From IMG/VR virus record IMGVR_UViG_3300022555_000013: DNA of 20,000 nucleotides; one strand, written 5' to 3'. A program made the position numbers and the translations under genes. Numbering within the stretch: the stretch's first letter is position 1; every line of letters starts with the position of its first letter. This document shows positions 1 through 20,000 of this stretch, one piece after another. The notes under the pieces were generated by a model. The model saw only the letters and a program-made list of their open reading frames with translations. It did not search any database and was not told where the DNA came from. The DNA comes from an uncultured virus (IMG/VR IMGVR_UViG_3300022555_000013). Taxonomy: Duplodnaviria; Heunggongvirae; Uroviricota; Caudoviricetes.

Positions 1-402
1 TGTATCCTTTGCCCAAGCTTTAGCTTTTCCAAATTTGTCTCTTGCCCAACCAGCAGCCTTATTGTAAGTATCAGTAGCATCACTCTTAGCTTGTCTGAAA
101 TCACTTGCGATTCCACCACCAATAGCACTTCCTACTTGTCTTGCAGTATTTGCAGCCTGTCCAACAGATTGCCCAGCTTGTCCAGCTTTTTGACCCCACC
201 CAGCAACTTTATCTTTTAATCCACTTAGCCAGCCAGCTTCAAACAATTCGGCTTCTTCTTCACCATAACTTTCAGTGATCAATAGGTACGATTCGTTAAC
301 TTTTTGCATGATAATATCAAGTTGTTCAAAAGCGAATCTAATATCTTGGATTTCTTTTGCTTCGTGTAAAGCGAATTTTTGGATGTCTTGGACGTGTCTC
401 AT
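1..402 (-). CDS. N-terminal part of a Gly/Ala/Gln-rich hypothetical protein (runs off window), possibly virion-associated
   Basis: Manual translation from ATG at 402: MRHVQDIQKFALHEAKEIQDIRFAFEQ...GWGQKAGQAGQSVGQAANTARQVGSAIGGG..., open to base 1; preceded by a TATATA-type motif. Confidence 0.8.
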   Translation of the reverse strand, partial: MRHVQDIQKFALHEAKEIQDIRFAFEQLDIIMQKVNESYLLITESYGEEEAELFEAGWLSGLKDKVAGWGQKAGQAGQSVGQAANTARQVGSAIGGGIASDFRQAKSDATDTYNKAAGWARDKFGKAKAWAKDT

Positions 403-474
403 ATTATAACAATTATTTTCTTTATATATTTAATTTAAAAACTCATTTTTTTACGTCAACTTTTCTATATATTT

Positions 475-1437
475 TTGATAAATGAAATTATGGAAGATAT
501 AAAAATTGTGCTTGGTTGTCAAGGAATGGGTGATATTTTATGCTCAATTCCAGCAATTAAGTATATGAGCCGAATTTACAATCAAAAAATAAAAGTTTTT
601 ACCTACAATGCGGAAATACTCAAAAACTTTCCATTTATAGAATTAATTGATTATATACCAAATGATGCATATCACACATTTGATATTCAAAAATATCTAC
701 ACCATAAAACTGATATCAGACAACTTCACGCAATTAGCTTAGGGTTTCAATTATCTCCGAATGAAATGCAAATTGAATTTTATCCAGATAAATACACAGA
801 AATTGAATATTTACCAAAAGAATATATTGTAATTCACCCAGTAAAAACATGGGCATCCAGAACATGGGAACGTGAAAGATGGCAGGACCTTGCGGATAAA
901 TTATCAGATATAATTCCAGTTATTGCAATTGGAAAAGATTCAAGTGAGATTGGAAATTATAATACAGAAAAACCATCATATAAAATCAACATTAAAAATG
1001 GAATAGATTTAACCAATAAAACGAATATCCATCAAACTTGGCATATTCTAAATAACGCTATTTTAACCGTTACAATGGACTCTGGAATATTACATTTAGC
1101 TGGTACCACTGACACATATATCGTTCAGCCAGCGTCATCTATTGATCATTTTTACAGGGCTCCATACCGTTATGGTTCACAGAATTATAAGTATTCTTAT
1201 GTTTACGGTGAATGCAAACTATTTTGCGCCAGTGATTTGAAATATAATATAATACATCATGGTACACACAAAATACTTCCACCGATTCCTTTCTGTCTGG
1301 AGAGATTAGAAACAATAGGAACAAAAGATGAACCAAACCAGAACATATATAAATGCCACCCAACCGTTGATTCTGTGTACAATGAAATTATTTCACATAT
1401 ACCAAGAAAAAAAGATAATGGATATTTTTTTATTTGA
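475..1437 (+). CDS. Glycosyltransferase family 9 (ADP-heptose:LPS heptosyltransferase-like)
   Basis: GMGDILCSIPAIK, IVIHP...W...RWQDL and TMDSGILHLAG motifs typical of GT9; real start may be ATG at 490. Confidence 0.8.
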   Translation: MINEIMEDIKIVLGCQGMGDILCSIPAIKYMSRIYNQKIKVFTYNAEILKNFPFIELIDYIPNDAYHTFDIQKYLHHKTDIRQLHAISLGFQLSPNEMQIEFYPDKYTEIEYLPKEYIVIHPVKTWASRTWERERWQDLADKLSDIIPVIAIGKDSSEIGNYNTEKPSYKINIKNGIDLTNKTNIHQTWHILNNAILTVTMDSGILHLAGTTDTYIVQPASSIDHFYRAPYRYGSQNYKYSYVYGECKLFCASDLKYNIIHHGTHKILPPIPFCLERLETIGTKDEPNQNIYKCHPTVDSVYNEIISHIPRKKDNGYFFI

Positions 1438-1448
1438 ATCTTTATTTA

Positions 1449-1456
1449 TATCTTTG
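1449..1456 (+). promoter_or_regulatory. Bacteroidota-type -7 promoter element (TATCTTTG)
   Basis: Matches TAnnTTTG, intergenic, ~20 nt before the 1476 start and the long + strand gene run. Confidence 0.6.
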
Positions 1457-1475
1457 CTTTAAATAATAGCCAAAT

Positions 1476-1670
1476 ATGCCAAAACTAAAATCTAAATTAA
1501 AAGCGGAACCGTTTAACAGCCACTGTTTAGGAAGAGGGTGTAGTGATGATGGAATGGAAGCGTTAAGGTTAGTTAATGAGCTAACAAAACAATATGACGA
1601 TCTTGTTAAAAAGCATAACGCTGTTGTTGATGAACTACTTAGTATCAAAACTAATTACTGCCGAAAATAG
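1476..1670 (+). CDS. Hypothetical protein (coiled-coil C-terminus)
   Basis: 64-aa ORF directly after promoter. Confidence 0.6.
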   Translation: MPKLKSKLKAEPFNSHCLGRGCSDDGMEALRLVNELTKQYDDLVKKHNAVVDELLSIKTNYCRK

Positions 1671-1705
1671 GTTAAAATTCAATAAATCACTTAAAATAAA
1701 ATATT

Positions 1706-2752
1706 ATGAAACTTTCATTTGACGAGCTCCAGATTGGACAGAAACTTCGCACCCAATATAAAGAAAAGGAAAACAATTCTCTGATGGGATATGGCGACCA
1801 TTGCCTTACAATTAATTGGGAATGGAACGTCCCAGCAGATATAATCCTAACCGTTGTTGCAAAAAGTAAATCTGGAAAAATCGTAACTGTTGAATATCCT
1901 GAAATTCCTGAAATCATTAGCAACAGGGACCCAAACAAAAAAACACGAATTAAAGCTGGGTTAAAGGTTAGAATGTACATCAGTGAATTGAGAATGTTCA
2001 CAACTGAAGAAGGTGATATCATTCCAATGGATCACGAACAAAAGCAGTATAAAATTTTCTTCAACGGCATGCCATACAAACCAAAATACTTTGCCGATAT
2101 GGGTAAAATTAAGTCTTCACTACTTGTTGCCTTTGGTTATTTCGATCACCAATATGAAGAATATCAGAAATATTGGCAACGCAATCCAGAATTGGAAAGT
2201 TCTATGGCACCTGAATGGGTGGGCAGTTCCAATCTGCTCTCAAGGAAAGACTGCAAAAACGTTCAGATAATGGAATTTATCAACAAAGACAGGAAAAATC
2301 CAAAGGTTGTAGATTTTGATGTTCAGAAATACTACGACAGCTCCATGCGCCTGATCAATGTAACTGTTCAGTTCGGTGCCGCTGCAAGGGAGTTATACAA
2401 AAAAACCATGGAAACTAAGGAGTATTCATATATGCTTGTCTATATCCCTGAAGAATATCGGATTGTCATTCCGCAGCGTTATCACTACAGTATTGATTAT
2501 GAAAAACTTAAGGAGTCCGACAGAATCAAAGAAATCATGAAAGATTCTGGCGTAAAAGACCTTAAAAAATGTACCAAGCATGGCAAAACTGCGATTGTTT
2601 TCAAAACATTAGAGGATATGAAAAAGGTAATGTTAAGGCTTGAACCAAAAGAATACTTCATCATGGACTGTGATGGTGATCAGTTAATGGAAAAGAATAC
2701 CCGTTTCATTAAGCTGATTATGATTCAGGAAGCTGCTGATAAAGAAAATTAA
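1706..2752 (+). CDS. Hypothetical protein
   Basis: 348-aa ORF, A-rich start context, operon-like spacing. Confidence 0.85.
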   Translation: MKLSFDELQIGQKLRTQYKEKENNSLMGYGDHCLTINWEWNVPADIILTVVAKSKSGKIVTVEYPEIPEIISNRDPNKKTRIKAGLKVRMYISELRMFTTEEGDIIPMDHEQKQYKIFFNGMPYKPKYFADMGKIKSSLLVAFGYFDHQYEEYQKYWQRNPELESSMAPEWVGSSNLLSRKDCKNVQIMEFINKDRKNPKVVDFDVQKYYDSSMRLINVTVQFGAAARELYKKTMETKEYSYMLVYIPEEYRIVIPQRYHYSIDYEKLKESDRIKEIMKDSGVKDLKKCTKHGKTAIVFKTLEDMKKVMLRLEPKEYFIMDCDGDQLMEKNTRFIKLIMIQEAADKEN

Positions 2753-2754
2753 CT

Positions 2755-3189
2755 TTGCGTAATTTAATACCACCGCAATATGAATATATGAAAACAAGGT
2801 TCCAATACCCTCAATTTGTGTCCGAAAAACCAAAAAATTTCTCAAGAAAAGGATTCATTTGTACTTGTATGGTACCCGTTTTCAGATGGGACGATACCAG
2901 AAAGGTCTTGGAGTTTGTTAAATGCACATATAAAATAAAACCTACGTTTGGATCAAAATATAAAGAACGTGGAAAAATAACTTCGGTTTGGGGTGAATAT
3001 GAATCATTGATATCTGTGCCAGAATATATCCCAGATGATTGCGAAATAAGTACTGGTCATTTTTTAAGGGATGGTGGTAAAATGCCACTCGTAACATGCA
3101 TCACAATCAAAGATATGGATTCATATAATCGTGAAAAATTGAAGCTCCAGCGAAAAGCCAAAATAAAAAAAATTAAAGACAATGAGTGA
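2755..3189 (+). CDS. Hypothetical protein with basic C-terminal RxxKIKKI tail
   Basis: 144-aa ORF, overlaps next start; start uncertain (TTG 2755 or downstream ATG). Confidence 0.75.
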   Translation: MRNLIPPQYEYMKTRFQYPQFVSEKPKNFSRKGFICTCMVPVFRWDDTRKVLEFVKCTYKIKPTFGSKYKERGKITSVWGEYESLISVPEYIPDDCEISTGHFLRDGGKMPLVTCITIKDMDSYNREKLKLQRKAKIKKIKDNE

Positions 3190-3514
3190 AAAAAAAGAAT
3201 TTAAAGATTTTGTCACTTTTGAAATGACGGGGTCACCAGCACAAGTCTCAAAATGGCCCTACAAAGACGATTTTGTTGCCGACATGATAAAATGGGGATT
3301 CACCCATACAACACTTACCCATAAAACCGATCTGCTGGTTGCAGAAAGAGATGATATAGGTACTGGCAAATTTTTGAAAGCTAAGAAATACGGTACCCCA
3401 ATTTACACCTACAGGCAAATTTGGGAGCAAAAAGAAAAGCTATATCAACGAATTCTTCGGGATAAAAAGCTTAATATATTGAAAAAGAAAATCTTAAGTG
3501 GAGAAAACGACTAA
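3182..3514 (+). CDS. Stand-alone BRCT-domain protein (resembles NAD-dependent DNA ligase C-terminal BRCT)
   Basis: FEMTGS...KDDFVADMIKWG...TLTHKTDLLVA...GTGKFLKAKKYGTPI matches the BRCT pattern (F-x-x-TG; KTDxLV; K-x-x-KA-x-x-x-G-x-x-I). Confidence 0.75.
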   Translation: MSEKKEFKDFVTFEMTGSPAQVSKWPYKDDFVADMIKWGFTHTTLTHKTDLLVAERDDIGTGKFLKAKKYGTPIYTYRQIWEQKEKLYQRILRDKKLNILKKKILSGEND

Positions 3515-3744
3515 TGAAAGAAAAGATTATTGAAATACTTGGTAAAAATCACACAACACCAATTCAGTTTAATGCTGTGAAAAATTATACTGAAGTGTAT
3601 GGACTTTATACATATAGAAATGGTGTTTATGTATTCAAAGAAGGGATGGATATAGACTTTGCTGATTTAACACCAAAGGAGCAAACAAAAGTTTTTGAAA
3701 TGGTAGAATCAAAAAAGTGGGTACTAAACAAATCTTTACAGTAA
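3514..3744 (+). CDS. Hypothetical protein
   Basis: 76-aa ORF, TAATG stop/start overlap. Confidence 0.75.
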   Translation: MKEKIIEILGKNHTTPIQFNAVKNYTEVYGLYTYRNGVYVFKEGMDIDFADLTPKEQTKVFEMVESKKWVLNKSLQ

Positions 3745-3745
3745 T

Positions 3746-4132
3746 ATGATATTAGATTTTAATAAAACTAAAACACTCAGAACCAGTGCTGAACATAGCA
3801 GTATCTATATGTCAGATTCTGGGATCGCTGGGACATACGTTCCAAATATGAGTAAATCTGACATGGAAAAGTGGAAAGCCAAGCATATCAAGGGTGATAA
3901 CGAAAGAATCGAAATCAGAAAAACCCTTGGTGGTACACAATTACTAATTATTGTACGAAAAAATGCCCCAATGAAATACCCAAAATCCCATGATAGGGAA
4001 ACATGGAAACAGTATAATGATCAAAAGGGTAGTATTAAAATGTCAATGAATGGTTCTCTTTGGATGACATTCGAAGAACAAAACGAACTAATTAACGCAA
4101 TAGAAGAAGCAAAAACAATCTTAGGTATATGA
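3746..4132 (+). CDS. Hypothetical protein
   Basis: 128-aa ORF in tight operon. Confidence 0.8.
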   Translation: MILDFNKTKTLRTSAEHSSIYMSDSGIAGTYVPNMSKSDMEKWKAKHIKGDNERIEIRKTLGGTQLLIIVRKNAPMKYPKSHDRETWKQYNDQKGSIKMSMNGSLWMTFEEQNELINAIEEAKTILGI

Positions 4133-4524
4133 AAAACGCCACAACTATCAACCCAACCGATAAACTGATGCTGGCTCTGAAAATGAACCAAGAAAAAAAT
4201 GAAATCAGTTTATGCCTTTACAACCAACGCTCCGAAGAACTTGAAGAATTATCATTGTCTAAGGATGCTCAACAACAGCTTCAATTCACGTTAAGCCACA
4301 TTCCAGATGGCGGTCCTGCCGATCCTGAGTTTATTATAACACTGCTTGAAGGTAAAGAACTTTTCAAACTTTACCCATATCTTGGTGACGCTGAAAGAAA
4401 ACAACTTTACAAAAAAGTTTGCGAATTTATTGACTTGAACAAAATTCTGGACAATTTCAGTAATATGACTTGGAAAGAAAAAACTCTTCTGAACGATTAT
4501 TCACATTGGAATAACTGGGAATAA
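4129..4524 (+). CDS. Hypothetical protein
   Basis: 131-aa ORF, ATGA overlap. Confidence 0.8.
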   Translation: MKNATTINPTDKLMLALKMNQEKNEISLCLYNQRSEELEELSLSKDAQQQLQFTLSHIPDGGPADPEFIITLLEGKELFKLYPYLGDAERKQLYKKVCEFIDLNKILDNFSNMTWKEKTLLNDYSHWNNWE

Positions 4525-4525
4525 T

Positions 4526-4813
4526 ATGTGGCGTGATCCAGAAGCAGTACGTAAGGAATTAGAAGAGCATCTTAGACTTCGTGAGATCGAATTGAATAAA
4601 AAATGCAATTTCGAAACTGATATTGAAGAATTGATCAGTAGAATTCGTGTTCTTAAAATAGCTTTAAGTAAAAAGGCTACAATAAGAATAAAAAAGATTG
4701 ATGGTAATATTATTGCCGAAGACGTTTCGACTGAAAAAAATTCGGTCAATTATTTAAAAGAAAGAATAAAAATGTTCCAAGAACTATTAAATAAAGTTTA
4801 TTCAGAAGATTAA
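4526..4813 (+). CDS. Hypothetical protein (coiled-coil)
   Basis: 95-aa ORF in tight operon. Confidence 0.75.
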   Translation: MWRDPEAVRKELEEHLRLREIELNKKCNFETDIEELISRIRVLKIALSKKATIRIKKIDGNIIAEDVSTEKNSVNYLKERIKMFQELLNKVYSED

Positions 4814-4814
4814 T

Positions 4815-5531
4815 ATGAAATATCTAATTGGCATACAACCCACAGGAAAACTGCATATTGGAAACTATTTGGGTTGTATCTCAAAGGGGTTAAGATTGCA
4901 AAATGAAGGTCATGATGTGACATTCCTGATAGCAAATTATCACAGCCTTACCACAAATTCATTTTCACCAATAACAGAATTGGAATTAATAAAGCTTGGT
5001 TGTAAAAACATAATTCACCAAACTCCAGATTATACAGAGCTTTTCTTTAAATTGTGCTGCAAAATGAATCTTGGAATTCTTCAAAAAATGCCACAATATA
5101 AGACTAAAAAAGGTGAATATGACCTTGGAATCCTTCTATACCCAGTATTAATGGCTGCCGATATCATAATCAATAATCCAGACTTCATTATCGTTGGACG
5201 GGATCAGGTTCCACATATTGAGCTCACCAATGACATCGCTAAAAGAGTTGGAGTAAAAAAACATTTTAATTATGAATTTGGAGACGTTGATAAAATAATG
5301 TCACTGGCTGATCCATCAGTTAAAATGTCGAAATCTCTTGGAGAACGACATGTACTATATTTATTTGATGAAGATTTTCACAAAAAACTACGAAAAGCCG
5401 ATTCAACACCCGCTGGGATTGACAATCTTCGTAAAATAGGATCAATATTCGGTGTTGAAGAAACCGAAAGTAATTCTGATTATAAAAATAATTTGGCGAT
5501 TAAATTAACTAATTTCTTCCAAGGTGTTTAA
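4815..5531 (+). CDS. trpS: Tryptophanyl-tRNA synthetase, compact form
   Basis: GIQPTGKLHIGNY (HIGH), YPVLMAADI, VGRDQVPHIELT and KMSKS class I motifs characteristic of TrpRS; 238 aa. Confidence 0.92.
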   Translation: MKYLIGIQPTGKLHIGNYLGCISKGLRLQNEGHDVTFLIANYHSLTTNSFSPITELELIKLGCKNIIHQTPDYTELFFKLCCKMNLGILQKMPQYKTKKGEYDLGILLYPVLMAADIIINNPDFIIVGRDQVPHIELTNDIAKRVGVKKHFNYEFGDVDKIMSLADPSVKMSKSLGERHVLYLFDEDFHKKLRKADSTPAGIDNLRKIGSIFGVEETESNSDYKNNLAIKLTNFFQGV

Positions 5532-6078
5532 ATTTTTAAATAAAATAACAACCCATGGTCAGCAAAAACGAATATTAAAAGCTGCCTTGATCGGATTTCT
5601 TGCTGGTAATTTTATTATAGAAGCCCTAAAAATATGGTTAATTACTAAATACACTTGGAATAATTTTTTCGTCCATTCATTTATAACATTAAGTTTAGAC
5701 TACATATTAATACTCCCAGTTCTTATAAATATTGTCATAACTAAAAATAAATATGCCAATTTAATTAGTAAGATAAATAAGATGTATGATGAAGCTAAAG
5801 GAACATACCATAATGATGTTGGCTACGTATACCCAGATCAAAAAGATATAAAACCAATTGAAATAAGATCATTGTACGATTTCTCAGCATATTTAATACA
5901 AATTAAAAAGGGGGATTTATTTTATTGCTTTAAAGGTCCTGTTGATATCGTTGTAATAAGTGCATCTGGCGGTAATAATACAATATCCTATTATATCGAA
6001 GAATATATCAACAAATTCGAAATAACTGATTCATTAAAAGAAACCAGACTCAAAAAATTAAAGAAACTTAATAAATGA
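5524..6078 (+). CDS. Hypothetical membrane protein with RxxKLKKL tail
   Basis: Two hydrophobic segments; ends ETRLKKLKKLNK. Confidence 0.75.
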   Translation: MFKFLNKITTHGQQKRILKAALIGFLAGNFIIEALKIWLITKYTWNNFFVHSFITLSLDYILILPVLINIVITKNKYANLISKINKMYDEAKGTYHNDVGYVYPDQKDIKPIEIRSLYDFSAYLIQIKKGDLFYCFKGPVDIVVISASGGNNTISYYIEEYINKFEITDSLKETRLKKLKKLNK

Positions 6079-6431
6079 ACTCATTTCTAAAATTTAAAGA
6101 ATTTATTATTAAGGAAATTGAAGATGCTGGTGTAAGTGCTCCAGTAACTGAATTTACACTTACATCAGATATTAATCTTGATTCTCTGGATTGGATAAAC
6201 ATCCTAATGAATATTGAATTAAACTATGGTATAGCAATACCAGACGATATAGCCGAAGATATACTTGCCAAATCAAGTAGAATACTTGATGGTATGTATC
6301 TATTAGGTCAAAAATTCCCAAATGAAATACCAACAATAGCAATGGAAAGAAAAGAAAAATTAAAAAAAAATTCAAAAAAAATGAAATTTAATTTTTTTTA
6401 TATTAAAAAAGGTTTTACATTTGCAGAGTGA
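6075..6431 (+). CDS. acpP: Acyl carrier protein-like (phosphopantetheine site); true stop may be 6384
   Basis: DINLDSLDWINILMNIELNYGIAIPD matches the ACP DSL motif; removing one A from the A9 run gives ERKEKLKKIQKK-stop at 6382-6384. Confidence 0.8.
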   Translation: MNSFLKFKEFIIKEIEDAGVSAPVTEFTLTSDINLDSLDWINILMNIELNYGIAIPDDIAEDILAKSSRILDGMYLLGQKFPNEIPTIAMERKEKLKKNSKKMKFNFFYIKKGFTFAE

Positions 6432-6453
6432 ATTTGATAAACGTTCATTGAAA
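6405..6453 (+). promoter_or_regulatory. Promoter copy 1 (TACATTTG -7 element) plus boxA-like GTTCATTGAAA
   Basis: 28-nt AAAAAAGGTTTTACATTTGCAGAGTGAA at 6405-6432 is identical to 6593-6620; boxA-like at 6443-6453. Confidence 0.75.
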
Positions 6454-6454
6454 T

Positions 6455-6550
6455 GGCGGGGAATGCGGAAGGATTAGCAGAGATGTGACAAATAGCGGTA
6501 ACGCTGCAACTAAACTGATCGCTTCGGAGGTTCGAATCCTTCCCTCGCCA
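6455..6550 (+). ncRNA. tRNA-like RNA with acceptor stem and T arm but no recognisable anticodon arm
   Basis: GGCGGGG/CCTCGCC-A acceptor; GGAGG-TTCGAAT-CCTTC T arm; internal GATTAG/CTGATC helix and TAGCG-GTAA-CGCTG hairpin. Confidence 0.65.
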
Positions 6551-6592
6551 CAAAAAATTAAAAAAAACTTTGCTCAAAATTTTTTTTATAAC

Positions 6593-6642
6593 AAAAAAGG
6601 TTTTACATTTGCAGAGTGAAATTAAAGATACGTTCTTTGAAA
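6593..6642 (+). promoter_or_regulatory. Promoter copy 2 (TACATTTG) plus boxA-like GTTCTTTGAAA
   Basis: Exact 28-nt repeat of 6405-6432; boxA-like at 6632-6642 immediately before the GC-rich RNA. Confidence 0.75.
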
Positions 6643-6650
6643 CTTTGAAA

Positions 6651-7665
6651 ATACATGACGGCTCTTATCCTTTGATCGTAGCCACAGCCTCACCCGCCTA
6701 ATTAGCGGGGAAACGAATGTGAATCGGTGAAAACTGGTTCGGGAAAGAGTTCGGGGTGATATGGCAACTTATCATAGGTATGCCAAAAGCAAGAGCCGTC
6801 TCCCATTACAGGTTTGTAACACGGAAGCCTAACCAGCAGAAGGGTAAAGTAACCTGAGCGAAATTGATCGAAACTGGGCGGGTGGTACCGCAGAAGTCGT
6901 GATAAAGTACCTAAAAACATGACGAATGTGGTTCGGGGCGATCCCCACTGCGGCTCCTTCTGGGGCGGCATATGGTGCGGATACGCTCCCGACCCATCGT
7001 CCGAAACTGATGGGTTCGCAAGGGGGAGAGTTTGCCGCTGTCAAAATAGCGGGAACGCCCTTTGTCGCCCGTCACCAATCTACGGCAATACCGTGGGGGA
7101 GTTCTGATCCGACTTCGGTCGTGATCTTCGGGGCATATGAAATAAGATGCCACCGCCAGTTTTCCCCGCAGCCCGTAGTCGCCAGCGGATTTTATTCCGC
7201 TTTCAGGTGGGTCTGGGGAGCCGTCACGCACAGTCGTAAAACCTGTGCTGCCGACCCCCCGAATACCCGCCACAACCGAGAGATGGGGATGCCCTATAAA
7301 TTTAGGGCACTATATTACCCCGTCATGTATGTAGATGGTTTACCCAGTGGACTACCCGCAGGGGATCGACAAAAATGACCCGCATTCTTCGAGTATTTCC
7401 GACCCCATGGGATTCCGCCCCCGCACCAGCCAACCCGCTTGTTTTTGATATTTCCAAGTGGCATGGCATCCCCCGCAGTGGACAGTAGTCCAGCGGAGCA
7501 AGCATCGGGGCACCGACCCGCTGGGAGCCGTCAGGCAATCCGAAAGGGAGGGGTACATTTTTGAGGTTTGTACCCCTACTTTCGGTGCCAATCCAAGTCG
7601 GAATGCCGTCCGACAATTTTTAACCGATGGTGCGGGGGGTTGAGACACTCAATCCTCACGCCATC
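6651..7665 (+). ncRNA. Large (~1 kb) highly structured non-coding RNA, family unassigned
   Basis: Abrupt GC-rich island with no credible ORF; many GNRA/UUCG hairpins and perfect long-range helices (6657-6666/6791-6800; 6945-6953/7473-7481; 7285-7293/7465-7473; 7418-7428/7628-7638); own promoter and boxA; terminal hairpin followed by a T run. Confidence 0.8.
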
Positions 7666-7678
7666 AAATTTTTTTAAG

Positions 7679-7825
7679 ATGTGGACTCAAGACGAACAAG
7701 ATAAACAAGATCAAGAAAGACGAGACGAAATCGAAAAAGGTGGCTGGATCGCAGTAATTGCTGTTTTTACCATCGCTATAGTCATCTTTCTTGGAAAATG
7801 CGTTTGGTTTTTTTTCACAAAATAA
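7679..7825 (+). CDS. Small single-pass membrane protein
   Basis: MWTQDEQDKQDQERRDEIEKGGWIAVIAVFTIAIVIFLGKCVWFFFTK; ATG at 7679 preferred over the upstream start inside the ncRNA. Confidence 0.6.
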   Translation: MWTQDEQDKQDQERRDEIEKGGWIAVIAVFTIAIVIFLGKCVWFFFTK

Positions 7826-7835
7826 AAAAAATAAA

Positions 7836-7976
7836 ATGGGCGAAATTATATTTACAATTGTTAATAAAATTGATATTACAATATTTGTATTGTGCGTACT
7901 ACCAGTATTAGCAGTGAGTTTGCTAATTGTAAGTGTAATGAACACACCTAAAAACACAACTAAAATAAAAAAATAA
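7836..7976 (+). CDS. Small single-pass membrane protein
   Basis: MGEIIFTIVNKIDITIFVLCVLPVLAVSLLIVSVMNTPK..., A-rich start context. Confidence 0.55.
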   Translation: MGEIIFTIVNKIDITIFVLCVLPVLAVSLLIVSVMNTPKNTTKIKK

Positions 7977-8011
7977 TTGAAAATAATTGAAAATAATTTA
8001 AACTTTTTGAT

Positions 8012-8064
8012 TATATTTGCATAAATAGAAAAAACAGACCTTTTTTTATTAATATATAAAGGTC
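8012..8064 (+). promoter_or_regulatory. Promoter region of the tRNA array leader: TATATTTG plus AATATATA motif inside GACCTTT/AAAGGTC inverted repeat
   Basis: TAnnTTTG at 8012-8019; AATATATA at 8051-8058. Confidence 0.55.
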
Positions 8065-8171
8065 AAGAATTAAAAAAGGCTCGAAAGGGCATAGAGAAAT
8101 AGAAAGCCAAAAAAGCTAAAAATTAAGAAAAAGAAATCGGGGGTCGCAAAGCTCCCAAAACACGAAAAGTT

Positions 8172-8261
8172 ATGATGAGAATGAGTAAACATAGTAAGTC
8201 CTTTAAATTTTGGTCATCACATGATCAAGGTTCGGGTTTATTATGTCTTATTCTAAAATAA
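8172..8261 (+). CDS. Putative attenuator leader peptide MMRMSKHSKSFKFWSSHDQGSGLLCLILK
   Basis: 29-codon ORF containing the antiterminator strand GGTTCGGGTTT (8229-8239); codons 5-17 encode only S, K, H, F, W. Confidence 0.75.
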   Translation: MMRMSKHSKSFKFWSSHDQGSGLLCLILK

Positions 8262-8280
8262 CTAAAATTTTAGATTACCG

Positions 8281-8318
8281 CAAAAAACCCGAACCCAACA
8301 GTTCGGGTTTTTTGTTTT
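8281..8318 (+). terminator. Intrinsic terminator (attenuator) upstream of the tRNA array
   Basis: CAAAAAACCCGAAC (8281-8294) / GTTCGGGTTTTTTG (8301-8314) perfect 14-bp inverted repeat with U tract. Confidence 0.85.
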
Positions 8319-8319
8319 G

Positions 8320-8330
8320 GTTCTTTGACA
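8320..8330 (+). promoter_or_regulatory. boxA-like antitermination element GTTCTTTGACA
   Basis: Same motif at 6443, 6632 and 19825; resembles rRNA-operon boxA. Confidence 0.6.
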
Positions 8331-8381
8331 TATTGATTTAAAAAATTGCATTCACTGGAATCCAATTCCAGTGAATGAAAT

Positions 8382-8459
8382 GCGTCTGTAGCTCAGATGG
8401 TAGATAAAAGCACCGCTCTTTTAAAGCGGGGGTCGACAGTTCGAACCTGTCCAGACGCA
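8382..8459 (+). tRNA. tRNA-Lys(UUU), enlarged D loop
   Basis: GCGTCTG/CAGACGC; CCGCT-CTTTTAA-AGCGG; GACAG-TTCGAAC-CTGTC. Confidence 0.9.
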
Positions 8460-8464
8460 CAAAT

Positions 8465-8547
8465 ACGGCAGTAGGCATTGGTAAGCCCAGCAGTCTCCAA
8501 AACTGTAACCCGAAAGGGTCTTAAGCGTTCAAATCGTTTCTGCCGTG
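8465..8547 (+). tRNA. tRNA-Trp(CCA) with long variable arm
   Basis: ACGGCAG/CTGCCGT-G; GCAGT-CTCCAAA-ACTGT; variable hairpin ACCC-GAAA-GGGT; AAGCG-TTCAAAT-CGTTT. Confidence 0.85.
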
Positions 8548-8552
8548 CAAAT

Positions 8553-8641
8553 GGAAGATGAAGCTGGCGTTGGGCTGGTCACGGTTTTGAAAACCGAGGG
8601 TACGGGTTAAACCGTATGGGAATCGTGCTCTCCTTCTTCCG
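8553..8641 (+). tRNA. tRNA-Ser(UGA), atypical D and T loops
   Basis: GGAAGA/TCTTCC-G; CGGT-TTTGAAA-ACCG; long variable arm TACGG/CCGTA. Confidence 0.75.
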
Positions 8642-8642
8642 C

Positions 8643-8716
8643 TGGGATTAAAGAATACATCCAGCAAATTAAAAAACTTGTTCTGAAAACACAAACCAAA
8701 ACGTATTCTGTTCCCA
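8643..8716 (+). ncRNA. Small hairpin RNA with CAGCAA bulge and a Phe-like anticodon loop (CTGAAAA)
   Basis: TGGGA..AGAATAC / GTATTCT..TCCCA closing helix; TTGT-T-CTGAAAA-C-ACAA inner stem-loop. Confidence 0.45.
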
Positions 8717-8722
8717 AAATTT

Positions 8723-8807
8723 GGAGGTTCCCAGTTGGTGTGGTATACCGCCTCGAAAGCGGTGAAATCAATAAAATGATGTTAGAGATCGTCACTCTAA
8801 ACCTCCG
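8723..8807 (+). tRNA. tRNA-Ser(CGA), atypical D and T loops
   Basis: GGAGGTT/AACCTCC-G; ACCGC-CTCGAAA-GCGGT; TAGAG-ATCGTCA-CTCTA. Confidence 0.75.
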
Positions 8808-8816
8808 CAAACTAAT

Positions 8817-8904
8817 GGAAGCGTACCCAAATGGTAAAGGGGGCAATTTGCTAAATTGTTAGGACGGTAATTCCGTTGCGTGAGTTCGAACCTCACCGTT
8901 TCCT
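8817..8904 (+). tRNA. tRNA-Ser(GCU)
   Basis: GGAAGCG/CGTTTCC; GCAAT-TTGCTAA-ATTGT; long variable arm; GTGAG-TTCGAAC-CTCAC. Confidence 0.9.
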
Positions 8905-8912
8905 CTAAATAT

Positions 8913-8986
8913 GGCGTTATTAGATAATGGTAGTCGGTCACACTGTGGATGTGTTCATGATATCGGTTCAACTCCGATATAACGCC
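8913..8986 (+). tRNA. tRNA-His(GUG)
   Basis: G-1 plus GCGTTAT/ATAACGC-C73; CACA-CTGTGGA-TGTG; ATCGG-TTCAACT-CCGAT. Confidence 0.85.
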
Positions 8987-8991
8987 CAAAT

Positions 8992-9076
8992 ATGGAAGTA
9001 GTTTAACTGGTAAAACACCGCTCATCGAGGGCGGAGAGTGTCAGTACCAAAAAAGGTTCGAACCCTACCTTCCATA
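8992..9076 (+). pseudogene. Degenerate tRNA-Arg(UCG)-like gene
   Basis: ATGGAAG/CTTCCAT; D arm intact; CCGCT-CATCGAG-GGCGG (A33 instead of U33); T stem interrupted by a CCAAAAAA insertion. Confidence 0.55.
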
Positions 9077-9089
9077 CAAATTTTTAAAT

Positions 9090-9180
9090 GGTGATTGTAG
9101 TTCCGTAATTGGTAGCGGGCCTGACTGTGAATCAGGTGAGCGGAAGCTCCTTGCGAGATCGTACCTCGTCTTTCACCCCA
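9090..9180 (+). tRNA. tRNA-His(GUG) with long variable arm and encoded CCA
   Basis: CCTGA-CTGTGAA-TCAGG; variable hairpin GAGC-GGAA-GCTC; GCGAG-ATCGTAC-CTCGT; acceptor with mismatches. Confidence 0.7.
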
Positions 9181-9184
9181 AAAT

Positions 9185-9255
9185 GCGGTTGTAGCTGAGT
9201 AGGTTAGCACTGGCGTGAAGCCCCAGAGACATCGGTTCGATCCCGATCATCCGCA
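9185..9255 (+). tRNA. tRNA-Phe(GAA) with atypical anticodon loop
   Basis: GCGGTTG/CATCCGC; CTGG-C-GTGAAGC-C-CCAG; ATCGG-TTCGATC-CCGAT. Confidence 0.7.
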
Positions 9256-9263
9256 CAAAAAAC

Positions 9264-9359
9264 GGGGAAGATACCTCACAACTTTGGAAAGTGGGGGATA
9301 ATCTGGAAAGATTATATGCAGCAAAATCAAACAAATTGGTTCGATTCCATTCTTCCCCA
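9264..9359 (+). ncRNA. tRNA-like element (acceptor and T arm; two internal TGGAAA hairpins)
   Basis: GGGGAAG/CTTCCCC-A; TGG-TTCGATT-CCA; ATAATCT-GGAA-AGATTAT hairpin; no canonical D or anticodon arm. Confidence 0.55.
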
Positions 9360-9364
9360 CCTAT

Positions 9365-9439
9365 GGTCTGGTAGCTCCTAACTGGTAGAGCAAGGGACTG
9401 AAAATCCCTGTGTTGGCGGTTCAAATCCGTCTCAGACCA
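9365..9439 (+). tRNA. tRNA-Phe(GAA)
   Basis: GGTCTGG/TCAGACC-A; AGGGA-CTGAAAA-TCCCT; GGCGG-TTCAAAT-CCGTC. Confidence 0.95.
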
Positions 9440-9444
9440 CAAAT

Positions 9445-9530
9445 GGAAGTTTGACAGAGTTTGGTAATGTGCCAGTTTGGAAGACTGAGTCGGGGTAAAA
9501 CCTACGGGGGATCAAAGCCCTCAACTTCCG
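9445..9530 (+). tRNA. tRNA-Ser(GGA)
   Basis: GGAAGTT/AACTTCC-G; CAGT-TTGGAAG-ACTG; long variable arm; GGGGG-ATCAAAG-CCCTC. Confidence 0.8.
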
Positions 9531-9590
9531 CTAAAAATATTAAAGTCGTATTTTTTTATTTATATATAGTAAAAAGATACGACCATTAAT

Positions 9591-10490
9591 ATGAAAAAAA
9601 TATGTGAAAATTGTAATCAAGAATATGAAACAAATCAAAGTAAATCTAAATTTTGTGAAAAAAAATGTAGACTAATTTTTCATAAAAAGATAAGCCCATC
9701 AAATAATGAAAGTGAAAATATATTAAAATGGTCGAAGAAATTAAAAGCTATTAATTTACTTGAAAATAAATGTAAAATATGTGGAGATGATAATATATTT
9801 CATTTAATATTTCATCATAAAGAAAATAATAAGGTATATAAAATAGCTGGTATTTGGGATAAAAGATGGAGTGATATAAAAAAAGAAATAGAAAAATGTG
9901 AACTGCTATGTGAAAATTGTCATAGAGAAAAACACTATAATGAAAAAGAATATGAAAGTAGAAGAAAAACAAAAGAAATTATAGTTAATTATAAAGGTAA
10001 TAAATGTGAAATTTGTGGATATAATAAAAGTTTAGCAGCACTAATATTTCATCATAAAGATAAAAATAATAAAAAATATGAAATTGGTAAAATAAACATA
10101 AGAGTTGATAACTTGCAGCAATTAAATGATGATGTTATGCTTGAAATAGATAAATGTGAATTATTATGTTCAAATTGCCATCGTGAAAAGCATGCAAGCA
10201 ATATTAATTTAGAAAAAATATTGAATAAATCAGAAATATACAAGGAGCAAGGTAAAAAAATTGATAAAAATATGATTTTCAAATTATATTTTGAAGATAA
10301 CAAAAAGATAATTGAAATATCAAAAATATTAAATTGCTCTAAAAGTAGTATAAGTGAGATTATTAAAGAAGAAAAGATTAAAAAATTAAAATATACAAAA
10401 GTCTTTTCAAGTCCCCAAAAAGGAACGGTAACTGACGAAAAGTCCCATCGTAGGTTTGAATCCTACTTGGCGCACAAACGGGTTCTGTAG
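9591..10490 (+). CDS. Free-standing HNH homing endonuclease-like protein with tandem HNH domains and C-terminal HTH
   Basis: Two repeats of CxxCG...FHH...KCELLCxNCHRExH; N-terminal CxxC; IIEISKILNCSKSSISEII HTH-like; much lower GC than flanks. Confidence 0.85.
   Translation: MKKICENCNQEYETNQSKSKFCEKKCRLIFHKKISPSNNESENILKWSKKLKAINLLENKCKICGDDNIFHLIFHHKENNKVYKIAGIWDKRWSDIKKEIEKCELLCENCHREKHYNEKEYESRRKTKEIIVNYKGNKCEICGYNKSLAALIFHHKDKNNKKYEIGKINIRVDNLQQLNDDVMLEIDKCELLCSNCHREKHASNINLEKILNKSEIYKEQGKKIDKNMIFKLYFEDNKKIIEISKILNCSKSSISEIIKEEKIKKLKYTKVFSSPQKGTVTDEKSHRRFESYLAHKRVL
10450..10474 (+). pseudogene. 3' remnant of a tRNA (T arm plus acceptor 3' strand)
   Basis: GTAGG-TTTGAAT-CCTAC-TTGGCGC-A with no matching 5' half upstream. 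Confidence 0.55.
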
Positions 10491-10581
10491 TGCAAGTGGT
10501 AGCACAGTTGTAAACCAGAAAAGTGTTGGGGAAACCCAAATTATAAAACAAAATGAGTGGGTTCAAGTCCCACCAGAACCC
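10480..10581 (+). ncRNA. tRNA-like element with intact acceptor, D and T arms but expanded, non-canonical anticodon region
   Basis: GGTTCTG/CAGAACC; GTGC-AAGTGGTA-GCAC; GTGGG-TTCAAGT-CCCAC; internal TTGGG-GAAA-CCCAA hairpin. Confidence 0.6.
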
Positions 10582-10585
10582 CTAA

Positions 10586-11098
10586 CTAACAAATTATTTC
10601 AGTCAAAGCGGTTTCATCATTAGGTGCTGTATTGTTTCCCCCATGATAAAAATTCAATTCAAATTCCAATTTAGAATCTTTTAAATTGTTATCTATTTCA
10701 GCCTGACCAATATTAGAGCATGAAAAATAATATTTGTTGTTTTTGCTTTCAATTTTACAGTCATAAATAACGCCAGATATAAAATCACCCATTTCAACAC
10801 TTACATGCTGCCCTGTATTTGTATCATATGCGTAAGCAAATAGTTTAAAATGGTTTTTAAAAATGAAATTTGGCACCCATCCTAATCTCCAGCTATTTTT
10901 ATGATGATTGAAACCAAATCCGATGCCAACAAGTTTATTTATATCATAATCGTCACTATTTCTTGTTGGGCTCCACCAGCAGTTGTCATCTAATTTAAAT
11001 TTAACTGACCAAAGGTTTTTATTCCAATGCATTCTAAACAATGACAACCAAGCAAATTGGCAATAATGATTACCTTTTTTTATAGTGTATTTCTTCAT
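10586..11098 (-). CDS. Hypothetical protein (beta-rich), inverted within the tRNA array
   Basis: 170-aa ORF with TAATATATA motif just upstream. Confidence 0.8.
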   Translation of the reverse strand: MKKYTIKKGNHYCQFAWLSLFRMHWNKNLWSVKFKLDDNCWWSPTRNSDDYDINKLVGIGFGFNHHKNSWRLGWVPNFIFKNHFKLFAYAYDTNTGQHVSVEMGDFISGVIYDCKIESKNNKYYFSCSNIGQAEIDNNLKDSKLEFELNFYHGGNNTAPNDETALTEIIC

Positions 11099-11122
11099 TT
11101 TTTAATTGTATATATTAAAAAT

Positions 11123-11193
11123 ACGAGTGTAGCACAATGGTAGTGCAGCGGTCTCCAAAACCGCCTATGGAGGTTCAATCCCTTCCACTCGTA
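11123..11193 (+). tRNA. tRNA-Trp(CCA)
   Basis: ACGAGTG/CACTCGT; GCGGT-CTCCAAA-ACCGC; GGAGG-TTCAATC-CCTTC. Confidence 0.93.
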
Positions 11194-11212
11194 CCGCAAA
11201 TCATATTTTATT

Positions 11213-11285
11213 GACCTCGTAGCTTAATTGATAGAGTAACTGGCTTTTAACCAGTGGGTTCTGGGTTTGAGTCCCAGCGGGGTCA
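11213..11285 (+). tRNA. tRNA-Lys(UUU)
   Basis: GACCTCG/CGGGGTC; ACTGG-CTTTTAA-CCAGT; CTGGG-TTTGAGT-CCCAG. Confidence 0.9.
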
Positions 11286-11357
11286 CTTCGGGTCGCCAGA
11301 TTGTTATATTTTCATAGGGCATGCACCCCTTCAAGCAGGGTCCATAGAAAATAGATT

Positions 11358-11430
11358 GGGTTCGTATCACAATTGGTAGTGAAACTGTCTCTTAAACAGT
11401 GCTATAAGGGTTCAAATCCCTTTGAGCCCA
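11358..11430 (+). tRNA. tRNA-Lys(CUU)
   Basis: GGGTTCG/TGAGCCC; ACTGT-CTCTTAA-ACAGT; AAGGG-TTCAAAT-CCCTT. Confidence 0.92.
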
Positions 11431-11449
11431 CAAATTTTTTAAATCAATA

Positions 11450-11776
11450 TTACAGGTCAAATTGCTTGGTACTTTTTCTTCTACCTTTTAGTAAGTTGTA
11501 TTCCCTTAAAGTTTCTTCAGTTGGCGGATACCCAAATTCGTTTCTATTTCTATCGCAGCAATACAATTTGAATGATGGTTTATCGTGAGCTGGTTCAGAT
11601 ATTGTTATATCCCAAATTCTAATAGTTTGACCAATATCATCAATGATATCAGCCCATTGCGGTGTTGGATTAATAATTTTATATGTTTTTCCAATTGTAA
11701 ATTCCCAACCATTTTCAGCATCTAAGCAGATAACGGATTCCCCAATTTCTTCGAATATTTTAAAGTTAGTAATCAT
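11450..11776 (-). CDS. Hypothetical protein with MITNFKIFEE N-terminus
   Basis: 108-aa ORF; divergent TATATA motifs at 11781-11809. Confidence 0.75.
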   Translation of the reverse strand: MITNFKIFEEIGESVICLDAENGWEFTIGKTYKIINPTPQWADIIDDIGQTIRIWDITISEPAHDKPSFKLYCCDRNRNEFGYPPTEETLREYNLLKGRRKSTKQFDL

Positions 11777-11813
11777 GCTCTATATATAATTTTCAAATTT
11801 TATATATACTTAA

Positions 11814-12272
11814 ATGATAACAAAATTTTTATTGTTTGAAGAAAAAAATGAATTTCAAACAGCAACTTTTGATAATTTGCCATTAGATTACCAAATAGGA
11901 TTAATGACATATATGTATGAGGGGAAACCTGTTGAATGGTCTATTAATGATAGTGTGGATTGGGTTAATGATATAGGCAAGATAAAAATACTTATTGCAG
12001 ATTACTCTAAAGTGTATGGAAATAAAAAATTTAAGTTTGGTTTATACAAAACTCAAAAACTAATAAATAAAGTTATAGATTGTCTGGGTATAGATGATTG
12101 GAAAGAATATCATGATTCATATATGAGTACTAATAAAGTTAATTATACAGATACTATTTATCCAGTAATTGTTAATAATGAAAATGATGAATTTATAGAA
12201 GATGGGTGGCACCGTTTTCATTATTATATTCATCGTGGATATGATTCAATCCCTGTAATTTTTTTAAATTAA
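11814..12272 (+). CDS. ParB/Sulfiredoxin-like nuclease-fold protein with MITKFLLFEE N-terminus
   Basis: YPVIV...FIEDGWHRF...GYDSIPVI matches the ParB-N DGxHR motif. Confidence 0.65.
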   Translation: MITKFLLFEEKNEFQTATFDNLPLDYQIGLMTYMYEGKPVEWSINDSVDWVNDIGKIKILIADYSKVYGNKKFKFGLYKTQKLINKVIDCLGIDDWKEYHDSYMSTNKVNYTDTIYPVIVNNENDEFIEDGWHRFHYYIHRGYDSIPVIFLN

Positions 12273-12312
12273 TATTTATTTATACCTTTGCGTTAACTCA
12301 AAATTTAATACT

Positions 12313-12624
12313 ATGTTCATAACTGAAAATTATTTAGTTACAGATTACAGGTTTAAAAGAAAAACTAAAAACAAGGTAAAGTTTTTTGTAAATTCTGAAT
12401 TTGGAATCACACTAACAAAAGATGCTACTGGCGGATTTTACAATGATGAAACCAAAGAAACGTATTATGAAAATGGTGATATCATTAAAATAATTAGGAT
12501 CAAGTCTATTGAGCAAAAATCTAAAAAATTTCGTGCTGGGTTACCACAAATTAATTTAGATCAGGGTGATTTTGATAAAGTGTATCGTAAGCTCCCTCCC
12601 CTTGAAATAAAGGAACTTTCTTGA
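12313..12624 (+). CDS. Hypothetical protein
   Basis: 103-aa ORF after TACCTTTG (12283-12290). Confidence 0.75.
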   Translation: MFITENYLVTDYRFKRKTKNKVKFFVNSEFGITLTKDATGGFYNDETKETYYENGDIIKIIRIKSIEQKSKKFRAGLPQINLDQGDFDKVYRKLPPLEIKELS

Positions 12625-12803
12625 TTAAAGCTAAAACAATGAAGCGTGTTGTTGAGATTGCCAACAACACAACATTAGTTAACTTAAATATAAATCACTC
12701 ATATCTTGCCCAATACTGTTCTGACTTAACAGATCATGCCAATGCGCTGGAAGCCACAAAGGATTTAGGTGAAGAAGGTATCATTAAATGGAAAGAAGAT
12801 TAA
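12621..12803 (+). CDS. Hypothetical protein
   Basis: 60-aa ORF overlapping previous stop (TTGA); start uncertain. Confidence 0.5.
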   Translation: MIKAKTMKRVVEIANNTTLVNLNINHSYLAQYCSDLTDHANALEATKDLGEEGIIKWKED

Positions 12804-13102
12804 TTTTTTTTCTGGGGTTTCAAATTTAATTTTTTAAGCTTCAGCTTTCGATTTATTTTAATACATTCATCATCTTGGATGGCATTTGTATAATGAATTC
12901 CAGTAATTGGTGCATCTTCTGTTGAATGACCCCATGGCTCTATATCATAGAATATAGCTTCTTCCCTTCTTCTACTATTACTTGCCACTACATCACTATA
13001 AACACGTGATATTCGATATGTGGCATCATACCACATAACTGGCGAAAATTGATCAAAATTTCGAACCTTTATAATTTCCCCGACACTTAATACTTTATCC
13101 AT
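12800..13102 (-). CDS. Hypothetical protein with RKLKLKKL tail
   Basis: Start placed at MDKVLSVGE (13102), right after the methyltransferase stop, rather than 13246. Confidence 0.7.
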   Translation of the reverse strand: MDKVLSVGEIIKVRNFDQFSPVMWYDATYRISRVYSDVVASNSRRREEAIFYDIEPWGHSTEDAPITGIHYTNAIQDDECIKINRKLKLKKLNLKPQKKN

Positions 13103-13103
13103 A

Positions 13104-13823
13104 TTATTTTCTTGCCAGAATCCAGCATTGGCAGGGTCGTTCAAATATATTATGTGTTGGAATAGGACTATTGGAAAGAAAGGGCCAATTATTTTTAAAG
13201 AATACTGATTCAATATATTCCAAATTTCCCCACTGACCGATTTCAAGGATTTCGAATCCAGCTTGTTTTAATAAACAACCTAATCCAACTGGTGTAAAAC
13301 CCGTAATAAAGTTTTCTGGATATCCATGAATAAGATTTAATGTCGGCACATTGCAATAAAAATAGGCACCTTTAACCAGTTGATTATATACGTTTTGAAC
13401 ACATAATACTGGATTATATAAATGTTCTAATACTTGATTCAGCATCACAAAATCATAATCATTTTTGGGGATGTCTAATTTATGAAGATCATATTTATCA
13501 TTATCGTCATCATAATTAAAATTAAAGAATTCTTCTGGTTCTAAAAATTTCAATTCCGCATCGTGAGCAGCACTAAAACCTAACATTTTTTTAGGTTTTA
13601 TATTATATTTTTTAACATATCTTTCAAATTCTTGAACTGCAATAACCCTTGGGACTTCACTATCGATCCAATTCCACTTTTCAATCTCAGTTATTATTTT
13701 ACGATATCTCATTTGATATTCATAAGTATTGTTTTTCAACACCAAGTCATAAATTTCTTGTATTTCGTGTTTTTCTAATAACCTTGTAGTATTATCTAAT
13801 CCTGACTGACCGCTGTTATTCAT
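13104..13823 (-). CDS. Class I SAM-dependent methyltransferase (type 11-like)
   Basis: YDFVMLNQVLEHLYNP...LVKGAYFYCNVP...GFEILE pattern. Confidence 0.8.
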   Translation of the reverse strand: MNNSGQSGLDNTTRLLEKHEIQEIYDLVLKNNTYEYQMRYRKIITEIEKWNWIDSEVPRVIAVQEFERYVKKYNIKPKKMLGFSAAHDAELKFLEPEEFFNFNYDDDNDKYDLHKLDIPKNDYDFVMLNQVLEHLYNPVLCVQNVYNQLVKGAYFYCNVPTLNLIHGYPENFITGFTPVGLGCLLKQAGFEILEIGQWGNLEYIESVFFKNNWPFLSNSPIPTHNIFERPCQCWILARK

Positions 13824-13907
13824 ATTTGAATTTTTTTTTCATCTATTTTATATAAAAGTTTTTTTTAAAAGTTTAATTGATTATCTTTGTACCCAAAATG
13901 AAAGGAA

Positions 13908-14309
13908 ATGGAAAAAATAACTAAGATAGAACCATTTACAGTTGAAGATTTCAATCAACTTGAAATTGACGGTGATTTTATTTATTGCGGAAATGTTCAT
14001 TTGTTCATGGAAACACAAATGGGCAGACCAAGAATCAATAACCCATTTGGAATAACATTTGAACAAATGCGAAAGGCATTTGGTAGCCAATCATTTGAAA
14101 TGGATGAAGCTTCATATTGGATGCTTGAATGGGGCGGCAAAAAATGGTATGTTGATATTGATGGGCATGAAGAAGGCTCTGGAATTTCATTATACACCGA
14201 ACTTCCCGATGGCAAGAAAAATGACCCAAAAATAATCAAAATTTCATTTGGACCGCATGTCATCTTGCTCAGGATTTTTTTGAGTTTAATAAACATGAGG
14301 TTAATATAA
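13908..14309 (+). CDS. Hypothetical protein; may be frameshifted near 14225-14232 with true end at 14377
   Basis: ORF after TATCTTTG (13882-13889); -1 frame continues NNQNFIWTACHLAQDFFEF...KTKKA-stop. Confidence 0.7.
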   Translation: MEKITKIEPFTVEDFNQLEIDGDFIYCGNVHLFMETQMGRPRINNPFGITFEQMRKAFGSQSFEMDEASYWMLEWGGKKWYVDIDGHEEGSGISLYTELPDGKKNDPKIIKISFGPHVILLRIFLSLINMRLI

Positions 14310-14416
14310 AAAGTGGTCATCCGAATCGTGATGGTTATCCATGGATCATTGTAAGCCACAAAACCAAAAAAGCCTGAAAATCTTCCGATTGATTATAAAT
14401 TATACAGGGATTTTTA

Positions 14417-15346
14417 ATGAGAAATTGTTTTGCCATAACATCATACTGTGATACTCCAAAAAAAGTGGATGATCTAAAAAAATGTATTAACGGTCTGAAG
14501 AGATTTGATACTGACATTTTAATTGTTGCTCATTATCCATTGGATTTGGAAATTCAAACGCTGGTTAAATACTATATTTATGATTCAAGTAATCCAGTTA
14601 TACAGGATGGTTCAAAAATTATAGTACGGTGGAGGCAATTGGGAGATAAACTTTTAACAATTCGAACACCCGATTATTCGTTTGCTGTAATGAATTTGTG
14701 GATCAAATCTCTAATATTTTTGAAAAATAATTATGACAACATCCATATTATCAACTATGATATTGAAATAACAGATTTTATTTTTGAAAATCACCAACTG
14801 CAATTAAATGATCATAATATGGTATTTGAGTGTGATTTATCAGTAAATATTTCTGCCGTCTTTTTTTCAATTAAAAGCACATTTATTGATACATTTCTAC
14901 TTGAATTAACATTAGACAAATATATGCTGTCCATAGATAATATGTTGGAGGGTTATATGAAGGAGTTCATTGAAAAACTCACTAACGTTAAACTTCTATA
15001 TTACGCATCTCATATTACTAACGTAAGTACTGATATTTTTTCAGGATTTGAGTTGCTCAGAATGTCAAAATGCTATGTTTTTGGCGGATTAAATCACAAA
15101 ACAAACATGTTTGAAATTATTTTTTATGATATTACCAATCAAATAAATGAAATTGTTATAAATATTGATAGTAATATTTTTAAAACCACAAATATAAATA
15201 CCTATTATTCTTTTAAAAGTCCATTTTCAATCAGTCACATTTATAAATTAATTGATGATGGAAAAATTAATATTACAGTTGACAACGAAGCCGTAAGTGA
15301 CTATATTCTTCAATCAATCAAAAACCAATCTATAAAGCAAGATTAA
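14417..15346 (+). CDS. Hypothetical protein, possible glycosyltransferase-like N-terminal domain
   Basis: 309 aa; FAITSY...ILIVAHYP...YYIYD..NP...IHIINYD is loosely GT-A-like; function is a guess. Confidence 0.7.
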   Translation: MRNCFAITSYCDTPKKVDDLKKCINGLKRFDTDILIVAHYPLDLEIQTLVKYYIYDSSNPVIQDGSKIIVRWRQLGDKLLTIRTPDYSFAVMNLWIKSLIFLKNNYDNIHIINYDIEITDFIFENHQLQLNDHNMVFECDLSVNISAVFFSIKSTFIDTFLLELTLDKYMLSIDNMLEGYMKEFIEKLTNVKLLYYASHITNVSTDIFSGFELLRMSKCYVFGGLNHKTNMFEIIFYDITNQINEIVINIDSNIFKTTNINTYYSFKSPFSISHIYKLIDDGKINITVDNEAVSDYILQSIKNQSIKQD

Positions 15347-15418
15347 ACTAATGGCAAGTAAAAGACTATATAAAGTTCGAAATGAAAAAAGCGAAAGACA
15401 CATTTAATCCAAGCAAAG

Positions 15419-15721
15419 ATGAAAATACTAACGCTTAATATGTTAAGGGAATTGATTGCATCTGGCAAAACGAATAAAATCAAAATGAAAACCAGATACA
15501 TTGCCCATCATGATCATTGCAGGACCAGTACCGATAAAACTAACATTGAGGGTAATTTTAAAATTACTGAATATACCGATCCACAACCATTCTGGATACT
15601 GGAATGGAGTACTGACGAGGGTGATCCCAACATATCATTGCATAGTGAAGAACAAGAAATAAATTTTATTTCTGATTCTTCCGATTCAGATTTCGAATAT
15701 TTATTATACATTAGCATATGA
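15419..15721 (+). CDS. Hypothetical protein
   Basis: 100-aa ORF. Confidence 0.65.
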   Translation: MKILTLNMLRELIASGKTNKIKMKTRYIAHHDHCRTSTDKTNIEGNFKITEYTDPQPFWILEWSTDEGDPNISLHSEEQEINFISDSSDSDFEYLLYISI

Positions 15722-15933
15722 AAATATTAAATGTAACGTTATTGATAATTGGGGTTGTGTATATTTGTACCAAAAAGGAAATATAATGTAGAAATATATG
15801 AAAAACATCCTGATGGTACTATTACAAAATTTAATTCATATGTTATTGATGATACCACAGGTATAGCAAAAAGATTTCCGAATAGCACTTACGAAATTAT
15901 AATCAAATAATAATAACCAAAAAACCAAATAAA

Positions 15934-16266
15934 ATGAAAAATTTAAATCCAAAAGTTAGTTACAATGATGTTTTAACAACGTTATTGGACAGAAAAGATC
16001 AGTGGGTTAAAGCTCCCGCAATTATCAAAGCAGTGCCAGAATTAAAAAGTGATTCACAGGTACGGCAAGCCATTCATTATTTGAGGGCTAAATCAAATGA
16101 ACCTATCATCTCATCCAGTTCAGGCTACATGCATTGTTCAAATCGCAATGAAGTAATCAAGTGCTTGGAGCAGTTGAAAAGACGGGCCAAGAACATCCGC
16201 AAGGCTGAAAAAGGCTTGAAAAAGGCACTCAAGGGAATGAAGAAAACCAAAAAGATTAAAAACTAA
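15934..16266 (+). CDS. Winged helix-turn-helix DNA-binding protein
   Basis: APAII...DSQVRQAIHYLR...PIISSSSGY wHTH pattern with basic C-terminal helix. Confidence 0.7.
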   Translation: MKNLNPKVSYNDVLTTLLDRKDQWVKAPAIIKAVPELKSDSQVRQAIHYLRAKSNEPIISSSSGYMHCSNRNEVIKCLEQLKRRAKNIRKAEKGLKKALKGMKKTKKIKN

Positions 16267-16544
16267 TGAACGGCTTTACTGTAATACTCGCAATTGTTGT
16301 GGTTTTTATTATACTGATGGTGATAATTTCAAACCTTCAGGCAAGCCGTGACATAAAAATAACCGATAGGATTAAAAAAATCCAGCGGGAAATTATCAAA
16401 GCTAAAACTGAAGATGAGCTAATAACTCTATCGTTAGAATTAACCGATATCTTCAAAACCGCATCTGGAGATGATTTAAAAGTAACCATAAACACCCTCA
16501 TTAGTGTCATTAAAGACAAAATTGATATTGACTTCAAAGACTAA
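16266..16544 (+). CDS. Membrane-anchored hypothetical protein
   Basis: N-terminal TM helix; TAATG overlap. Confidence 0.75.
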   Translation: MNGFTVILAIVVVFIILMVIISNLQASRDIKITDRIKKIQREIIKAKTEDELITLSLELTDIFKTASGDDLKVTINTLISVIKDKIDIDFKD

Positions 16545-16547
16545 TAA

Positions 16548-17120
16548 ATGGAAAATTCAAAAAAATTCATTTCTAAATTAATTAATAGTTCTCAGGAACG
16601 GGTGGTTTGGCATAAAACCCAAATGCAAGAAGTTTACAAAGGCAAAGAATTGTATCCAGAATGGTATAAGGAATGGCTGAGAGAGCTTAAAAATTCGGAA
16701 ATGATATGGCTCAAATCATTACAGGATGAGTCTTATTGGGTTGAAGTTGATATGAATGCCGCCAGAATACAGTCTATCGTATATTTTATTGAGCAACTTC
16801 ACACACTCACAAAACCACTTCTGCCGACTACCTCAAGAGAAAATATCGATAAAGCAATGGATATGATCTTTGATGTTATTGATGAGCATCAATTGAAAGG
16901 TGATTTTCTATTTGTTGATGACTGTATATTATTTTTTACAAAAAGAATTAATAACCCTTGGGCAAATTGTACATTTTCATTATACATTAGTTTTTTAACA
17001 ATTACTGGGCGGTACCGTGATAAATTAAAAAATTATGAAATTCTCAGAGAATGTGCAATTGCCGAAGGCAGATTAATTATGGCAACAGAAGACGTAGAAT
17101 CAACACTAACTGGATTATAA
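16548..17120 (+). CDS. Hypothetical protein
   Basis: 190-aa ORF. Confidence 0.8.
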   Translation: MENSKKFISKLINSSQERVVWHKTQMQEVYKGKELYPEWYKEWLRELKNSEMIWLKSLQDESYWVEVDMNAARIQSIVYFIEQLHTLTKPLLPTTSRENIDKAMDMIFDVIDEHQLKGDFLFVDDCILFFTKRINNPWANCTFSLYISFLTITGRYRDKLKNYEILRECAIAEGRLIMATEDVESTLTGL

Positions 17121-17486
17121 AAATTAGTACTTATGAAAAAATTTAAATTTGTAGTAACGTTCATCTTGGTAATTGGACTGTTTAGCTCAGCCGTTATATT
17201 TTTTATGCCGCCAACAGCCAACGGACAGAACAACGATATGCACCACATTGGCGATAAACAACCAATGCCGCATATCACAAAAACATTAGTGATAACGTGG
17301 AAAGATGATGGAGCAATGTCGCTTGGCACCAAACTTAATGAGCTATCCAAAAAGTATACCATTGTTCAGGTGGTGCCCACGGAATACATTGGCACCACGT
17401 ATTGTTATCATCTTTCAGAGGCAATTATATTGCTCGAAACAAAATAAACAACAGAAGACGTAGAATCAACACTAACTTGATTATAA
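17083..17486 (+). repeat. 38-bp direct repeats (17083-17120 and 17449-17486) flanking one gene
   Basis: CAACAGAAGACGTAGAATCAACACTAACT(G/T)GATTATAA, 37/38 identical. Confidence 0.9.
17133..17447 (+). CDS. Secreted or membrane-anchored hypothetical protein
   Basis: MKKFKFVVTFILVIGLFSSAVIFF signal/TM segment. Confidence 0.8.
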   Translation: MKKFKFVVTFILVIGLFSSAVIFFMPPTANGQNNDMHHIGDKQPMPHITKTLVITWKDDGAMSLGTKLNELSKKYTIVQVVPTEYIGTTYCYHLSEAIILLETK

Positions 17487-17530
17487 CATGGATAAAGCAT
17501 ATTTAAAAGAATATAGTAAAAGTGACGGAA

Positions 17531-17580
17531 TTGCCGATCTGAATTTGATAAAATTTTGCCGATCTGAATTTGATAAAATT
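17531..17580 (+). repeat. 25-bp perfect tandem duplication
   Basis: TTGCCGATCTGAATTTGATAAAATT x2. Confidence 0.9.
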
Positions 17581-17839
17581 TCGGATTAATTCTTTACTTA
17601 AAAATTGTCAAAAACGAAAAGTTATGGATATGGAAACAAAACAGCGCATTATCGAAATGTGCAACCTTGTTCAAAGCACGGTTTCCAAGGAAATGACTAA
17701 GGAATTAAAAAAACAAAAGAAGGAAGGTAAAGAATTTCTTTCTGATAAGGAAATTGATAAAATTGTTGATGATGCAATAGCAGATAATGGAAGAAAAACT
17801 TCTGGGTGCCTGAATATATCTGATAATTATGTAGAATAA
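17570..17839 (+). CDS. Hypothetical protein (start uncertain)
   Basis: ORF; could start at the internal MDMETKQR, or at 17488 if the 25-bp duplication is removed. Confidence 0.6.
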   Translation: MIKFRINSLLKNCQKRKVMDMETKQRIIEMCNLVQSTVSKEMTKELKKQKKEGKEFLSDKEIDKIVDDAIADNGRKTSGCLNISDNYVE

Positions 17840-17855
17840 ATTAAAAAATTCACTT

Positions 17856-18302
17856 ATGAAAATGGAAGAAAATATCAACATTGACATTAAAAATGCAATG
17901 ATTGAAAAAAATGAGGTTAAATTAGAAGCCCTCAGGACTATTAAAACTTCTATCCAGACAGAAAAAGCTAAAGAAGGCACAGAGCTTTCCGATGAGCAAG
18001 TTATTAAATTGATTCAAACGCTTGTCAGTAAAAGGACCGAATCTGTCACCCAATACACTCAAGGTGGAAGACCAGACTTGGCTGATCATGAAAATGATTT
18101 GATTGCAATATTCAAATTATATCTTCCTGAACAGTTAAGCGAATCGGAAATTGAATCGAAGGTTAAGGAAATTATTGCAACTCTTGGTGCCACATCCATT
18201 AAAGATATGGGTAAGGTAATGACTGCTGCTAATGCTGAATTTACTGGGAAAGCCAATCCAAAAAGTGTTGGAATGATTGTTAAAAACCTTTTAAGCAAAT
18301 AA
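17856..18302 (+). CDS. yqeY: GatB/YqeY domain protein
   Basis: DIKNAM...LEALRTIKT...KRTESVTQYTQGGRPDLA..E...YLPEQLSE.EI...GATSIKDMGKVM...GKA is the classic YqeY pattern. Confidence 0.92.
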   Translation: MKMEENINIDIKNAMIEKNEVKLEALRTIKTSIQTEKAKEGTELSDEQVIKLIQTLVSKRTESVTQYTQGGRPDLADHENDLIAIFKLYLPEQLSESEIESKVKEIIATLGATSIKDMGKVMTAANAEFTGKANPKSVGMIVKNLLSK

Positions 18303-18304
18303 TC

Positions 18305-19150
18305 ATGGAAAAAATAAAAGTTATATCGAAAGAAAAGCATTTTTTTGAATATATTAAAGCTCGTGCCCCATTTTATGGGGTATTTGGCAGACGATATTTC
18401 ATTGACAAAGATGGTGTTCATTACCCAGAGGATTTGCAATTTATGGTACTGGATGAAAACTTTAAAGTTACATTTAAGCATCCGCCATTTAAAAAAGGTA
18501 ATTTTACTCCAGACGTAAAAAGGCGAATTGCTGCAATAGAAAAAAAGAAATCCCCAGATGATTTAAGAACAGAAAGTACGGTTGAAGATTTAATTACAAA
18601 TCTATTGGTTAGTGCGTCACTCGACTGGTCATCTAATACTTATGAAAAATATGATGGAAAAGATGAAGAAGGTAAGACAATAGAAGAACTTCTCGAACTT
18701 CATTTTAAAAGAATTCCAGAAGAAATTCTTGACATTGAGCCATCATCTGAAGAATTTGAAGCTTTAGAATCGGCTGAGGATTTTCATAATAATTGCATCA
18801 AACCAAATTCTGATAGCACATTTGACCGATCCATTGAATACTATTTTTATACTGAAAAGGGACAAAAAATGGTTGATAAGTGCATTGAATTTGAAAAGAA
18901 CAATACATCAAAAACGCCTGTTCAGGATGCATGGATTAAAGTTCTTGAAAAAAATGGGCTACCAGTGCATGAACCATTTTCAGATTGGTGTGATTTACCA
19001 GTCATGAAGAATATAGATTATTCTTCAAGGGAAGAGCTTGATAAAAAGCACGATGATGAACAACGCAAATTCAAAGAAAGCCTTACCCCAGAAATGAAAA
19101 AAATGATGCGGGAAACAGCCGAAAGAATGAAAAATGAGTCAAAAAAATGA
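18305..19150 (+). CDS. Hypothetical protein
   Basis: 281-aa ORF. Confidence 0.85.
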   Translation: MEKIKVISKEKHFFEYIKARAPFYGVFGRRYFIDKDGVHYPEDLQFMVLDENFKVTFKHPPFKKGNFTPDVKRRIAAIEKKKSPDDLRTESTVEDLITNLLVSASLDWSSNTYEKYDGKDEEGKTIEELLELHFKRIPEEILDIEPSSEEFEALESAEDFHNNCIKPNSDSTFDRSIEYYFYTEKGQKMVDKCIEFEKNNTSKTPVQDAWIKVLEKNGLPVHEPFSDWCDLPVMKNIDYSSREELDKKHDDEQRKFKESLTPEMKKMMRETAERMKNESKK

Positions 19151-19415
19151 AATACTCAAAAATCTAACTGAATTAATAGGTAAAGAACTATTTGTTTCTC
19201 CTGATGAACTATCTCCATCGGAGAAACAAATAATTGATATTAGTGCTGGTATTATAAGCTCTTTGGACAACGATTTAGCAGATTTGCAAAAAAAATATCG
19301 TGAGCTGGAGATATTATTTTACGAATGGGCAATCATGTTAATTAATAAATATAAGGTTGAATTTATTCAAGAAATTAGAAAACGTAAATTAAAAAAGATT
19401 AACGATGCATTATAA
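19134..19415 (+). CDS. Hypothetical protein with RKRKLKKI tail
   Basis: 93-aa ORF. Confidence 0.75.
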   Translation: MSQKNEILKNLTELIGKELFVSPDELSPSEKQIIDISAGIISSLDNDLADLQKKYRELEILFYEWAIMLINKYKVEFIQEIRKRKLKKINDAL

Positions 19416-19725
19416 TATCAAGCGTGGTGAAATCCCAATTTCTTTAGGTCCTTGTAAGTTTTGTGATAATATTTCATCATCATGCATCAAAACCACCGAT
19501 GTAGCTGTATGCATAAAAGAATTCAGCACAAAGCATTATAATATGCAACCAATGAGAATTAAAGATGTTATGTTTGAAGTTGGGGAATCATATGAAATTA
19601 CTGATGTTGAATGTGATAATACTGGGCAGCATGCACTTTATATTAAAAATGATTTTGGCAGAACTTGGTTTATACTTAAATACAATTACCAGATCAGCGG
19701 AATGGGGTTAACTAACTGTTATTAA
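19405..19725 (+). CDS. Hypothetical Cys-containing protein
   Basis: 106-aa ORF overlapping previous stop. Confidence 0.7.
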   Translation: MHYNIKRGEIPISLGPCKFCDNISSSCIKTTDVAVCIKEFSTKHYNMQPMRIKDVMFEVGESYEITDVECDNTGQHALYIKNDFGRTWFILKYNYQISGMGLTNCY

Positions 19726-19781
19726 AAATTTAACAAAACTTACTAAAATCTAACATTATCTACAACCAATTTTATTTTACT

Positions 19782-19835
19782 AAAAATGAGTTTTTTACTT
19801 TAATATATAGTATTTATAGTTGATGTTCTTTGATA
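19782..19835 (+). promoter_or_regulatory. Phage-type promoter AAAATGAGTTTTT-n-TAATATATA followed by boxA-like GTTCTTTGATA
   Basis: Near-identical motif on the minus strand at 421-450 upstream of the 1-402 gene. Confidence 0.6.
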
Positions 19836-20000
19836 TAGTGGTTGTTAGATAAAAACTTATCTAACGTAAAATCAAAAAAGTAAAAACAGTGGTTTGAAAC
19901 ATAATCATAACTAATTTTAGATTTTATAGGGAGCCGTACTCCCGAATTAACGCTTTTGGAGATTATGTAAGACATTTAAACTTAACTTGTTAAGTGAATA

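What the first reader, a model, noticed from the sequence alone, without database searches (positions are those of the whole stretch)
6651..7665. ~1 kb ornate non-coding RNA with rRNA-style expression signals
Seen: a sharply bounded GC-rich island in an AT-rich genome, carrying only overlapping, implausible ORFs on both strands. Local hairpins include GAATCGGT-GAAA-ACTGGTTC, CGAC-TTCG-GTCG, ACCCATC/GATGGGT, GCACAG/CTGTGC, TGCCCTA/TAGGGCA, TGGAC/GTCCA, GGGTACA/TGTACCC and GTCGGA/TCCGAC. Long-range helices include 6657-6666/6791-6800 (10 bp), ~6871-6887/7148-7162 (bulged), 6945-6953/7473-7481 (9 bp), 7285-7293/7465-7473 (9 bp) and GGCACCGA/TCGGTGCC near 7509/7582. It begins just after a TAnnTTTG promoter plus boxA and ends in a long hairpin followed by a T run. 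Established: GOLLD and ROOL are large ornate RNAs often found next to phage tRNA clusters. Inference: this is a GOLLD/ROOL-like RNA or a new large RNA class. I could not see rRNA, RNase P, tmRNA or group I/II intron hallmarks.
Basis: partly seen in the sequence, partly recalled or inferred. Interest (0 to 1): 0.85.

Follow-up and report, generated by a model that had tools for sequence, protein, structure and literature searches.

The report
New large folded RNA in giant phage
A giant freshwater phage carries a gene for a roughly 1,000-base, heavily folded non-coding RNA that matches no catalogued RNA family and follows the same leader sequence that a sister phage places in front of the known giant RNA GOLLD, so it is probably a new relative-in-kind of those mysterious phage RNAs.

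Summary
Window 6651-7675 is a sharply bounded GC-rich island (45-57% GC against about 30%). It has no credible ORF and far more self-complementarity than shuffled controls. A 27-nt promoter repeat and a boxA-like leader precede it, and a strong hairpin plus T-run ends it. A 96.6%-identical environmental contig differs by many 1-nt indels and one 8-nt indel, so no reading frame survives. Most differences lie in loops or keep base pairs. Contigs from freshwater and peat RNA libraries cover parts of the island but not the flanking protein genes. Rfam 15 gives no hit, including GOLLD, ROOL, introns, RNase P and tmRNA, and GOLLD's signature motifs are absent. The phage is related to the 642-735 kb huge phages predicted to infect Bacteroidetes. 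In one sister phage the same 20-nt leader precedes a bona fide GOLLD RNA, and the 642-kb genome also carries GOLLD. My reading is an unclassified, roughly 1-kb phage RNA in two provisional parts (5' 6651-7131, 3' 7132-7625) that fills the GOLLD niche. What it does is unknown. Covariation could not be tested, because only near-identical homologues could be retrieved.

The parts
6596..6622 (+). Promoter repeat, copy 2 (contains TACATTTG at 6604-6611); drives the large RNA
   Evidence: The exact 27-nt repeat with 6408-6434 is read from the sequence. Its 19-nt core occurs twice in the window against 0.01 expected. Contig L015 starts at 6612, directly after the box.
6631..6650 (+). boxA-like leader (two tandem YTTTGAAA units)
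   Evidence: The 12-mer matches at 6631 (0 mismatches), 6442 (1) and 8319 (2, just before the tRNA array). In total 11 matches with up to 2 mismatches against 3.9+-1.9 expected. The same 20-nt pattern precedes GOLLD in G001 and other GC-rich RNAs in related phages.
6651..7131 (+). 5' part of the RNA (provisional division)
   Evidence: Folds on its own with z -3.95, 0 of 100 shuffles as stable. Nearly invariant between the window and L015, with 2 substitutions. An RNA-library contig covers 6660-6822 with 1 mismatch. Absent from the single peat RNA contig, whose sequence 5' of 7132 is unrelated.
7132..7625 (+). 3' part of the RNA (provisional division)
   Evidence: Folds on its own with z -5.96, 0 of 100 shuffles as stable (7132-7640). 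RNA-library contigs cover 7102-7553, 7091-7592 and 7132-7463. The peat contig has only 3 mismatches and 6 gaps over its 332 matched nt.
7300..7520 (+). Variable region inside the 3' part (apical hairpin 7347-7418 and a multi-branch region 7400-7530)
   Evidence: 29 of the 35 differing alignment columns between the window and L015 lie here. Both alleles fold to the same local architecture. Helix 7429-7432/7464-7467 is kept through three substitutions, and G-U becomes G-C at 7437/7459.
7626..7675 (+). Intrinsic terminator: 17-bp hairpin 7626-7665, AAA, then T7 at 7669-7675
   Evidence: Fold of 7590-7680: -34.2 kcal/mol, z -4.69. The 5' arm (7628-7638) is also complementary to 7418-7428, an 11-nt exact complement.
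6408..6434 (+). Promoter repeat, copy 1; drives the tRNA-like element
6455..6550 (+). Aberrant tRNA-like element (7-bp acceptor stem plus canonical T arm, with one long arm in place of the D and anticodon arms); neighbouring unit with the same promoter and leader type
   Evidence: Fold z -2.4. Not called by ARAGORN, with or without introns, nor by Rfam tRNA at E<=10. Only its T arm matches elsewhere.

Best explanation
Window 6612-7675 (+ strand) is a self-contained gene for a highly structured non-coding RNA. The mature RNA is about 1.0 kb, roughly 6651-7665. It is carried by a huge freshwater phage of the clade whose largest members are predicted to infect Bacteroidetes.

It is transcribed from a promoter that is duplicated verbatim in front of a neighbouring tRNA-like gene. 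Transcription passes a boxA-like leader and stops at a strong intrinsic terminator. I provisionally divide the RNA into a 5' part (6651-7131) and a 3' part (7132-7625), because one peat RNA contig matches only from 7132 onwards.

It belongs to no catalogued family. It sits in the same kind of tRNA/translation island, and behind the same leader, as GOLLD does in a sister phage. I infer (not shown) that it works as GOLLD and ROOL are thought to work. That is, it would be an abundant RNA made during infection that acts through its own three-dimensional fold, possibly as a homo-oligomeric particle, within the phage's translation-takeover programme of tRNAs, a TrpRS-like protein and YqeY. It would not act as an mRNA, an antisense regulator or a mobile intron.
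For: Shown:
- GC island and ORF-poverty.
- No frame survives comparison with L015. Indels of +1, +1, -1, -1, -8, -1, +1, +1, +1 and -1 nt fall within 7300-7520. Codes with TAG or TGA read through do not rescue a conserved frame.
- Excess self-complementarity.
- The + strand folds better than the - strand (-406 vs -393 kcal/mol; z -7.0 vs -4.9).
- Each part folds significantly on its own.
- The two alleles keep the same local architecture. Of the roughly 24 difference events between the window and L015, I read one as clearly disrupting a pair (C7292-G7307) and two as shortening a helix at its end. The rest lie in loops, bulges or apical parts, or keep pairing.
- RNA-library contigs cover 6660-6822, 7102-7553 and 7091-7592 in two runs of one freshwater study, and 7132-7463 in one peat run of another study. 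Nothing longer than 40 nt lies on the flanking protein genes.
- In the one sample with both libraries, contig depth per sequenced base is about 30 times higher in the RNA run (8.4 in 67 M letters) than in the DNA run (6.4 in 1544 M letters). The tool warns that depth is a poor measure of expression.
- Promoter repeat, leader and terminator.
- Context: TrpRS-like protein, ACP-like protein, YqeY, HNH endonuclease and 11-12 tRNAs.
- Clade: the TrpRS-like protein is 72.6% and 65.7% identical to those of LR756501 and LR756502, which are 735 and 642 kb. Genomes of those sizes are placed in Mahaphage and predicted to replicate in Bacteroidetes (PMC7162821, passages read).
- The same leader precedes a GOLLD hit of 163 bits (cut-off 150) in IMG/VR record G001, and LR756502 has a GOLLD hit of 275 bits.
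Against: - No covariation test was possible. The only homologues retrieved are 94-100% identical, and RNAalifold on the two sequences found 0 pairs changed on both sides.
- One stem pair (C7292-G7307) is broken in L015 and, by the same G>A change, in runs X10, X13 and X8.
- Several long-range pairs of the global MFE are destroyed by the 8-nt deletion in L015, so the global fold is unreliable.
- The - strand also folds significantly (z -4.9), so a DNA-level or antisense role is not excluded by folding alone.
- RNA-library contigs do not prove transcription, strand or ends (tool warning).
- The RNA is absent from five related phage records, including two complete huge genomes, both by BLAST and by a covariance model of its core. 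It is therefore not a conserved feature of the clade.
- Function and oligomerisation are pure inference from analogy.
Confidence: 0.6

Rival explanations
1. It is a true but extremely divergent GOLLD RNA. The variable 5' region would be 6651-7131, and the 3' region would have drifted beyond recognition by the Rfam model.
For: - It follows the same leader as GOLLD in a sister phage and is of similar total length (about 920 nt in G001, about 1015 nt here).
- It can be divided into a 5' part and a 3' part that is shared with a peat sequence whose 5' side differs. [quoted passage not shown]
- A long hairpin capped by a CAAA(A) loop (7008-7074) loosely recalls GOLLD's first hairpin in the consensus.
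Against: - No GOLLD hit at E<=10 in searches of 1601 nt and 601 nt with permissive filters. The same library scored the two sister-phage GOLLDs at 163 and 275 bits.
- None of 9 signature motifs taken from the printed consensus is present exactly. The long ones (3'-terminal 12-mer, 14-nt pseudoknot-side motif) are absent even with 2 mismatches.
- GC content is very different (55% here against 37-45% in the two GOLLDs).
- There is no A-rich linker.
Confidence: 0.12
2. It is, or contains, a mobile RNA element, such as an ORF-less intron or ribozyme, or the RNA of a mobile cassette, that has spread between unrelated phages.
For: - The stretch 7132-7463 is about 99% identical in one peat RNA contig whose 5' flank is unrelated.
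- The element is patchy among related phages.
- A weak DNA contig joint 6613->8303 would delete the whole unit (side only 24 nt; the tool warns that such joints are often false).
- An HNH endonuclease lies in the same island.
Against: - No group I/II intron, HEARO or self-cleaving ribozyme hit at E<=10.
- It has its own promoter and terminator and is not embedded in a host gene.
- No interrupted tRNA or ORF flanks it, and ARAGORN with introns finds nothing.
- No transposase, reverse transcriptase or integrase is adjacent.
Confidence: 0.07
3. It acts at the DNA level or is non-functional. It could be a GC-rich remnant of foreign DNA or a decayed gene, or a replication or packaging site whose palindromes give the appearance of RNA structure.
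For: The - strand also folds better than shuffles (z -4.9). The unit is absent from related phages. No covariation was found.
Against: - The promoter repeat, leader and terminator frame it exactly.
- RNA-library contigs cover it and not its flanks.
- About 700 nt are almost invariant between alleles, while indels are confined to apical parts.
- The + strand is about 14 kcal/mol more stable than the - strand.
- No Pfam family reached a gathering score in the island ORFs scanned.
Confidence: 0.06
4. It is a long cis-acting leader, regulatory RNA or antisense decoy for host RNAs, or it controls the two small membrane-protein ORFs downstream (7678-7825, 7836-7976).
For: Small ORFs follow on the same strand. 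Alternative pairings exist between 7418-7428 and the terminator arm 7628-7638, and the 5' end has four possible partners, which could form a switch.
Against: A 1-kb leader would be without precedent. A strong terminator separates it from the ORFs. No riboswitch or leader family matches.
Confidence: 0.05

Closest known systems
GOLLD RNA (Rfam RF02032)
   Same: A large non-coding RNA (over 800 nt) encoded by phages in or beside tRNA islands. It can be divided into a 5' part and a 3' part that recurs with a different 5' side. It follows the same 20-nt leader as a bona fide GOLLD in a sister phage (G001). GOLLD is also present in the related 642-kb phage genome (properties of GOLLD from passages of 10.1101/2024.12.08.627333).
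   Different: No score against the GOLLD covariance model at E<=10. The signature motifs of the conserved 3' region are absent. GC content is much higher (55% against 37-45%). There is no A-rich linker and no embedded tRNA. It has its own promoter and terminator instead of being embedded between tRNAs.
ROOL RNA
   Same: A large ornate phage/prophage RNA near tRNA islands, of unknown function (passages).
   Different: No Rfam family beyond tRNA and chance-level hits was reported for the island. ROOL is shorter, about 580 nt by my recall. No sequence or motif similarity was seen.
Unclassified leader-driven RNA of LR756501.1 (about 380 nt; L028, with a homologue in L037)
   Same: It follows the same boxA-like leader in a related huge phage. 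It is GC-rich in an AT-rich genome, ends in a hairpin plus T-run, and its only Rfam hit at E<=1 is a sub-threshold sRNA match in the terminator region just downstream.
   Different: It is about 380 nt, not about 1000 nt. BLAST finds no similarity beyond the leader, and the core model R1 finds none.

Membership tests
GOLLD (RF02032) | Match to the covariance model of the universally conserved 3' region (gathering score 150 bits) | tested here: not met
   No GOLLD hit at gathering or at E<=10 in 6300-7900 and 7080-7680. L015 also had no hit at gathering. Positive controls in the same library: L048 at 275.3 bits and L049/L046 at 163.4 bits. Caveat: the E-value is multiplied over 4227 families, so a per-family E above about 0.002 would not be listed.
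GOLLD (RF02032) | Conserved sequence motifs of the 3' region, as printed in the model consensus (3'-terminal loop motif, pseudoknot-side motif, and others) | tested here: not met
   0 of 9 motifs found exactly. The two longest are absent even with 2 mismatches, and only short motifs match with 1-2 mismatches, as expected by chance.
GOLLD (RF02032) | Encoded by phages or prophages, often next to tRNA islands | tested here: met
   tRNA arrays at 8382-9530 and 11123-11431, with a TrpRS-like protein, YqeY and HNH endonuclease nearby. Huge-phage relatives found.
GOLLD (RF02032) | More than 800 nt, with a less conserved 5' region and a conserved 3' region | tested here: inconclusive
   Length of about 1015 nt is met. 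Conservation of a 3' region rests on one peat RNA contig (7132-7463 at about 99%, with an unrelated 5' flank) and on small word shares in other peat runs. Between the two lake alleles the variable stretch is actually inside the 3' part.
GOLLD / ROOL | Homo-oligomeric RNA-only nanocage | not testable with these tools
   Needs an in-vitro transcript and cryo-EM or mass photometry.
ROOL | Match to the Rfam covariance model | tested here: not met
   No hit to any family other than tRNA at gathering. Only chance-level miRNA, sRNA and lncRNA hits at E<=10.
Group I / group II introns, RNase P RNA, tmRNA, HEARO, OLE, raiA | Match to the respective Rfam models; tmRNA or intron-containing tRNA call by ARAGORN | tested here: not met
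   Rfam 15, 4227 families; ARAGORN, including tmRNA and intron mode: nothing in 6300-7900.
Structured non-coding RNA (generic) | Base pairs supported by compensatory changes across homologues | tested here: inconclusive
   Only two full sequences, 96.6% identical. RNAalifold found 0 of 299 pairs changed on both sides and 4 changed on one side with the pair kept. By hand, one 4-bp helix is kept through three substitutions, and both alleles share the same local fold. One pair is broken.

The most novel reading that the evidence does not exclude
This is the founding member of a new class of roughly 1-kb ornate phage RNAs that replaces GOLLD in some huge Bacteroidetes-type phages. It would be made from the same stable-RNA expression cassette (promoter, boxA-like leader, tRNA-island location). 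A 3' part would be shared almost unchanged (about 99%) between lake and peat phages, and the 5' part would be exchangeable. Like GOLLD and ROOL, it would self-assemble into an RNA-only particle during infection. That would mean huge phages draw on a repertoire of interchangeable giant RNAs (GOLLD, this RNA, and the 380-nt RNA of the 735-kb phage) for one still unknown task.
Probability: 0.4. Interest if true: 0.8.

Novelty: new variant of a known kind. Interest (0 to 1): 0.64.

Why it matters
GOLLD and ROOL are among the largest bacterial and phage RNAs of unknown function, and they were recently shown to form RNA-only nanocages (10.1101/2024.12.08.627333, passages read). A third, unrelated sequence family in the same genomic setting, behind the same leader and in sister phages, would show that the niche is conserved rather than the sequence. 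That would give a comparative handle on what these RNAs do. It would also point to an expression cassette, the leader, that can be used to fish further giant RNAs out of huge-phage genomes. The finding also places GOLLD itself in the largest known phage genomes.

Tried and rejected
Homologue searches that gave nothing real:
- blastn (distant mode) of the island against 50,697 phage records found no match.
- BLAST of the island against five related IMG/VR records and against the 735-kb and 642-kb genomes gave only 14-20-nt chance hits plus the leader.
- Five island k-mers (17-19 nt) and the 19-nt promoter core were scanned against IMG/VR, and one 19-mer against GTDB genomes. These gave 0 to 9 loci each, and in all of them only the k-mer itself matched.
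One is the window's own contig, one is the 96.6% homologue L015, and 7 are chance hits in GC-rich DNA.
- A covariance model of the core 7180-7330 (R1) found only the window and L015 among 13 sources. In five phage records it gave one 16-bit hit (E 0.37), which lies inside AT-rich coding DNA.

Other analyses:
- Internal duplication of the RNA was rejected. Segment-to-segment local alignment scores are within the shuffle range except one marginal pair (25 against a shuffle maximum of 24).
- The CCGCAG motif (5 copies in the island) is not clearly above chance for the window (6 found vs 1.7 expected; 2 of 200 shuffles reach 6).
- Coding under TAG=Q or table 4 was rejected, because the longer ORFs that appear (up to 308 aa) are broken by L015's indels.
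- GC islands in the five TrpRS-related loci are tRNA clusters, not homologues.
- A clade-specific GOLLD model was abandoned. MAFFT misaligned the two GOLLD 3' ends (A3), and a model from two sequences would be weaker than Rfam's.

From read laying:
- Parts of the island without RNA-contig cover (6823-7090 and 7593-7675) mean nothing either way.
- The DNA contig joint 6613->8303 has a 24-nt side and lies at short repeats, so I treat it as unreliable.

Literature and earlier notes:
- Literature searches found no description of such an RNA. The searches used the terms GOLLD/ROOL/phage/tRNA; large structured RNA/phage/metatranscriptom/covariation; and GOLLD/freshwater/lake (listings and abstracts only).
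- A search for the leader sequence together with 'boxA' returned only unrelated primer matches.
- Earlier findings of this scan hold nothing for this place or this sequence.
Full report
THE OBSERVATION.

The window is AT-rich (mostly 23-36% GC). It rises to 45-57% GC between 6601 and 7800, with sharp edges. A script recovered the exact complements 6657-6666/6791-6800, 6945-6953/7473-7481 and 7285-7293/7465-7473.

The density of exact complementary k-mers is far above 200 dinucleotide-preserving shuffles. Counts are 80 vs 39+-8 for 7-mers, 36 vs 10+-4 for 8-mers and 15 vs 3.1+-2.3 for 9-mers, with 0 of 200 shuffles reaching the observed value in each case. The MFE of 6651-7640 is -406 kcal/mol (z -7.0) on the + strand, and -393 kcal/mol (z -4.9) on the - strand. 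Any single 9-10-bp long-range helix is individually unremarkable, however, and the global MFE is not trustworthy in detail.

NOT CODING.

Only overlapping ORFs of up to 150 aa occur, on both strands. None of the 7 island ORFs scanned reaches a Pfam gathering score. It is a 1019-nt contig, 96.6% identical, spanning window 6612-7640.

The two copies differ in 35 alignment columns, and 29 of these lie in 7300-7520. The differences there include single-base insertions and deletions at ten places and an 8-nt deletion, with a net length change of -7 nt. No reading frame can be conserved. This holds in table 11 and also when TAG or TGA is read through. The flanking genes read normally in table 11.

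SIGNS OF A STRUCTURED RNA.

Folded independently, the two alleles of the variable region adopt the same local architecture. The first element is a long hairpin at 7347-7418, whose apical part changes in length and sequence while its basal stems persist. The second is a multi-branch region at 7400-7530.
- In the multi-branch region, the 4-bp helix 7429-7432/7464-7467 is kept through three substitutions (A7428G, G7429C, T7464G) that shift its register by one.
- The G-U pair 7437/7459 becomes G-C.
- C7517T turns a C-G pair into U-G.
- The remaining changes fall in loops and junctions. For example, the loop of hairpin 7479-7492 grows from 4 to 5 nt.

Against this, C7292-G7307 is broken in L015, and runs X10, X13 and X8 show the same G>A change. 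Two indels shorten helices at their ends. The 8-nt deletion also removes long-range pairs that the global MFE had drawn. RNAalifold on two such similar sequences shows no pair with changes on both sides. This pattern is what a structured RNA would show, but it is not a statistical covariation test.

EXPRESSION SIGNALS.

It lies in a 27-nt stretch repeated exactly at 6408-6434 (sequence). The 19-nt core occurs twice in the window against 0.01 expected. The bare TAnnTTTG motif is not enriched in the window.

Copy 1 precedes an odd tRNA-like element (6455-6550). Copy 2 precedes the large RNA. Each copy is followed by a boxA-like element, at 6442 (1 mismatch) and at 6631 (exact). A third copy, with 2 mismatches, lies at 8319, just before the tRNA array that starts at 8382. 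That the element resembles boxA of rRNA operons is my recollection, and a literature search did not help.

The unit ends in a 17-bp hairpin (7626-7665) followed by seven T. L015 starts one base after the TACATTTG box and ends inside the 5' arm of the terminator.

RNA EVIDENCE.

Twenty public runs hold at least part of 6600-7700. They include freshwater and lake DNA runs with 59-100% of the sampled words, two freshwater RNA runs (19-28%) and five peat RNA runs (8-12%). I laid four runs on 5500-9000.
- The two freshwater RNA runs (one study) gave contigs on 6660-6822 (1 mismatch), 7102-7553 and 7091-7592 (about 94% identical).
- A peat RNA run from another study gave a 415-nt contig that matches 7132-7463 with 3 mismatches and 6 gaps. 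Its 83 nt upstream of 7132 are unrelated to the window.
- No RNA contig longer than 40 nt lay on the flanking protein genes. The pieces on 6522-6558 are generic tRNA T-arm matches.
- In the sample with both libraries, contig depth per sequenced base is about 30 times higher in the RNA library than in the DNA library.

The tool warns that contigs from RNA libraries prove neither transcription, strand nor ends, and that depth is a poor measure. I take this as good but not conclusive evidence of an abundant transcript.

WHOSE GENE IS IT.

The neighbours are a TrpRS-like protein (4815-5531), an ACP-like protein, an HNH endonuclease, a methyltransferase, YqeY, and 11-12 tRNAs. The TrpRS-like protein is 72.6% identical to one in LR756501.1/LR756503.1 (735,411 bp) and 65.7% identical to one in LR756502.1 (642,428 bp). 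It is 63-71% identical to five IMG/VR contigs. Genomes of 642 and 735 kb are the largest described in PMC7162821, where they fall in the Mahaphage clade and are predicted to replicate in Bacteroidetes (passages read). The window therefore comes from a relative of these huge freshwater phages.

COMPARISON WITH KNOWN FAMILIES.

Rfam 15 (4227 models) finds only tRNAs in the window at gathering thresholds. In 6300-7900 and 7080-7680 at E<=10 it finds nothing but chance-level miRNA, sRNA and lncRNA hits. ARAGORN finds no tmRNA or intron-bearing tRNA there. The island is also absent from the related phage records. This was shown by BLAST and by a covariance model of its best-conserved core, 7180-7330. 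That model's only hit was a 16-bit match inside AT-rich coding DNA.

THE GOLLD CONNECTION.

BLAST of the unit against LR756501.1 matched only the leader, at a site followed by a GC-rich, terminator-ended stretch of about 380 nt with no Rfam family. I then used the 20-nt leader pattern as bait in IMG/VR and obtained 14 loci.
- Most look like chance or coding matches (my reading of the printed flanks).
- One (L037) is a homologue of that 380-nt RNA.
- One (L044) is followed by two sub-threshold manA-RNA hits.
- One (L046) lies on the same contig as the closest TrpRS relative. There the leader is followed, after about 450 nt, by a GOLLD hit of 163.4 bits (cut-off 150, E 1e-44) with a tRNA-Lys inside its linker.

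LR756502.1 also has a GOLLD (275 bits) flanked by tRNAs. LR756501.1 has none, and 16 other records have none.

[quoted passage not shown] The window RNA shares the setting, the leader and the size. One peat contig suggests it may also have a 5' part that differs between relatives. It lacks what defines GOLLD. It gives no score against the model that scored the two sister GOLLDs strongly. None of nine consensus motifs is present. It has no A-rich linker, and its GC content is 55% against 37-45%.

WHAT IT MOST LIKELY IS AND DOES.

Shown: a self-contained, non-coding, strongly self-complementary unit of about 1.0 kb with its own promoter repeat, leader and terminator. Contigs from RNA libraries of two studies cover parts of it. 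It sits in the translation island of a huge phage.

Inferred: it is a stable structured RNA of a family not yet catalogued. It can be divided into parts at 6651-7131 and 7132-7625, which fold independently with z -3.95 and -5.96.

Inferred by analogy only: it does the job that GOLLD does in sister phages. That would make it an abundant infection-stage RNA that acts through its fold, perhaps as a homo-oligomeric particle, in connection with tRNAs or ribosomes. The repeated motifs may reflect alternative or intermolecular pairing, but I did not test this. These are GAGCCGTC three times, complementary to the 5' end, and CCCCGCA-type motifs complementary to the terminator arm.

Rivals are a very divergent GOLLD, a mobile RNA element, a DNA-level or decayed element, and a cis-regulatory leader. 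Their evidence is listed in the rival explanations.

LIMITS.

No divergent homologue could be retrieved. The key test, covariation, therefore remains open. Supplementary files of the papers were not consulted.

VERDICT.

I file it as a new variant of the known kind 'large ornate phage RNAs beside tRNA islands', not as a member of GOLLD or ROOL.

Noticed in passing
window 6455-6550 (+), with promoter copy 6408-6434: An aberrant tRNA-like element. It has a 7-bp acceptor stem and a canonical T arm, but a single long irregular arm replaces the D and anticodon arms, and no CCA is encoded. It has the same promoter and boxA-like leader as the large RNA. ARAGORN does not call it (including intron mode), nor does Rfam tRNA at E<=10. 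Only its T arm matches other phage records.
   Followed up: partly
L048 = LR756502.1 434685-435091: The 642-kb huge phage genome carries a full-length GOLLD RNA (RF02032, 275 bits) with tRNAs directly on both sides. The word GOLLD does not occur in the main text of the paper describing genomes of that size (PMC7162821, term search).
   Followed up: partly
L049 1026-1964 (IMG/VR record G001, 30199-30662 for the Rfam-matched part): A GOLLD RNA (163 bits) with a tRNA-Lys inside its linker. It is preceded by the same 20-nt leader as the window RNA, directly after a tRNA-Asn, and is followed by another tRNA-Asn.
   Followed up: partly
L028, minus strand about 1100-1520 (LR756501.1 near 608,000-608,414); homologue in L037: A GC-rich stretch of about 380 nt that ends in a hairpin and T-run and follows the same leader in the 735-kb phage. 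It is a second unclassified candidate RNA. The only Rfam hit at E<=1 is a sub-threshold sRNA match (29 bits against an 80-bit cut-off) in the terminator region just downstream.
   Followed up: partly
L044 1222-1592 (-): In another IMG/VR phage contig the same leader is followed by two tandem manA-RNA matches, both below the gathering score (37.8 and 26.7 bits against 55.2).
   Followed up: no
window 10481-10581 and 8465-9177: Rfam calls a 101-nt tRNA that abuts the end of the HNH endonuclease ORF (9591-10490), and ARAGORN misses it. Several other tRNAs of the array are 84-89 nt long. Rfam and ARAGORN disagree on four of them. These may carry long variable arms or insertions.
   Followed up: no
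window 4815-5531: The TrpRS-like protein is only 238 aa, and its best Pfam stretch covers positions 99-231 of the 292-position class-I W/Y synthetase profile. It may be a truncated or non-canonical synthetase. It is conserved at 63-73% identity in the related huge phages.
   Followed up: no
window 6613 / 8303: One DNA contig of run X8 joins 6613 to 8303, skipping the RNA unit and the two small ORFs. The shorter side is only 24 nt and short repeats lie nearby, so it may be an artefact. If real, some relatives lack the whole cassette.
   Followed up: no

Follow-up and report, generated by a model that had tools for sequence, protein, structure and literature searches.

Enterobacterial amino-acid leaders, some of them multivalent, include those of thr (Thr and Ile codons) and ilvGMEDA (Ile, Val and Leu codons) as well as trp, his, leu and pheA. 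The pheST attenuator of E. coli, with its pheM leader, controls phenylalanyl-tRNA synthetase. T-boxes of Firmicutes bind uncharged tRNA without a ribosome, each reading one tRNA; their targets are synthetase and amino-acid genes. Among phages, the tRNA sets of T4, T5 and mycobacteriophages can replace host tRNAs lost to anticodon nucleases. The long tRNA array of Anabaena is a reserve tRNA operon that is expressed more strongly under translational stress (PMC8421152); in the main text of that paper the terms leader, attenuat-, terminator and uORF are absent and no leader-peptide mechanism is described. A literature search found no published account of a codon-matched leader attenuator on a phage tRNA array. 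The E. coli pheV and pheU genes were considered as a precedent for attenuator-led tRNA-Phe genes and set aside: in K-12 they lie about 10 bases past a simple promoter, and neither a leader ORF nor a terminator is present.

A stretch of 20,000 nucleotides of an uncultured virus (IMG/VR record IMGVR_UViG_3300022555_000013), hereafter the window, was analyzed. Its sequence makes it likely that a ribosome-mediated (trp-type) transcription attenuator lies ahead of the tRNA genes, as one module of a genome-wide system; the huge freshwater phage carrying it probably makes these tRNAs only when ribosomes read the leader codons slowly. The elements are the following:

8012-8019, + strand: candidate promoter matching the Bacteroidetes-type -7 box, about 150 bases upstream of the start of the leader
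8023-8064, + strand: A/T-rich conserved element of the 5' untranslated leader, bounded by a 7-base inverted repeat
8172-8261, + strand: leader ORF, 29 codons plus stop
8178-8254, + strand: ORF-internal hairpin, segments 1:2 (anti-antiterminator), control codons paired with the antiterminator strand
8184-8222, + strand: control codons (segment 1), 13 codons, Ser/Lys/His/Phe/Trp only
8229-8239, + strand: antiterminator strand (segment 2), within the ORF, directly past the control codons
8281-8320, + strand: intrinsic terminator (segments 3:4) and T run, arms 8281-8294 and 8301-8314, loop 8295-8300
8321-8335, + strand: 15-base motif, recurring ahead of tRNAs and of a nearby non-coding RNA candidate
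8349-8377, + strand: hairpin of 13 perfect pairs, lying past the terminator and ahead of the first tRNA

Like the enterobacterial amino-acid leaders, the device would have a short translated ORF with a cluster of regulatory codons for several amino acids, four RNA segments pairing as 1:2 and 3:4 or as 2:3 with an intrinsic terminator, and a terminator more stable than the antiterminator, so that control would be kinetic. Unlike them, it would regulate tRNAs, a product acting directly on the sensed step, and not biosynthetic enzymes; it would read up to five or more amino acids, with several synonymous codons each, and it is phage-borne and present many times per genome, every copy corresponding to the block behind it. 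The two have no sequence relationship: the best Rfam leader match, Thr_leader, scores 34.7 bits (cut-off 55) and spans the terminator alone. With the pheST attenuator it would share leader-peptide control of a component of the translation apparatus, not of biosynthesis, in response to charged-tRNA level, whereas pheST is cellular, controls a synthetase and not tRNA genes, and reads a single amino acid. The likeness to T-box riboswitches lies in transcription attenuation that measures the state of specific tRNAs through a codon-like specifier. As in T4, T5 and mycobacteriophages, phage-borne tRNAs may restore decoding after host tRNA loss; the accounts of those phages concern tRNA function, whereas the device proposed here concerns sensing control of tRNA transcription.

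The ORF 8172-8261, the terminator 8281-8314 and the 11-base complement 8229-8239/8285-8295, all reported in an earlier note on this DNA, were found again. The ORF has three in-frame ATGs (8172, 8175 and 8181), and its control stretch is composed of five Ser, three Lys, two His, two Phe and one Trp, with Ser written as AGT, TCC and TCA and Lys as both AAA and AAG. These five residues make up a fraction of 0.247 of the 23411 residues encoded by long ORFs in the window and in its relatives, a frequency from which 13 in succession have a chance probability of 1.3e-8; this agrees with the rough 1e-8 proposed before, and is a post-hoc number. Six-frame translation of six sources (112,516 bases) gave the window leader (13) and its homologue in contig L001 (14) as the longest runs of the five residues, the next longest being 9. 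Codons cognate to the array amount to 13/28 in frame 0 of the window leader, against 7/28 and 5/28 in the other frames. Concerning RNA structure, the hairpin 8178-8254 has a folding energy of -28.7 kcal/mol (z = -5.9, none of 200 shuffles equally stable; z = -6.5 in a repeat run). The terminator has 14-15 pairs (8280/8281-8314/8315), a 6-base loop and a T run. Segment 2 forms 11 perfect pairs with 8285-8295, a duplex of -19.2 kcal/mol that none of 500 dinucleotide shuffles of the ORF reaches (mean -9.6 +/- 2.3).

The tRNA genes were called with ARAGORN at default and relaxed thresholds, and with the Rfam tRNA model as a second tool. ARAGORN gave 11 tRNAs at default and 13 when relaxed, plus one with a 36-base anticodon-loop insertion, and the Rfam matches agree with this set. 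The array is organized as follows, the single genes from 8382 to 9445 belonging to the proximal block:

8382-9531, + strand: proximal tRNA block, likely the gated unit (ARAGORN and Rfam)
8382, + strand: Lys-UUU, with a D-arm insertion
8465, + strand: Trp-CCA, with a long variable arm
8723, + strand: Ser-CGA
8817, + strand: Ser-GCU
8914, + strand: His-GUG
8992-9077, + strand: tRNA with UCG anticodon (Arg) on a long-variable-arm body
9091, + strand: His-GUG, with a long variable arm
9185, + strand: Phe-GAA
9365, + strand: Phe-GAA
9445, + strand: Ser-GGA
about 8553-8640 and about 9262-9361, + strand: uncalled tRNA-like stretches inside the proximal block
9591-10490, + strand: HNH-endonuclease-like ORF of 299 aa (Pfam PF01844, E = 2.6e-5), inserted in the array
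10481-10581, + strand: tRNA with the 36-base anticodon-loop insertion (Rfam tRNA 44.2 bits; ARAGORN intron mode only)
10586-11098, - strand: opposite-strand ORF ahead of the distal tRNAs
11123-11431, + strand: distal tRNAs Trp-CCA, Lys-UUU and Lys-CUU, behind the HNH-endonuclease ORF and the opposite-strand ORF

Twelve of the 13 called tRNAs fall in the Ser, Lys, His, Phe and Trp families to which the earlier note had confined the array, the exception being the Arg anticodon at 8992-9077. The claim that every array anticodon has a leader codon holds for 8 of 9 distinct anticodons, UCG being the one without a cognate. A Ser-UGA gene had also been listed; the stretch concerned (about 8553-8640) is called by neither tool, has a poor T arm, and its sole Rfam match is tRNA-Sec at 17 bits (E = 5.5), so that the two TCA codons of the leader are matched by a doubtful gene only. 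Ahead of the distal tRNAs a leader ORF or terminator was looked for and none was found. These genes probably form a separate unit outside the gated one. The reading as a leader-peptide attenuator is supported by architecture, codon co-variation and pairing changes.

Relatives were found via a neighbouring TrpRS-like gene and comprise four IMG/VR contigs and the published 735-kb phage LR756501.1 (L010). They belong to one phage clade in which several leaders are homologous, so that the 14 leader-plus-terminator units, 12 of which entered the main tests, represent about nine independent types. Three leaders are homologues of that of the window:

L001 6538-6633: homologous leader ORF
L003 7141-7248: homologous leader ORF
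L010 9657-9752: homologous leader ORF

The leader of each unit is written with the residues and codons that the block behind it serves, a run of Lys preceding Lys tRNAs and a run of Leu preceding Leu tRNAs. Among 12 units, leaders and their own blocks match at 0.47 by whole-ORF amino acids, where shuffled pairings give 0.249 +/- 0.036, and at 0.409 by codons, where shuffled pairings give 0.194 +/- 0.034 (0/200000 in both cases). Size-normalised log-odds sum to 210.4 bits for own blocks against 66.7 +/- 17.7 for shuffled ones (0/200000); this is the co-variation of leader codons with array anticodons among related huge phages for which a test had been set beforehand. By log-odds the own block ranks first for 10/12 leaders, and in 10/12 cases the leader places first or second for its own block among 609 small ORFs from these sources. 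Over 14 units, the proportion of distinct array anticodons with a cognate codon in their own leader is 0.90, compared to 0.54 +/- 0.06 after shuffling (0/100000), and cognate codons number 158/403 in frame 0, 72/403 and 65/403 in the others. The match extends to synonymous codons: control runs contain ATA ahead of Ile-UAU blocks and ATT ahead of the Ile-GAU block, the Leu leader uses five of six Leu codons ahead of four Leu isoacceptors, and AAA and AAG alternate in the Lys leader ahead of Lys-UUU and Lys-CUU.

The pairing segments vary as well. Between the window and L001, the 5' arm of the terminator differs by one additional C, and a corresponding additional G occurs in the antiterminator strand as well as in the 3' arm; segments 2, 3 and 4 change together, and unrelated leaders have wholly different complementary pairs. 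Compensatory changes of this kind had been proposed beforehand as a check. The antiterminator duplex averages -16.0 kcal/mol for own pairs and -10.2 for swapped pairs. It is detectable in 10/12 units, where only 0-16 of 500 shuffles surpass it, and does not exceed chance in the other two (L004 934-1005, 222/500; L008 4353-4439, 90/500); a significant ORF hairpin is absent in 5/14 units. In the leaders of L001, L003 and LR756501.1 the five-residue composition is kept in a different residue order, and the short conserved core of segment 2 is read in one frame in the window and in another in L001 and L003. These two observations point to selection on RNA pairing at segment 2 and, across the control stretch, on codon identity.

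When the full-length RNA was folded at equilibrium, the terminator was kept at all ribosome positions (probability 0.96-1.0) and never flipped to the antiterminator. The switch must therefore be kinetic, through kinetic trapping, as in the trp operon. Co-transcriptional folding, in which the 3' arm is not yet made and the ribosome masks 30 bases, gave pairing of the 5' arm of about 0.9 with the ribosome on the control codons and about 0 once it is past them; in most units the drop coincides with the end of the control stretch. In the window, the untranslated truncated RNA favours the antiterminator (0.98), so that read-through of an untranslated transcript might occur if the 1:2 hairpin has not formed beforehand. 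Segments 2 and 3 both lie outside the mask when the ribosome has reached the stop codon, and termination would then need re-forming of 1:2 or steric exclusion.

From the observed anatomy, codon-match statistics, co-variation across relatives and alternative pairings we infer translation of the leader, the kinetics, and which way and how strongly the device responds. Transcription would start at a Bacteroidetes-type promoter near 8012-8019, and the 29-codon leader would be translated as RNA polymerase advances. When charged Ser, Lys, His, Phe and Trp tRNAs are plentiful, the ribosome would cross segment 2 (8229-8239), which would re-pair with segment 1 behind it; the terminator 8281-8314 would form and the transcript stop before the tRNAs. 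If any control codon is decoded slowly, the ribosome would stall on segment 1 and leave segment 2 free to capture 8285-8295 before the 3' arm exists, and polymerase would read into the block 8382-9531. Since the tRNAs produced relieve the stall, the device would act as negative feedback holding decoding capacity for the control codons at a set level, whether depletion comes from high phage demand, host tRNA loss or a nuclease. In this clade of huge phages, every isotype-sorted tRNA block would have its own codon-matched leader.

The same device may have been selected as a counter-defence switch, supplying replacement tRNAs when host anticodon nucleases (PrrC, PARIS AriB) destroy host tRNAs. 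We regard this as unlikely, though it is the strongest of the alternatives. The feedback logic would respond to nuclease depletion, Lys tRNAs are known nuclease targets, and unusual tRNA bodies (the D-arm insertion of Lys-UUU 8382, the long variable arms of Trp 8465 and His 9091) might escape nucleases. However, no defence or anti-defence gene was identified adjoining the device, and in relatives it precedes blocks for Leu, Glu/Gln/Met/Ile, Gly/Ala/Ile, Arg/Ser and others, covering nearly all amino acids. This breadth makes it look like a general regulator of tRNA supply, serving the full set of the phage, more than a response aimed at specific anticodon nucleases.

The small ORF and terminator could instead stand apart from the tRNAs, as a micropeptide gene or as the final part of an upstream transcript, with the tRNAs made from their own promoter past the terminator. 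In the window, 67 bases containing the conserved motif 8321-8335 would give room for one, and this motif (17 matches at <=2 mismatches in 9 sources, every one on the strand of the adjacent tRNA) could be a processing signal or part of a promoter, making a second promoter possible. In 6/14 units, however, the first tRNA begins 10-32 bases past the terminator; this distance is too short for a separate promoter, so the tRNAs there can be made by read-through only. The frame-specific codon match to the block behind, across about nine leader types, and the complementarity of the 3' part of the ORF to the terminator arm are left unexplained, and the peptide is poorly conserved in sequence although it keeps its composition; such independence is improbable. 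Still less probable is a ribosome-free RNA sensor, T-box-like or a sponge, in which codon triplets pair with array tRNA anticodons and shift the terminator/antiterminator balance. T-box leaders do read tRNA through codon-anticodon pairing, and the triplets are complementary to anticodons by definition, but the match is confined to the ORF frame, every unit has an in-frame ATG and a frame open through the antiterminator to the stop, and the Rfam search found no T-box or other riboswitch, nor was anything seen that resembles a docking surface for the elbow or the acceptor end of a tRNA. Chance, with a small AT-rich ORF happening to precede a terminator, draws on a pattern picked post hoc and on residues common in AT-rich genomes, but it has next to no probability given that no permutation among 100000-200000 reaches the observed values and that the pattern recurs with different residue sets ahead of different blocks.

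For the attenuator reading, the start of transcription was placed with a -7 box consensus that we take to be that of Bacteroidetes; similar boxes lie 20-165 bases ahead of 10/12 leaders in relatives. The hairpin 8349-8377 is dispensable or inserted, since one lake-metagenome contig skips 8338-8381. The A/T-rich element is 85% identical between window 8023-8060 and L001 6453-6490, and also precedes the leaders at L006 5805 and L007 2673.

The leader region of the window was read directly and its pairings were scored by duplex energies. The 29-codon ORF, the terminator and the perfect complement of the terminator inside the ORF, which the earlier note had described, were all found where it had placed them. 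They are distributed as follows:

8172-8261, + strand: leader ORF, 29 codons with start and stop, three in-frame ATGs at its beginning
8281-8314, + strand: stem of the intrinsic terminator, 6-base loop, T run, between the leader and the tRNAs
8229-8239, + strand: antiterminator strand inside the leader ORF, 11 perfect pairs with the terminator 5' arm (8285-8295)

The antiterminator duplex reaches -19.2 kcal/mol, compared to -9.6 +/- 2.3 kcal/mol for 500 dinucleotide shuffles of the ORF, none of which was as good (0/500). Codons 5 to 17 of the leader (8184-8222), i.e. 13 consecutive codons, specify only Ser, Lys, His, Phe and Trp. In the long ORFs found in the window and in its relatives (23411 residues), these five amino acids account for 0.247 of the total, so that 13 in a row have a probability of about 1.3e-8; this post-hoc figure is close to the 1e-8 that had been roughly estimated. 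An empirical control agrees with it: when six sources (112.5 kb) were translated in all six frames, the longest runs of the five residues were 14 codons in the homologous leader of L001 (a relative's stretch from an IMG/VR contig) and 13 in the window leader, followed by a run of 9.

The tRNA array was then compared to the leader. ARAGORN called 11 tRNAs by default and 13 with a relaxed threshold. Allowing introns added one more, interrupted by a 36-base insertion in its anticodon loop, and the Rfam tRNA matches agree with this set. Lys, Trp, Ser, His or Phe tRNAs represent 12 of the 13. The only array tRNA without a cognate leader codon, at 8992-9077, has the anticodon UCG (Arg), a long variable arm of the Ser type and, at position 33, an A. 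It may serve as a decoy or in recoding, or its gene may be in decay. The leader thus covers eight of the nine distinct anticodons of the window, and the claim that every array anticodon has its codon in the leader holds for these eight and fails for Arg-UCG. A Ser-UGA tRNA that had been read at about 8553-8640 was called by neither ARAGORN nor Rfam: the anticodon stem-loop and the variable arm of this stretch are plausible, its T arm is poor. The distal three tRNAs (11123-11431) come after an HNH-endonuclease ORF (PF01844) and an opposite-strand ORF, and the terminator and small-ORF scan found no leader or terminator of their own ahead of them; the gated unit was taken as 8382-9531.

The HNH-endonuclease ORF (9591-10490) is inserted in the array, and at the 3' end it overlaps both a T-arm/acceptor-like remnant and the 101-base tRNA that carries the 36-base insertion (region 10440-10581). 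A GIY-YIG-like ORF occupies the equivalent position in L003, another relative. The insertion and overlap in the window array suggest homing-endonuclease traffic through tRNA genes. In addition, the Trp-CCA tRNA at 8465-8548 carries a long variable arm, conserved in L001 (6712-6795) and unusual for a tRNA-Trp. Near it, the gene at 4815-5531 encodes a short (238 aa) class-I tryptophanyl/tyrosyl-tRNA-synthetase homologue (PF00579, E = 9e-37), and the two may form a phage-private synthetase-tRNA pair. At a distance of 6 kb from the array lies the gene of a YqeY-like protein (17856-18299; PF09424, E = 4e-43), whose domain is linked to tRNA-dependent amidotransferases.

The closest named relatives of the synthetase homologue, at 66-73% identity, belong to the uncultured huge phages LR756501-3 (735-kb and 642-kb), and the gene is also present in five IMG/VR contigs at 63-71% identity. 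DNA nearly identical to the window occurs in freshwater and lake metagenomes, and no RNA run was listed among the runs that contain it. A search of named-phage DNA with 7900-9600 returned tRNA matches only, and an exact-pattern scan of viral contigs for the antiterminator/terminator pair of the window gave 0 matches. Homologous leaders were found in L001, L003 and LR756501.1 (L010), ahead of Trp/His/Phe/Lys/Ser blocks. Among these leaders and that of the window the five-residue composition is kept and the order of residues varies. Within the antiterminator strand a short core is conserved, and its reading frame in the window differs from that in L001 and L003; its conservation is therefore that of an RNA and not of a peptide. 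The earlier note had also called for compensatory changes in the antiterminator/terminator pair, and one is visible between the window and L001: an extra C in the terminator 5' arm is matched by an extra G in both the antiterminator strand and the 3' arm. In a MAFFT alignment of five leaders the paired segments are too poorly aligned for column-wise counting of pairs; pairing was therefore judged by duplex energies against shuffles and swaps. The lake-metagenome copies (contigs from four runs) have a leader identical to that of the window and thus bring no informative variation. In a few short contigs of more diverged relatives (lake runs X5 and X6), of which loose ends only are visible, a 33-base core of control codons (8184-8216) is kept with at most one change between flanks that have diverged, a hint that the codons as such, down to synonymous sites, are under selection.

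The units were listed by an automatic scan for a terminator at most 1.5 kb upstream of a tRNA and a small ATG-initiated ORF ending at most 90 bases before that terminator. L002, a duplicate of L003, was dropped, and L005, with one tRNA, yielded no unit (leader ORF, terminator and the tRNA block behind). An open frame with start and stop is present in all of the 14 units. More telling, other blocks on the same contigs are preceded by leaders which are not homologous to that of the window and are spelled in the amino acids of their own block, i.e. the array directly behind:

L004 934-1005: five Lys codons, AAA and AAG alternating; block of five Lys tRNAs
L006 2062-2205 and L010 21991-22059: in L006, Leu at seven of eight positions, written with five of the six possible codons, and in L010 Leu-rich; block of five Leu tRNAs with four anticodons
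L006 5805-5873: 12 consecutive Val, Tyr, Asn, Ile, Asp, Cys and Lys codons; block of exactly those seven isotypes
L007 2673-2753: Ile, Glu, Met, Gln run; Glu/Met/Gln/Ile block
L003 11414-11488: Ser/Arg run; Arg/Ser block
L008 5981-6064, minus strand: Ile/Ala/Gly run; Ile/Gly/Met/Ala block
L009 10058-10147: Ser/His/Asn/Phe/Thr run; Phe/Ser/Asn/His/Thr block
L004 5003-5134: 43 codons; mixed block of 20 tRNAs

Four terminators retained by the scan were not counted as leaders. The one at L006 4942 belongs to the gene of a 62-residue cold-shock-like protein, those at L004 9164 and L006 4073 follow short ORFs unrelated to the next tRNA, and that at L003 12691 has no ORF.

Leader composition was compared to block content by permutation, reassigning leaders to other blocks. 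Over 12 units, the amino-acid match of the whole ORF to its own block is 0.47, compared to 0.249 +/- 0.036 for shuffled pairings (0/200000), and the codon-anticodon match, wobble included, is 0.409 compared to 0.194 +/- 0.034 (0/200000). A maximal-segment log-odds score, corrected for the size of the amino-acid set of each block, sums to 210.4 bits for the same units vs 66.7 +/- 17.7 when shuffled (0/200000). By this score the own block ranked first for 10 of the 12 leaders; the two exceptions, both homologous five-residue leaders, scored slightly higher on a sister block. Conversely, against a background of 609 small ORFs (20-50 codons, six frames, nine sources), the true leader was among the top one or two for its own block in 10 of 12 cases, and 12th and 18th in the others. 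When LR756501.1 was included (14 units), 0.904 of the distinct array anticodons had a cognate codon in their own leader, compared to 0.541 +/- 0.064 after shuffling (0/100000). Cognate codons number 158/403 in frame 0 vs 72/403 and 65/403 in the other frames, so that the match belongs to the reading frame and not to base composition. The co-variation of leader codons with array anticodons, proposed as a test in the earlier note, is thus borne out in relatives by these permutations on 12 to 14 units; all of these come from one phage clade and represent about nine independent leader types, so that the true sample is smaller than the unit counts.

Folding of the leader was analyzed in the same units. 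In the window, the leader ORF forms a hairpin (8178-8254) of -28.7 kcal/mol (z -5.9 to -6.5; 0/200 shuffles as stable), which pairs the control codons (segment 1) with the antiterminator strand (segment 2). With this anti-antiterminator and the other pairings, the leader has the classical four segments, 3 and 4 being the terminator arms, and can form either 1:2 and 3:4, or 2:3. The ORF hairpin is significant in 9 of the 14 units and not in the other 5; the antiterminator is above chance in 10 of 12 units, and 2 are without one. At equilibrium, with the full-length leader and a ribosome mask, the terminator wins at every simulated ribosome position, so the decision must be kinetic, as it is in attenuation of the trp operon. 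Since the full-length equilibrium test is blind to the switch, we used a truncated-transcript model, in which the RNA ends before the 3' arm and a 30-base ribosome mask is applied. In this model the 5' arm is paired at about 0.9 with the ribosome on any codon through the end of the control stretch, and at about 0 with the ribosome covering 8223-8250. This drop at the end of the control stretch is common to most other units. The untranslated truncated RNA of the window also favours 2:3 (0.98); for termination to occur in the absence of translation, 1:2 must therefore form beforehand. A ribosome at the stop codon leaves segments 2 and 3 both unmasked. In 6 of 14 units the first tRNA starts 10-32 bases past the terminator, and those tRNAs are thus reachable only by read-through.

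Anatomy and co-variation with own blocks both support the core of the earlier interpretation, a leader-peptide attenuator before a tRNA array. We consider it probable that the window carries a ribosome-mediated attenuator which gates its tRNA block by the speed at which the block's own codons are decoded, translation of the leader and stalling on it being predictions. Transcription of the block would depend on how fast its own codons are read in the leader, and the device would feed back negatively on decoding capacity, combining five amino acids and at least eight isoacceptors by OR logic. As far as the sequence tells, the shortage may come from phage codon demand, host tRNA loss or a host nuclease; a counter-defence purpose is possible. 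In favour of a general controller, the device is found ahead of blocks for nearly every amino acid. A wider proposal, which we advance only tentatively and hold to be rather doubtful, is that huge Bacteroidetes-type phages have a modular, genome-wide controller of decoding capacity, made of leader-gated tRNA blocks, by which the host tRNA pool is replaced on demand. The tRNA complement would then be sorted into blocks, each with its own leader sampling exactly the codons that its block decodes, down to the isoacceptor level. The ribosome would serve as a multiplexed sensor with one OR-gate per block, and the host pool would be replaced e.g. after its destruction by the phage itself or by host defence.

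The window device shares with ribosome-mediated leader attenuators the short ORF, control codons, terminator, antiterminator and 1:2 pairing. Its mode of action resembles that of the multivalent thr and ilv leaders of enterobacteria and, as the pheST leader does, it regulates the translation apparatus. The difference lies in the genes downstream, which are biosynthesis or synthetase genes in the known cases and tRNAs here; to our knowledge, the genes regulated by all described leader-peptide attenuators make or charge amino acids. No Rfam leader family matched at the gathering threshold (Thr_leader, 34.7 vs 55; Leu_leader, on the opposite strand, 24.5 vs 50), and the T-box covariance model matched nothing at E <= 1 within 7500-12000, nor anywhere in the window at its gathering threshold. 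By sequence, the device belongs neither to the Rfam leader families nor to the T-box family. Control of tRNA genes by a leader peptide was not found described in the openly available full-text literature, nor in the passages searched of PMC8421152, PMC3082878 and PMC2965389. The E. coli pheV and pheU genes were considered as attenuator-led tRNA genes and were ruled out by reading both K-12 loci.

Textbook attenuation logic appears here to govern the tRNA genes themselves, with several inputs and at codon resolution, and to recur along a phage genome; were the genome-wide proposal true, it would provide the first example of leader-peptide attenuation acting on tRNA genes. If the model holds, the regulatory element is linked directly to its tRNAs and readable from sequence, the sorting of huge-phage tRNA genes into isotype blocks is accounted for, and one sees how a virus gauges and corrects the decoding capacity of its host. 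It would also provide a compact natural sensor of individual tRNA supply, usable in the laboratory. Whether phage tRNAs are made constitutively or on need becomes a directly testable question.

Candidate promoter boxes, by match to the Bacteroidetes-type consensus, precede the leaders of the window and relatives, and the leader start contexts are A-rich and without Shine-Dalgarno; both fit a Bacteroidetes host and are no proof of one. A conserved A/T-rich element lies between promoter box and leader ATG (8023-8064; L001 6453-6490; before L006 5805 and L007 2673). It starts with an ATG in the G001 contig, resembling a mini-ORF, and has none in the window copy.

The 67 bases between the window terminator and the first tRNA contain a recurrent 15-base motif and a perfect hairpin. 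The motif has 17 copies with at most 2 mismatches: 8321-8335, 6633-6647, 19826-19840 and 5720-5734 in the window, and 13 further in L001, L004, L006, L007 and L009. Nearly all are found just before or between tRNAs or ahead of a GC-rich RNA candidate, and every copy shares its strand with the neighbouring RNA gene. The motif may act in RNA processing or belong to a promoter. The hairpin (8349-8377) has 13 pairs. One lake-metagenome contig joins 8338 to 8381 via four other bases and lacks it, so that it is either an insertion or dispensable.

The GC-rich candidate is a stretch of about 1 kb (6640-7650) with 46-56% G+C in a genome of about 30% G+C, and has no convincing ORF. It has no Rfam match and no counterpart among the fetched relatives, and may be a large structured RNA. 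It is preceded by a copy of the tRNA-flank motif and by a promoter-like element of about 27 bases present twice (about 6405-6431 and 6594-6620). A 99-base tRNA-like RNA (6455-6553), called by neither ARAGORN nor Rfam, lies after the first copy of this repeat; it combines an acceptor stem of 7 pairs with a T arm of canonical form, and lacks normal D and anticodon arms.
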